Assembly (NCBI RefSeq): GCF_038025025.1
Contig: NW_027117345.1
Location: forward strand, 806,001-870,000
Reading direction: 5' to 3'
DNA length: 64,000 nucleotides
DNA from: Phyllosticta citribraziliensis
Lineage: Eukaryota
Shown: in pieces, positions 1-64,000 of the stretch
Layout of the letters: each line of letters begins with the position of its first letter
Position numbering within the stretch: position 1 is the stretch's first letter
Translations under genes and position numbers: made by a program
The notes under the pieces: model-generated
Seen by the model: only the letters and a program-made list of their open reading frames with translations
Told to the model about the DNA's origin: nothing
The model's database searches: none

Positions 1-225
1 TGTGTCTGTAGCTCGCCGTCAGGATGGTGAACCTTATGCTCCTACAATGGGACCGACCCTTCAGTTGGATTTGACAGCTGCCATGCAAATGTCACCACCA
101 GACGGACGGCATCCTTGCATGGGTCATCAAAGACCAAGGCCCGCCGTGCCTGTCCACGAGCTCGCGAGTTTGCCGTCGTCTCACATCCGTCTTCGCGTCC
201 GTTGCTGTCCCTGTTTCACGTGCGA

Positions 226-360
226 CCATGCCATGCCATGCCATGAGCTGAGGGAGCTGACGGGACCCGGACGGGACCTCCCACATTTCCCTTCTCGCCC
301 CATGCCATGGCCACGCCCAGGGCATGCCGCCGCCTCTCCTCTCCTCTCCTCTCCTCTCCT
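226..360. repeat. (CCATG)4 and (CTCTC)n microsatellites
   Basis: ccatgccatgccatgccatg at ~226-245; ctctcctctcctctcc.. at ~334-360. Confidence 0.8.
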
Positions 361-827
361 CTGCCAGTCCAGTCCAGTGGCCCCCGTACCTCTTGGTGGT
401 TTCCATTATTGTACACCCCTCCTTGTCCCGCTTACCTGGCTCGGCCTCCTACTTACTGTACCTTGGCGACTGCTGCGACGCCGGCGCTTCTGCAGCACCC
501 ATCACCCCCATCCATCACCGTCTCTCCCGTTGGACCCTCCAAGCGCCGACTTCAAGCCACGCACCGTGCACGAGCCTTCTGCGATGCGCCCGTCGCCCGT
601 CGGCAAAAAACAACCTGTGCCATTCGCCGTATCCTCCATGTCTAAGCCCCCCGGAACCCAAGAACATGGTGACAAACCTTAATTTTCGCGTGCATCTGCC
701 GCCGTCATGCTTAACTGCGTGTCCCGCCTGATTTTCTTCACCTTTGCACTGTGACCGCCTTCCGGGATTCTTGGTTCCTCTTGAATGGGAACAAGTTGGA
801 TCCCGAGACCACATCTGACTTCGGTGG

Positions 828-2817
828 CTACACACCTGCAGCATTCTTCCTCCAGATGAATATGAAAGCTGCCGCCGCACATACCGTCGCCCCCAGCGCC
901 AAGTACAGGCTCGTGTTGTCCACTGGCTCCTCGTCCGACTTGGGAAATGCAGTCGATGGGTGCGTGGCGCATTCAGCAAGCTGCAGCACAGCCGCGGTCA
1001 GCACACTTGCAAGGCAACAGCCGGCGGGTTACTCACATGGACGAAGAATTCGGAAATTGTGCTCCAAGTGACGCTGACGTGCAAAGGTGCCGCCATGTTC
1101 AAGGCGCCCGTGTACTCGTCTGGCTGCAGTTCGCTCCGCTGCATCGTCTTGTCTTGGTCAGCTTTGAGGGCTGTATACACTGCTGGTATGGCGTCGACAT
1201 GAGGATAGCGCCTCCGGAGCTGGACAATGTACTCGAAGCTGTCGGGATCGCTCGAGTCGTACGTGTAGCAGAGCAGGTCGCATGCGTCGAGCTTCGCTTG
1301 ATTCTCCAAAATGGCCGGCTCTAGCTCGCCCAGCTCTTCAAGAATCAGGTAGCACTGCTTCCCGCCTTGAAGCTCGACACTGTTTACGGCCGATCTCGGC
1401 TTGATGGTGGGATGATGCATGCCGCTAAAAGGTCGATTCAAGAATGCATTCAAGAGCGAGCTCTTGCCACTCCCACTCGCCCCCAGCACGTAGCAAAGGA
1501 TTACATTGCGCTCCACTCTCCCCGGCCTGTTGCGCCTCTTGCGCGGTTTAGTGGCTTTCAAAGCGGCAGTTGTTCCACCCCGCTCAGCGCTCTCGAATCC
1601 CAGGTAGGCGAGGTACTCCAGCGTCGTCTTTGGCTCTTCGAATGTCGTCATGCTCCACTGCGCCAACCAGCCCTGCAAGGTAATGTATCCGGCCTCGTTA
1701 CGCACTGCGCACGAAGGGAACGCCGAGTCAACCCAGGATGCGGGCAGCCCTGGCGTGGGAGCAAATAGAGCCGCCAGTTCGGCGTCATTCAGCCCGCCGT
1801 CATTGTCCTTGTCGTGTAGGAGGAATAGGTCTACAAAGAAGCGGTATCCAGCTGGACTTAGCTCGGCAGATGCGTGCTGAGGTACGTCGAACTTGGGGTG
1901 CAAAAAACTGTCCTTCAGACTAAGGCTGTCAGTGTAGTGGAACTTTCTCAGGATGGTCCATATCGTCTCGTGCCGGCCCTTTTCTGCAAAAACCTTGTGT
2001 AGCAGTAGGAAGCCCCTCTCATCAATGCCTCGCTCGGTGGCCGACTCGGGCGCCCATTTCTGGATCGAGCGCTTAATATTCAAAAGGTCCTCCTCAGATA
2101 GGGGCTTGTCGAAGCACTTCTTCTGAAAGTCATGCAGCTCCTTGTCATTCAGGAACCCGTCTTGATCCTTGTCACAAAGATAGAATATCCGGCGCAAGGC
2201 AGCCATGGCGGCCGGTTTCAAATTGGCCTCTTTGGAATCGTAGAGGGGAGCGATCGGGTGCGTGACGGCCTTTTGACAAAGGAAGAAGACTTCGTTGATG
2301 TTGTGGTGGTCCTTTGCGCTGGTCCGTACGCACGAGTCAATCTCCTTGAATTCGTTCATGACGGGCAGCATCTCGTCTGCGACGACCTGGGCAGTGTTGC
2401 CGTTGGTATGCAAGTCAGACTTGTTGGCGCACAAGACGACAGGAACGTTGACTCCCAGCGAGCGGAAATATGGCATCCAAAACAGAGCCACACGCTCGTA
2501 GCTGTAGTGGTCCGAGTAGACCAGCAGTATGACGTTGGACTTGCGGAGCTCCTTGCGGAGCTTGTCGCGTTCCTGCGGGAGGGCCGAGGTGTCGACAATG
2601 GTGGTGGTGACATTCTCAGGAGTGCCTAGCGTGGGCGGCAGCGTGACGGGCGGGAGGACGCTTTGGATCTTGGGGACGAAGACGTCCTTGACGAGCGAGG
2701 TGATGAGGGAGCTTTTCCCTGGCGTGCAGCGTCAGCGCAAAGGGACGACGGGAGGGGCTTCTGACGCGACGGACCGGTGCCCTCGTCACCGCAGACACAT
2801 ATGCGCACAGAAGCCAT
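828..2817 (-). CDS. GEM1: Mitochondrial Rho GTPase (Miro), spliced
   Basis: Starts [21 protein letters not shown] (P-loop split by an intron). Contains EF-hands ([24 protein letters not shown]) and a second GTPase P-loop (GASGSGKS). Last exon (~980-828) encodes a tail anchor [21 protein letters not shown]; stop at 828-830. Confidence 0.95.
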
Positions 2818-3501
2818 GGGAGCGCGGAGGAGGAGGAGGAGGAGCAGGAGGAGGAGATGGAGCAGAGAGATCGATGTGGGTGTCGCAACAGAACCAAGTC
2901 CAGGGACGCGAACCGGGTACAGTTGGTGACCCGCGACGCTACCATGCTGCTGGGCTTGCGCTGATTCGTTAGTCCCTGACCCGCGTCTCCTTCGCCGACT
3001 GCAGTGGAGGACTTCTGCTCCAGCCAGTTCAACCAAACAGGCGCCTTGGTTTGGTTTGCTCGAAGATTGGATTCGTGCAGCTCACCCAGCACTTCCCGGA
3101 CCTTTTGTCGTCGACCCGCGCTTGGCTTCAGACCATGTCCACGTCCATCCTCTCCAGTCTGACATCGAGGCCGCCCGTTCGCCGCAGCAGCAGCAGCATT
3201 TAGCCGTCCGCCCACTGCGGTCCGAAGCATTGCGGCGCGGTGAGCGCACCAACCTCTCTCTCCACACTAGACGTCGAGATCGCTGTCGCTACATCATCGT
3301 CTGCTTCCCCCTTCGTCAAGCACATGAAAAAGGGACAGTTGGTCGATTAAGGTTCGACAACCACGCCCAAGACCGCCGCAAAGCTTATGCACGCCGCCGT
3401 ACGTCCAATTCTCTGTCTCACCACCCGAAGCCTCGTCCTCCCATTGGCGCTGCGCACAAGCTGATAAGGTCTGCCAAAGTGAAGCGGAAGCTGAAGACGA
3501 C

Positions 3502-6101
3502 ATGTTTGTGCTGCCGCCCGCCCCCCGTTACCCCCCAGGTCAATATGGCTTGGGAATGACTGGCCAGCCCGTCATCGAGACCAACAACGTCCTGTCGCGC
3601 CCGACGGGCCCGGAACATCAGCTGGTAGTCGGCGAAGGTAGTCACCTCTCAGAACAATGCTGGAATTCGACGGCCCTCCTGACGCAGCGCCCACAGGCAC
3701 CTACGTGCTCCGCGACAGCCTACACCTTGCGACGCCGCCGCCCCATCCCTCCGAAGCCCCCGTGCAGAACCCCAACCCGCTCGCGACGGCGCCCTCCCCT
3801 CCTACAGCCGGCACGAAGCTGTCGCTGACCATCCTGGCCCCGCGACGACCGCAACTCCCCCGCCTTCAAAGATCCGAGACCACCAATAGCGCAATATCTG
3901 GAATACCGCCGAGCATAGCAGAGAGTCCGCACGAATCGCAGAGCGCGAGCAGCGACTTCAGCTCGCCGTACTCTAGAGCCAATGGGCTCGGATTCGCGGC
4001 GGCTCCCGTGTTTGGCGAAGGAAATCCGTCTCTGATGCTGTCAAACGGCAAGGAGCCCAAGGACCCCTTGAAGCGGCGGAAGCCCAAGAACAACATAATT
4101 AAGAGCAACTCATCCTTCGTATCCCGCGTCATCCCACACGAGGCACTCTCGAAACGATTACAAGAGCGGAGCGGAGACGGGTTGTTGGCATTTGCAAACG
4201 TGAATAGAGCGCTGCAATGGCTAGATTTGTCGGCTTCGAACAAGGTTCGCATTGGCTGATACGCGTTCGCTGGACGGCAGTCGGAGCCGCGCTAACCCCA
4301 AATCTCACAGGATGAACATCTCACCAAGATCCTCTTCACCAAGGCGCATGCGCTGTGCCATGATGTAAATCGAGTGACCAAAACGAGCAATCACATTGAC
4401 ATTGTGCTCGGGTTTTCGACGGGCGACATAATATGGTATGAGCCAATGTCGCAAAAATACGCGAGGATCAACAAGAATGTAAGACGTCGAGTTCCCTTCT
4501 TCTCCCCAATCGTTGTGTCGTCGCAAGCTCCCTGGCCGCTGCGTTTGCGCGGTCAGGGGTAGCAAAAGCTGTGGCACCGTGATTGAAACGCAAAGCCCCA
4601 CGAGGCATTTCTGGCTGCAGGTACATCAAACTTGAAGCGATGATGTCAACGCTGCTCACGTCGTCACTCTCCGCGGAGGCAGGTCGAGAACATGCATGGG
4701 ATCTGACACATTCCAGGGGGCAATCAACAGCAGTGCTGTCTCGGAAATCCGGTGGATACCAAATTCAGACTCGCTGTTTCTAGCGGCCCACATGGATGGG
4801 ACCGTGGTTGTCTACGACAAGGAGAAAGAAGACGCCCCATTCGTACCCGAGGGGACGAGTCCACATAGCGAAAAGCCGCCAAGCGAGAATGGTCGAAGCG
4901 CCGCGCTGCATATGCAAAAGTCGGTCCAATCGAGAAACCAGAAGAGCAATCCGGTGGCAGTGTGGAAAGTTTCCAAGTCCAAAGTCAATGCTTTTGCATT
5001 CTCGCCGGACTGCCGGCGTCTGGCAGTCGTGTCAGAAGACGGCTCGTTGCGCATCATCGACTACCTCCAGGAAAAGTAGGCACCTCGAGACACCCGCAAG
5101 GCACTGACGGACACGAAGGCTGATTTGAGGGCATCACGCAGACTTTTGGACATATTCCGCAGCTATTATGGCGGGCTCATGTGCGTGTGCTGGTCTCCGG
5201 ACGGCAGGTACGTGGTGACGGGTGGGCAGGACGACCTCGTGTCGATATGGTCAGTCGAAGACAGCATGCTGGTTGCACGATGCCAGGGACACAACTCGTG
5301 GGTTACGAGCGTAGCATTCGACCCGTGGCGGTGCGACGATCGCAACTACCGGTTTGGTAGCGTTGGGGAGGACTGCCGGCTCCTATTGTGGGACTTTAGT
5401 GTCGGCATGCTGCATCGGCCGCGAGCGGTAAGTCACATCGACCGACGGGCGGACGGGGCGGGGGCGCTGGAATTTTTTTCTCCGGCGATGCTGACCGGTG
5501 TTGATGGAGTCGCAGGCATCGGTTCGGCAACGAGGGAGCATTTCGTCTCACATTGCGCCGGCACGAAATCCGGCAAGCAACTCAACGACGCGACTGAGAT
5601 CGGATTCAAACGGGACGACGGGGAGCGCAGAGCAGGGCATGGAACAACAGGCGGAGCATCCTGTTGAGCCGCGGGCACGCACGGCCATGTTGCCGCCGGT
5701 CATGGTATTCTCGCCGAGTGGACCCGATAGTGACTGACTGGACTGGATCGTTTGCTGACGGGTGATGGGCAGGCGAAATCGGTCGACGAGCACCCGCTTT
5801 GCTGGCTCGGATTCGAGGAGGATTGCATTCTGACATCGTGCGAAAACGGTGAGTGCAGATTGGCGACAGGAGGCGGCCTTATCTGTCAAGATGTAGATTT
5901 TCGCGGCGCTAGCATGGCATCGGGCGGCCCACGGCACTACTGGCACTCGCCGTCGTGTGCGCGCAGGAACCCGCCTCGCGCGCAGATCCATCCAGACTTG
6001 CTCGTTCTCGCTGTTCGACGTGCTGACGATTGGCAACAGGTCACATCAAGACATGGAACCGACCAAGGGAGGGATATGACGAGGAGCAAAGCTCAGCATA
6101 G
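3502..6101 (+). CDS. creC: WD40 catabolite repression protein CreC-like (WDR20 family), multi-exon
   Basis: Begins [11 protein letters not shown], then [37 protein letters not shown] and WD repeats ([53 protein letters not shown]). Last exon GHIKTWNRP ends in TAG at 6099-6101. Confidence 0.9.
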
Positions 6102-6554
6102 AAGCGTCTGGTGCTGGGCGGACATGGACATGGTCGCGCTGCAGCTGTATGTATATAACCTGCTCATGTCGTTCTGTTTTGAAACAAAAGCCAGGCAAGC
6201 GGGTGCAAATCATGGATGCGGGATAAGAGAGGGGCGTTTGATCATGTTCGATGCGTGTGCTGAGTGTCAGTCGATGGGCTGACCGTGATAACGGACATGT
6301 ATGTAGCTGCGGGAGTGGCTTGTGATCACGACAGATGGACGGTGAAACAAGCAGGGCCATGTGCATGCAGTCAGCTGGAGTGTCGAGAAGAAACACCTCA
6401 GAAATGTGGTTGTTGTCGTTGTCGTGGCCAGGCCAGATTGTAGCCCCCCTGTCGGCGGACCGCAAACAGCGGGTAGGGAGCGGGTCTTTTGGGTGGTTCT
6501 GTACTTATCTTTGCACTGGTTCCTTGGTGTGGCGTCGCAGCAGAGAAGGGTGGG

Positions 6555-6577
6555 AAAAAAAAAAAAAAAAAAAAAAA
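6555..6577. repeat. Poly(A) tract (23 nt)
   Basis: A run between creC and creD. Confidence 0.9.
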
Positions 6578-7358
6578 GGCAGGCCCACGTCATAGCAAAT
6601 TCAATGGAAATGCTCCCTGTACTGAGGCGGTCCTGGTCCGGGCAGCGGAACGGAGAGATTAGGAGCAGGCAAGCCAGCGGTAACGTCTGGCCTCTCTATC
6701 GCGCGGGCCCGCTGAGCAACGAGGCAAAAAAAATAGAACAAAAGGGCGCCCTCGTCCGCAATTGTGTTGGTGCTTTCGGTACTTTCTTCTCACTGCCTGC
6801 ATGTGCCAGTGTCAGGAGCCGCGACCCTGGTACCAGACCTGACCTACGGTAGCTCACTCACTGCTGCATCCACCACGCCCACCCCACGCCCACGCCCGTC
6901 TCGACCTTGGGCCGCCGCCGCCGCCGCACCGAACCGAACCGTCGCGTCCGTTCCACACTGGGCTTGCCTCTGCTGTCTGCGCCATCTTCGTCTGCCGCGT
7001 CGCGCTGCATTTCATCACGTCATCCCGTCCGCTGAAGCAACCGTCGGCATACCTTCTTTGTCGCCTCGCCCTGCTCAAGTTCGCTGCTACGCTACGCTAC
7101 CCTACGCTGCGCTGCCAACAAACCTTGCTTTTTTCTCGCCCCGACGCCGAATCTTTGCTACCCTCCCACAAACTCTCTCTTCTTCGACCGGTCGTATGAT
7201 CCCTCGTCGACCTTCCCGCCAATCTACTTAATTATCCGGCCCTCTCTCTCTAACCCACCGACCGCCCTCTTCCCTGCCTCGCCTCGAGAAATTATTTCCA
7301 CCAACCCGCTGGCCCCAGAGCTGGCCCTCGACCGCACCACCACTGCCTCGCCGCCGAA

Positions 7359-9600
7359 ATGGTCACTACTCCCAAAGTCTTTGGCGGAAGCAGGTCAAAG
7401 CCGGTTCTTGAAATAAGGTACGCTTCATCCCAGAGCTTCATGTTTTGGCTGGACGGGGCATGCAGCAACATGTCTCGAAGAAGAGGGAAGAAGGAAAAAG
7501 ACCCACAAGCTTCCTGCAACCGCCTGTCTTGCGTGGGCATACATCAATCTTTCCCCAAAACCCCGAACAATGCGTCCAGACCAAAGATCTTTCATGTGTT
7601 TCGCAGCTAGCTTTGGACTGTGCCTGACAGCTAATCTGCTTCATTCAGACCCGATTCGCCCTTTGTCGTCTTCTCCGGTGATGCGCACAACGCCGAACCA
7701 GTTAACCTCACCGGAAAATTGGTCTTGACCAACCGCGACTCGATCCCCATCCGCTACATCAAGCTGTCGCTGATCGGCACTCGCAAAATCTCGTGCGTAG
7801 ACACTCTGGGCAAACTTGGATTGCGCAGCCATGACTGACTCGACCAATCCAGTTGGCTCACCAACGCCGTGAACCCCCAGCAAATTGTCTACAAGGATGA
7901 GTTCCTCAGGGACGACATGCTGCTATACCCCGCCGACCCCAGCAGCAAGAAGATTGTCCACACAATGGGACCTGGCATCCACGAGTGGAATTTTAAGTTC
8001 ATCCTCAAAGGGAACTTGCCAGAAAGCGTCGAAGGTCTCGCCGGCAGCTACATAATTTACAACCTGCATGCCACGCTCGATCGGGGCATGATGGCCAAGT
8101 GTCTGTATGCAGACAGGCACTTGAGAATTGTTCGGACGCTTGCGAATGAAATTCTGTCAGAGGCTGCCATGGAGCAGGTATGTGCTCGGATCCTCGCCTG
8201 TCCAGCTTCCCAGCTTTGACCTCTAACAACTTGGCAGACCAACGAGGACGTGTGGGCGGACAAGCTGGCCTACAAGATTACGATACCTCAAACCAACTTC
8301 ATATTCGGGACTCAGGCCACGGCCGATTTCCAATTGATTCCTCTCAAGAAAGGCGTTACAATAGGGAAAATCAAGATGGAGTTGCACGAGCACGTCATCC
8401 TGAATGCTATCCAAGGGGAACGCACCATTCCACACTCGTGGGACGCAATCGTGGCAAAGGAGGAGTACGACATGCCCGACGACGCTGAGCAGAGGATGAC
8501 CGACGAGGATGACGACCATCCGTTTGACGAATCTTTCAAGTTCAAACTAACGCTCCCATTCCCGAAATCGCTCAAGAAATGCAGACAGAATGTGGACACG
8601 GACTTCATCAGAATCGACCACAAGATCAAGCTCTACGTCAACCTTCACAACCCAGAAGGTCATACCAGCCAGGTACGGTTTCCACGTCGTTCGCCGTGAC
8701 GGGTCCGAAACTAACAGCATGCAGCTCCTTGTCAAGAACAATTGTGTTTTGTTTATTTCGCCAAACCTTCCCGTAGGAGAGGACCAGACTGTCTCGCCGG
8801 CTTCGGGAGCCCTGATAGAAGCAGCCATGCATGCCGAGGCGACACAGGCGGCGCCTCCTACCTATGCTGAACACCAGCTGGACCAAATGTACAGCGACAT
8901 CGACCCACGAGGATTTAGAACGCCAGGATGGCGGTCGCCGGCTCCCAGCGGATATGCAACCCCCTTGTACGCTCAAAGCCGCCGGAACTCAGCCGAAGAC
9001 CTGCCATCAATGGACGCTGTTGCAGGATCCGGGGGCCTGGGTGCATCTGCAAGCCAGCTGCACTCGCGCCTTGCTCGTCTCAGCCTTTCTCAGAATCACC
9101 CTTCAGATTTCCGCTCAAGATCGGGCAGCTACTTTTCTCGACATTCATCTGGGACGAACACGCCCAGGAATGGATATGAAAGTTCGGCACCAGTCAGCCC
9201 CGGTGGTCAAAATGGCTCTCATCAAGTGTCGGAGAACTCGAGTGGACACCAATCCCACAACAGCGCCAATCACTCGCCTCAGGCCAGTTACTTTCCGCCT
9301 GTGGCTGAGATTCGGGTGGAATACGACATGGAGGCACTTGCACGAATACCGAGCTACAACACGGCGCTGCAGACGCCCATACGAACCCCCATCAGCGAAG
9401 GGCTGCCAACGTACGAGGTGGCCACGAGCAGACCGGCGAGTCCGGTCCATGACCTGCAACGACCCGGTGCAGTTCACGTTCGAAGCAGGGATAGCACCCC
9501 TTCACCCACTGGCAGTCTGGCAACATTGACAGAAGAGACGGAGAGGAACACAGCATATAATTCGTTGCGACCCGAGGCAGCTGCACGTGTCGCCCACTAG
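7359..9600 (+). CDS. creD: Alpha-arrestin / HECT-ligase adaptor, CreD/Rod1-like, multi-exon
   Basis: Arrestin-N (LTGKLVL, GIHEWNFKFILKGNLPESVEGL, HLRIVRTL) and arrestin-C (WADKLAYKITIP, IDHKIKLYVNLHNPEGHTSQL), followed by a Ser-rich tail with PPTY, IPSY and LPTY motifs. The creD name is inferred from family membership plus adjacency to creC. Confidence 0.8.
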
Positions 9601-10300
9601 TGAGATGATGGGTTTGTCCTGGTTTCGATTGACGTCTTGACGACGGTCTGTTGGTTTTCATTGGTACACAACTCGTAGACGGATTGACTCGGTCTTTAGT
9701 TTTCCTTTTTTTCCTTTTTTTTTTCTCTCTTTCATTCTCAATAGACGGTAAAGCCTGGCGCGGTAGATACCCACCTCCTGGCGTCATATTAGCATTTTCA
9801 CTGGCGTATGGGCGGGCTGCTTGACACGAGCGGAAAAAGATTCTTGGTTTCGAGCGATATCGCTGCTAGAGTAGAGAATAGGGAGGGCTTAATCAGAGAG
9901 AGCATGGCACCGATGGACTGTTGATCATGCGGGAGCATGTCAATCAATGCAGCAACTACATTAGTGCATGCGGGCTGCATGATGGACCTAGGTCCGCATG
10001 ATCCCTGCGCCATATGACGTCGGGGGAGAGGGCCAAGATAAACATGGATGCCGGGCGGGAGCCGGAACGGTCCTGAGGTAAGGATGGGCTAGAACATGTG
10101 TCAGTGTCAGGGTCCTAGTGCTGACTGACCATCACGGTGACTTCATTCCTGATCTGGCCCATGATGTGGGCACATAGGTTCCTTGTCAAGCCTTTCAACG
10201 ACTGGGCATGATTTTGTGTTTCCCAACACCCCCCTAAAGACGCCCCCGAAGCCGAGTCTGGACGCCTCTGACGCGTTGAGCTCGCCAAGCCGTATTTGAT

Positions 10301-10322
10301 CCCCCCCCCCCCCCCCCCCCCC
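10301..10322. repeat. Poly(C) tract (22 nt)
   Basis: C run about 170 bp upstream of the PH-gene ATG. Confidence 0.9.
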
Positions 10323-10492
10323 AGCTCATTATCCTGGCTCGCCCCGAACCACAACCACCTCCGATCCCGCCCTCTACCCTGCACACCAACTCCACTGTTC
10401 CTTGAGCCTCCCCATCTCTTCCGCGATACCCATTCTATCGCGAATATCCCTACCCATCACCGATCCTACGACGCAACAGCAGCCAATTCGCA

Positions 10493-12100
10493 ATGGCAAG
10501 CCCTACCGAATCCACGCTCCCTAGGAGGGCCACGACGACGACGACCATGGGCGACGAGAGCGCCATTCCCGACGAAGACACCAGCGAGGCAAGCCATGTT
10601 GATGCGCACAATTCCCAGACCTTGCGCACTAACCAGGGCCCTTGATTCAGGTTACCAAGCTCTTCCAGGAGCGCCTGCAGGCTTGGAAACACGCCTGCGG
10701 TTACATCGAGGAGTACATCACGGCCACCGAGAAGCTCCAGACTAGCCAGGGCAAGGAATACGAAAAAGTTCTGAAGGTCGGTCAAGTCGCATCCTCTTCA
10801 ATGCGTGCGCGCGTTGCTAACAGGGGTACAGACAGTCTCCTCTCCCCTGAAAGAAGGACACCACTTCAGTCAGGACATGGGCGGAGTGGCAGGGTGGTTT
10901 GACAACATTCGATCCAACACTCAGGTCAGTCGCAGCCGCAATCTCAACCCCCGTTCTCAATTGACGTCCTAGGCACTTTCGAATTCGCACCAAAACACCG
11001 CCAAGTCGCTCAAAGGCCAGGTCCTCCCAATATTCGAACGCCTGCACGCCGAGATAAAGAACAAGAACAAGGAGCTCACCAAGGGGGCTGGAAAGACTGG
11101 AAAGGCCGTCGACAAGGCTCGTGCTGTGACCCAAAAGCATATCGAGCTGCTAGGTCAGCACACTGCTGCGTTCGCGTCTGCCGGCGGCAGAATAACCGCC
11201 GACCAGGATCCTTACGTTCTCAAGCGCCAAGTCGTCCATCGCCTGAACAAGCAATGCATCGAGGAGAACAACAACCGCCAGGATCTCCTGGCTGTGCAGA
11301 ACAATTTCGCGCAATTTGAAGCGCACATTGTCCAGACTTTCCAGACCGGCATGGGCCAATTCAACACAGTCATAAACACGCAGATGGAGCAAAGCAAGGC
11401 CATGTACGCCGACATCGTCGGCACTTGCCAGTGCATCCCTGGAAACTTTGAGTGGGAGGGTTTCATCAAGCGCGAGACTAACATTCTCATTGATCCTTCT
11501 GCCCCTCCTCGCTCTGTGGGCAATATTGCATTTCCCAACCAACACCATGAGGCAGCACAGCCCCTGATTGCGGGCTCGTTGGAGAAGAGAGGAAAGATGC
11601 TTCGTCGCTACGACGCTAATTACTATGTGGTCACGCCAGCCAAGTACCTGCACGAATTCAAGACAGACGACGACTTTCAAAAGGACCCGGAGCCCGAACT
11701 CTCGCTGTTCCTGCCTGATTGCGCCGTCGGCGCCATCGATGGCAGCAAGTTCAATGTCAAGGGCAAAGACGTCTCCAAAGGAAAGATTGGCAACGCTTTT
11801 TCCATGACGCACGAAATAGCCTTCAAGGCGCACACAGCCAGCGACGCCGAAAAATGGTGGAACATTATTCGCGAATGCGCAGGCAGCACTACAAGCGAAC
11901 AACCCATCAGCCCGGCAGAGAGTAGGGCTACCAGCGGTAGTATGGCGTCGAGCCCGATCAGCCCAGATGGAAAAATGTCGCCGCTGCAGACACAGGGTAT
12001 CACGAGTGCCACTAGCTCAGAGCCTACGTCTGCTGTTGCAACCACGACTCCTGCTGCGCTAACCAGCGGTGTGAGTGATGAGAAGAAGGAGAAGGCTTGA
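10493..12100 (+). CDS. Slm1-like BAR + PH domain protein
   Basis: LFQERLQAWKHACGYIEEY helical N-terminus, DPYVLK, and a PH domain (IAGSLEKRGKMLRRYDANYYVVTPAKYLHEFK...AEKWWNII). Three introns; the first is GC-AG. Confidence 0.8.
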
Positions 12101-12584
12101 GGTTGGGAGCGAGGTAGTTGACCCTATGGCGCGGTCAAATTTTGGATTCCCCTTTCCGCCATTTTCTCTTCAACGCAACACGTCACGAAAACGACACTCA
12201 ATCGCGTCGACGCCTGACTTCATCTCCTTTTGTTTCTTTCACGTCTCGGCTGGGGGGAAGCTTTTGGTCTGTTTTGGTTAGCAGTATATCACAGGTCTGG
12301 TCTCGACCCCTTTCTAACATCATACGAGTGTTCAAACGCGCACAATGCTTGAAACTCCTGAAGACGATGCGCGGCCCGTATTCTGCGCCAGGATCAGTCC
12401 CGTATATGCCGTGAAGTTGTGGGCCCTGAAGATGAACCCAGGGGCTAGAGCAGAGAGCCCCTTGCGCACCCCACGCCGGTCCCGCCCGCTCTCCCGCCCG
12501 CGCTCTCGGCGCCTCCACGTACTCGCGCCCGAACATGCCACCTTCCCGTCACGTCGCAACCAACAGCCGGAAAATATTGCTCTC

Positions 12585-13877
12585 ATGTCACCTCCGACGC
12601 AACAAGAGAGCCATCAATCGCCCCAGGCACAGACTTCGCGGCTGATTCTGTACGCCCAGACTCATCACACTCCGTCCGGCGAACCCATTTCGCTGCTACC
12701 TCTTCTGACAAATGATACCGGCGTGACGCACGTCATCGTTGCCGCAATACACCTGAACGAGGGCCCTGGAAACATTACGCTCAACGATGACCCACCGAGC
12801 GCAAGCAAATTCAATCAGCTATGGGACGAGGTGCGACAGCTTCAGGCAGCAGGCGTCAAGGTGATGGGGATGTTGGGCGGAGCTGCCAAAGGAAGCTATT
12901 GGAGGCTGCAGGGTGACGAACAGCAGGTGAGCATGCAAAACTTCTGTACCAAGGCACTCTTATTCGGCGCCATGGGAAGCCATGGATTTGTGCAGCCAAG
13001 TCGGTAACGAGCAACCACCAACTCACGGCTGCTGCAGTTCGAAGCATACTACGCTCCCCTCCGAGACCTCATTCGACGACATGCCCTCGACGGCCTCGAT
13101 CTCGATGTTGAAGAGGAAATCTCTCTCCCTACCATCATCCGCCTCCTTTCGCGCCTACGCAGCGACTTCGGCCCGTCATTCATCACCACCCTTGCCCCAG
13201 TCGCGACGGCCATGATACCAGACTTGCGGCAACCACCAATCCTCTACACTCCAACGGCGCAACCTCAAAGTGCGCCGCTTCAGATCCCCCATTCCCATGC
13301 CCACATGTCTGGGCTCAATCACTTTGCGCTGGAGGCGGGACACGGACACCTCGTCAGTTGGTATCATGTCCAGCTCTACAACGGTTGGGGTGACGCCAGC
13401 AACGCGCACTTTTACGACGCGATGGTGTCATCCGGGTGGCCGGCGAGCAAGATAGTCATCGGCGTCTTGACGAATCACTGCAACGGGGGAAGCGGCTGGG
13501 TGGATGTGGGCAGGTTATCAGCGGTCGTGACGGCGTTGCGCAGCAGGGGTTTACGATTTGGCGGTGTCATGGGCTGGGAATACTTCAACGCAGGGTCAAA
13601 CGAGGGAGAAGAGGGCCGCGATTTGGCGTGCTCCAGCCGGCCATGGGAGTGGGTCAGGGTGATTGGAACCGCCGCCAGGGGGACGATACCAAACGTTGGC
13701 CAGGGGGAGGGGTTTGCTGCCCCTCCTGGTGGTCTGCCGCCAACCCAGGTCCCCTGGCCGAATGCCGACGTCGATAAGCTTTGCGAGCTGGGTTTCGGGC
13801 GCGCGAACGCCGTCGCGGCCTTGAATGCCACAAATGGCGACGTAGAGACGGCAGCCGCGTTACTTCTTGAGCAGTGA
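12585..13877 (+). CDS. GH18 endo-beta-N-acetylglucosaminidase-like protein (no signal peptide) with C-terminal UBA domain
   Basis: RLILYAQTHH, THVIVAAIHLN, KVMGMLGGAAKGS, catalytic DGLDLDVEE after intron 12927-13037, WYHVQLYNGWG, FGGVMGWEYFN. The tail VDKLCELGFGRANAVAALNATNGDVETAAALL is UBA-like. Confidence 0.85.
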
Positions 13878-14485
13878 CGAATCATGGGGACAAGAAGCCT
13901 CACCGGTTGGGCCAGTTTGAGTCACCCGGTATCTGAGTTTGCCGCGGCAACTCAACCTTGACCTCGCAGAAATGTACAGATCAATGTCTGACGCCTCACT
14001 ATCCGTGGTTCTGTCATGCCGACGGATGGTCTAGAAGCCATCTTCGCATGGGTAAGGTGAACTCAACTTGCTTTTGAGGAAGGCCAAAACGCAAAGTTGG
14101 GCGTTTCCTTTATTGATAGAGGGCGCGACCTATCCATCTTGGCAAGTCGATGGCCACTCGTAGTCACTGGTTGGCGGACTGCCAATTTACAATCTACACC
14201 GTCTGTCCAATGGGCTTGCAGATGCCGCTTTTCTACCCTCAAGCCCTATACGTCAAGTATAGTCAAGAATATTGAAGGAAGCACGTGCAGGATGCACTGA
14301 GTAGCATGAGCTGCATAAAGCATTTCCGCCATCCCGATTGGAAAGCGGAACACCTACTCCTTTTAGCAACGCTTCTTAACCGCAAAACGAGAACAGCAAA
14401 AAAGTTTCGGGACTTACCAAGATAGGTTGGAACAAGGGTCCCGGCCACTGCGTTCATCGCGTGGCCGTTCCCGTTGACAATGACC

Positions 14486-15055
14486 AAAAAAAAAAAAAAA
14501 AAAAAAAAGGAAAGAAAGGGATACTGGTCACCGATAACGCATTCACGTGCATATCACTCTCAAAATAGCTGCCAATAACGACCATTAAGCGTGTCCGTGG
14601 TCCGAAATCGCAGCCTTGGTGCTGCACTCAAGAACATAATCTTTGCTGGCGTCCGTTTTAGCGCTCAAGCGTTGGATCAGCCCCCTGACTCAACCACGGT
14701 TCGAGCACGCCCTTTGGCCTGTTTTGGGTTTCATGGCTTCGACTAGCTGGCTGTTTACAGCAGCAGCAGCAGCAGCAGCAGCATGTGAATCTCGACGGCA
14801 TTTGAGTTGCAGATAAGAGGACAGGGCCACGAGGCTACAGCGATGGCTCGTTTTCCGTATCTTTTGAAACAGAGCAACTTTTCCGAGGCCCTGTCTTCAA
14901 TGCCAGCGTGCTTTGGATAGTGCTGTCAACCAGGGGGCAGAAGTGGTTTGAGTACCTTGGTGACTTTACACGTGAAAGCGCGAGTCCCTGCTGCTTATCG
15001 CTGCTTCCATCTTATCGCGGCGCACGGTGGTGGTGGTGGTGGTGGTGGTGGTGGT
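14486..15055. repeat. Microsatellite cluster: A23, (CAG)8, (GGT)10
   Basis: A run 14486-14508, CAG 14758-14783 and GGT 15026-15055, all upstream of the cupin gene. Confidence 0.85.
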
Positions 15056-15289
15056 GTGGGTGGATGCCGTCATCGCTTTTTGTGTTTCCTCGTCTCGCGT
15101 CCCCATCTCTCACATCAGATTTCCCCTCTTCTTGGTGTACGGTAAGCAACCGTGTAATTCACCAAAGGCCCTGGGCAACTCCCACAAGCTGTCCCTCCAA
15201 AACCATCTCCGTTTCCCCAGCTGCAGTTCCCGTCGCATCCGCAACGCGTCAGAGACCGGAAGCAAAATCAACCCAGCACCATCACCACC

Positions 15290-16148
15290 ATGTCTACAAT
15301 CGACGCCAGCCTCTCCGCGCCACTGCGGCCCTCCTTCCCCCTCTCAACGCACTTAAGCAGCGCCGACGCAACCGCCAACGAAAATGCTACAACAACGACG
15401 CTCATCCGCGCGCTGAAGCTCGCCCCGCACCCCGAAGGCGGCTACTTCGTCGAGCTGGACCGCGACGCCCGCCGCGTGACAAATCCCTTCCACGCGACGT
15501 ACGACAGCGGCATGCTGAGCCCGGCCGCGGGCGTCGTGTCGTTCGCCGAGACGGCGTCGGGCGACGCAAAGAGCTACAAGGACAACGCCGCCGAGCAGCG
15601 CTGGACCGACCTCACGCGCGCGGCCAGCACCAGCATCTTTTACCTGCTGGGCCAGGCCAACTCGGCGGGCAAATGGCACCGCAACAAGGGCCGGACTGTG
15701 CACACGCTGATTCGCGGCCGCGGCCGGTACGTGTTGATTCACGCGGACGAGGTCGATGGCGGCGACGATGGCCTCACGGGTAAGGCGCGCGTCGAGACGT
15801 TTGTTGTAGGCAAGAATGTCGAGCGAGGTGAGCGCATGGTGTGGATTGTAGACGGCGGCAAGTACAAGGCGAGCTTCTTGCTCGAGGACGAAGATGGCTG
15901 CGGAAAGAGTGAGGAGGGCTTGTTGATTAGTGAGGTGAGCTGCCTGCCCCCTGTGACATTGAACTACTCTTCTCAGGAGTATGCCTCAAGTGGGCTCTTT
16001 GGCTGACAATTTCCAGACTGTCGTGCCTGGCTTTGAGTTTGCAGATCACGACTTCTTGACCGAAGAGCGTCTCAGGGACCTGGTGACCGCTGAGCAAGCA
16101 GACGAGCTCGCCTGGCTGCTCAGAAAAGACAAGCCGCAATCTTCGTAG
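15290..16148 (+). CDS. Cupin_5 / DUF985 protein (yeast YML079W/Cff1-like)
   Basis: LKLAPHPEGGYFVE, STSIFYLL, WIVDGGKYKASFL, LLISE|TVVPGFEFADHDFL across one intron; stop at 16146-16148. Confidence 0.85.
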
Positions 16149-16466
16149 CGAAGACGGAATGTTGCGTCCGGATTCGCGGATTTCGATCATGGCGGGTATC
16201 GCTGGTAAGAAAACTCGAACGAGCCCCGAATAAGCGCAGCGAGTGTTCATGCTTCCAGTCGCGTGGTAGTCCAAGAATGACACTTCCTTTACGCTGGGTT
16301 GTAGTGTCATCTTCGGTGGGCAAGTCAAAGCTCCTCGCTGCACCATTGAATTCAAGTTCTGATGTAGGGGTCATGATCGGAGCGATTGAACAGGGAAAAC
16401 GGCCTGTATTGGCTTCTATTTACTAGGCTTCTAGACTCTATGAACGGCATGGATTGCCTTTGGCCC

Positions 16467-19230
16467 TCATCTCACTTCCTCTAGCAAGGCGGCGGCCACG
16501 GTCAAGCCCTCGTTCCTGAGCACCACCCTCTGCGCCGTCTCCAGCGGCACGGCCCGGTCAAGCTGAACCTCCACCTTCGCCACAGTCCCCGGCTGTATCA
16601 CGCGAGGCTTCTTCTTGGTAACCTCGCCAGAATTCTTGTCGAGAGTTGCCAACAGCTTGGTTATCCGCCCTTCCATGTTCCACCTGCCTTTGTGCACCTC
16701 TACGAACATGGGCATGACGTGCTCAAAGGCGAGAATCTTTGCGGTAAAGGTCGTGATGCTCTTGATTGCGTTTGCCGGATGGCACACAACGTCGCCCAAT
16801 CGCAGCTGATCCGGATCAATGTTGGTCAGGTGCAGTGTAGGAATTTGGCCAGCTACGGCCCAGTCGGCAGGCTCGTCGTCGACCATGATTCCCTTAATGA
16901 AAGCCGTACCCGTCTCGCCCGCTGGACGTGGTAGCGTAACGACAGCATCGCCAACCTGCAAGCTCCCCGAGTCGATGCGGCCAGCCACAGAGACGGCACT
17001 GGTGATGTCGCCGCGGAAAATGTCGGATATGGACATGCGGAGAGGACCGCTGACTGCGCGCTTGCTGACCTCAGACGTCTCGAGGGCCTGGACCAACGAT
17101 GGACCATTATACCAGGGAGCGACGTCTTTGGACACGGGGTGCGCGACGTTTTGACCCGTCAGACCAGCACAGGGGACAAAAGTGACGTTTTGAGGCTGGA
17201 AGCCGGCAGAGGTGAGGAACGCGGCCATTTGTTGTGAAATCTCGTCGAATCGCTCTTTGGACCAGGAGGCAGCATCCATTTTGTTGACGGCGATGATGAG
17301 TTGCTGTACACCAATGCTACGGGCAAGGAGTGCGTGCTCCTTGGTTTGTCCGCGCAGACCAGACTCGAAGCTGTTGGCGCTTGCATCAATGACGAGGACT
17401 GCAAAGTCCGCTTGACTGGCGCCAGCAATCATGTTGGGAACAAAATCTTGATGACCCGGGGCGTCGAGTATCGTGAATCTGGTCTTCTCCGTTTCAAAGG
17501 TATTCGTTGCAATGTCGACGGTTACTCCTCTAGAGCGTTCTTCTGACGTAGCGTCCATGACCCATGCCAACGCAAAAGACGACTTGCCCATGTTTTGGGC
17601 TTCCTTGCGGAGCTTTTCAATCGAACGCTCATCGACGACCTTGAGGTCGTACAGCAAACGGCCCATGAGCGTGCTCTTGCCGTGGTCTACGTGACCAATG
17701 ACGACGAAGTTTGCCGAGGGTTTGAGATTTGACTTTGCGTATTCTTCGAGGACGTTGAGATTTTTGCTCTTCACTCGGGGTGCCTCGTCCACGGTGAGAT
17801 TTGCGACGCCTTGAGTTACAGCCCCCGCCTCTTTGTCTTTCTGTTTTGCGGCATTTCCGGCCTTTTTGAAAGCCTTGGCCTGCTTGTTCAGTACCTCATC
17901 ATCCGGGCTTGGTCCTGCAAATGGATCAGTCTTGACGTCTTGCGGCATCATATATTTGCACGGAAGCGAGAATTCATAGCCTCCGCGGAGCTGTCCTCTT
18001 GGTGTCGATCCAAACATGGTCTTTGCGAATGTGGACGGTTCGGCTCGAATATCAGGCAGGTCCGCCTTTCGTTTCTTGGTCTCCACCTTGGGCGGTTCGG
18101 TGACTGTGACTGGCTCCGGCTTGACGGGACTCGGACTCCTTTTTCTGCGAGGATATGGCCGTGCCTTTGCGTTGGATTCCAGTGCTGTCGGCTCTTGTGG
18201 AGTGCCAGTTGAGATTTGGCTTCGATTGTCTTGGCCCCCTGAACTCACCTTTGTACTCAGGCTATCCAACAAGGAAACTGCTCGGCCGGTCTGCCGCTGC
18301 GCATCTTCTGCAGATGAAGCAGCGGAGTTTGACCTTGCCTCTTCCTGCTTTCTCCTCCGTGCAGCAGCCAAGGCAGCGATCTTGGAGGAGCCCCCGAGCA
18401 GCCCCATGCGTGGCAAAGTCCTTGCAGGAGTCAATGTTCCCCGTCGATGTATTGGAACGTTCAGCCACGGAGTGTCTTGGAAGAAATTCGCGGGCGTGGA
18501 GTCGGATTGAAGTGGTGGAAGCATCGCGGGAAGTGGATAGGCGTTGAAGACTTGCGAAAGAAGTTCAATTCAGCCAGTGTTCCGAAAGCTTTGGCGAGGT
18601 CGAGGTGGGTGGTCTTACATGGACCGGTACATGTGTCCGGGGCACTTTTATATTGGAGGACAGCTCCTTCGGGGCAAGGGAAACGTAAGGTGAAGATTGG
18701 AACACTGACCATTCACTTGTTTTGGTTGGGACTGAGCTGCGGTATTGGCAGCTTGGTCGAATCTAGAAGGCTGCTTTGCCTTCTTTGCTTGCGCGGGCTT
18801 ATGAGCATCTGTGAGGCATCATCAGTACCATCGTACACTGCCCACCGCAACCATGTCCCTGACTTTTCAAGTGCGTCACAGATTTCTCGATGTCGTAGTA
18901 ATAGTTCCATAACGCATCTTCAATCTGTTTGTCGCCGATGTTTGTGAAGTCTGAGCCCAGTGCTTCTCGGACTTTGGTTTTGCCTAGGCGCATTTGCTCT
19001 GGGGTAGGTCGTGCGTTAGTCGCGCAGGTCGGGAGTAGCTGTCAAGCGATGGTCGTTGTGCGTACCCTGATCTTCGGGACTCAACTCTGAGATAGTCGGG
19101 ATTAGCAGGAGATCGAGACGTGTCGGCGTAGAGGCGCTGGGCCCTCACCTTCTTCCCCATAATCATCCTCCTCGTAGTCGTCGATGTCGTCGTCGTCAAA
19201 GTCGATATTCTTGATCCTGCGATGCGACAT
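16467..19230 (-). CDS. HBS1: Hbs1/Ski7 translational GTPase (eRF3/EF1A family)
   Basis: N-terminal exons MSHRRIKNIDFDDDD..ELSPEDQEQMRLG..IEDALWNYYYDIEKSV (HBS1_N). GTPase motifs GHVDHGKSTL, ERSRGVTVD, DAPGH, NKMD. Ski7-like insert with SKIAALAAARRRK, AEPSTFA and PFAGPSPDD. Confidence 0.92.
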
Positions 19231-20494
19231 GGCGACAAGGGGAGCTGTGTGGCTGCTGAAGGCGGAGACTCAAGGTGGCGTGGGTGGTTTGGCGCCGTGA
19301 AGGTTGTGTAGAGTTGATCGTCTGCGACAGAAGATGTGAGTGACGCAACGGCCTGCCCCACGCTCGGGCCACTCCACTGACTCGGCGGCGCTAACTGGGC
19401 AAAACACCAATCAATACACGATTCGATGTTATTTGAACTTCCAGGCGCGACCCCTCAGACTGCGTTTTTCCCGCTAAATCCTTGATCGGAGCACTCCACT
19501 TGTAAAGGACCTGATCCTGCAAAAGACTCCCCGATTCTCTCAACCAACGACAACTGCTCTCGGAAGCTCTCTGGTGGTGGAACAGGAAGCGAAAGGCGTC
19601 AAACGCGTGTGGAAACGAGGTACGACACAGAAACAGCATGATCGATCTCGTTCATTCAAATGCGCCCGACTGCGGCTCATGGCGCCCTGACCTGGCCGCA
19701 ATACATTCATCTACCCGCGTCTAACCTGATGGGGCAATCAAGTGGGCGGGCTCGATGCTTGTTTTGATCTTGTGAATCCTGAGAAAAGCCGCTGCTCCCA
19801 TCAACGATTCGTTGCTGGAGTTTCTTTGGGCTGTGATCACTGGGTCGGCAGCTGGGTCATTCTCACTCCACTCGGCAATGTTCACGATGGTCTCCCCACA
19901 AGCCAGCTGGACAATTCTGCGCCATGAAACGCTGACATGGCGAAGGGTCTCGAGAAGAAAGGCCCAGGGGCGTGGTGAAGCGAGACAATGATGCGGAAAA
20001 CTTGGCCAATCGAGCACGTCAGACGCGGTCAATGCCACGCGCGGGGATGGATGATTCAGGAACATGTAACTACTGATTGTTGTGAGTGGCGCCGACGAAG
20101 GTGACAGCGAGAGGACTGGAGTTCAAGAGGGGCCGATCCATGGCCGCAGCTACGTCATGGCCCGGCAGGCTGGAAGCTCCCCCGGTCCAGTCTCACCAAC
20201 CTGAAGCTAACAGAGGGAGCCATCACCCGCTGACCCACTGCTTTGCTTTTGTGATGATGTAGCCCACCTGGCCTACGCGTCCTGCATTGTTGCTATAACC
20301 TCCTGTCCCTTTCCTACGTCCTCGTCTGTTGCTCTTGCTCTCGCACTTGTCCTGCTGTCTATACCGCGTCCTCCACCGTCCGCCGCGGCCCCATCTTCGC
20401 CCAATCGCCCAATCCCAGCCTCTGTTGCTATAGTGGCCACTTATTACGGACTCTGCCAACATTTCTCCCGAGCACACGACCTAGGTAGATCACA

Positions 20495-22216
20495 ATGGTA
20501 GCCACACGGCATCGCGCGACGCGCCCAAAACGCAATAACGAGAACGATGCCGACGCCAACGGCAACAAGTACACCGATGACCTCGAGGCCGGACGTGACC
20601 TGCCCCCACGATTCCGCTTCCGCGACGCCGTCTCTCAGACCATTGACTCGGCAATAGTCGACAAGATCAAAAAGCAGCTACACGAGGGCCTCGAGGGCAT
20701 GGACCGCAAGTCGCTGGAAAGCTACCGCAAGAGCGTCGAGGAGCTCAAGCAGACCAAGAACAAGAAAGTGCGGCACTTTTACCAGGATCAAAATGAGCGT
20801 TTGAATGATTGGTTGGAGGTGGATGCCATTGTCATGGCCATGGCGGATGTGAGCCTTCCTTTTCGGCAGGTAGTCGTGGTAAGAAGACGCCGGCTGATCC
20901 AGCATTCAGGAAGTCTTGGATTCGATGAACCCACGGGACTATGACCACGACGGTATTGCCGAGAGCGGAGGCGCGCTCCAAGCAACAGAAGAAAGTGTCG
21001 AGCCATTGTTGCCGGACGACGAGCGCCAGAAAAGGAGAAAATCAAGGAGAAATGCAAAGTGGGCAATTAATGTGAGTCCGTAGGGAGTTGGGACAAAATC
21101 GCAAGCTGACTCTCCGTACCCGCAGATCAATGTTGTAGCCAACATCCTGCTTCTCATGGCCAAATGCGTTGCCTCGTATTTTTCGTCCTCGTTGTCACTC
21201 ATCGCCTCGCTCGTAGACTCGGCATTGGATCTGCTCTGCACTTTGATCGTATGGACGACAAACCGCCTGGTGTATGTTCAAGACATCTGTTTCTAGAGAA
21301 TTGGTTGGATACTAACAGTTCCGCGACAGGAAATGGAGGTTACAAAAGCTCCAGGCAAAATTTCCTGTGTGTTCGGCAATCTTACCAAGTGGTCGCATTC
21401 GCTGACGGGAAATAGGTGGGAAGAAAACGCCTCGAGCCGCTTGGTATTCTGGGTAAGTCTTCAATCACCCTTGGGTCGACACCCACGTTGCTGACCAACA
21501 CAGTCTTCTCCATCATCATGATTGTATCTTTCATTCAAGTCCTCCAAGAATCCGTTGAAAAGCTCATGGGCGACGGCCCCAAAGAGGCCGTTCAACTACC
21601 TACAATCGCCATCGCCGCCATGGCCTCGACAGTCGGATTGAAGGGACTCATTTGGTTCGGCTGCATACCAATCAAAACGACCCAAGTACAAGGTGCGTCG
21701 CGGAACTGTCAACCCTCTTAAACCAAGGCTCCAAATACTGACCCAACAATGTCAGCCTTGGCCCAAGACTGCAAAACCGACGTCTACTTCAACACGCTCT
21801 CGCTGCTCTTCCCCGTCATCGGCTTCCACGCGCACCTCTGGTGGCTGGACCCCGTCGGCGCCGCTCTCCTCTCCCTCTTCATCATCTACGACTGGGCCGA
21901 CACGTGCCTCCAAAACGTCACGCGCCTGACAGGCAGCGCGGCGTCGGACCGCGTGCACCGCAAGATCCTGTACCTGGCGGTGCGCTTCGGGCCGCTGGTC
22001 CAGGGCTTCAAGACCGTCACGGCGTACCACGCCGGCGACGGCATCTGGGTCGAGATCGACGTGCTGCTCGACGAGCGCACCCCGCTGCGCAAGGCCCACG
22101 ACATTGCCGAGACGCTGCAGTATTGCTGCGAGGCGCTGAGTGAGGTCGACCGCGCTTTTGTCACCATTGACTATGCCACGCAGGGTCCGTCTGGCCATGC
22201 GAATGAGCAGAGTTAA
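20495..22216 (+). CDS. Cation diffusion facilitator metal transporter (Mn-CDF/MTP-like), many small exons
   Basis: VRHFYQDQNERLNDWLEVD, SLIASLVDSALDLL, GRKRLEPLG, ALAQDCKTD, WWLDPVGA, and C-terminal dimerisation domain AYHAGDGIWVEIDV..HDIAETLQ..EVDRAFV. Confidence 0.9.
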
Positions 22217-23146
22217 GCGGAGAAAGGGCTAGAGTGAGGGATAGTAGAAGAGAGGCGAGTAAAAAAAGTTTGGACTTGGATGCTGGTTCTGTGCTCCCCG
22301 AGTGGTGTTTAGAGAATTGGTACAAAGTGGGCGTGAGGCGCAAGGGCGCGCTGCTTGTAATAGATACGTGAAATGAGAAAGTCGTTGGACCTCCTGTTCT
22401 GATCGATTTTCCGCGAGATTTGCTTGGCAGCGTTGGCGATGAGGCAGTTTTGACAAAGTCAAATGCGTAATTTCCGTGTGCTGCCAGTGTAACAAATCCA
22501 CGTTGTCAGCCAACACGACACCCGAGAGTGAGAGAGACGGAGCGAGCACAAGTAGCAATTCATCTCCTGTACATTTGAAATACACACGATTGAATCAAAA
22601 GGGGTTGTTCCTCACTATCTATGCAATGGGTTGCAAAATTCATGTCAAATATCGAAGCAAGCCAGACCAGTGAACTAACTCAGCACCAGCGAAGGCAGCA
22701 TCCACATCATAGTCGTCCCCTTTGAGCAGCAAAGTCACAGAAGCCAAGTAAGCAAGCAAGCGAAGCCACTCAGACGAAGAAATTCCAAGTCTATTATTCA
22801 TGATACCCATCTTGCATCCATTCGCTCAGCTAATTACTGTTCTCTTCGTCTGCACTAACTAACCTTTCCATGCCCAGATATACCCATTCTCAATCCCAAA
22901 TCCCAATCCCAGAAAAGCCCGCCCCGAGGAAATATGCTCCATCGATCATCAACAGACGTGCTTTCTCTGCAAGTTTTGAGTTTGCCAAAAGCCTCCATCC
23001 AGGGTGCTTTCAAAAAAGGAAAAGAAGTCATGCTTTTTCAACGCCATCAACGCCATCAACGCCATCAACGCCAAGGAAATTGCTCCCTCCTCTGCATGCT
23101 CCGACCAATCGAGTCAATTTCATCAACCGCTTGCTTCATCCATCGT

Positions 23147-25927
23147 TTAGTCGTACAACTCCATGTCTCCGTCTTCTTCCATCTCGGCCGCGGCGTCGTC
23201 CTCGTCGTACATCTCATCATCCTCTTCCAGCTCGCTGTCGCCGTGGTTCGGCAACACCTGGACGTGGCCATTCTCAAGGACAACCTTGGCCGTCTCGCCG
23301 TCGCGGATGTTGCCGCGGAGGATGAGCACCGCCATGCGGTTGAGCACCTCCTTCTCGATGAGGCGAGCAAGCGGACGTGCGCCGTAGGCGGGCGAGTAGC
23401 CGGCGGAGCCCAGGTAGTCGCGTACGTCGTCGGAAATGTCGATGCTGACGTTGCGGCCGTTTTGCTGCAGACGCTTCTGCACCTCGGAGATGCGCAGGTC
23501 GACAATCTTGCGAATCTCCTTCTTGGTGAGCCGGTTGAAGATGACGATGCTCGAAATGCGGTTGAGGAACTCGGGCAAGAAGTAGCTCTGCAGCGCGCCC
23601 ATGACCATTTCGCGCGTGTGCGGGTCGATGCGACCATCGGGTGCGTTAGGTCTTGCGAGGAACTCGGCACCCAAGTTGGAAGTCATGACAACGATACAGT
23701 TGCGCGCGTCGACGATGCGTCCTTGGCCATCGGTAATACGGCCGTCGTCCATGAGTTGCAGGAGAACAGTCAAGACTTCCTTGGCCGCCTTCTCAACTTC
23801 ATCAAACAGCAGGATAGAGAAGGGACGACGGCGGAGGTTCTCAGTCAGCTGTCCACCTGCATCGTGACCGACGTAACCCGGCGGAGCGCCAATCATACGC
23901 GAGAGAGAGTGACGCTCCTGGTACTCGGACATGTCGAAGCGAATCATGGCCTTGGGGTCGTCGAAGAGGAACTCGGCCAAGGCCTTGGTGAGCAGCGTCT
24001 TACCGGTACCCGAAGGACCACAGAAGAGGAACGAAGGCGGGCAGTTTGGATTCGCCAGGCCAGACCGCTGCAGGCGGATAGCGTTGGAGACTGACTGAAC
24101 GGCTTCCTTTTGGCCAACGACGAGATTTCCGAGGTGACGCTCCATGTTGAGCAGCTTGTCCTTCTCAGACGTCTTGAGGCGAGTGACTGGAATGCCGGTC
24201 CAGCGGGCGACGATTTCATTGATCTGGTCAGGTCCAACAGCATCGGTAAGAAGAGAGTGTTCGTCCGTCCGCATCTCAGCGTCGGCCTTGGCCTTGGCAT
24301 GCTCGAGTTGGGCGATGCGCTGCTCGACATCGGGAATGGCGTAGTACTGAAGGTCAGATGCGGTCGAGAGGTCACCGTTGCGCTCAGCCTCGTCACGCTT
24401 GACCTTGAGCTGGTCGAGCTTGATCTTGGCCTCCTGGATTTCCTTGCCGCGAGCCTTTTCACTCTCGTACTTTTCGCGAAGTGGCTTCAGCTCCTCTTCG
24501 ACGTTGGCAGCCTCGGCTCTGGCTTCGCGGAGGCGAGTCTGGGCAGCGTCGTCCTTTTCGCGTTCGAGAGCGTGGATTTCGATTTGCAGCTGGCGAAGCT
24601 TGCGCTCCATCATGTCGAGAGCTTCGGGCTGTGACTCGCGGGTGACTCGAACGGCTGCGGCAGCTTCGTCGATGAGGTCGACGGCAGAGTCGGGCAGGCG
24701 ACGCTGGGTCAGGTAGCGTGCGGCAAGAGTAGCAGCAGAGACAATGGCGCCATCTTGAATGGTGACACCGTGGTGAGTCTCGTACTTTTCCTTCAAGCCA
24801 CGGAGGATGGAAACGGTCTCGGCAATGGACGGCTCCTTGACCAGGACTTGCTGGAAACGACGCTCGAAGGCTTGGTCCTTTTCAATGTACTTTCGGTACT
24901 CGCCCAAGGTGGTTGCACCAATGCAGTGTAGCTGACCGCGGGCAAGCATGGGCTTGAGCAGGTTGGCAGCGTCCATGCCGCCTTCGCCGCTGGATCCAGC
25001 ACCCATGAGCAGGTGGATCTCGTCGACGAAGAGGACAATCATCTCCTTGGAATCCTCAATCTCTTTCAAGACGCCCTTCATCCGCTCCTCAAACTCTCCG
25101 CGGTACTTGCTGCCGGCAACAAGAGCACCAACGTCGAGGGAGAGCAGCTTGCACGCCGCCAGATTGGCGGGCACATCGGCATTGACGATGCGGAGAGCCA
25201 GACCTTCGACAACGGTAGTTTTTCCAACACCGGGCTCACCAATCAAGACCGGGTTGTTCTTGGTCCGTCTCGTCAGGATGCGGATGACGCGTCTGATTTC
25301 CTCCTCACGGCCAATGACGGGATCAATCTTGCCTTCCCTCGCCATGGACGTCATGTCAATGGTAAACTTCTTAAGGTTTTCATGTTCCTCCTCGGCGTCT
25401 GCCGTCTTGGAGTCGACTCTTCTCGAGCCCCGAATCTGTTGGATGGCTTGGTCGATGAGCTTGGGGTTCGGGATGTTTGACTCGGCCAGGCATTTCTGGA
25501 TGGAAGAGTCTTGCGCAAGCGATTGGATCAGGTGGTCGACGGCGATGTAGCTGTCCTTTTGGGTCTTTTGCAGCTCGTGAGCTGCTCTGAGGACCTTGGA
25601 AAAGGACGGGGCGAGCGAGACGTGCTCTGGGGGAGGGTCTTGGCTGGGCAGGCGGACGAGGGCCTTCTTGAGAGCTCTGTCCAGCTGCTGAGGATCGCCG
25701 TGTGCACGCTCTACCACTTGGCGGAAGAGTGGAGACGAGGCCGCGGTGTGGGATTCGTGCGAGGTTGCTTGCTGATCCTTGGAGAGGTCGGGCGGTGGGT
25801 CGACGAGGGAGACGGCGACGTGGAGGGGCATAAGCTGCGAGTGCGAGTATTGTGATGCGAGTTCTTGAGCATCTTGCAACGCCTTTGCGGCGCGCTCGGT
25901 AAACTGCATGCCGTTTGTGGCGGACAT
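23147..25927 (-). CDS. HSP104: Hsp104/ClpB AAA+ disaggregase, intronless
   Basis: 926-aa ORF with two AAA modules ([16 protein letters not shown]), [23 protein letters not shown] and GAPPGYVG. Confidence 0.97.
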
Positions 25928-26210
25928 GGTGTGTGGTTTCGGAGGAAAAGGGTATCAAACAAGAAGAACAAAGGTGAGAGGGGTGGGTGTGGTTAAGAGT
26001 CTGAACGACCCAAGAGTGTTTGTCTTGTTGTCGTGTTTGGTGGTGTGTGACTGTGTTTTGGATGGAGAGGAAACGTAGTGTGAGACGGGCAATATATGGC
26101 GAGCGGGGGTGGAGTGAGTTGTGGATGCTAGAAGCAACGATGGAGGAGCCAGAAGCGTCGTGGGGGTGGTGGAGGGTACTGGGCGGGTCGAGCATGATCC
26201 CGGTGCGGAG

Positions 26211-26236
26211 CGAAGCTTCGGGATGCTTCCAGGAAG
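26211..26236. promoter_or_regulatory. Heat-shock element upstream of HSP104
   Basis: cGAAg cTTCg gGATg cTTCc aGGAAg: alternating nGAAn/nTTCn units about 290 bp upstream of the HSP104 ATG. Confidence 0.7.
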
Positions 26237-27126
26237 CCTGATCGCCCGACCCCCCGACGTCACTCACCTCACCTCACCTTATCGATAAGCACGCAAGGCT
26301 GACGGAGACCTGACGGCCCCCTTGACCGGTCCCGAAAAAGCAATCAATCTACATCTGATGTGTCTGCTGGCACTTCACTTGCCCTCTGAATCCGGATAAA
26401 TGCCTCCTCCATCTTCGCCTCATACTCCACGCCGCACGCTGACGACCACCACCGGGCATCCAATCCTCCCCTGACACGACTCGTCAATCACCACGGGGAG
26501 GCCCATCCAACGACCAAAGATCTCCAAGAGTTCTATTGTTTGTGCTTCATCTAGTGGCTTCTACTGCACTCTCTTCACTCCACAAAATCCCCCGTTTCAG
26601 CCTCATCGCCTGCAGACCCACCCTCATCCCCGCAGAATCTACCCTCCACCCGTAACCCTCTCACCACCTGCTCCTTTTGTAATCTTGGCCTCCACCTTCG
26701 TGCCAGCCTTTTACATGATACTGGGATATTAAGTTTCCATCAGATGACGAAAGGGGACATGTCATGCTGCTGGTCTTTGGAATTCTAAGTAATGATTCGT
26801 GCTGTCCTCTGGGCGCACTGGGGTATATGGTATGCTGCTCCGGTTTCCTGAATGGCTTTCTTGGTGTGATTTAAAGGAAAGATGCGGCTCTTTTGGGACA
26901 AATTCAAAATGAGGTTCTTGTTGACGACAGGGAAGAAAGGCATGTTTTGTGTGGGCAGCCGGCCAATCACGACCCCTCAACGTGGTATGCTGGACCGGAA
27001 TAAAAGGCCACGGTACGGGACCTCCGTCTTGCCATCCTTGTCCCTCTTTCAGGTATTACGAGCTCGAGTTTCCGTCTCCATCGCTTGGCGCAGAGAACTA
27101 ATGCTCCCTTTGCCCACCGTGTCCCA

Positions 27127-29684
27127 CTAGAATCCATCATGCGTGCCACGACCTCTGAGACCGATTCTAGGCCGAAGCGTCGACTTGTGGGACAATGGGG
27201 ACTGCTGACCTTGCCCCAGACGAAAAGGGTCGCGGACGCGACCTCCTCGGACCACGGGCGTGTTTCCCGTGCAAAAGACGCAAATGTAGACCGAAGGCAA
27301 AGACTCTGCTTGAAGAGGAAGCCCCATGCATCGCGCGTGCTGCCACTTGCTGCACGATTCGCATTGGACCATCAACTGCCCGTCCCACTCGGTCGAGTTG
27401 CAGACGCATCGCGTTCCGCTGTCCGAAGTTCCGCTAAAGTCGGTAGTGGGCGAGAAGATGGTGGAGCTGCCCGAAGCCGTTGCACTCGTTGGAGTCAGGG
27501 AAAAGTCATCGCTGAATGGGTCGAACAAAGGCCCTGCACTCCGGTCCTTTCTGCACATGTCGGCCGACGCTTTCCAACGCTCGTTGTGAGCTTCAAGCGT
27601 TTGTGCTCTCGAGTTGACACTGTCTGTGGGGATCACGTCAGCCGATCGCCGAAAAGGAGTGTTACAAGGGTTGCCAACCTTGCCGTTTCATCTTGGTTTC
27701 CTCCAGCATTCTTTTGAGTGCGTCTTGAGCGTCATCATCTTCCGAATTTCGGCCTTCGGGCAGGAACTTGCCATCTTTGCGCGTGTTCTCGCCCAAAACA
27801 TTACCTTGGCTCATCCCGTCGCTTCGTAAATCTTCAAACGACCCCAGCTTGATCGGCGTAGTCTCCGTAGAGAGCTGTCCGAGCCTTCGTGACAGCTCAC
27901 CTGTAAATGACCCGATAGAGCTGGACCTAAGGGTCTTGGTAGTCTGGGATCTACTGAGGAAGCTGCCAACTCGGCTCTTGCCAGAATTCCGTCGGGACAT
28001 GGGAGTACCCTGTAAAGTCCTCTGTTGACTGGGATTTTGGTGATCATTTCCGCGGTCAGAGTCACTGTCGTCTTCCCACAATCCAGAGTATCGAGTGCGA
28101 TGGTCAACCGACCTACGAGGCGAGCCTTCTCCTCTAATCGTCTCGGTTCTTGCGTTTCCATGCTGGTCAATGACGAGGCGTGTCTTGGGGCGCGTGGCGG
28201 CGTGCTCCGAAATTGCTGTCAGAGATGTTTGGTTTCCACGCTTCAAAGGAGAATTTCTTCTGGGAGGCTCGTTGAGAAGGGGACGTCTCCCTTCAGCGCT
28301 CGCCGATCTTCCCACAAGCCCAGAGTGTGTATTGCTCCTTTGAAGCCCTGGTTTGGCCGTGGCCATTGTCGACAGAGGGTTGGAAGACTCGAAGAATGGC
28401 TCCGGCACTTTTTCCAGTGCCAGCCTCTTCTCTCGTTCGGCCTCCAGGTTTTGTTGTTCATACGGCTGCCGCTGTCCAGGATTGGAGACTGGCTGGGGAG
28501 GAAACGGAGAGGAGAAAAGTGAGTCACCAGCGAAGCTGAAAAGCATGTTTGGATCGACCCCTGTCGTGGTCGCCACAAAAGGGTCGTCCAAACAAGGCGT
28601 CGATGCTGCACCGCCCGTGATTTTCTGCAGCTCTGCTGATGTAGTCATTGGCAATGCAGGCGTTGTCCAGGAGTCACCAGATACATCCAGCGATGAAGAA
28701 TCTATCCTGTTCGCGTCAGATGTCGTCGCTGACTGCTGAAAATTAAACAAGTTTTGACCGTGGGATGGAGTGAAACCAAACGGATCTTCCGAAGCAGGTG
28801 CCCCAAATGGTGCAACCTCTGCCGAAGAATTTTGGTCCCAGATGAACCGTGGCTGTGGGGGGACCGGGGCCCTGGTAGGCACAGCATTCCCATACCTGTT
28901 CGTTTCCAGGCTGAGTTGCAGGTTCGGAAATAAGGGTGGGCCTGGACGCTGACCAAAGGCCGTTGTAGAGGTTGCTGGGGCAGAGTCTCGTCGGGGAAAC
29001 AGGGCCGATGGGGTGTTGAAGGGGAAATTTCTGACATCAAAGGTCCTGGTCCTGGTGGAAGACGGGTCCCTGGTAGGGGGAGGCGTTTGGATCTGTGGAG
29101 TACCCATGGCCTCGTTTCCTGAAGCAGAGAACAGGTTTGATGCCTCTGCGGTACTCCGAGTGTCGGTTGGAGAAACCAATGGCCCCGGACTCGATGCTAG
29201 TCGACGAGAAGGATCTACCGGCGGCAGTGGAAGATTTGGCGTCGAAGAATAGTGATTGACGTGGAAGCCGGGGTTCTCTATTGGCTGGCTATGTGTATTG
29301 CAGCTCAGCGGTCTCTCAATTATACCGGATCTGGGTAAGAGCGGCGTCCTCGTTGGAGTTTGCTGCGCATTTGCTCGAGGAGTCGACCAGGCATCGAAAA
29401 AGTGAGATTGGAATGCGTCCGTTCGTGGAGTATAACACAAGCTTTCGGAAAAGGTAGCCGACTTTGGTGTCGAGCTTGGACTTGGTAAGCGCCAGTCGGT
29501 GATGCTAGATGGACGGAACAAGTCAGCCACGCCAGCCGAGGACGAACCAAAAGAGAGGTAGCGCCAATGGTGATTGAGAGAAACAATTCGAGGCAGAAAC
29601 AGGCCGATTGACATGTCACGCAAAACAGAGAAAGGTCGACGAGGTTGGAGCATACCCATACATGCGCTGTTGGTCCAAATTCAT
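27127..29684 (-). CDS. Ser/Pro-rich protein with C-terminal PHD finger (3 exons)
   Basis: Exon 1 MNLDQQRMYG (ATG 29684, GTATGC donor) splices in frame to ITDWRLPSPSSTP. Last exon carries TRCVC..MVQCESCSKWQHARC..YICVFC (C4HC3). Confidence 0.8.
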
Positions 29685-31384
29685 GACAGAGACAGCTTGA
29701 ATCCTTCTGAAGCCCCGTCTACGGAAACCCCAGCGCCGTGAAAAATGTGGGTATAGAATCAATGCTCGACAAGCGGGGAAAGCCAGCGGATCGGCGTTGA
29801 GGGCGTTCGAGGTGAACGAGGGCTGGCAAGAAGGTGCAGAGTCGGACCGGCCGGAGGATTGCCAGTCGGGATGAGGTCCAGTCTGCGGCTAGGCGGTGGG
29901 AGAATTGGAGAGGACGGCTGCGGCAGAGGTTTCGGACAGGGTGACGGAGGGTTGTCGCAGGCGCGGGAGTGAGGCGAGAGGGGACGAGCACAGCGAGAGG
30001 CGTGAGGTTTGGGACGTGGGAGCTCCCTGCAGGCGGAGAGACAAGTGAGGGAGGCCCTTGGTCCTTGGGAGGGCAGAGGGCTAGGCGTGAGGCCCCAGGA
30101 GTAGAGAGGGAGAGGGAGGGTGGTGATGGAGGGCAGCACGAAGCAATATCAAACGCGGGCGAGGAGAGGGGTGGTGTAGGTCGGGTACGGTAGTTGGACG
30201 ACGTGGACGGGAGCCCGGACAGCGGCCGCAAGCAGCATGGCGCGGGGGACGGTGATGATATTCCATTATGCTGTCCGTCTGTTCCTGGCTGGCGTACATA
30301 CATGGAAATGTGCTGTGCTGAAGAAATGGACGGCAAGGGCTGGTCCTAAGCTCCAGTCGCCGCCTTGGCTCGACCCATCCATGCACACAGCACAAACCCC
30401 TGCCCAGCCCACCCCGTCTGCCAGCTCACCACCCACCTCTCCTCCAACCCGACCCCATCCATTGTGTGCCGCTCGCAATCATCATCCGTCCGCCCCGTCC
30501 ACTCTTGCTTGTCCAACGTGCCGCAGATGACGCTCAACCCTGCAAGGTACGCTGGCCCAGAGATTGCATTCCTCGCTCACGCACAATACCTTGGCTGCCC
30601 CCGTGCAACATCTGTCTGAGACACCGCAGGCCCGCCGTCTCAATCGCCTGCATCTTCTTCCGTACGAGGACTACTCTGGAGTATTTGAGGCGCTGCGGCT
30701 GCCGGTCTTCGGGCTGCGTCTTGTCATCACCACAATTGCTGCCATTTTGCGCCCATCTCACGTCTCTCAACTCGCAGCTCCAGCCGCGCGGGAGCACCCA
30801 CACGGCCAAGCCTTGGTCACTGATCATGTCCCTTCCGTGACGGCTAGAAACAATGTAGGCCAACGTTGCCGGCTCGTGGAACTGAGACACCGTTGAGATC
30901 TTCGAGAGGGTGTGTTAGGGCCGCACTCGCCGGCCCAACCTTAAAAATCCAGTTGCAGCTACGCTAAAGCACCATGGCTCCCTTGAATCCGCCGGAGCAA
31001 ACCGCTGCCTGCAAAACCGCCAACCCACCGCCACCCGGATGCTCTTGACGGACAGGGAGAAAGAAAAAGAAAAAAAGTCAATTGCCCAGTAGCAAAAGCT
31101 CGGCACAAGTTCGAGGGGAATGCTTGCGCTCTGAGAAGCACGCTCTTTTCGCCTGACAAAGAAGAGGAAATGCAAATGTCACCTAGGATACCAGGTGTGA
31201 CCTGACCAACGCCTTCGGGAAACACCAAAACACCGCCAGAATGACATGCTCCGTCGCTGCGCCGCCTCGCTTCAGCCACAAAAGAAGCCCGTCCCATCGC
31301 ACCCGAGGGGAAACGTTTGGACGAGCAAAAGAAAAGACCAGCCACACAGCCCTGCCGTGGCCCCGTGAGCATCACCGCATCTGA

Positions 31385-32422
31385 CTAAACGGCTGAGTGC
31401 ACCAAGGGCCGCCCGTCATTGCGCTCGCTGCGGTCATTGCGGATGTACGAAAAATCCGACACCTCGGAGTACTGGTCATCGTCCTCGTCGACCGGATCCG
31501 CAAACGGGTTTCGTAGGGGAGCGTGCTGCTGGCTGATGGTGCTGACGGGAAGGAAGCCATCGTCTGATATCGCCCTCGAGCGTATGCTGGCTTCTCGCGA
31601 GAGCGGCGGCACGCTGCATGGCTTGTATGGTGGTGGAGGCTCCTCGTGGAATTCGCCGTCCATGACAAAACCGGCCGGCCGGTTGTGACTCCGCACCGAG
31701 TTTGACCGGACGGAAAAGGCTTCGGACGTGTCGAGTCCAGAAAAGTAGGTGCTTGAGGGTGCTACTGACGAGATGATGACCGGAGCCGGAGGCGACAGCG
31801 CTGGACTTGTTTCGCTTGTGGTCAGACGTTCGGAGCTTCGCGCCGGCGATCGGTATTGCGGCGGATCCCCCCGATGCTCTGCAACTTCGTCTCCCACGTG
31901 CATTTTCATTTCCGCTTGTTCTGCCATTCTCCGGCGTTGGTGTCGGCGGCGCAGGATCATCCAGATGGCCAAGCTGACGACAGTGACGGCGATGAGCGGC
32001 AGCATGGTGGCCGCCAGGATCTTGCCGGTCGAAGGACCCGACGAGTCTTTTGAGTAGGAGGTGGAGTGGTCGCCCGGTGATGAGTGGCCGCCATCGCTTT
32101 GGGGATTCGCGGAGGTCAGGCCAGTGGCAGATGCAGTGGATCCAGACGAGGTCAGAGTCATAAAGGTGCTGGGACCGCCCGTGGTGCCGGCAGAGTCGCC
32201 GGTGGGCAAGCCTGTGGCCGCGGTGTTGGTCGCTTTAGTGCCAAAGTACTTGGCGCTCATGCTGCTTTGACAGGTTTCGTCGCAGCCAGCGGTGGGTCGC
32301 GAGCCAGGGTAGGAGATGGTCGACGGCATGGCGAAGATGGTGGAGAGGACGGCGGAAGGGGAAAGGTCGTCGTTGGAAGACCAAAGGTCCTCTTCGCTTC
32401 TTGGGCGGACAATGGGCATCAT
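31385..32422 (-). CDS. Single-pass membrane protein with Ser/Thr-rich ectodomain and cytosolic PPPY motif (Mid2/Skg6-like architecture)
   Basis: S/T/G-rich N-terminus, hydrophobic ILAATMLPLIAVTVVSLAIWMIL followed by RRRHQRRR, then EEPPPPY and NPFADP. Start codon uncertain. Confidence 0.7.
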   Translation of the reverse strand: MMPIVRPRSEEDLWSSNDDLSPSAVLSTIFAMPSTISYPGSRPTAGCDETCQSSMSAKYFGTKATNTAATGLPTGDSAGTTGGPSTFMTLTSSGSTASATGLTSANPQSDGGHSSPGDHSTSYSKDSSGPSTGKILAATMLPLIAVTVVSLAIWMILRRRHQRRRMAEQAEMKMHVGDEVAEHRGDPPQYRSPARSSERLTTSETSPALSPPAPVIISSVAPSSTYFSGLDTSEAFSVRSNSVRSHNRPAGFVMDGEFHEEPPPPYKPCSVPPLSREASIRSRAISDDGFLPVSTISQQHAPLRNPFADPVDEDDDQYSEVSDFSYIRNDRSERNDGRPLVHSAV

Positions 32423-35400
32423 GCTGACTATATGGACAATTGGGTTTTGATCAAGCCGCACTGGCGCGTCATCTGTGGGCTCAGGTAAGCGTCAGCACTC
32501 ATCTCAACCGGCGGTCGCTGGGCTGGGAGCAAGAGCAGGCAGGAGGAGCGGGGCCGAATCACGGACAACTTGAGGTTACAGTACAGACTGGGCTTATCGA
32601 TAGCCGGTCGTTTCAAGCCATGACGCTCCGACGGACGAAGGAAGCTCCACTGGCGATGGCCGTGTGGGCCGTAGTGTGGTGTTGACCTGACGGACGGTGG
32701 AGGTGAGAGGGAGCTGAGGGCACGATGAGACGAGACGAGACGGGCGACGAGCCATGATAAAGGCTGCCGAGTGCAAGCCCCCGTATCCCGGGCCCCAGCT
32801 ACCGTACTGTGCTTGCCGGTGCTGTAGGTAGGTAGGTATACGGTACTGCAGAGCGTCAAGGGCTGGGCTGGGCTGGGATGCGCGGGAGGGGCTGTGTGCC
32901 GCCGACAGCGAATAGCAATCGGATCCCAGCTGCAGCACCAGTCAATCAAGTCAGTCTGTATTTTTGGCTTCTCTCGTCCTTCTCACTTCCATGCAGCCAA
33001 AACCCACCTCTGACCACTACTCTTCTGACTGTCCCGCCGCAAACCAAGTCTGACGAGCATTGTGTGTGCCCTGGTGGCCCACTAAGCACCTCTAGCGTCC
33101 CCGGCCATGTCGAGCTTGCTCAGGTCGTGGGAGCACAACCGCCGCCCCCCAAGTTCCCGATCGCTGTCGCTGTCAAACAAATCCAACTAAACAAAGGCGA
33201 CCAGGTGTATTTCCCTCTTGCAGCCCGACAGCTTGCAATCGCCCTGTCCCTCCCTCCGTCTTGTTCTTTTGCGCCCAAAGCCCCAGCCCAGCGCGCGCGC
33301 CAAAATCTCCCATCGCCATGGGACGAGCCAGGTCCAGCCCGTCTGCCACGGCAACCGACCGACCGACGGACGGCTACTATCTGCGCCTCTATGTTTTAGT
33401 TGCCGTTGGTCGCGCTCGCGCCACCGCTGCGCTTGGCTTCTTTTTCCAGTCGCCCGGCCCTGTAGCGCGGCGCTTGCTATGTATGCACCCGGATCTCTCT
33501 GATCCGAACAGGACCAACGGGGCCCCGCGCCGCCTGTGCCTTCGCACGCTGCTGGTCGAAGTCGCTCGTTGGCAGCGAGCAGATTGCGATGCGTGCGAGA
33601 TGCGCCTTGTCGTCCGTCTCGCGCTCCAGTGTGCAGAGTGCGGGCGGTAGTCATGGACTCTTCTCTTTTGCGTTCGGCGTCACGAGCCAAATCAGTGCTA
33701 GTTACTGCTCCCGTTTGCCGGGATAGCGCGTTTGACGTAGAAGGCGGCGGGGTAGTGTGTGAGGTGTGGGTTCCGTTGCAGCAGCTGGATGGAGGGAGGG
33801 AATCTGTTTTGAATCAGACTTCGTCCTCCCGGCGCGGCGGCGGCGGCAGCAGCACCACCACCACCACCATGTTTCCACTGCACCACACCTCAGCGTGTCA
33901 AGCTGGCAGCCAGTCTTGACCGACGCGGCTAAGAAACGTGCCTATTTCTGTGCCGTCGCTGGTTTCGACCTCGGCCAATGACATTTTACCTCCCCCGCCG
34001 AAAATGTAAATGCTGGCTCAAACCTTGATCGCTCGCGTGGCTCGGCGCTGCGGCTATGGCCGCTTTAGACTGCTGGCTGTGATGTCAAAATGATTGCTGC
34101 TGCTTCGAGTTGATCTCCTCGGCATCTCCCTGTCTGTGCCAACCAAGGTCAGTCACACTGGACGACTGCAGAGCGGGTGAACGGGTGCGAGAGAGAATAT
34201 ACATGGAGATCGCCGACATTCAGGTCGCTTTTTTGCCAGGGGCTTTCGGGTCGTCCCTTCATCTAAGCGTGGGATCTCACGGCATGTTGGACATGTTGAG
34301 AATGCCGGTCAACTGCTTCGTCCTTGCTCTCTCCCCTGTTGCCGATGCACTCACATCCTTTAGACGCTCGGGGAGTAAGTAGGTACCTTGGCGGTTGAAT
34401 GAGCTCATGCGTGAGACGCGGGCGAGAGACACCGTGAATGTCAGGATGCGGTGCCCGAAAGTGGGAAGTTTGCTTTCACTGCTCGTCTATCCGTCTGCAC
34501 TTGTTGCATTGGGGATGCAGGTGTTTCGAAACGAAGTGTGTGGTTTCGATTTCCTAGCAGTCAGCTGCCTCAAATAAAGTCCACTCCTTGTTGCGATGCC
34601 CAGTTGCTCTCTTCGAAGTCGATGTACTCATTACTCGGCCTGGCTCACCCATGAATTCATTTGGACGATCAATCTTCGCACGTCCAGCCGATGACAACCA
34701 AGTCGACCGACTCCAAGCGACTAAGTACTTGGCGATTCTGCGACAGCGTCCAAGAAAACAGATTCGGCCACACCAAGCTAACGCCTTGCCGAAAGCGTCG
34801 GCCTAATGCCACTCTTGTCAATCGCGACTGGAGGAGCGGGAATTAAAGACCCTCCCACGCTCCTTTGCATGGCTAAATCGGGTCTGTCTGTTGGTCTGGG
34901 CAGCGCGTGACAGCCAAACAAACGGGCGGCTCCTAGATGCCTTGGCCCGAAGCGTAGACAAGGTAAACCCCCAAGGCACGCTAGGTCCATGTAGTGCTTA
35001 CAAGGAACAGGGCCAGCCGTCTGTCGTCTGGATCCCTTCTGTGGCAGGCACCCTTGGGCCTGTGCCGAGAAAGCGCTCATGAATTGTGTCTGGGGATGGA
35101 TTTGGATGGCCAAGACCAAGACGAGTGGCATACTGGAAGACACGAGAGAGGGTGATTTTCGCCCCGACAGCGTGCGAGAATGCACTCGAAGCTAATGAAC
35201 CCGGTGCAATTTGTCGATACACACATCTTTCCAATGACATCATTTCAAAGGATCGATTGCTCTTCCAGCTCTTCATCCTAGACGGCGACAATGCAAGCAG
35301 TTGGTGATCTTGGAAAGACATACCGAAGCAGCTGGTCCCTTGACGAAACTGATCGTTCCCTGGATTCTGTTGAAGACTTGGCCCGTCTCCACATCTGCGC

Positions 35401-36604
35401 GCTGCTCACGCGCACTGATTCTGCTTGCTGCGAGGCAACTTGGCTGCCTCTCTCCCGCCAGGACATTCAAGCCTCGCGCTCGCTGCATTCAGATCTCACT
35501 CTGATTTGCGAAGGAGTGGGACATGGACCAAACCTTGGTTTTTGTTGGTGGTTGAGTGCATACAATCCTGCGCAATGGGTGTCACTCGCCTTCTGCTGCG
35601 CCGCTGCCTGTTGAATGCCGCGAGCCGGACTTGTTGGTACCAAGGCGACGCCGCTGCTGTTGGCACTCACATCCGTCACCCTCAAATAAGAAATTGATGG
35701 ATGATCGTCAGCGGATGAAGCGTCAATAATCCCCCCACATTCAACGGTAATTCGACAACTTGGCATTCCTGGCTGATCCTGAGCTTCTCGGGGCGTGTTT
35801 GGACCAGAATGACGGAAATACATCGGAGCGCATATGCACTGCATAACGCCAAAAGGCAGAAGCCGGAGGCGTCTTAAGCAGATGCTGATAAGTCGAAGCC
35901 AACAAGGGACTTTCGTTTGTCGAGCGCTGCACAGCCGTCTCAGTCGCCGTCAGTAGTACGGCCCCACGATGTATTGCCCTTGGCAGTGAGAAGCCTCTTA
36001 CGTCTTGTCAACTGTCGTTTGTGGCGTGGAATAGGTGCCGATGGGCTGTTTGCTAGCCCGAAACACACATGACCTGCTGCGGCTCTGCCAAACAATGGGC
36101 GTCCGGCCGTTTCTTATCAAGACTTCCGGTTGACGTGAAGCCAAGGCATGGGTTGGTGAGCGCGATGCGGTGTGGAGACCTCTCGGGAACGGGCTTCAGA
36201 GCCTCGTGGAGATCTCATCGTGCGACTGATGTGAGACAGCTCGAACTGAGGTCGGGCATTTGCGGAGGTACTTCCAGAAACGGGGCGCGGCATCGTCCGG
36301 AGCCGCATCGGAATGTGTGGGGTATGCGTGCAGGCCGGAGCTGTCATGAGTGGGTTGGTTTTGGGGAAAGGGAAACATGGATCTTTTGACTGAAGCGTGG
36401 ATTTGGTGAACAGACGTCGAAGTTGTCGGTTGGGGGACTTGGTCTTGGTCCCTCGCGAAAGTCGCGGCCGCCCTCCCGTCATGGCGAAGACGTCGACAAC
36501 GCAAAACTCGCACCCCAACTCGACTGTCATCACACATCGAGCGACGTGCAAGCCGAACGCATCGACACCCTCGCCACCGGTCAGCCCCATCGTTCTTTTC
36601 GAAA

Positions 36605-37236
36605 ATGGCATCACTCATGAGCCGCCGCATGGTAATGCACCCCTTCTCCGAAACACGGTCGTCGTAAGTAGGGGTCCTCGTCGCTAACTGGCCTGCCCGC
36701 TACTAGCTTTCGCGCGAAGATGAAGTCGCGACGGGCGGCGAAGAGGTGCAAGTGCGCCGTGAAGATCAGGACAAGATCAACAGATTCAGTCGGTTGCACC
36801 AGCGCGAAAAGGTGCTCGAGGAGGAGCTCAAGACCAAACAGGTGAGCAAGTATGTCCATTCCCTGCAACGTGAAAGAAGCTGACTCGTTGGTTTCTGCGG
36901 GGCTTCAGAAGGACAAGGAGGATCTCGAGGAGGTGTCTACCGAGCTAGAGCTCGTGGACGAAGACGAAAAAGTGCCGTATGTTGCCCGCTGTCGACATGA
37001 ATTGGGACGCAGGGAGAACTAACACGTCACGTGACGGAAATAGGTACAAGATCGGCGACGCGTTTGTGTCGTTGCCGCAAGCAGAGGTTCTGGAGCTGCT
37101 TGGCTCAGCCACGGAGAAGATTGAAAAAGAGGTCGAAGCGGTCGAGGAAGAGCTCAGCAGCGTGCGCGACGAGATGCAGGAGTGCAAGGTGGCGCTGTAC
37201 GCGAGATTCGGCAGGAGTATCAACTTGGAGACATAA
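36605..37236 (+). CDS. GIM3: Prefoldin subunit 4
   Basis: Spliced MASLMSRRM|LSREDE..VRREDQDKINRFSRLHQRE..|KDKEDLEEVSTELELVDEDEKVP|YKIGDAFVSL..LYARFGRSINLET. Confidence 0.92.
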
Positions 37237-38212
37237 AACCTCCCGACGCCAACCGAAGTCACAGCCATTTCGAATCCAAAGCTTCATGAAACGCCGCTCA
37301 GTCTCCTGTCACAGATTGCCCGCCTCCGCCGTTCTGGACCCGGTTGCTGCTTGCTTGTTTGTTTGCTTCTTGGTTCCCCGACTCTGGGTCGACCATGGAC
37401 TCTGCTTTTCCACATGTTTGTCCAACACCTTGGTTGTCGTCGCTGCAAGGCCTCTCGGAGCACGCGTGGCTTATTCAGCCTCCCAATGTGGCGATGCAGC
37501 ACGGCCCGCTGCGAAGCTCGATCACATTTTTACTTGCGGGTAACTGCCGTCATAACCGACCAGGGTTTACTCATACCTTTGGGCTACAATCACGACTTCA
37601 ATGTGCTCCCACACGCTGGCTTGACAGCGTCAACATACTGCGTCTACCCCCTTGACAGGATCTCACGCACATGTAGGGCTGGGCCGAGACCACCCTGCCG
37701 ATCCCTTGCGCAGATGCAGCGAAACACCTGTCGACCAACCGGTGCCGGCCCAAAAGATGAACTGCTCTGGACACGAGCGCTGCGTCACTGCACGCCCTCT
37801 CCGTGGCAAGTGGAGCGCGTTGAAGATCTGTTTCGGAGCGACATTGACCACTTAGTGATGCATTCAGCCACTCGAAAAAGGTCGCCGTCCAGCTCTGACC
37901 AAACGAAACCAAACGCCCACGAATCAAGCAAAGCGCATGCATGCTCTTTTTTCTGTGCCTCTCCGGTGTCCCCCCACTGTGCCTTCGCTGGGGCATCTCC
38001 ACTTTTTTGCCAATGGTCTAAAAGCCGTTCAGTTTCTCCGTTTTCTCTCCTCTTTTTCCTACTCATTCCCTTCTCGGCCTTTCCTAACGCCGTTTCCGTT
38101 CGCTGTTTACTGCCCGGCGCAGTAGTTTCTTATATTTGTGGTGCTGGTCGTCCCTAAACTCCCTCATCATTGCCTTGCCTCGTACCCTCTTATACCTGTT
38201 CCATTCACCATC

Positions 38213-40505
38213 ATGAGGTCCGAGACTTCGCATCGGCCTAGCCGTCTTCTCAGCGTTGATAGCGGATCCCATGACTCTTCTCCCAGCCAAAACTGTATGT
38301 TGTCTTCGTCATCCCGCTCCATGGCTCCCATGTGCATCCTGTGTCTGTTTCTTTCGCTGAGATCATTGGAGCCATTCGCAACGATGGAATCTTTCGCCTT
38401 GCTCCTGCGCCCCTCTCCCCCGCAACCCCAGCAACTCCCCGATCCCCCGCATCTTTCAAGGAGGTCGAGCTCGATTACGAAAAGGGAAACGACTCCCAAT
38501 TGTCCTCTCCTACCTCGAGCTCGGCTGCTTCGACCACGAAGAGAGTGGTTAGCTTTGAGAAGGATGACCCCGATAATCCTGTAAACTGGACTACGGTGCG
38601 TGATCTATTCTGCTTCTACCGGGGTTTCTGTCACGGTATCAAGTGAGATGCCCCAGAATTTCTGCTGATGGCTGGCCTGCCATCGAAGCTTGGTGTCAAA
38701 AGTCATGGCACACAGCCGACACTTTCTTCATCGGGCGGTCAGATGAATACTTTTGAGAGACGTTGAATGCTCCTCATATCTTCCTCCTGCTCAGATATCC
38801 TCGTGCGTTCTTCGTATCCGGGTACGGATCCTCCCCGTCTCGCTGGAAACATCGTGTATATCATGACTTTTAGCACCAAACCTCCGAGCGGCATGTTGGA
38901 AGGGGTCTCAATTTCCTTTGGCGAGGCGTCTCCTAAATATTTTTGGCACTTTTCTAACGACCTTCTAGAAAAAGAAATTGCTGCCTCTGACGACCGCGAT
39001 TGTTGCCGTCTTAAACAGCACCATTTCGTCATCTCTTTCCTCCGGCGCCTCCTCTGAGCTTAGCGCCTACTTCGACGTCACCAATCAATCGCTCCTTGTG
39101 CTCCCGACCTCCATCTTCATCGTCGGCTACGTCGTAGGACCCCTCATCTTCGGGCCGCTCTCCGAATTCTATGGCCGCAAATGGGTCATGACAGGAGCCT
39201 TCGCAATGTTCACCGCTTTCACTCTGGGCTGCGCCCTCGCCCAAAGCTTCGCACAGCTCGTCGTGTTCCGTCTCCTTGTCGGCGTGCCCGGTAGCTGCGC
39301 CATCAGTGTCGTAGGTGGCATTTGCGCCGACGTTTACAATGATCCACTCTGGCGAGGCCGCGCCATGGCCGTCTACATGGCAGCGACGACGTTCGGTCCG
39401 CTTATTGGGCCCATAATCTCGGGCTTCATCAGTGTAGTGGACTGGAGATGGACCTTCTGGGTTGGGTTGATCATCGCAGGAATCACTTGGGTCCCTCTCG
39501 TCTTGATGCCCGAAACGTATGCACCAATCATTTTGAAGCAGCGAGCAGCACGGCTGCGCAAAGAGACGGGTGATCCAAGTATCGTTGCGCCAATCGAGGT
39601 CGAGAACAAGGGTTGGAAGTACGTCGTTGTCGTTGTTTTGACCCGCCCAATTCGCATGATGCTTTTCGAGTGGCTCGTCCTCTTCTGCTGCGTATACCTC
39701 AGCTTCGTCTATGCCGTGTTTTACCTTCTTTTTCAGGCCTTTCCGATCATTTACAAAGGTAAGTATTGTTTATTCCGCGATGACTCGGTTTACGATGCTA
39801 ATTGCAATTTCAATAGACGGATATGGCTTCAACGCGGGAGAGGAGGGTTTGGCATTTCTCCCAAGTAAGTTCACCGCTCAGATTGCTCAGGGTGGTCACT
39901 GATTCTTCCCAGTCGGCGTCGGTGTCGTCTTTGCCTCTATTATGTACCTCGCCTGGGATGCGTATCTCGGGAAAGCAGCTGCGCAGGGCAAATCCTGGAC
40001 CCACACCGAAGAAGCCCGACGTCTCCCTTTGGCCTGCATGGCGGGACCGTTCCTCGTTGGCTCGCTTTTCTGGATTGGATGGTCTGCACGCCCAGGCGAA
40101 GTCCACTGGATCGTCCCAGTCCTCGGAGGCATCCCCTATGGCATTGGATACCTGCTCATCTTCATGTCTATCCTCAACTACCTCGTCGACGCATACGAGA
40201 CATTCTCTGCTTCGGCTATGGCGGCTTCGGGCACCGCAAGAAGCATCTTTGGAGCGGCGCTTCCATTTGCCGCAAAACCGATGTACGGCAATCTGGGTGT
40301 CGGCTGGGCGTGCAGCGTCCTTGGCTTCATCATGTTGGCTCTGTGCGGGATTCCCTTTGTTTTCATCAAATATGGAGACAAAATCAGGGCCAACAGTGCC
40401 TTTTGCAGGGAACTGAAGGAGAAGAAGGAGAAGGAAAGGGATGAAGTGGCCATTGTGGTCACCGATGAGAGTGATGTTGAAAAGAATGCTGAAAGACTGC
40501 AATAA
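38213..40505 (+). CDS. MFS transporter, DHA1 drug:H+ antiporter family
   Basis: FEKDDPDNPVNWT|KKK, GPLSEFYGRK, WRWTFW, PETYAPIIL, LTRPIRM, NYLVDAY..SASAMA. The 5' exon and start codon are uncertain. Confidence 0.88.
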
Positions 40506-40865
40506 GAAATACACAAATTGGGATGGCTTTGGAAAAAGGAAGGCGCAAAATTGGACAACAAAAGAAGGAAGAAGCAACCTCGAAACATGGAACAAGAAAT
40601 TGGAGGAAGTTGCTGGTCGGGCCAACAAAGAGCAGCCGGCTGCTCCTCTCCAACATGACCCGCAGTAAACGGACAATCCGGCGAATTTCAACAATACTCG
40701 GATGGACTTGACATATTCGGCATAGCACTCGGTATAGGCGTCTGGTGTACGTATAGATTGGAGCAACACCAAGACAAACAAGCTCAGATCCACGTGATGC
40801 GTCACCCCACATGAAAAAGCGAAGCTTGCCCTCAGAATGCTTATCCCGCACACCCCCCAGACCAT

Positions 40866-41347
40866 CGATAAGGCGTATCGCCAGCTTCGCGTCCACCATT
40901 GGCCCGTCCGATGCAGGATTCACCACGTCCATTTACAACGCCGCCTACCTCGCCGCCACATCACGTCTCTTGGGAAAAGGACCGTTCTAGCGTGAAGGCA
41001 ACTGACAGCGAAGCCCAGTGTGCTCCTTGCCCGGCCCGACAACTGCGATAGACATCTCAACCGCGGCGACGGTCCGCCCGCTGAAATCCATCGCCTCGGG
41101 TGCAACCGCGCTCTATGCCATGGATGTTAGTCCCCCCGCCGCGGAAAGATAAGCCCGTCGCAACGCAGGCGGCGAGTCGTACACACGCAGCGGAGCCGAC
41201 TTGAAGGCGGAATTGCAGACCAACAACCTCGTCGGTAGTTTAGATAGCCTTGCAAGCTTCTGGGCCGGACAGGGAGAGGCGTTGCTGCAGATAGCACCCA
41301 ATTCCGCACATTCCAGCATGGGTCGAAAGGTGGGGAGCGGTATAAGG
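40866..41347 (+). promoter_or_regulatory. Permease promoter: five HGATAR sites, SYGGRG sites, TATA box
   Basis: GATA sites at 40866, 41046, 41147, 41242 and 41289; GCGGAG at 41190 and GTGGGG at 41330; TATAAG at 41341. Confidence 0.5.
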
Positions 41348-41615
41348 ACGCGCGCTACTGCACGCGCAGCATTATGACGATGTTGTTGTGAGACACTGCT
41401 ACCTGGACATCTTACTTCACGAGCGCGCGGCTGCTACTGGTCAACTTTGCCTTGGCTTGGAATCATTTTCTCAGCTACACAACACCGCGCTTCAACCTCT
41501 GAAACGACTGCCGTCTCCTTTCTTCTTCTTTCATGATTTTTGTTGTCGGCATTTATCCAAGTCATCGTCTCTTCGGTCTGTTTTGAAAGCCTCCACATTC
41601 CCTCGCAGGGAGACC

Positions 41616-43567
41616 ATGACCGCCGACGCCATACCGGAGGAAGATGGCAGGAGAAGCGCTTCCGTTGTTTTCAAGGCGCAAGCCGATGGACTTGCCAGTG
41701 CTGAGGATGCCGAGGTTTTGGCTGGGTTGGGATACAAACAGGAGCTTCGTCGAAACTTCACAATGATCGAAGTGTTTGGTGCGGACGCTTTCTCTCCCTG
41801 GAATCTTTTTATACGCGACTCTAATGCACAATTGGAACGAATTAGGTCTTGCCTTTTCCATCATGGGGCTTCTACCATCCATTGCCAGCACCTTGACCTA
41901 CAGTCTGCCGGCCGGGCCCGTTGGTCTGGTTTGGGGCTGGTTCGTGCCGAGTCTCTTCATCTTTTTCGTGGGCCTCGCAATGGCAGACCTCGCGAGTGCC
42001 ATGCCTACATCGGGCGGCCTCTATTTTTGGTCCCACTACTTTGCCTCGCCAAACACCCGCAACGCGCTCAGCTTCCTGGTTGGCTACAGCAACACACTCG
42101 GTCTCATCGGCGGCTTGTGCAGCATCGACTACGGATTCTCCCTCATGCTGCTATCAGTCGTTGTGATTGCCCGCGATGGTGAATGGGAGCCTTCACGAGG
42201 AGTCATCTACGCTGTCTTCCTGGCCTGTATCCTCTGTCACGGGGTGCTGGCGTCGACCTTGTCCAAAGTCATGGGCAAGCTGCAGACGGTGTTTGTCGTC
42301 GCCAATTTCGTCCTGATTGCTGCGACAGTGATCGCGCTACCGATCGGAAGGGCAGATCAGCGCAATGACGCTGCTTTTATATTTGGGAAAGTCGACAATC
42401 TGACGACCTGGCCGGCAGGATGGAGTGAGTTTTAAAGAATCCACTCAGCAGTCAGTTTCTAACGTTCTTTGAAGCATTCATGCTCAGCTGGCTCTCGCCC
42501 ATTTGGACGATCGGTGAGTAAAGTCTCTTTAGTCTTACCCCTGATCCTTTACCCCTGACCCCTGACCCTCAAATAGGTGCCTTTGACTCCTGCGTTCACA
42601 TCAGCGAAGAGGCTGCCAACGCCACTCGTGCTGTGCCCTACGGCATCCTCATGTCGATCGGGTCATGCTGGATCTTCGGATGGATCATCGTCATCGTCAT
42701 TGCAGCGTGCATGTCGCCCGACGTTTCCAGCATTTTGGGTTCTGCGTATGGTCAACCCATGGCACAGATCTACTACGACGCTTTGGGCAAGCGGGGAGCG
42801 CTCGGCTTCATGATCCTGATGTTCATCGTGCAATTTCTGATGGGGTTGTCGATAGTCGTAGCAGCTTCGCGTCAGACGTGGGCCTTCTCACGCGACGGCG
42901 CGCTGCCCTTCTCATCCTTCTTCCGGCCAATCAGCAAGACGTTCGGCTACATCCCGCTGCGCGCGGTATGGGGCTGCGTCTTCCTGGGCGCAGTGCTGGG
43001 ACTCCTCAGCCTCATCGACAGCGCCGCGGCCAGCGCCCTCTTCTCGCTCGGCGTCGCCGGCAACAACGTCGCCTGGGGCACGCCCATCTTCTGCCGGCTG
43101 GTGTGGGGCGAGCACAAGTTCAAGCCGGGGCCATTCTACACGGGCAAGTTCAGCAAGCCCATTGGCTGGATCGCCATCGTCTTCATGGTTTTCGGCACCC
43201 TGCTTGCCATGTTCCCGACCGGCGGCCCCAATCCTACTGTTGGCACGATGAATTACACGTGCGTCATCAGCGTTGCCTTGTGGGGCGGCAGTCTCGCGTA
43301 CTATTACATCGACGCGCGCAAGTGGTGAGTTCTCCGCTTTCCCCTGTTTCTCCCCCAAAAAACCTCGATCAAACTGACGCGCAAACCAGGTTCACCGGCC
43401 CTAGAACAACTCTCGATGCCGACGAGCTCTCCAAAGACCAGCAAGACGCTCTGAGGGACGAGGGCACGACCATTGAGGGCATCAAGCCGTCCAGCATCAG
43501 TGGCGGCGGCGAGGAAAGCTCCCCTGTTGTCATTACCAAGAGCCAGGACAATCAGCCCAGAGATTGA
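41616..43567 (+). CDS. APC-family amino acid/GABA permease (ACT subfamily, Uga4/GabA-like)
   Basis: LGYKQELRRNF, AFSIMGLLPSIASTL, SAMPTSGGLYFW, FDSCVHISEEAANA, SRQTWAFSRDGALPFS, MNYTCV, ARKW|FTGP. Confidence 0.9.
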
Positions 43568-43727
43568 GAGCCGAGCAAACAGGCGGGCAACCAAAACTCG
43601 GCGCTCTCAATCCGCCTACTACATATCTGTGGACGAAGTAGCGGCACCAGTATAGGACTCTTGTTCTGAGTTGAGGGAGGTGCTTGTTCACAATACAATA
43701 TATACCAACCTTTTCACCTTCTTTTCC

Positions 43728-43846
43728 ACGTACGACCATAGCAGGTAGAAAACTCGGAACCCCGTCCGCTCTTCCATAGATAAGCTACCTTGCGGCCGAT
43801 TAGTAGTTGCGTGGGTGACCAGCAGCGAATCCCGGCTGTTGTACGT
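43728..43846 (+). rRNA. 5S rRNA: Dispersed 5S rRNA gene (119 nt)
   Basis: ACGTACGACCATAG..GAAAAC..CCCGTCCGCTC..TAAGC..TTAGTAGTTG..GGGTGACC..AGCGAATCCC..CTGTTGTACGT. The termini pair with each other, a T-run terminator follows, and a TATA-like AATATATA lies about 25-30 nt upstream. Confidence 0.95.
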
Positions 43847-44201
43847 TTTGTCTTTAGTTTTTGTGGAGCTATCGTGCATGGGAAGTGGTCTGTGTGTCGT
43901 GAGACAGGAGGCCTGAACCATCTAGCCAAGTCGTAGCACGCACATGCCCTTTTACTTCCTTTTCACTACGAGGAGCAGGATGAATACATCTTCTTTACAT
44001 TGCTTGGATAACAGGTCTCGAACCTTGTTTTTTGAGTCATTCAAGTCACATGACTTTTCCCTACTTCATCCTTCAAGAAGGCTTTACGAAGTAAGATCTC
44101 AGAATACCGCAGGCACAGAGCAGTGGATATGTGTCGACGCGCAGTCAAAGATTGTAGTGGTGGAAGCATGCAATTATTAATTCCAACCCCTATATACAAA
44201 T

Positions 44202-47196
44202 CTACCATATCCTCTTCGCAACCATGCTATACCTAGCCGTCGCCTCCAAAACACCAGTGCCGCCATCCTTCTCATCCCTCTCCTTGCGCTTCTGCTTCTC
44301 CTCACGCTCGCGCAAAGCGCGGAAACCCTCGGGATCATCCGCATAGATCCACCTCTTCTTGTCCTCGTCGACCTCCGTGACGCCCCACCCACCGATGCGC
44401 TTGCCGTCCGTCGTGTGGCCCATGCGCTCGCGCTCCTTCATGCCGCGGTACCGGCTGCGCGCGAACGACAGCAGCACCATGCCCAGCACCAGCTTGAGGG
44501 CCAGCAGCACAAAGTAGACGACCAGGAAGAAGACGACCATGGTTGCAAAGGCGATGGCGTCGTCGAGGGACCATGACGTCCAAGCTGAGCGGAACGAGGG
44601 CGCGCCGGCCACGCCTGCGCCGAACGAGGAGCGGCCGAGCGCTCGCCGGAAGATGTGGTCGATGTGTGCCAAGGCGGCCGTGGTCGCCGGTGAGCTTGCG
44701 GACGCGGACTCCTCTACTGAAAGACCCGTTGCAGAACTGGGTATGGGCAAGGGCATGTGCGTTGCCAGGAACATGTGGTAGGTTTGCATGGTAGCTCGGA
44801 TGAAGAGACAAGCGAGGGGGAGGACAGGTAAGCCCAAGCGCTTGGTGAGGTTCTGGTCGGAAAAGGCGTGGCTGTAGTAGTCCTTGGACAGGACGTCCAG
44901 GAAGCGTCCGTAGATGGTGGGTTTGGTGTTGTTGAACTTGGTGATGTACGCGTGCTTGAGCCAGTCTACAAGCATCTCGCTGCCTAGGACCAGTAGAAAC
45001 GGACCCAACACCTGCCCTGTCCATTTGGGAAATATGGTAAAGCTCTTGGGTATGATGCTGGGGCTTCTGAACGGCGCGGACGTGCCGTTCCCGCCCAAGC
45101 CACCAGAGCTCGTCGAGCTGGAAACATCGCCCAAGATGGTCAAACCGCCAACCTCGACAATGTTCCTCAGAGCAATGATCATGAGCATGAGCCACAGTTG
45201 GAACCGCTCAACCATGTCAGCGCAGGTGAGCTGGAAAAGATTCTCCTTTTCAAATTTCTTGAAAACCGTTCCTTTAATCTCAACAAATTGGTTGGACATG
45301 AGGAGTGTCAGCAACGCATTTGAGTACGAGTTGACAGCCACATTCAATGTGATGACTTGATAGAAGAGGGCGGTGGCGTGGATGGAGTTGTAAGCGAGCG
45401 CCAGTAGGAACATCCAAAAAGGACGAATGACCTTGCTACGGCCATCCTCGTTTCGATCGAGCGTCTCGCGTGACAGCAGGCATTCCAGGATATCTTGGCC
45501 GAGAGCCGAGAACAAGCGGTCGCATACCTGGGCCAGTTAGCACTGTTGGTTGGATAAGACTTGCGGAACTTACCTCGAGCACGTTGTAGATTACATAAAG
45601 CTTGATGGCCGCTTGCCCCCTGATGTTGTGGTATGTTCTGCTCGCATCGAAACGCATCAAAACCAAACATGTCGAGATCACCAGCAATCCCTTCAAGAGG
45701 TCGGCCTTGTGATTTGGTAATAATGCAGAAGGAACAGACTTGAGCCTGCGGTGACGATAAACGGAAGGGTTCTTGCCCGACCTTCGCGACGACGGCGGCT
45801 CTACGATTGCGGGGATCGTGATTGATGGCGTACGCTCTTGGGGATTCGTTGAAGGAGGAGTCTGAAGCGGAAAAGAGGCAGCTTTGGGCGTCTCGTGTAC
45901 TTCTTTCGGCGCGTTCGGCCCCGCCTTCTCTGCACCCATCTGCCTTCTCTTCCACCATCTGCCAGTGCCCAAATAGATGACCGTAGCCATGCCGTGGACC
46001 TCCTTCCAAGCCTCGGTGGTCCACCACTTGGCGAGGATCCATATCGCCTTGAGGAATCTCAACGGCAATATCGTAAACGTGTAGAGCCATGCATCAAGAC
46101 ACGCCAGTGCGCCGAATCCAAGGGATTGCTCCAGCTCAAAGGGAAGGATCAAGAAGTTGACCAAGCGCTCAAACTTGATCCGGGACGACTCGTACGGGAA
46201 ATCGCTCACCGCCGGCCGGTGGATGTACAGAGGAGAAGGTCTTTCAGAAGAAAGCTCCAACTGCAAATAAGTGGGTATCGATAATGGTGGAAGAGGTATG
46301 CTCGGCGGCATGGGTGAAGGAACAGGTCCATCATGCGCAGATGAAGGCTTCAGGCGGGCATTGCTATCGTTTGTATTCTTTTCTTCCAGGTTCAGCGGCA
46401 CGGGTCGGTTCTTTTGCTGTCCAGCGGAGTCGACTGCCGGAGTCAGTCCTCCCCTCGACGAGTGCTTGCGTCTGATGATGGGCGGCGTTGAGACGGTCCG
46501 CGAAGACATGCTCGGCCTCGCCGACCTCGAATGGCCAGAGCCCGTCTTTGCAATGACAATCTCGTCCAGCTGGCCTTGATCTGCCGCCTTCCCGGAGCTC
46601 CGCGCCTGTCCGTTGCCGTTGGCCGCCTTCAGCACGTCTGGTGGCGAGACGTGCTTGTCCGGAGACCTCGACCGCGAAGTCTTGCCCGACTCGGTTTTCT
46701 CGTATATCAGAGGGGATTCCTCGAGTATAGGCATCTGCTCGGGCAGGGGGTCGGCGGGTCGGGTCGGCAGGGACGTCGGCGACGACGTGAGCTCCTGGAT
46801 CTGCTGGGGCGACAGCTTCAGGATGCCATTCTTGTCTGCGTCGCTGCTGCGGGGCGAGCGCGGGCTGGCAATGCTGCTCTTCCTCCGTACGTGCTGTGTC
46901 GCGGGTTCCTGGCGGTTTTCTTTTGCGTCTCTCGTGGCGTCCAACGGGCTCGTGCCGTTGAGCTGTGGCTCCTTTTCCTCAACTTTATTTCTTTCATGCT
47001 TGTTCTCCTTGGCCATGCCGTTGCCATTCGGCGCGTCCTTGGCCAGAGACAGAGCCTCGACGTCGCCCTGGGCGCCATCGTCGTGTGCCCATGTTTCTCC
47101 TGGATCCGGCGTGTCGCGCGGCGAAGGCAGCTGTCCGTTGGAATTCAGGGCCGGGAATGCTTCACCGGGCTCTGCTTGGTTGCGCAGCTCGGTCAT
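44202..47196 (-). CDS. EMP65: ER membrane protein EMP65/TAPT1 (DUF747)
   Basis: FGALACLDAWLYTFTILPLR, YHNIRGQAAIKLYVIYNVLE|V, LLMSNQFVEIKGTVFKKFEKENLFQLTCADMVERF, DWLKHAYITKFN. One intron at ~45529-45574. Confidence 0.92.
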
Positions 47197-47450
47197 GGCG
47201 CTGCAGAGTCGTAGAGGGAGCGAGTGACATGCTTTCCACGCCGAGTCGACACGCTCAATAAGCTGGTTCTGGCGTCGCGTTACGGTTACAATGACGTTTT
47301 GGAACAAGTAGAGCGAGCGGTGTAACGGCGCCGAGAGCAGCACGCGGGGAGCGGAGCTGGAGCGGAAGCCAAGATGGATGACCATCCAATGGACCCCTCC
47401 AAAACCTGAGCACCAACACCACCACATCAGTCCGCCACGCACCTCTCAAA

Positions 47451-48154
47451 ATGTCTGCAGGTGGCTACGAAGGTACATCAATCGCGCCCAACCGCTCAAA
47501 CTCCCAGGTTGACTAGAAGCAGTGGAACACAACATCGCGGCCGAGGAGGCCAACAAGGCGCACGATGGCCGCCGCCCCGACCTCTCGACCTTCTACTCTG
47601 CGCTGGACCAGCTGGACGACTCGCGAGAAGCGCGGCACAATCCGCACGCGCTGCCTACGCCGTCCGACCTAGCCGCCCTGTATGACATGCTTGCCGACGC
47701 CATAGCCCTCATGCGCGGCACCGATGAGACGCAGCACCTCGAGCTGGTCGACCAGCTGCGCCAGATGGCCAACAACCCTCCGCCCGGCGGCGTCAAGGGC
47801 GTCCCGGATAGCTTCCTCGATGCGCTGGACCGCGTGCCGAAGAAGGCGCTGAAGAAGGACGATCAGTGCAACATTTGCGGGTTGCCCTTCTTGGACGGTG
47901 AGTTGCTGCCTGCTGCCTGCGACGAACGATGGTGAGGGCGCGCTGCTGACGTATTGTTTGCCATAGACCCGTACCCGCTAGTCGTCGAGCTCCCCTGTCA
48001 TCCGTTGCATCGCTTCGACCTCGAGTGCATTCGCCCGTGGCTGAAGATCAACACTACGTGCCCACTGGACCGCAAGGACCTCCTCAAGAAGAAGACACCC
48101 CCACCTCCGCCACCGGAAGATGACGAGGAAGAGTGGGATGACCAATTTGCATGA
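47451..48154 (+). CDS. Small RING-H2 zinc-finger protein (putative E3 ligase)
   Basis: MSAGGYE|VEHNI..RRPDLSTF..GVPDSFLDALDRVPKK..CNIC..|DPYPLVVELPCHPLHRFDLECIRPWLKINTTCPLDR. Confidence 0.88.
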
Positions 48155-48611
48155 TGCATGATGTATAAAGGCAGGCACTCGGGCGGCGTTCGGGCTGGGG
48201 AGTTTTGACTGTGGCAGCGTGGCGTGCTGTATTTGTCTTTTGGCGGGACATGGTGAGACGAACCATCATGGGGGTATAGAGGTGGCTGGGACGCAAGACA
48301 ATATGTTGGAGATTCAAGTTCTGGGTTGACGGTAGAACATACTACACGGTATAAAGCTGTGCTGCAAGGATGGGAACGGAGAGCAATCTCTTCCAAGAAT
48401 TTCAGGCACATGGAACTTTCTGAACAAATGGCCAACAGGCTTCTATGAGGAGTGATGGTCAACGTACCACGGTCAGACTTTTGTATTGAAGCGGCTTCTT
48501 TCCAGAGCTCTTCTCCATCCAGCGCCAGCACACAGTGGTATCAAAACGACAGACAAGACCTCTTGCTTCAAGCCCACTCTCGCCCATACATCTTCCTCTC
48601 CCTCCCATCGA

Positions 48612-50075
48612 TCAATCAAACGTAATCTTCTTGCCCTGGAACTCGACCTTGGCGCTCGCCTGCTCCTTCAACCTCTTCTTCGCCTCCCAACTAGGATGCA
48701 ATTTGCCCTCATCATCGCGATGCGCAACCTTGCGCTTGCCCAGCGCCGTCGTATTCGCCGCCGTGCTGGAGTCCTTGCTGGGCCCACCGCTCCCCTGCCC
48801 GCCGCCAAACCTGGCGCCCCCTCTCCTGGCCGCAACCCCCTTGTTTCTGCCTCCGTCCGCCGCAGTCGTGGCCCCGCGCTTCGCGTCCCACCCTGCGTTC
48901 CGATCCTTTTTGGCCTTTTGCTGCTGCTTCTGCATGTGTGCCGCCTTTTCGCCGTACTTCTTCTCCCAGATGGCTTGGCGTGCGCGCTGGCCTCGTCGGT
49001 TTTTGCGCGGCGGCGCTACTGCTTCGTCGATGTCTTCGGGCTCTGAGCCCGAGTCGGAGCCGCTTATGTAGCCGACGGCTGAGAGGGATGGGATGAAGGT
49101 TGACTTGGTTGGCGCGGCGGCGCGTGTGGCTCTGGAGGGTGGTTCGGGAGAGGGTGAGAGTGATGGGGAGGCGATTGCGGCGTCGTCTTCTTGTTCCTCT
49201 TCTTGGAGTGAGGCGTCCGATGGTTGTTGCTCGTCGTCATTGTCGTCAGACCCGTTGGCGCTTGCCAGGGATTCGTCGTCCTCGTCTTCAGAGGCTGCAG
49301 GCGACGGGTCCGGTGTGACGGAGAGGTCGCGCGTAGGTTTGTAGCCAGGCGGCACGCGTAGCACGTCGTGATCCTCCTCCTCCTCCTCATCTGAAGACGC
49401 AGCAATGCGATCTGAGAAGCCAGCGAATTCGTCCTCGCTGTCGACATTGTCGCCCTGACCATCATGTACCTCCGCCTCTTCGCTCTCCGAACCAGCGTCC
49501 TCTTCCTCAACCTGCTTCCTCGCCATCTGCGCACTCTTCTTCTCCGTCTTGGCCTTATTCTCCTTCACTCCCCCCTTCTTCCCCTTCTCTTCCGCCTCCA
49601 CACCCAAACAAGCCCTCACATCCTCCACAATCGCATCCATAGCGACCCTCGTCGCCCGCGCATTAAACAGCCTCGCCTGCAAATCCAACACCTCCTTCCT
49701 CTCCTCCGCACTCGCCCCCTTCAACCCCGCCCGCAGCACCCACGGCGGCAGCGCCTCGTGCTCGCGCACCCGCTTGACCTTGCCCAGCAGCCGCCCCAGC
49801 CCGACCTCGGCCAGCCGCTCAAACTGCAGCGCCTTGACCGCGTCGATCTCGCGCGCCACGCGCGCCGCCGTCGCCGCGTCGTTGGCCGTCTGCGCCGTCT
49901 TGAGTCGCCGCGACAGCTTCTGCCGCTCGAAGCCGCGCGCCAGCTTGAGCGTTTTCACGAGCGTCTTTTTCGAGCGGTCGAGGAGTGGGAGCAGCTTTGC
50001 TCGTTGGCGGGCGAGCGCTGGGTTGATGTCGTCGGCGGGCGCGAGGGAGGCGCCGCTGCGTTTGCGCTTGGGCAT
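48612..50075 (-). CDS. BUD22: Bud22/SRF-dependent ribosome biogenesis factor
   Basis: GFERQKLSRR N-terminus, acidic middle region, RKNRRGQRARQAIWEKKYG, LHPSWEAKK and FQGKKITFD. Confidence 0.92.
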   Translation of the reverse strand: MPKRKRSGASLAPADDINPALARQRAKLLPLLDRSKKTLVKTLKLARGFERQKLSRRLKTAQTANDAATAARVAREIDAVKALQFERLAEVGLGRLLGKVKRVREHEALPPWVLRAGLKGASAEERKEVLDLQARLFNARATRVAMDAIVEDVRACLGVEAEEKGKKGGVKENKAKTEKKSAQMARKQVEEEDAGSESEEAEVHDGQGDNVDSEDEFAGFSDRIAASSDEEEEEDHDVLRVPPGYKPTRDLSVTPDPSPAASEDEDDESLASANGSDDNDDEQQPSDASLQEEEQEDDAAIASPSLSPSPEPPSRATRAAAPTKSTFIPSLSAVGYISGSDSGSEPEDIDEAVAPPRKNRRGQRARQAIWEKKYGEKAAHMQKQQQKAKKDRNAGWDAKRGATTAADGGRNKGVAARRGGARFGGGQGSGGPSKDSSTAANTTALGKRKVAHRDDEGKLHPSWEAKKRLKEQASAKVEFQGKKITFD

Positions 50076-51510
50076 GGTGGTGGGTTTTGGAGAATAGCTC
50101 TTTTTGCAGCCTCGAATGCTGAACTGGCGCTGCCGAGGGGTGTCTGAGCCGCTGGTGTTGGTGTTGCGAGTGGATTGCGAAAAGTTGGTTCAACAGTTTG
50201 GAAACTTTTGGATCTGCGTGTCAAGGATTAGCGCGTTGTGGTGGTCCGTGCACGTATACTGCTCGCCGCTGTTCTCCAAATTGACTATCTAACTACCGTA
50301 GATGTCAGGCCCAGAGTACATAGTGAAGAACGCGTTGATTAGCATTATACATTATGCTTTTGACCTACAATCTGGTCCAGTGTTAGGTGTGGTGTACAGA
50401 AAAGCCGATACTCAATTTCATGGGTCGTGCTCACAATAAAATGCATGTTTTCAGACAAGTTCAATCTCATTCAAACTGTGGTATGCCCACCACTACATAT
50501 CAGTCTGGTATTCAAGTTCCAACTAGTCCCTATGACCAACACGAGAGCTCCATCCAATTCAACATCATGCACCGCAGCAGTGAGTCCTGCCTGCGTTATC
50601 ATCCCCTGTGATGGAGGCGAAGCCAAAAGAAAAATCCTTCAAACCAATGTGATGGAATGACGAGTAGAGTAGGAAACAAAACAAGTCTAGCGTAACAGAG
50701 CGATGATATTGAACAGTTGAAGATCCAGAAAAAGAAATGTGCAACACGGATTGTGGCACAGGAGCGCAATTGCTCCATCTGCCCCCAAGTGTCTTGAGGA
50801 CAGTGATGACCGATCAAGAGATGGACAACCGCAGCTTGAACGTGCGTTTGTCGTACCTGAGCCGGCAAGGTGCGTAACCAGGTTGATGATGATGACGACA
50901 ATGGTGATGCCGCAAATGAAGCATCCTTGAAAAGCAAAACCAAACATTGCGATCATGACAGAGACTGCGTGTCCGTTCACGTGGACCAGAAAGCAAAAGC
51001 ATGCGAGGCTCATCGCAAGTCTGGACGAGTCGTGAATGAAACCCAAAAAACGAAGCGACTTGTGGGAAAAGACAATGTAGTATCGTAAAAGAAGAATGAC
51101 TGAAAAGGACGAGAGTAAGAAGAGAGAGGTCGACACGCTGCTGCCATTCCTTCCATCCAACACACTGTCAGTCCGAGCATGTGTGGAGTGGAGTGGATGG
51201 CAGGACTCTGTGTCGCATGAGCCCTCTCGTCCTGTCGCTGACTGTAAGCAAAGCCTGCAAACATTTTGACGCCATAAATGCCGATTTCGCCCTTGATCCG
51301 ATTTCGAAACCCAAAATCAATCGTGTCGTACGTGCTGAGCTGAGAAATGTAAAACGCAGACGGTCGTCTACGCCATGTCGGTTGGATGCATCCAGGTCTC
51401 GGACAAGCATGGCGCATCCAACTAGAAAGGTGTTGCTGTTCCTTGTCACATTGAAGGTCTTTGTCAAGCGAGCTTTTCAGCCTGGGTCAAGACTTTGACT
51501 TCATTCGCAA

Positions 51511-54424
51511 CTAGGCCCCACGCCACGGACTGCCACCCCTCTTCCTCGTCATCGGATCTCTCGTATCCCGGGGCTCCTCCAGGCTTCTCCTTCCACCCTG
51601 AACTCCAAGCTCGCTCATGGTAAAGAGCAGTGGCTCGTCGTCATCCACGTTGGCCGCAGCAGAAACAGGCCGAGAAGAGAAGCTGTATCGGCTTCCACCT
51701 CTGCTATTCCGCCCGCTTGCAATGCCGCTATCGCTTTCTCCACGCTCAGAAGCCACGCTGCGACGGCCACTTTCGGTGGATGTGTTGACGCGTGTGCGGT
51801 AGGCAAGGCTTGGAGTGGCCGAGTGGGCGCCGGAACGAGTGGAGGATGTGCCTTGGGTGGAACGAGGTCGCTCACGGAGGACGAGGGGGTCTATGATAGC
51901 TCCAGGAGAGGGGTCAGTCTCAGGCGCGTACTTTTCGACGGATTCGCCTTCAGCCCCCGACGATGATTCCTGCGTGCCCTTGTGTAATAACTCGCTGAGG
52001 CTCAAGTCTGGGCGATCGTCTGTGGGAAGAGAGGCACTTCGCATACCAAAGAGCTCCGTATCGTCCTCGAGTTGATTCCGGTGCTGCTGCGCGGCAGACG
52101 AACTCCTCCTCGCAAAGGGCCAAGCACGCGGGGAGGTTGGGATTGCCATGCCAGGGCGCTCGTCTTGAGCCGTAGAATCGCTGCCATTGTCGCCAGTGTC
52201 CTCCACGTCGTGGCGGGCGCGCGGGTTGCGGCTACGATGTGGCTGCTCATCGTAGTCAATGATGCTGTTAGCACTCAACCGTGACGGTACAGCAGGGGTA
52301 TGAGGTGTGTGCGGCGAGATTGGTTTGCCAGGCGAGGAAGAAGTGGATACAGAGGCACCGCCCACCATGCCCGGTACGTTTGCAAGGTTGCGGCTGGACG
52401 AGCTGGAAGATCGATGGAGAAGAAGGGAGGAGGATATGGAGTCAGAAAGCGCAGCATTAGATTCACGCATGCGCTGATACTTGGACAGCGCGGCCGTTGT
52501 GCGTCTCATGGACGCATCACGGGATGCCGAGTCTGTGCGGTTCAAGCTCTTGAGTTCCTTTTTCTGCTCAAGAAGCTTGAGGAAGTCTGAAATATTCTCC
52601 TCGTCCGTCTGCACTGAGCCGGAGCTGCCTCCTTCCAGACGCTGGGCGGAGGACGAGGCGCTACCCTTGCCGCTGCTGTTATTGTCATCTTCCGTCTTGC
52701 TTCCACCAGCACCAGAGGAAAACCTCGACCGCCGGTTACTGAAGCTACTGCTATAACGGGAAATGGGCGCAGGTTTTGGAGAGCTCGAAGTCGACGACGC
52801 GATTGCAGTTTCGTTGGGCAAGGAGTGGCCAGAAGGTGTGCGGAGAGCTGCTTGGGGCAGAGCGTTCAGAGAACTCCTATTGCGAGTATGTCCGGCACCC
52901 TGGCCTGTGCCAGTTGCTCTTCCCAGAGATGTCCCAGGAGAAGGTGGAACAACTGGTGATGAGGACAGCGATCCAGCTTTGAAGGGATTTGCAGGCTGGA
53001 AAGACACTGACGTGCGTCGTGGCGAGGCTGGGCTTGCGGCAATATCACGGAGCGACGACTTGGAACTTGTTGCTGTTCGATGATTTGGTGGTATCTTTTG
53101 AGGCGGCGACTCAGGAGAGCCCATATCCTTGGCGGCGCGCAGGGCTGAAATAGGACTGGTTCCAGTCGCCGGGCCGACCTGGTGAAACGTGGACAAGCTC
53201 CCATATGCCTGGCCACGATCCGGTTGTTCCTGATAAAAGTTTCTTCCGGTGGGCAATGATCCCGGGACGCGGCCAGTTTCACGATCGTGAAACGAAGAAG
53301 AGAAGTTGAGGTCGTCCATACCCATGAAGTGGGAGCTGAGTACCGACTCTTGCTTCTCGACGCGGAAGTCAGTATTGTTGCGATATTGCACGGATATGCT
53401 CAGAAGCCCAACGGGAGACTTTGTCGGCTCAAAAGCATGCGTCTGTGCCACCTGTTCGGATGCTGGATAGAGGGGCAGGTCCAGAGTGTCTCGGCGGGGG
53501 CTCTTGAACATGCCGTTTGAGATGCGCCATCTCAGCGGCAAAGAGGGCTGGGCCATTGGATTCCTTGCAACATGTTTGTAGTACTTCCACGCAGGTACTA
53601 GTCGCGTAAAGGTACACAAGGAACGGAAGAGAGCGATAGCGTTTTTGTAGACATTTGGCAGTGTCGCTCTGACCGTCTCGGGATCCATTTTTTGGTTGTC
53701 CGTGACCTCGACTGTCCAGCGCTCCAGAATGACCTGGGTGGGCCTGCCAGAACGACTGGATGGCCGCGAGGTCAGAGGAGTCGCCGTCGTCAGAGCCTCA
53801 GCTACGTCCCACAACTTCCCGTGCTCGTCCACGATGGCAAGAGCCTCCCCATCCGCCAGATCCTTCAAATCGAGGAATATCTCGATGCACAGCGGAGGCG
53901 GAGCCGTATTGACTAGATCGGATGTTGTCCATTCCCGGAGGTCTTCGTTGTAGACGTCGGTCTCGTCAAGCACAAGACTAAACTGTAGCCACAGTTAGCG
54001 TCCCAGTCGCAAATGACTAGGCCTGTGACATACCCATTTGCTCTGCCGAACTTGGCCCTGTTTATTGGCAACTTGTGGAAGTTGGGTCCTCGACTCCAAA
54101 ATCGTGAGGGCTGCCTTTTTGTAGAATTGCTGCACCAGATTAGCACGCTTGGTCGGCGATGGAGCTACAAAGACAAACCATAATCACTTGTCCAAGCTTC
54201 CTCATGGTGGCATCTTCCTCTAGACCAGGATCGGCGGTATCGTCCCCCCTCTCGATATAATCCGAGCCGGCATCGCTGCGGGCAGTCTGGTATGACGTGA
54301 CGGTCGAAGCAGACTCGGAGCGGTAGTGGGCGGCATCTCTTGGGTTGTTGGAGCGGGTAGGGTTTGTGCGAGGCGAGATGGCGGCCGAGGCTCCCCTCGG
54401 GGAAGGCCGGGGATGCTGATGCAT
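51511..54424 (-). CDS. ATG13: Autophagy protein Atg13 (HORMA domain + disordered tail)
   Basis: MHQHPRPSP start, KLGQVIM|QFYKKAAL, KW|FSLVLDETD, VILERW, VYKNAIALFRSL, VQYRNNTDFRV, ISDFLKLLE, DDEPLLFTMSE. Confidence 0.9.
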
Positions 54425-55211
54425 TGTTCGGATGCGGGAGTTGTGTCGTATGGTTGGATATGGGGGTGCGATGCAAACCAAAGGGGGCTTGTAGCGCGTG
54501 TTACGGTTGATGTGTGGTGTAGACTTCTTTATATGAAGCCATTACGGGAAGAGGATGCGCAGGCGGATTGTGTGTCGAGCACGCGTCGGCGGTGGGGAAT
54601 CGCAGGCGGCAGTGACGAACAATTCAGGCTGCCATGATCAGCGGTGGTGGTTGAGGACCGTGGACGTTGTGATTGCCTCAGGTATCAACGAGAGTCGATG
54701 GAGACGTCAAGGTGCGGAGGAGTCGAAGGGCGGATGTCGGGGGAGAGCAGGGTCGACAAAAGGCAGTGGGCGAGCCAGCCTAGGACGTAGAAGCGACGGG
54801 TCGAGGGAGTACGGTAGGTGCAGAGCAGGGCGGCGGTGGTTGAGGTCGGGTCGGGTCAAAGCGACGACTGGTCCTCCATGTGACTGGTACGAGTGACGGG
54901 CGATGACTGTGATAGCGATAGTGGTAGGTAGGGCGGTGGAGCTCGGGCGGCGCGGAGCAGGAGGATGGCGCGAGTACGTAGATGGGTCGGTAGTGAGAGA
55001 GGGTCAAAAGGGGAGTGGAGTGAGAGGGAGGAGAGGGAGAGAAAGAGAGCGGTGGCAGTATGGATGGATGGATGGATGGATGGATGGAGTTGAGATTGGC
55101 GGCGGGATGGGGTTGGCTACAGTACAGGTAGATGGACATGGACTGGGGGAGCTTCCCATTGGGTTGGGCGATCCTGGAACACCACCACCGCAGTCCACCT
55201 CCCGCCCGGCC

Positions 55212-55592
55212 ATGGTCCCGCCCACACCCACCCCACACCATTCACTCGACCATCGACCAACTCGTCACCATCACGACCCTTTTTCGACTCTCTGCTGTAC
55301 AGCGAGTACATTCCATCTCTCTGCTCGCTCTCGACTTGACCTAGACTTTCCCTTTCCCTCTCCCTCTCCCTCTTCCTCTCCTCAGGATGCGCCGAGAAAG
55401 ATCCGACATGTATCCTCCCTTCCTCCCTACCCACCGCAACGACCGGTCAGCCGCCGCGCCCGCGTGCTGTCGTCAAAAGCACAGCCATTCCAGTCAGTCA
55501 GTCAGTCAGTCTGATCAATGTCGACATTGACTCCCTCTTCCACTTTTCGTCGCCATCCGATCCGCCTCGCCCACCCGCCGCCGCCTGTCTGG

Positions 55593-55633
<41 letters not shown>

Positions 55634-56774
55634 TGCCCAGTTCCTGCATCTCACCACTCACCACCACACCACTAACTACATGTACATGATGACCCAGCGC
55701 CTCAACACACGCAGTGCGCGCCCGGGGCGGCCAATCGCGCCCTTATCTGCGTCGTGCTCACTCCTCAGGCTGTGCGACAAAGGGTCTCTTCGGACTCGAC
55801 GCGCGCCTCCGCACTCGGCCATCCAATCCCTTCCTCACCTACGCTTCTAGGCAGGTAGGTAGCTATGTAGCTACATGTACATGGCTGCAGCACTCACAGT
55901 CATACCCCGTGCAGCTCGCCCGCATCCTCGACCCGACCAATCAACTAACCGCCCGCCGCTCGCCTCCAAACAGGCAGAAAAAGAAATCAAGTCTTTGTTT
56001 CTTGACATCATAAACATTGCGCGCCTGTCTGCTCTGTATGTACATGTAGTCATCAGGCTGCCCGTCCGGTAGTCGGTCGTCTGTTATCGCACAAGCACTG
56101 CAGTCGTCGAGGGGGCACAAGATGACGTTAGGTCCACTCGGCGCCTGTCGCGCCCTCCCCGTCCTCTGCTCTGACCTTGCATCCATTCATTCAGCCTGAC
56201 AAAATTCCCGCCCACCTACCTTTCACGTGGTGCGTTGAACATGGCAAAAGCACGCAGCAATCCCATGGCTTTTTTCTGTTCCTCTCCCTTGGCTGTCACG
56301 CCCCTGGAATGCAAAGCGACTCAGCGAGCAGCAGGAGCAGCCGACTCATCATCATCACCACCACGACGGATCGTGGATCCTTGCCCGCCCCCCGCCCCGT
56401 CACGACTCACGAATCACGTCCCGAGGGCCGCTGGCGTCATGGCGTCGTCCCGTCACGAACGAACGCCCTCACGTGCTCACTTACTCAGGAGGGAGGGCCG
56501 GCCGCCGGGCGCGCCTCACGTCAGTCAGTCAGTGCAGTCGGAGGTCAGTCGCCCGGTAGGTCGACGACGCCGGTCTGCCCTTTTCGTTCGGCATTCTTCC
56601 TTTGCATCACGCAAATACATACATACATTCCACAGTCAATCAAAAGAGCTGGCCGGTCGGCCGGCTGGCCTTGAAGCACCGCCCGAACGCACGCACGCAC
56701 GCACGCGACCAGCTGAGCCAACCGCCGCGTGTGGACGAACCCTAAACTGTCGACCACGCCGCCGCTGCACTTAG
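55212..56774 (+). CDS. Putative unannotated multi-exon gene with micro-exons (hypothetical protein, or spliced lncRNA)
   Basis: Exons 55212-55305, 55386-55409, 55698-55713, 55851-55854, 55974-56035 and 56195 onward join into one open frame from an ATG in GCCATGG context. Introns 4 and 5 have canonical donor, branch and acceptor; intron 2 has a perfect branch but a weak GTATCC donor. 3' end uncertain. Confidence 0.5.
55493..55632. repeat. (GTCA)n and (GCTT)n tetranucleotide microsatellites
   Basis: gtcagtcagtcagtcagt at 55493-55510; gcttgcttgctt.. at ~55594-55632. Confidence 0.85.
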
Positions 56775-57307
56775 TCAGTCAGGGTCTCAGGTCTCAGGTC
56801 CCGGGTCGCTTGGGACCACCACACGTCATCGAGTGTTTGGCTCAATGACAATCTAGATAGGAGTCCCGACGTGCCTCGATAGGCAGGTAGGTACCGCAGT
56901 TCGAGAGGGTCCTCGGCCAAATATCCGAATCATCGCAGGGATTCGTCCGATCGATGCATAGTCGCGGGTGTTTGCTACTCCAGGTACAGTACTAGGGGGG
57001 AATCTATTCACCACCTCAGGTGCACCTATGGAGAATCTCCTAGTAACGTTTAACCATAGTCAAGATTTAGATACAATGCATTTATTCATTCAATTGCGAC
57101 TGCTATGACTATTTCATAAAGGAAAACATGCAACGACGCCCAGAAGCAGGAAAAAGCAAAAGGGAAGAAAAAGAAATCACTCCGTACGCCCATCTATCCA
57201 TGAATAAACAAACAAAAAATACCCAAACAACCACCAAGCGCGCCCCACAACATCCTTCACTAACCTAACCCACCGTCGTGAGGTACCCACCACTCACCGC
57301 AGCACGC

Positions 57308-60300
57308 TCAGCTCAACTTCTCCAAAACCTCGGTGCCCCTCAACGCGGCGGCCACGTGCCACGGCACCGCGCCGCCCCGCGTGCCCTTCATGCCGCGCAG
57401 CTTGGCCAGCAGCCCCAGGTTGCGGTACATGATGAGGAACTCGCGCAGCACCGTGTCGTACGTCGTGCGCGCCGCCTGGTTTGCAAACGGGTTGACGCCG
57501 CCGACGCCGACGCCCTGGCCTTGTGCTGCTGCGCCCGTCGCGGATCCAGCGCCATTGTTGTTGTTTGTGCTGCCAGTGCTGCTGCTGCTGCTGCTACCGT
57601 TGCTGTTGGTGTTGGTGCTTGCGGTGGGAGTGTTGCCGTTGCCACCACCGCCGGGGGACGCCAGCGGGCTGTTTGGGCTCTGCCCCGCGACGCTGCTGTC
57701 CATGGGCGCGAGGTTGGCGCCTAGGCCGGAGTTCTGGCGCTGTTGATGGGAGCCCGCCGTGCTGCCGATCCAGATGAGGTTGACGCTCACGGCGATGGGG
57801 CCCCGCGGCGTGTCGGAGTCGGCGAGGCCGCCACCGTTGCCAGTGCTGCTGGCTGCCGCTGCCGCTGCTTCGGCGTCGGCACCGCGCTTGACCAAGTAGC
57901 CGCTTGCGAGCGCGGGCCGGAACTCGACTGTCGAGTTGGAGTTGTGGAGGCGGTGCTGGAGTATGACGCCCCAAGACTCGTCCGTCACGTCGACCAGCCG
58001 CGCCTCGGGGTCGGCTGAAGGGTCCGCGGCTGCCGTGCTTTCTGAAGGCGTGACTGCGGGCGTGAAGCCGTGTTGATCGGGGGAGACGCCTGGCTGTGGT
58101 GTTCCTGGCGTTGAGACCCCTACGCTGTTGGATGATTGATTTTGAGCAGTCGTCAATCCGGGCAGGGGCGTGGTGATGGTGAAGACGGGATTGGGTTCCA
58201 CTGAAATCAAGGCCGCTCCAATGAAAAGAGGACTGGGAATCGCCAGAAGCGACTGCCATGCTGCTTAATGTCAGAAAAGAAACGTCAAAGATTCCCAACA
58301 AACTCACTTTCGACCTCTTCTCGCTCCATGACTCCCGCTCTGGCGATGCAGAGACGCCAAGTCACTCTTCTGGCCTGCATGATTTCAAGCGAAGTTTGGT
58401 AAATCTCCCGAGCCACCTCAATAAACGACCGATTGACCAAACAGTACGAGACGGTCGTCTGGTGCTTTCCTGCATTGTCCGTCCAAGCAGCTGTTATCCA
58501 CGAACCGTCAAAACTGATGGAGTACCCGACGTGGATGTAAGAATTCTCCTGCAACAGATTGGAAGGCGGATCCACCGTGAGGCGAAATGGGATATTTCGG
58601 GGGAGCGTCTCCTCGAGCTGTATGGAAGGGGCCGTACGAATGCTCAAGGCGGTTGGGTCGTCGCTCAAACTTTTTGGAGGGCAACGATCATATACCTCTC
58701 GCGCCATTTTGGTGAGGAGGGCAGGCTCAAGGATGATTGGCGCTTCAAACGATGCAATGTACTTGATCGGGACGAGTTGAAGAACTACATCTGGTTTCGA
58801 GTTTTCAGTGGTAGCAATGGAGACTGGTGGTCCATATGCCTGAAAGAGGGCCCAGAACGCGGAACAGAGTTGCCAAGTGTGCTGCGGATTTGAAAAAGGA
58901 TTGACCAGGTAAATGACGATCGCATCAGCTTGTGCGCCGTCTTCAGCCTTGACAAAATGCTTGTAGTTGATACGGGACAAGACCCTTCCGAGCGTAGCAC
59001 AAGCATCTCGCATTGCTTGGATGCAACTGTGGGCCGTTATTCTCCAGGCGTCGCCATCGACATTGCTGATTGTTGCTGGAACCAGCCCATCGCCTTCTGA
59101 GTTGTCAAGTGCCGGACCCCTAATATGACTTCCGAACTTGGCGGCTTCATAAGACATGCTAATACTGTCAAGGAAGCCTGACACAGCGTCGTTCAAGTCT
59201 GGGTTGGCCGGGTAAACGGAGTAGGCAACAATATTCTTCGGACCGCTGGCTGGTGCCAGACCAAGGGGCTCCCAGAAAGACAAAGCTGGAGGAAGGACAT
59301 CCCACAAATCATCGCCACGATTTAGGCGTATGTGAGGCGTAGATATAGAAAAGAACAAGTTGCCTGCGAAATTAGCTTCATGCGAATGGTGCACAACCCG
59401 AGAGTAACGTACCATGAGGATCCGACTGATTTCGTCTTTGGATCGGTCTCGGTTGGGTTTTGGCACTCGAGACCGGGTGCTCAGGCATCACGTCCTGAAT
59501 TGTGGCGTACTTGACCATATCACAATCGTTCGCCTCTTGGAAAGTTTCTTGCACAACGTTCTGGACAGTCTGCACCGGAAGGAGGTCTGGCGATGGGGGC
59601 AACGCATAATTCAGGGGAAGGGAGTGGCTGTGGTTGAAATTTTGTATTATGTCTGCCTTTGATCAGCATTGCAATTTCTGGCACCAAACTGGCCAAGTCT
59701 TACCCAAGCTTGAGAAAATGACCTGGTCGACAAGAATTTGTGTGATGGCAATGATTTCTTTCACACTTAGGGGTTGCATGATGGGCATTGTCTCCGAGCC
59801 GACATCAGAAGCAGGCGTGGACGCCGCCGACGTCAGCGAGAACGAACCCCGACGAGATCTATTTTCTGTCGACGCGCGACCTCTAAACTTGACCTGTGGG
59901 ATCGGGAGAGCTGCAAGCGACCAATCGTATGGGCCAGGCTCGAATAACGAAAGCGGAGGAATTTCATTCTGAACAAGAGCTATCAGTACAAATGTCGGGG
60001 GACCTGAGGCTACGTGGTTACAATCACGTGTAGTGACAAAGAGCCAAAGGAAGCCCTGCGAAAGATCTCGTTGCAAAAGGCAAGGGAGGAACTTGATTGA
60101 GGTTTTTGACTTACCGGAACTCCATCAATATCCCCCAAGGCAAATTCTTGTGAGTTGTTGTCGAGAGAGATCCCCCCAGGTGTGCTAGCTATTGGAGTGC
60201 CTGCAATGGAGGGCTGCCACGTTTTCTGACCAAGACTGAGAATCGCAGTGAGCCTAGTTGGAGCAACAGATATCTGTTCTCCCTCGAGTGATACTGAGCT

Positions 60301-62873
60301 GGCTGAGCTGTCACTGGTAGCATCGCTGTCGTTGTACCCGCGAGTATCCACCGTGGAACCACCCTTGAAGTTATTTGGAGCCATGATGTTTTGGATGAGA
60401 TCAGAGACGCCCGCTTGAGTCTTTGTCATCGTAGTTGCTGAGAGTTCACGGGACGGAAGGACTATAGACCTGCCCTTTGGTGCACGCCCGCCTACATCTT
60501 TGGCATCTCTGGGTGGAGGAGCAAAGTTGAATCGTCCGTCGGCTGCGTACTTGGAATCTGCAGCTGCCACTTGTCGACCAAAGTCAACAGCATCGAACAG
60601 GCTTTTCCGGCGGGATCCTTTTGGGTCTTCTACTTCTCCGACCTGGTGGTCGTCGCCTCCAGTCTCTGGGACGAAGAGTCTCTGATTGATCGCAGAAGGA
60701 CTCAGTGGGGGACTAGGTTCGCGGGGAGTCTTAACATGAGACGCAGGTTCGTCCTCTCCTTGCAGTCCGGATCCATATTTCAAGTCTGCGGGTTTGGATT
60801 CTGTTTGACCTGCACGCTCCAACATGTGGACGCCCGATTCTGCTGCGCCAACGGTGGTGACAAGCTCACCGCCCGCAGAATATCCTTCTCCGTCGTTCAT
60901 GTGGGATCCAGCGAGCTGCAAGTTCGGCGAGATGCCAAGATTGCCATCCACAGGCGAAGAGACCTGCTTCGGAGGATCGTCGAACACGGGCGGCCCTGAC
61001 ATGTCCATAAGGTCAAAATCGGCAGCATCCGGATCATCGAAAAAGTTGAAATCGGCTTCGGTGACATCGTTTGCTCCAAACATTTCCTCGTCAATGTCGC
61101 CAAATAGATCATCGCCGTTGCTTGACCTCGAGGCGTGACCCGCCGCTGAGGCATGGACGCTCTGCGACGGTTCATGACGCTCGCTCGAAGTGCCTCCGGT
61201 AGCAATACCAGATTCATTCAATAGCATTGTATCTTGGCCGTTGCCTTGTCCTTGTGTTGAGTCGCTGGTTTGTCCGGTGATCACTCCATCCATGGGTGTT
61301 GGTCCCGAGGTGTTTGGTGCAAGAACGCCGTCCGGAGGAGTAGGATATACGCCGCTGATGGCTTGCAAATCTCCATAAGCCGAGCCGCGGGAATAAAGTG
61401 GAGAGGATGGGTAGGTCGTCACTGGTTCGGGTGCCACGTGGGTGCTTTCCTCTTGTGACATGCGAGCCTTTCTTCGCGAGTCGAGGGCCTTCTCGCGTTC
61501 CGATCTGCCCAGAAACCAGTCGTGAGCTTGCCAAAGGGGATCTTTGAACCCATCTCTATCGCCATTGGCCCACCACCTAATGGCTTTCTCGGTTGACTGA
61601 GCGTCACTCTCAGATTCATCGGGTTGATGTCCCTGGCGATTGTCATCTGCAGCATCCAACATATGAGCGAAGCAGAGAAAGGAGGGCCAGAGGCATTCCT
61701 GATATCCTCCGTTGGGCAGGTCGCGATTGTCCTTCGAGGTTGATGGATAGGAAATCTGAACCTGAATACGGGCCCATTTGTTTTCCCCATCCATATTCAC
61801 CAGGGCAATCCCTTTTCTGCGTAGCCATCGCTCGACGTCCACCTTCCACTGCTCGATTGATCTTGCCCGTTTTGAGTACAATAAGCTGGCTGTCTCGCCT
61901 TCGCCTCCAGCAGCTTCAGTGCCAACATATCTGGCAAGGAGTCCACTCGGGGCGACGCGGACAATCTTGCCTACCTGGTCATCTGCTAAATCCCGTGACT
62001 TCAAGGTCGGCTCAAGCTGATAGAGAACGGACCGATCTGACACGGATGTAGAAATTACTAGGGTTCCAGACGTTGAAAGGTGAACATCCAAGGTCAAGAT
62101 GTAAAACTTGTTGCGGCTTTGCAGATTCGGGCCGTCATCATCATTAGTTTGACTTTGCGTCAGTCGTGGGCATGAAATAAAGGTGCGGTAATTCAGGGGT
62201 ATCATCTTCTGAGAAATGGACAACTGGTACGAAATGGATGCTATGACAGCGGCGATGAGCGCCTCGTATATCGCAAGCGGATCATGCTGCTTGCCGGGCT
62301 CAGATGAAGTCGTCGACGCGAAATTGGGTTGGCTGTTTTGCTGAAAAGCTCTGGCGTTCGCCGCACGTGCATTGGATGTGTTTGGACCTGATCCAGCTCC
62401 AGAATGGGCGGAGAAGCCAGGAGTTCGCCCGGCGAATTTGGCCAATTCGGAAGCTTTCAATGTTGCTTCGGTGACATCTGATGACGGTGAGAATCTGGCA
62501 GGCGATGTGGGACGGACCATGGACATACGCTGTAGATGAGGCACGTGGCCCTGTTGATCTCTTTGTAGAGAGTCTTGATCAAATACCGGAGGAGTTGCTC
62601 CAGGTTCAAACAGCCACAGGAGGAGCCGATCTCTGTCTACAAAGACGAGATGTTTCGAGTTGCGCAAGATGGCCTCGACGGTACTCAGTTCTTCGATTTG
62701 CGTGTTGCGGCTGCCGGATCCCTCAAGGCTGGACTTGGCGGCCAAAGTACGGTAAGAAATGGCGCTGTAGCCACCCTAGAGATACTTAGAATGGAACTGA
62801 TGGCAGAACAGGAGAGGCAGATCATTCTTACAACGGCAGAGACGCTGGTGTTACTGGACTTGAGGGAATCCAT
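57308..62873 (-). CDS. SSN2: Mediator kinase-module subunit Med13, multi-exon
   Basis: MDSLKSSNT start, VYPTPPDG, DVTEADFNFFDDPD, LPPALSFWEPLGLAPASGPKNI, SYEAAKFGSH, HVGYSISFDGSWITAAWTDNAG, YRNLGLLA..VPWHVAA. Confidence 0.92.
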
Positions 62874-63384
62874 TTGCCAAGAAAAGACAAGGCTAGGAGA
62901 CGCTGGGATTATGAAGAAGTTCCTGATCCACGACGGCAGCAGCAACGAAGAAGCTCATCAAAGCAGACCGAGTCGAGAGAGCCTCGATCACGATGAATGG
63001 GGGCCAAGATGCAAGGCTTGCCCCGTTTGAGGCGAGAGAAGCGATGTGTCGGCGCGCGCAACCAGGGTTGACTTGGACACCTGCATCGTTGACCGAGGCG
63101 GAAAAGGTCAGAGGTCAGAGGAGCGCTCGGCCCAGTGATGGCAGGCGGAAGTCGAGACCAGGAGGGAAGGGGATGAAGAAGGAAAGGCGCTTGATGGACA
63201 GCATCTGATGAGTTGCGGTGCGAGGGCCATCGGATGGAGCGACTCGCACGGACCACCTCAGCCCTACCGACCGCCGCCGTGCCGACGCGCTAAGTCCGCC
63301 CGGGCGCGTATCCCCGGCCCTGGCGCGGAACTTTTTCCAACCACCGCCACGACTCCTCGCGGTCCTTCGCTCCACCACGCCGCC

Positions 63385-64000
63385 ATGAAGGTCACCAACC
63401 ATTCCGATGTGCCCGTCTACACCATCTCCGGCTCAAATACGGCGCGACCGCTGCCCGAGTGGCTGGCCCGCAAGAGAAAGCGCAGCCTGAAGCAGGACCC
63501 AGAATATGCCAACCGCATCGAGCTTCTTCAGGACTTCGAGTTCGAGGAGGCCAGCCAGTGCGTCCGCGTCAGCGAAGATGGCGACTGGGTCATGAGCACG
63601 GGAACGTACAAACCGCAAATCCACACCCATTACCTGCCGCACTTGTCGCTGTCTTGGACCCGCCACACCAACACCGTCAACGAAACCTTCATCCTCCTGT
63701 CCTCCGACTACTCCAAATCCCTGCACCTTCAGACCGACCGTTTCCTCGAATTTCAAACACCTGGAGGTCTCCACTATTCGACCAGAATACCCAGATATGG
63801 CAGAGATCTCAAGTATGATCGACGTTCGACCGAGGCTCTTGTTCCCGCCGTCGGCGTCAACCAAGATGGCATGGGAGAAGTGTTTCGGCTCAATCTGGAG
63901 CTCGGACGTTTCATGAAAGGCTATGAGATTGACGTTGGTGGAGATGACTTTACATCTACAGGCGGCGGTGCGCTGCAGGGTGGAATCAACACTGGCAGTG
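63385..64000 (+). CDS. ENP2: Ribosome biogenesis WD40 protein Enp2/NOL10, 5' part (runs off the window)
   Basis: MKVTNHSDVPVYTISG..LPEWLARKRKRSLKQDPEYANRIELLQDFEFEEAS..GTYKPQIH..RIPRYGRDL..EVFRLNLELGRF. Missing from the ORF track because it has no stop within the window. Confidence 0.93.
   Translation, partial: MKVTNHSDVPVYTISGSNTARPLPEWLARKRKRSLKQDPEYANRIELLQDFEFEEASQCVRVSEDGDWVMSTGTYKPQIHTHYLPHLSLSWTRHTNTVNETFILLSSDYSKSLHLQTDRFLEFQTPGGLHYSTRIPRYGRDLKYDRRSTEALVPAVGVNQDGMGEVFRLNLELGRFMKGYEIDVGGDDFTSTGGGALQGGINTGS

Follow-up and report, generated by a model that had tools for sequence, protein, structure and literature searches.

A cytosolic GH18 ENGase orthologue with a C-terminal UBA domain in Phyllosticta citribraziliensis: a candidate link between deglycosylation and ubiquitin

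A stretch of 64,000 nucleotides of Phyllosticta citribraziliensis DNA (NW_027117345.1, positions 806,001–870,000; hereafter the window) contains a two-exon gene whose product joins a GH18 barrel to a UBA domain. Sequence comparisons make the gene very probably an orthologue of the cytosolic GH18 subgroup-B5 ENGases (Eng18B/GH18-10), and the last 41 residues of the modelled product almost certainly adopt the UBA fold. The UBA is likely to bind ubiquitin, and it is reasonably probable that it thereby ties deglycosylation to proteasomal disposal; the proposal that ubiquitin binding serves coupling to ERAD has slightly better than even prospects. In the original prediction, made from the sequence, the fusion was suggested to couple N-glycan removal directly to ubiquitin recognition. 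A link to ubiquitin-dependent disposal is still the best reading of the protein, but it is one of several uses to which a C-terminal UBA with a Gly-Phe loop can be put.

Gene structure and the GH18 barrel

The gene lies on the forward strand of the window, with its start ATG at 12585 and its stop codon TGA at 13875–13877, and its spliced product has 393 aa. Exon 1 (12585..12926) encodes aa 1–114, a short polar N-terminus without signal peptide followed by the first three barrel strands (the codon of Tyr23 occupies 12651–12653). Exon 2 (13038..13877) encodes aa 115–393 and the stop, with the remaining barrel, the linker and the UBA all in one frame. Between them lies a phase-0 intron of 111 nt (12927..13037, GT..AG), inside which the unspliced translation of 12585–13877 meets an in-frame TAA. 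The original prediction had placed the ATG, the stop, the DGLDLDVEE motif (13089–13115) and the UBA-like end where they are found, and its gene limits were right, but it made no mention of an intron.

The intron joint is seen directly in assembled contigs, where exactly 111 nt are skipped at GT..AG in four of four runs (four studies). Two of these runs are 99+% alike to the window, and two, from a sister organism, are 95–99% alike; the RNA status of the runs is a tool's guess, with none recorded as RNA, and the spliced joint itself argues for RNA. Downstream of the intron the spliced contigs show no second joint: all of them cover the UBA and the stop and reach at least 14106, and those of the two same-organism runs extend to 14279 and 14300. 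Thus, the UBA is not removed by splicing, because the contigs run free of joints from the intron through the UBA; the in-frame UBA C-terminus claimed at the outset is retained in all four runs. The spliced model is identical at 393/393 residues to the annotated Phyllosticta protein P0554. An upstream in-frame ATG at 12345 is not taken as the start; contigs, which alone cannot fix a start codon, begin at 12568–12604, and the annotated twin P0554 starts at 12585. In agreement with the predicted lack of a signal peptide, the hydropathy maximum over the first 30 aa (9-residue window) is 0.34, by a test cruder than SignalP.

In the 3′ region, both sister-organism runs carry 101 other letters in place of 5 at 14106–14112. 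Across the UBA, the sister organism shows at least five synonymous and at least two nonsynonymous differences (37 coding rows listed), too few for a selection test. The gene is flanked by the last exon of a PH_20-domain protein (11351–12100, forward strand), a cupin DUF985 gene (15290–16006, forward strand) and an EF-Tu-family GTPase (16467–18524, reverse strand), which we take to resemble Hbs1; these neighbours suggest no gene cluster, and no functional link is seen among them.

The barrel carries the catalytic motif DGLDLDVE (13089..13112; Asp137 and Glu139), the same as in Eng18B. Tyr223 (13362..13364) aligns with Tyr194 of Eng18B, which is catalytically important (PMC3346758), and Trp294 (13575..13577, in MGWEYFN) aligns with the −1 subsite Trp of Endo T, so that Asp137, Glu139, Tyr223 and Trp294 all correspond to residues singled out in Eng18B and Endo T. 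A 337-aa Trichoderma atroviride protein of Eng18B type, P0547, matches the window protein with 49% identity and 295 bits. P0547 is taken as Eng18B on its length and motif position (127), which match those given in the available text on that enzyme (PMC3346758); the N. crassa GH18-10 sequence was not among the matches. Eng18B and GH18-10 share DGLDLDVE, the Tyr and the lack of a signal peptide with the window protein but have no UBA, whereas the window protein adds the intron, the UBA and a 24-aa Pro-rich insertion (about aa 177–200; 13224..13295). This insertion is also missing from ChiC and Endo T and is common to Botryosphaeriales and Pleosporales relatives.

Four cytosolic orthologues are 50–52% identical in the barrel, a fifth on a long branch (Ascosphaera) reaches 42%, and secreted and bacterial members lie at 36–43%. 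Among known structures, exon 2 has few sequence matches beyond ChiC of Aspergillus fumigatus (2y8v, E 4e-44) and Endo T (4ac1, E 5e-35). ChiC (2Y8V, 51% identity) and the secreted Endo T/Eng18A of Hypocrea jecorina (4AC1, 40% identity) have the same barrel, and their catalytic Asp/Glu, Tyr and Trp are kept in the window protein, but the UBA is absent from both solved chains. In a Foldseek search with the model of a close relative, P0001, ChiC and Endo T superimpose with TM 0.89–0.91 (E no worse than 1e-29), and the next structures follow at E 1e-12. The barrel therefore groups with ENGases and not with chitinases in both fold and sequence, as the original ENGase-like assignment had it. The characterized B5 members have been reported to be ENGases (PMC3346758; PMC3408457; bioRxiv 10.64898/2026.03.25.714127), and from orthology and the intact residues we infer ENGase activity for the product. 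Of the two Pfam families expected originally, UBA scores over its cut-off, and GH18 falls below its own when either exon is scored singly (19 bits for exon 1). A Pfam GH18 search of the genome returns 7 matches and misses the window gene itself. Leu207 and Leu227 occupy positions that are Phe in 87/87 aligned relatives, and their letters are confirmed by same-organism reads.

The UBA domain and its distribution

The barrel is followed by a Pro/Gly linker of 25 residues (aa 328–352; 13677..13751), which has no secondary structure in the model, and by the UBA (aa 353–393; 13752..13874). Mean column conservation is 0.71 in the UBA, compared with 0.66–0.76 in the barrel and 0.42 in the linker. The UBA family PF00627 scores 34.2 bits on a 45-aa piece and 30.5 bits on exon 2 (gathering cut-off 22.4), and the AlphaFold model of the domain is a three-helix bundle with pLDDT 87. 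The best Foldseek rows are the Ddi1 UBA (2mr9, TM 0.80) and the Mud1 UBA (1z96, rmsd 0.5 Å), with probability 1.0, TM 0.76–0.80 and E of only 0.03–0.05 owing to the tiny size of the domain; the same two UBAs come first by sequence match. The UBA proposed from the letters is thus recovered by profile and by fold. Like the window UBA, those of Ddi1 and Mud1 (2MR9, 2MRO, 1Z96) have three helices, an xGF loop, a similar helix-3 end and a C-terminal position after a flexible linker. In contrast, Ddi1 carries its UBA on a UBL and a retroviral protease, whereas the window protein is a glycosidase without UBL, and the near-invariant Asn377 is unshared. The nearest UBA in the genome is that of Ddi1 (49% identity; 46 bits on a custom UBA profile, versus 24 for Rad23 UBA2), which suggests Ddi1 as the donor; the domain was probably borrowed from it. 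The genome's own Ddi1 UBA (L002:892-1626) has LGV instead of the xGF loop.

The UBAs of Ddi1 and Mud1 have been reported to bind ubiquitin chains, both K48 and K63 (PMC11012796), and the xGF loop and helix-3 positions are the ubiquitin-contact positions of UBAs (PMC5137425). In the window protein these are LGF (aa 365–367; 13788–13796) and the helix-3 end LLL (aa 389–391; 13860–13868), where Leu391 takes a position that is Phe in 96% of the cytosolic family. A Gly-Phe loop is an imperfect test of ubiquitin binding: its Phe is also missing in three apparently cytosolic members (P0122, P0131 and P0169), the Ddi1 of this genome has LGV, and TDP2 binds ubiquitin without MGF (PMC5137425).

A search with a UBA-containing query retrieved 1618 relatives, and those named among the 120 listed are Dothideomycetes, save one labelled Quercus suber. 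Of the listed relatives, 119 extend to the end of the barrel, and all 119 have the UBA according to the custom profile, a count biased by the presence of the UBA in both query and profile. A fairer search with the barrel only gave 150 representatives, bacterial and secreted forms included, of which 15 do not reach the barrel end. The 135 scored comprise 15 with a UBA containing GF, 9 with a UBA lacking it, 5 with an Rpn2-like tail, none with both, 47 with another tail and 59 with a short tail. In the ESM Atlas, two ascomycete clusters have both Pfam families in about 85% of their members, and UniRef names include 'UBA domain-containing protein', so the fusion is visible in automatic annotation. 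Judging by these relatives, the fusion is a class trait: throughout the Dothideomycetes, this orthologue usually ends in a UBA. The original prediction had called the architecture one without a known characterized example. A published description of a GH18 ENGase fused to a UBA was indeed not found in the literature searched, but the fusion is widespread in Dothideomycetes and already present in annotation. Being common in one fungal class and visible to Pfam-based annotation, it is of limited surprise. The 2017 survey in which Tzelepis and co-workers covered deglycosylases across fungal genomes could mention the UBA. UBA and ubiquitin are absent from the main text of a GH18 survey of 373 genomes, whose supplements might list the domain (PMC8042737). 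Some orthologues are mislabelled as 'cyclin-dependent kinase', 'alkaline phosphatase' or 'chitinase', and the Quercus suber and Cyclocybe records look like fungal contamination or transfer.

Rpn2-like tails and secreted paralogues

A second type of C-terminus is found in Sordariomycetes. A search from a UBA-less orthologue returned 120 proteins, of which the named ones are Sordariomycetes but for two. The UBA occurs in 0/120 of these, a P..F[DE]Y..[DE] end in 117/120, and both in none. The P..F[DE]Y motif mostly lies 3–7 residues from the C-terminus in an acidic setting (P0426, P0547, P0123 and 114 more), and Eng18B itself (P0547) ends in an acidic PxxFDY tail. Rpn2 in this genome (L031:2018-2305) ends in PRDFEYFSE, with acidic surroundings. 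When a profile made solely from ENGase tails is used, this Rpn2 end comes first (21.7 bits, E 2.7e-5; next 8.7) in a search set of 266,505 residues, which comprises the window and selected loci, is far below a proteome and had Rpn2 added on purpose once the idea had arisen. In human Rpn2, P945, F948 and Y950 dock Rpn13 (PMC5494190). The tail motif has the same spacing, and human Rpn2 940–953 shares P-x-x-F-x-Y and the acidic C-terminus with the Sordariomycete tails, features absent from the window protein. A 12-sequence tail profile had no match among PDB sequences at E 10, nor did the fungal Rpn2 last exon match any, and a single tail peptide searched against the whole genome yielded 0 candidates at the first pass and was hence uninformative. 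A complex prediction with the Rpn13 Pru of another fungal species (L066) and the last 34 residues of P0426 scored 0.27 against a mark of 0.34 and, as an uncontrolled run, counts neither for nor against docking. The Sordariomycete tail thus resembles the Rpn13-docking tail of Rpn2, and its docking is predicted from this likeness. If the tail does bind Rpn13, whose Pru also binds ubiquitin, Eng18B would acquire in trans the capacity that the UBA would provide in cis.

Both the UBA and the Rpn2-like tail are missing from the orthologues of Fonsecaea, Agyrium, Ascosphaera and Morchella. The docking tail is thus dispensable, and the existence of such orthologues points to two separate gains of C-terminal modules.

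The same three-helix domain is also found at the end of a group of paralogues, most of which begin with a hydrophobic segment, from Cercospora, Zasmidium, Baudoinia, Polychaeton, Cladosporium and others, which takes in Atractiella and Drechslerella as well. Baudoinia and Polychaeton carry both cytosolic and secreted-type forms; in the genome studied here, a query with the exon-2 barrel matched the window locus alone, which, given that the Pfam GH18 search passed over the window gene, does not establish that a secreted-type copy is lacking. The [LMI]G[FY] loop is present in 114/118 cytosolic rows (P0022 was left out of this set, and 2 further rows have no anchor) versus 0/54 paralogue rows, which were hand-picked as clade members with such a tail and include many fragments without an N-terminus. 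The helix-3 Phe (96% in the cytosolic rows) is replaced by Gly in 74% of the paralogues. The ubiquitin-contact surface is conserved only in the cytosolic copies, and the paralogues thereby serve as a natural control that favours a ubiquitin-related role for the cytosolic UBA. Conversely, ten fold positions (P355, L362, G366, A375, L376, N377, T379, G381, A386 and L390) remain at 80–98% in the paralogues, and an Asn-x-Thr/Ser at the end of helix 2 is found in 112/118 cytosolic and 53/54 paralogue rows. The core of the domain is therefore kept in secreted proteins that should never meet ubiquitin, and the fold may serve another use there. In P0172, P0303, P0302, P0202 and P0141, the kept N-x-T/S would offer a site for glycosylation on an enzyme that itself cuts glycans outside the cell.

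Two quick trees disagree on where the secreted clade arose: with 51 rows, it is nested in the Dothideomycete cytosolic branch (SH-aLRT 98), whereas with 97 rows it sits on an open fork outside that branch. A single clade of 28 rows (16 cytosolic UBA rows and 12 from the secreted clade, two of the latter without a UBA-like tail) withstands the AU test (p-AU 0.71), which is no proof of it. Besides Dothideomycetes, the secreted clade includes a basidiomycete, an orbiliomycete and Leotiomycetes, a mixture that gene transfer may have produced. A signal-peptide member within the Pleosporales branch, P0126, has no UBA whatever.

Deglycosylation context and alternative readings

The Png1 orthologue of this genome (L019, G000:C1:1209707-1212961, ORF 580-1821) reads GRVGEW where mouse 2f4m and yeast 1x3w read GRCGEW, the Cys of which is the Png1 nucleophile. 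It thus has Val at the catalytic Cys, with the His and Asp kept; N. crassa Png1 is reported to lack both the Cys and the His. The search of this genome gave no match for a GH85 ENGase, which is not proof of absence. Together, the Val in Png1 and the lack of a GH85 match make the window protein the likely main cytosolic deglycosylase of this fungus. The Png1 of filamentous fungi has been described as inactive (PMC9102325; bioRxiv 10.64898/2026.03.25.714127). Yeast Png1 reaches the proteasome via Rad23, whereas PNG1 of N. crassa has neither activity nor a coupling to rad23; in that fungus GH18-10 removes glycans from RNase B, and it can take the place of Png1 when assayed with RTL in yeast (bioRxiv 10.64898/2026.03.25.714127). 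Loss of cytosolic GH18 ENGases affects secretion, stress tolerance and fertility (PMC3346758; bioRxiv 10.64898/2026.03.25.714127). How these ENGases reach ERAD substrates without the Png1–Rad23 link is not addressed in the literature searched: the available text of the GH18-10 study makes no mention of UBA, ubiquitin or Rpn (bioRxiv 10.64898/2026.03.25.714127), and that of the Eng18B paper makes none of ubiquitin (PMC3346758).

In the mechanism proposed here, one spliced message encodes barrel, linker and UBA, a step shown by the contigs. The barrel would act on glycoproteins that have been extracted from the ER and cleave their high-mannose N-glycans within the chitobiose core, a job that Png1 presumably cannot do because of its Val at the catalytic Cys. 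The UBA would grip ubiquitin chains through the Leu-Gly-Phe loop and helix 3 and, with the flexible 25-residue linker, would hold the enzyme on ubiquitylated ERAD substrates, making it a single-chain stand-in for yeast Png1–Rad23. In that system, a deglycosylase is likewise joined to a ubiquitin-binding module (a property predicted here for the window UBA), but the window enzyme is of another class that leaves one GlcNAc, works as one chain instead of two and has no proteasome-binding UBL. The C-terminus of the enzyme may then be a ubiquitin–proteasome docking slot filled twice, by the UBA in Dothideomycetes and by the Rpn2-like peptide in Sordariomycetes. More tentatively, and with less than even odds, the replacement for a dead Png1 could have been wired twice in filamentous ascomycetes, with a Ddi1-derived UBA in cis and a mimic of the Rpn2 tail capturing Rpn13 in trans. 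If true, this would supply the missing physical link between ENGase and ERAD, and the docking groove of Rpn13 would have a client from outside the proteasome. Three constructs are at hand in the UBA, its decayed counterpart in the paralogues and the Rpn2-like tail, and the yeast RTL assay makes the question directly testable.

Other roles for the UBA have to be weighed against a tie to ubiquitin-dependent disposal. The UBA could act mainly as a cis-acting shield that stops the proteasome from degrading the adjacent enzyme, as in Rad23 and Dsk2, a role that is unlikely as the principal one and compatible with the disposal reading. Protection has been reported for UBAs at the C-terminus whose Xaa-Gly-Phe loop has the Phe, and it can extend to a disordered segment inside the chain (PMC3105319). 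The window UBA has this strictly C-terminal position and the Gly-Phe and is preceded by a linker without structure, and loss of the Phe in the secreted paralogues would fit as well. However, orthologues with short (59/135) or unstructured tails (47/135) are numerous, and the acidic C-terminal peptide of the Sordariomycete proteins is itself unstructured, so the enzyme does not in general require such protection.

It is quite unlikely that the UBA instead binds a UBL (of Rad23, Dsk2 or Ddi1) or another partner, such that the enzyme rides a shuttle as Png1 does on Rad23. The nearest relative of the domain, the Ddi1 UBA, binds the Rad23 UBL (PMC11012796), the genome encodes Rad23-, Dsk2- and Ddi1-like proteins, and the Sordariomycete tail likewise points to an adaptor (Rpn13) and not to ubiquitin itself. 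The same surface, though, takes both ubiquitin and UBLs, ubiquitin chains are the commoner ligand, and nothing in these data favours a UBL.

The kept core of the secreted domains bears on a decidedly improbable alternative, in which the three helices serve a ubiquitin-independent role (barrel packing, a folding aid or a regulator) in cytosolic and secreted copies alike and the loss of Gly-Phe is drift. The survival of the ten core positions in secretion-bound proteins and the shared, unusual Asn-x-Thr/Ser would agree with it, but ChiC, Endo T and Eng18B have functional, folded barrels although they lack the domain, and drift in both groups would not drive surface conservation to zero in the secreted clade alone. 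Finally, a true class III chitinase with an incidental UBA, as source names ('chitinase', 'class III chitinase') and the title of 2y8v (putative chitinase) would have it, is scarcely credible: true chitinases (GH18 A, B-I to B-IV and C) stand at 13–20% identity and E 1e-12 or worse, against 40–51% for ChiC and Endo T, the protein has no signal peptide whereas chitin is extracellular, and the characterized B5 members are ENGases.

The B5 family also contains actinobacterial and proteobacterial proteins (P0339, P0341, P0349, P0360 and others) at about 40% identity. A third conserved tail, a DY..MVNA end, marks the Endo T-type clade (P0335, P0348, P0356, P0357, P0383, P0162, P0184 and 5 more).

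Follow-up and report, generated by a model that had tools for sequence, protein, structure and literature searches.

A spliced RNA, probably non-coding, in the interval between ATG13 and MED13 of Phyllosticta citribraziliensis

The locus

The window, that is, the whole stretch of 64,000 nucleotides of P. citribraziliensis analysed here, is DNA of fungal type, in which ATG13 and MED13 are confirmed by Pfam as the genes that flank the interval under study, both on the minus strand (Table 1), with BUD22 located past ATG13. Could the apparently empty interval of about 2.8-2.9 kb, from the start codon of ATG13 to the stop of MED13, contain a gene of its own? A first-pass annotation had proposed that a protein-coding gene of six exons, some of them extremely small, is hidden there on the plus strand, and had named a spliced lncRNA, divergent from ATG13, as the alternative. 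Here, we compare both proposals with assembled RNA contigs, with the level expected by chance and with searches for relatives.

The RNA contig of ATG13 extends at least 590 nt ahead of the start codon, which is a long leader for an autophagy regulator, and upstream ATGs are present in it. Three of them (54879, 54635 and 54542) were found in the 625-nt leader stretch 55049-54425 of the minus strand. The interval itself is dense in tetranucleotide microsatellites, namely (ATGG)7, (CAGT)5, (TGCT)10, (GTCA)5 and (ACGC)5, several of which break RNA assemblies or draw unrelated contigs.

Table 1. Features of the ATG13-MED13 interval and its flanks, in window coordinates
Feature	Position	Strand	Basis and remarks
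ATG13	large exon 51514-53982; start codon 54424-54422	-	Pfam PF10033, E 3.5e-56
ATG13 5' untranslated leader	54425-55016	-	X1 record 1, ATG13 mRNA contig, both CT..AC introns removed
Interval microsatellites	55017-55094, 55491-55511, 55593-55633, 56520-56539, 56687-56706		repeat search
RNA contig, X1 record 2	55245-55582	not shown	338 letters in genome order, free of gaps and other letters; word depth 1093.7
Proposed introns of the micro-exon chain	55306-55385, 55410-55697, 55714-55850, 55855-55973, 56036-56194	+	first-pass annotation; GT..AG ends confirmed in the sequence
(TGCT)10 microsatellite	55593-55633		RNA assembly broken here between two contigs; 55583-55639 listed as skipped repeat
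Exon 1, 3' part	55640-55854	+	X1 record 4 colinear over 55640-55850; joint placeable up to 4 nt rightward
Sole intron seen in RNA	55855-55914	+	60 nt; donor GTAGGT; acceptor CAG, preceded at about 19 nt by CTCAC
Exon 2	55915-57225	+	colinear through proposed exon 5 and intron 5; predicted 3' end about 20 nt after AATAAA at 57203
MED13 putative 3' UTR	57081-57310	-	down to the minus-strand AATAAA (TTTATT on plus, 57081-57086), 220 nt past the stop
MED13	Med13_N, MID_MedPIWI and Med13_C over 57311-62775; stop 57308-57310	-	Pfam

RNA contigs over the interval

The contigs of run X1 come from the same organism as the window: each of the 8 listed pieces has 0 other letters. Three CT..AC introns (GT..AG on the minus strand) are missing from them, two in ATG13 (53983-54033 and 54130-54178) and one in MED13 (58261-58307), and X1 is taken as RNA on the sole basis of these missing introns of the flanking genes. 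The ATG13 mRNA (record 1) follows the genome up to 55016 and has 33 more letters into a GGAT/ATGG repeat (to about 55049), by which it is cut, so that its end is not a natural one.

Two other contigs cover 55245-55582 and 55640-57300 inside the interval, that is, 338 nt and about 1.6 kb, both above 200 nt. The shorter one (record 2) lies wholly within the interval and is unspliced over proposed intron 1 and for 172 nt beyond the proposed donor of intron 2. Its word depth is 1093.7, compared with 2709.2 for the ATG13 contig, although depth is a poor measure of abundance. The longer one (record 4) follows the genome over 55640-55850, passes a joint, continues colinear over 55911-58260 and then enters the spliced MED13 mRNA. 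Its first part shows no splice over the proposed acceptor of intron 2, exon 3, intron 3 or the 4-nt exon.

The joint from 55850 to 55911 was found in one contig, with a side of 211, and skips 60 nt, which read as GT..AG when the cut is moved by 4 nt. Wherever among the 5 possible positions the cut is placed, no minus-strand GT..AG (CT..AC) results. The joint is thus canonical only as 55855-55914 on the plus strand, and the transcript is therefore assigned to that strand. The donor of the intron is of the GTNNGT form, CTNAC lies close to the acceptor, and the length is near the 47-51 nt of the three introns in the neighbouring genes. In accordance with the first-pass annotation, the interval is consequently not empty, and a spliced plus-strand RNA is present in the X1 contigs.

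The contigs are unstranded, and this single intron is the only evidence of strand; starts, ends and levels of transcripts are invisible to contigs. Since the contigs carry no strand, part of the cover of the interval could be minus-strand RNA. Between about 55050 and 55244, a stretch that includes the proposed ATG at 55212, there is no X1 contig, and this hole indicates neither a start site nor absent expression. Likewise, the contig over proposed exon 1 begins at 55245, past that ATG, which is no evidence that RNA is absent there.

The proposed micro-exon chain

The sequence elements of the chain are as proposed. A script check confirmed that each of the five introns, at its coordinates in Table 1, has GT as its first letters and CAG or TAG as its last, that the exons measure 94, 24, 16, 4 and 62 nt, and that the ATG at 55212 lies within GCCATGG. 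The joined frame stays open and yields the peptide that had been described, but it extends past the last residue of that peptide to a stop at 56772-56774, and has 260 codons in total.

How often would such a frame arise by chance? An exhaustive search was made for chains with no more than five introns (GT..YAG, 50-300 nt), with exons of at least 4 nt and codons that may be split at junctions, and an ATG was counted if some chain from it kept at least 79 codons open. The real stretch had 16 such ATGs among 17, its reverse complement 25 among 36, and ten dinucleotide-preserving shuffles together 119 among 166 (72%), with at least eight in each shuffle. The length of the proposed frame is therefore at the chance level (16/17 real against 119/166 shuffled ATGs), and the open chain has no statistical weight, because shuffled sequences give equivalent chains when the same freedom is allowed. 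In GC-rich fungal intergenic DNA, frame-open chains of GT..AG micro-exons are to be expected by chance, and therefore evidence of the junctions is needed before genes are called from them.

The proposed introns also differ in form from the four confirmed introns of the window, which are 47-60 nt long and have GTNNGT donors, with CTNAC at a distance of 10-20 nt from the acceptor. Those of the chain are 80-288 nt long, and only two of their five donors have the GTNNGT shape (GTAGGT and GTATGT), while GTACAT, GTATCC and GTGCGC deviate. The joined model has a codon score of +0.03 per codon, compared with -0.07 to +0.31 for real genes of the window, on a 64-kb training set that is weak.

Compared with the X1 contigs, introns 1, 3 and 5 are retained, and the RNA continues unspliced across the donor and across the acceptor of intron 2. 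Not one of the five introns is removed as proposed, one of the five donors (55855) and none of the five acceptors is used. The one partial success is intron 4, whose GTAGGT donor was correctly placed but whose acceptor was put at 55973, while the RNA uses 55914. The hidden six-exon protein-coding gene is accordingly not supported, since its junctions differ from those in the RNA contigs and its open frame is at the level of chance.

Coding potential of the transcript

For the coding tests we used a model of the transcript that runs from 55245 or earlier to 55854, joined to 55915 through about 57225, in which the two contigs are bridged across (TGCT)10. No ATG-started ORF of at least 25 codons spans the real junction in this model. 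The three frames through the junction are open for 53, 86 and 70 codons, with no ATG in any of them, and the segment that had been read as an amphipathic helix sits in the 53-codon frame, a stop-to-stop frame. The longest ATG-started ORFs have 177, 121 and 110 codons, to which one of 135 codons is added provided that transcription begins upstream of 55107. The longest ORFs of the interval are rich in Arg, Pro, Ser and Ala and run through the (TGCT)n, (GTCA)n and (ACGC)n microsatellites.

Searches for domains and relatives were made with the unspliced ORFs that hold the frames of the first and last proposed exons. None of 9 ORFs of the interval reached a Pfam gathering score; weak matches to DUF4131 (E 0.16), ARL17 (E 0.017) and DotA (E 0.049) are far under the curated cut-offs and were put down to chance. 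In the protein libraries, the 135-aa ORF matched only a singleton of 203 aa, which is the window's own unspliced ORF 54903-55514. Apart from a match to itself, the 177-aa ORF, compared with 1.84 billion representatives, gave only two hits, at 25-27% identity; both are tandem-repeat proteins (543 and 485 aa) and were judged to be unrelated. In these libraries the ORFs of the interval thus have no relatives other than the window's own mechanical ORF calls and those two repetitive proteins.

The codon-usage score, for which 17 long ORFs of the window served as the training set, ranges from -0.07 to +0.31 per codon for real genes and from -0.07 to +0.09 for ORFs of the interval, and it poorly separates even ATG13 and MED13 from the background. 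Because the two ranges overlap, the score decides nothing; the three plus-strand frames score alike, with no preferred frame, on this weak measure. From its composition, its ORF structure and the lack of relatives, the transcript most likely encodes no protein.

Known structured RNAs were searched for as well. No Rfam family reached its gathering score in the interval, the best match being SNOR75 with 21.5 bits against a cut-off of 50, and the matches below threshold (SNOR75, Chloroflexus-1, RMST_5 and TCL6_1, E up to 10) were read as chance. ARAGORN found no tRNA. None of 36 overlapping windows of 150 nt had an unusual fold (z from -1.55 to +2.32, mean +0.25). A snoRNA host gene or another known structured RNA was consequently rejected, with no family at threshold, no tRNA and no folding window below z -1.55.

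Interpretation

The reading that we favour, and think probable, is that the interval gives rise to a spliced, lineage-restricted, non-coding RNA, which is divergent from ATG13 and convergent with MED13 and is likely a passenger of a bidirectional promoter. This corresponds to the alternative offered in the first-pass annotation, and it agrees with the one plus-strand intron and the negative coding tests. The transcript would be of polymerase II type, roughly 1.9 kb long, with the single 60-nt intron, and the two contigs would belong to one RNA that is split in the assembly only at (TGCT)10. Transcription would start near the ATG13 promoter and head away from ATG13, and the RNA would end near the AATAAA at 57203 of the plus strand, the only poly(A) hint, so that its tail would overlap that of the convergent MED13 mRNA. 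With the plus-strand signal at 57203 and the minus-strand one at 57081-57086, the two RNAs would share about 150 nt at their 3' ends. We infer that the interval RNA and MED13 were fused in one contig because an unstranded assembler met this convergent 3' overlap.

The region of the ATG13 promoter most likely fires both ways, with the plus-strand product spliced and polyadenylated as a passenger. The end of the ATG13 contig (about 55049) and that of record 2 (55245) are about 200 nt apart, although contig ends are not start sites. Near 55100-55250 the GC skew reverses, from a C-rich minus strand on the left to a C-rich plus strand on the right, a pattern that would fit two transcripts leaving one promoter region but is only suggestive. 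An ATTGG (CCAAT on the minus strand) occurs at 55158-55163, inside the gap of about 200 nt between the two contig ends, and is a possible shared promoter element. If the RNA has an effect, this would probably be in cis and would come from transcription as such at the shared promoter, or from the overlap with the 3' end of MED13, and not from the product. A more active role, in which the RNA is a functional cis-regulator by which the activity of the ATG13 promoter tunes termination or stability of the MED13 mRNA, or the reverse, or, in a weaker variant, encodes a micropeptide in the 47-codon first ORF, has a slim chance of being correct. If the former were true, autophagy induction would be coupled to the composition of Mediator (kinase module) in a species-specific manner.

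Could the contigs be explained in another way? It is rather unlikely that the cover comes mostly from minus-strand RNA, by read-through or a long 3' UTR of MED13, by a start of ATG13 further upstream, or by both, so that spliced plus-strand RNA is minor or local, at about 55800-55960. Such an origin would suit the continuity of record 4 with the whole MED13 mRNA in contigs that are strandless, record 2 (55245-55582) has no intron by which to orient it, and the ATG13 contig, which is cut by the repeat at 55017, has no end of its own there. However, the contig of the dominant form lacks the plus-strand intron, and mainly minus-strand RNA would have retained those 60 nt. The plus strand of 55250-56700 is moreover C-rich, as a mirror of the minus strand of the ATG13 leader, and MED13 has a minus-strand AATAAA 220 nt past its stop.

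Two further possibilities concern coding. It appears distinctly unlikely that the RNA serves as an mRNA, from which an unspliced ORF of 47 codons (55387), 110 codons (55518) or 177 codons (56241) would be translated into a small protein or micropeptide peculiar to the species. ATG-started ORFs are present in the RNA-supported model, and the transcript is spliced and apparently abundant, as far as a depth of 1093.7 against 2709.2 for ATG13 can indicate abundance, of which it is a poor measure. However, the only relatives found for these ORFs are the ORF calls of the window itself, they have no Pfam family, they cross the tetranucleotide repeats with no plus-strand frame preferred, and several upstream ATGs stand ahead of the 110- and 177-codon ORFs. 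Hardly credible, finally, is the micro-exon gene as a rare isoform that contig assembly has dropped. Contigs show presence and not absence, and they lose rare variants; the donor at 55855 is real, and proposed intron 5 has good signals (GTATGT..CTGAC..CAG). Against this, the contigs remove none of the five proposed introns, three of the five donors are off the local GTNNGT pattern, a 4-nt exon is required, and equivalent open chains start from 72% of shuffled ATGs.

Comparison with known systems

How does the non-coding RNA that we favour compare with known classes? Non-coding host genes of snoRNAs have many short exons. It is only the proposed chain, with its many introns and tiny non-coding exons, that resembles them; unlike these hosts, the RNA of the ATG13-MED13 interval uses one intron, whose 60 nt are too short for a snoRNA, and no snoRNA family reached threshold.

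In yeast, the divergent non-coding products of bidirectional promoters are grouped as CUTs, SUTs and XUTs, which are mostly short and unstable. The interval RNA is like them in being head-to-head with a coding gene (ATG13), with RNA contig ends about 200 nt apart, and unlike them in being long, spliced and assembled at a depth like that of its neighbours; what is seen of it at the ATG13 side is a contig end and not a start site. XUTs are also mentioned in the introduction of a study on Fusarium graminearum (PMC6094484).

That study tabulates 2,574 novel non-coding transcripts, of which 1,054 are intergenic (PMC6094484); lncRNAs of the intergenic and the antisense kind are common in a sordariomycete. 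The RNA described here resembles the lincRNAs of F. graminearum: it is intergenic, polymerase-II-like, longer than 200 nt, has few exons and no credible ORF, and is without relatives outside its lineage. It differs in that it is known from contigs and sequence alone, and not from developmental regulation, sensitivity to decay pathways or a phenotype (PMC6094484). In fission yeast, nc-tgp1 is a lncRNA that lies upstream of and in tandem with its target, and whose transcription is reported to interfere in cis with this neighbouring gene (PMC4255232). The interval RNA shares with it a possible cis mode, since it would leave the ATG13 promoter and enter the terminator region of MED13. In contrast to nc-tgp1, it is divergent and convergent instead of tandem, and an effect on its neighbours is only a candidate one. 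Among the top literature matches, judged by title and abstract, no fungal lncRNA adjoining ATG13 is reported.

The interval is a transcription unit that had previously been unmarked, for which the annotation should give a non-coding gene instead of a hypothetical protein; beyond annotation, this is of little import. If the RNA were to act in cis on ATG13 or MED13, it would be a modest addition to the biology of fungal lncRNAs.

Relatives of the locus

A metagenome scan with the HORMA part of ATG13 returned six loci (L001-L006) at 38-57% identity. In none of the six is MED13 adjacent to ATG13 within the flanks, which for five of them extend as far as about 10 kb in either direction; this would say only that the ATG13-MED13 arrangement is not ancient. 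Comparison of 54400-57320 with the six loci by tblastx and blastn gave short low-complexity matches only (best E 3e-5, over 61 codons), and the loci are too distant to speak on the interval.

Relatives are also represented by RNA contigs of runs X3, X5 and X6, which carry ATG13 and/or MED13 at about 90-96% likeness. In the interval they offer only repeat-sized bits of 18-34 nt, which are no gauge of conservation. The 47-nt MED13 intron 58261-58307 of the minus strand is spliced out in the X1 and X3 contigs, and those of X5 and X6, both plant-metagenome RNA runs, are colinear through it, which may reflect intron retention, low-depth pre-mRNA or DNA in the libraries.

The C-terminal part of MED13 contains a low-complexity region rich in Gly, Ala, Gln and Asn (57400-57760, minus strand). 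The alignment of the relatives' contigs to MED13 ends between 57533 and 57630. In the low-complexity region, organism B differs from the window by in-frame indels, with 3 nt absent at 57645 and 6 nt added behind 57745.
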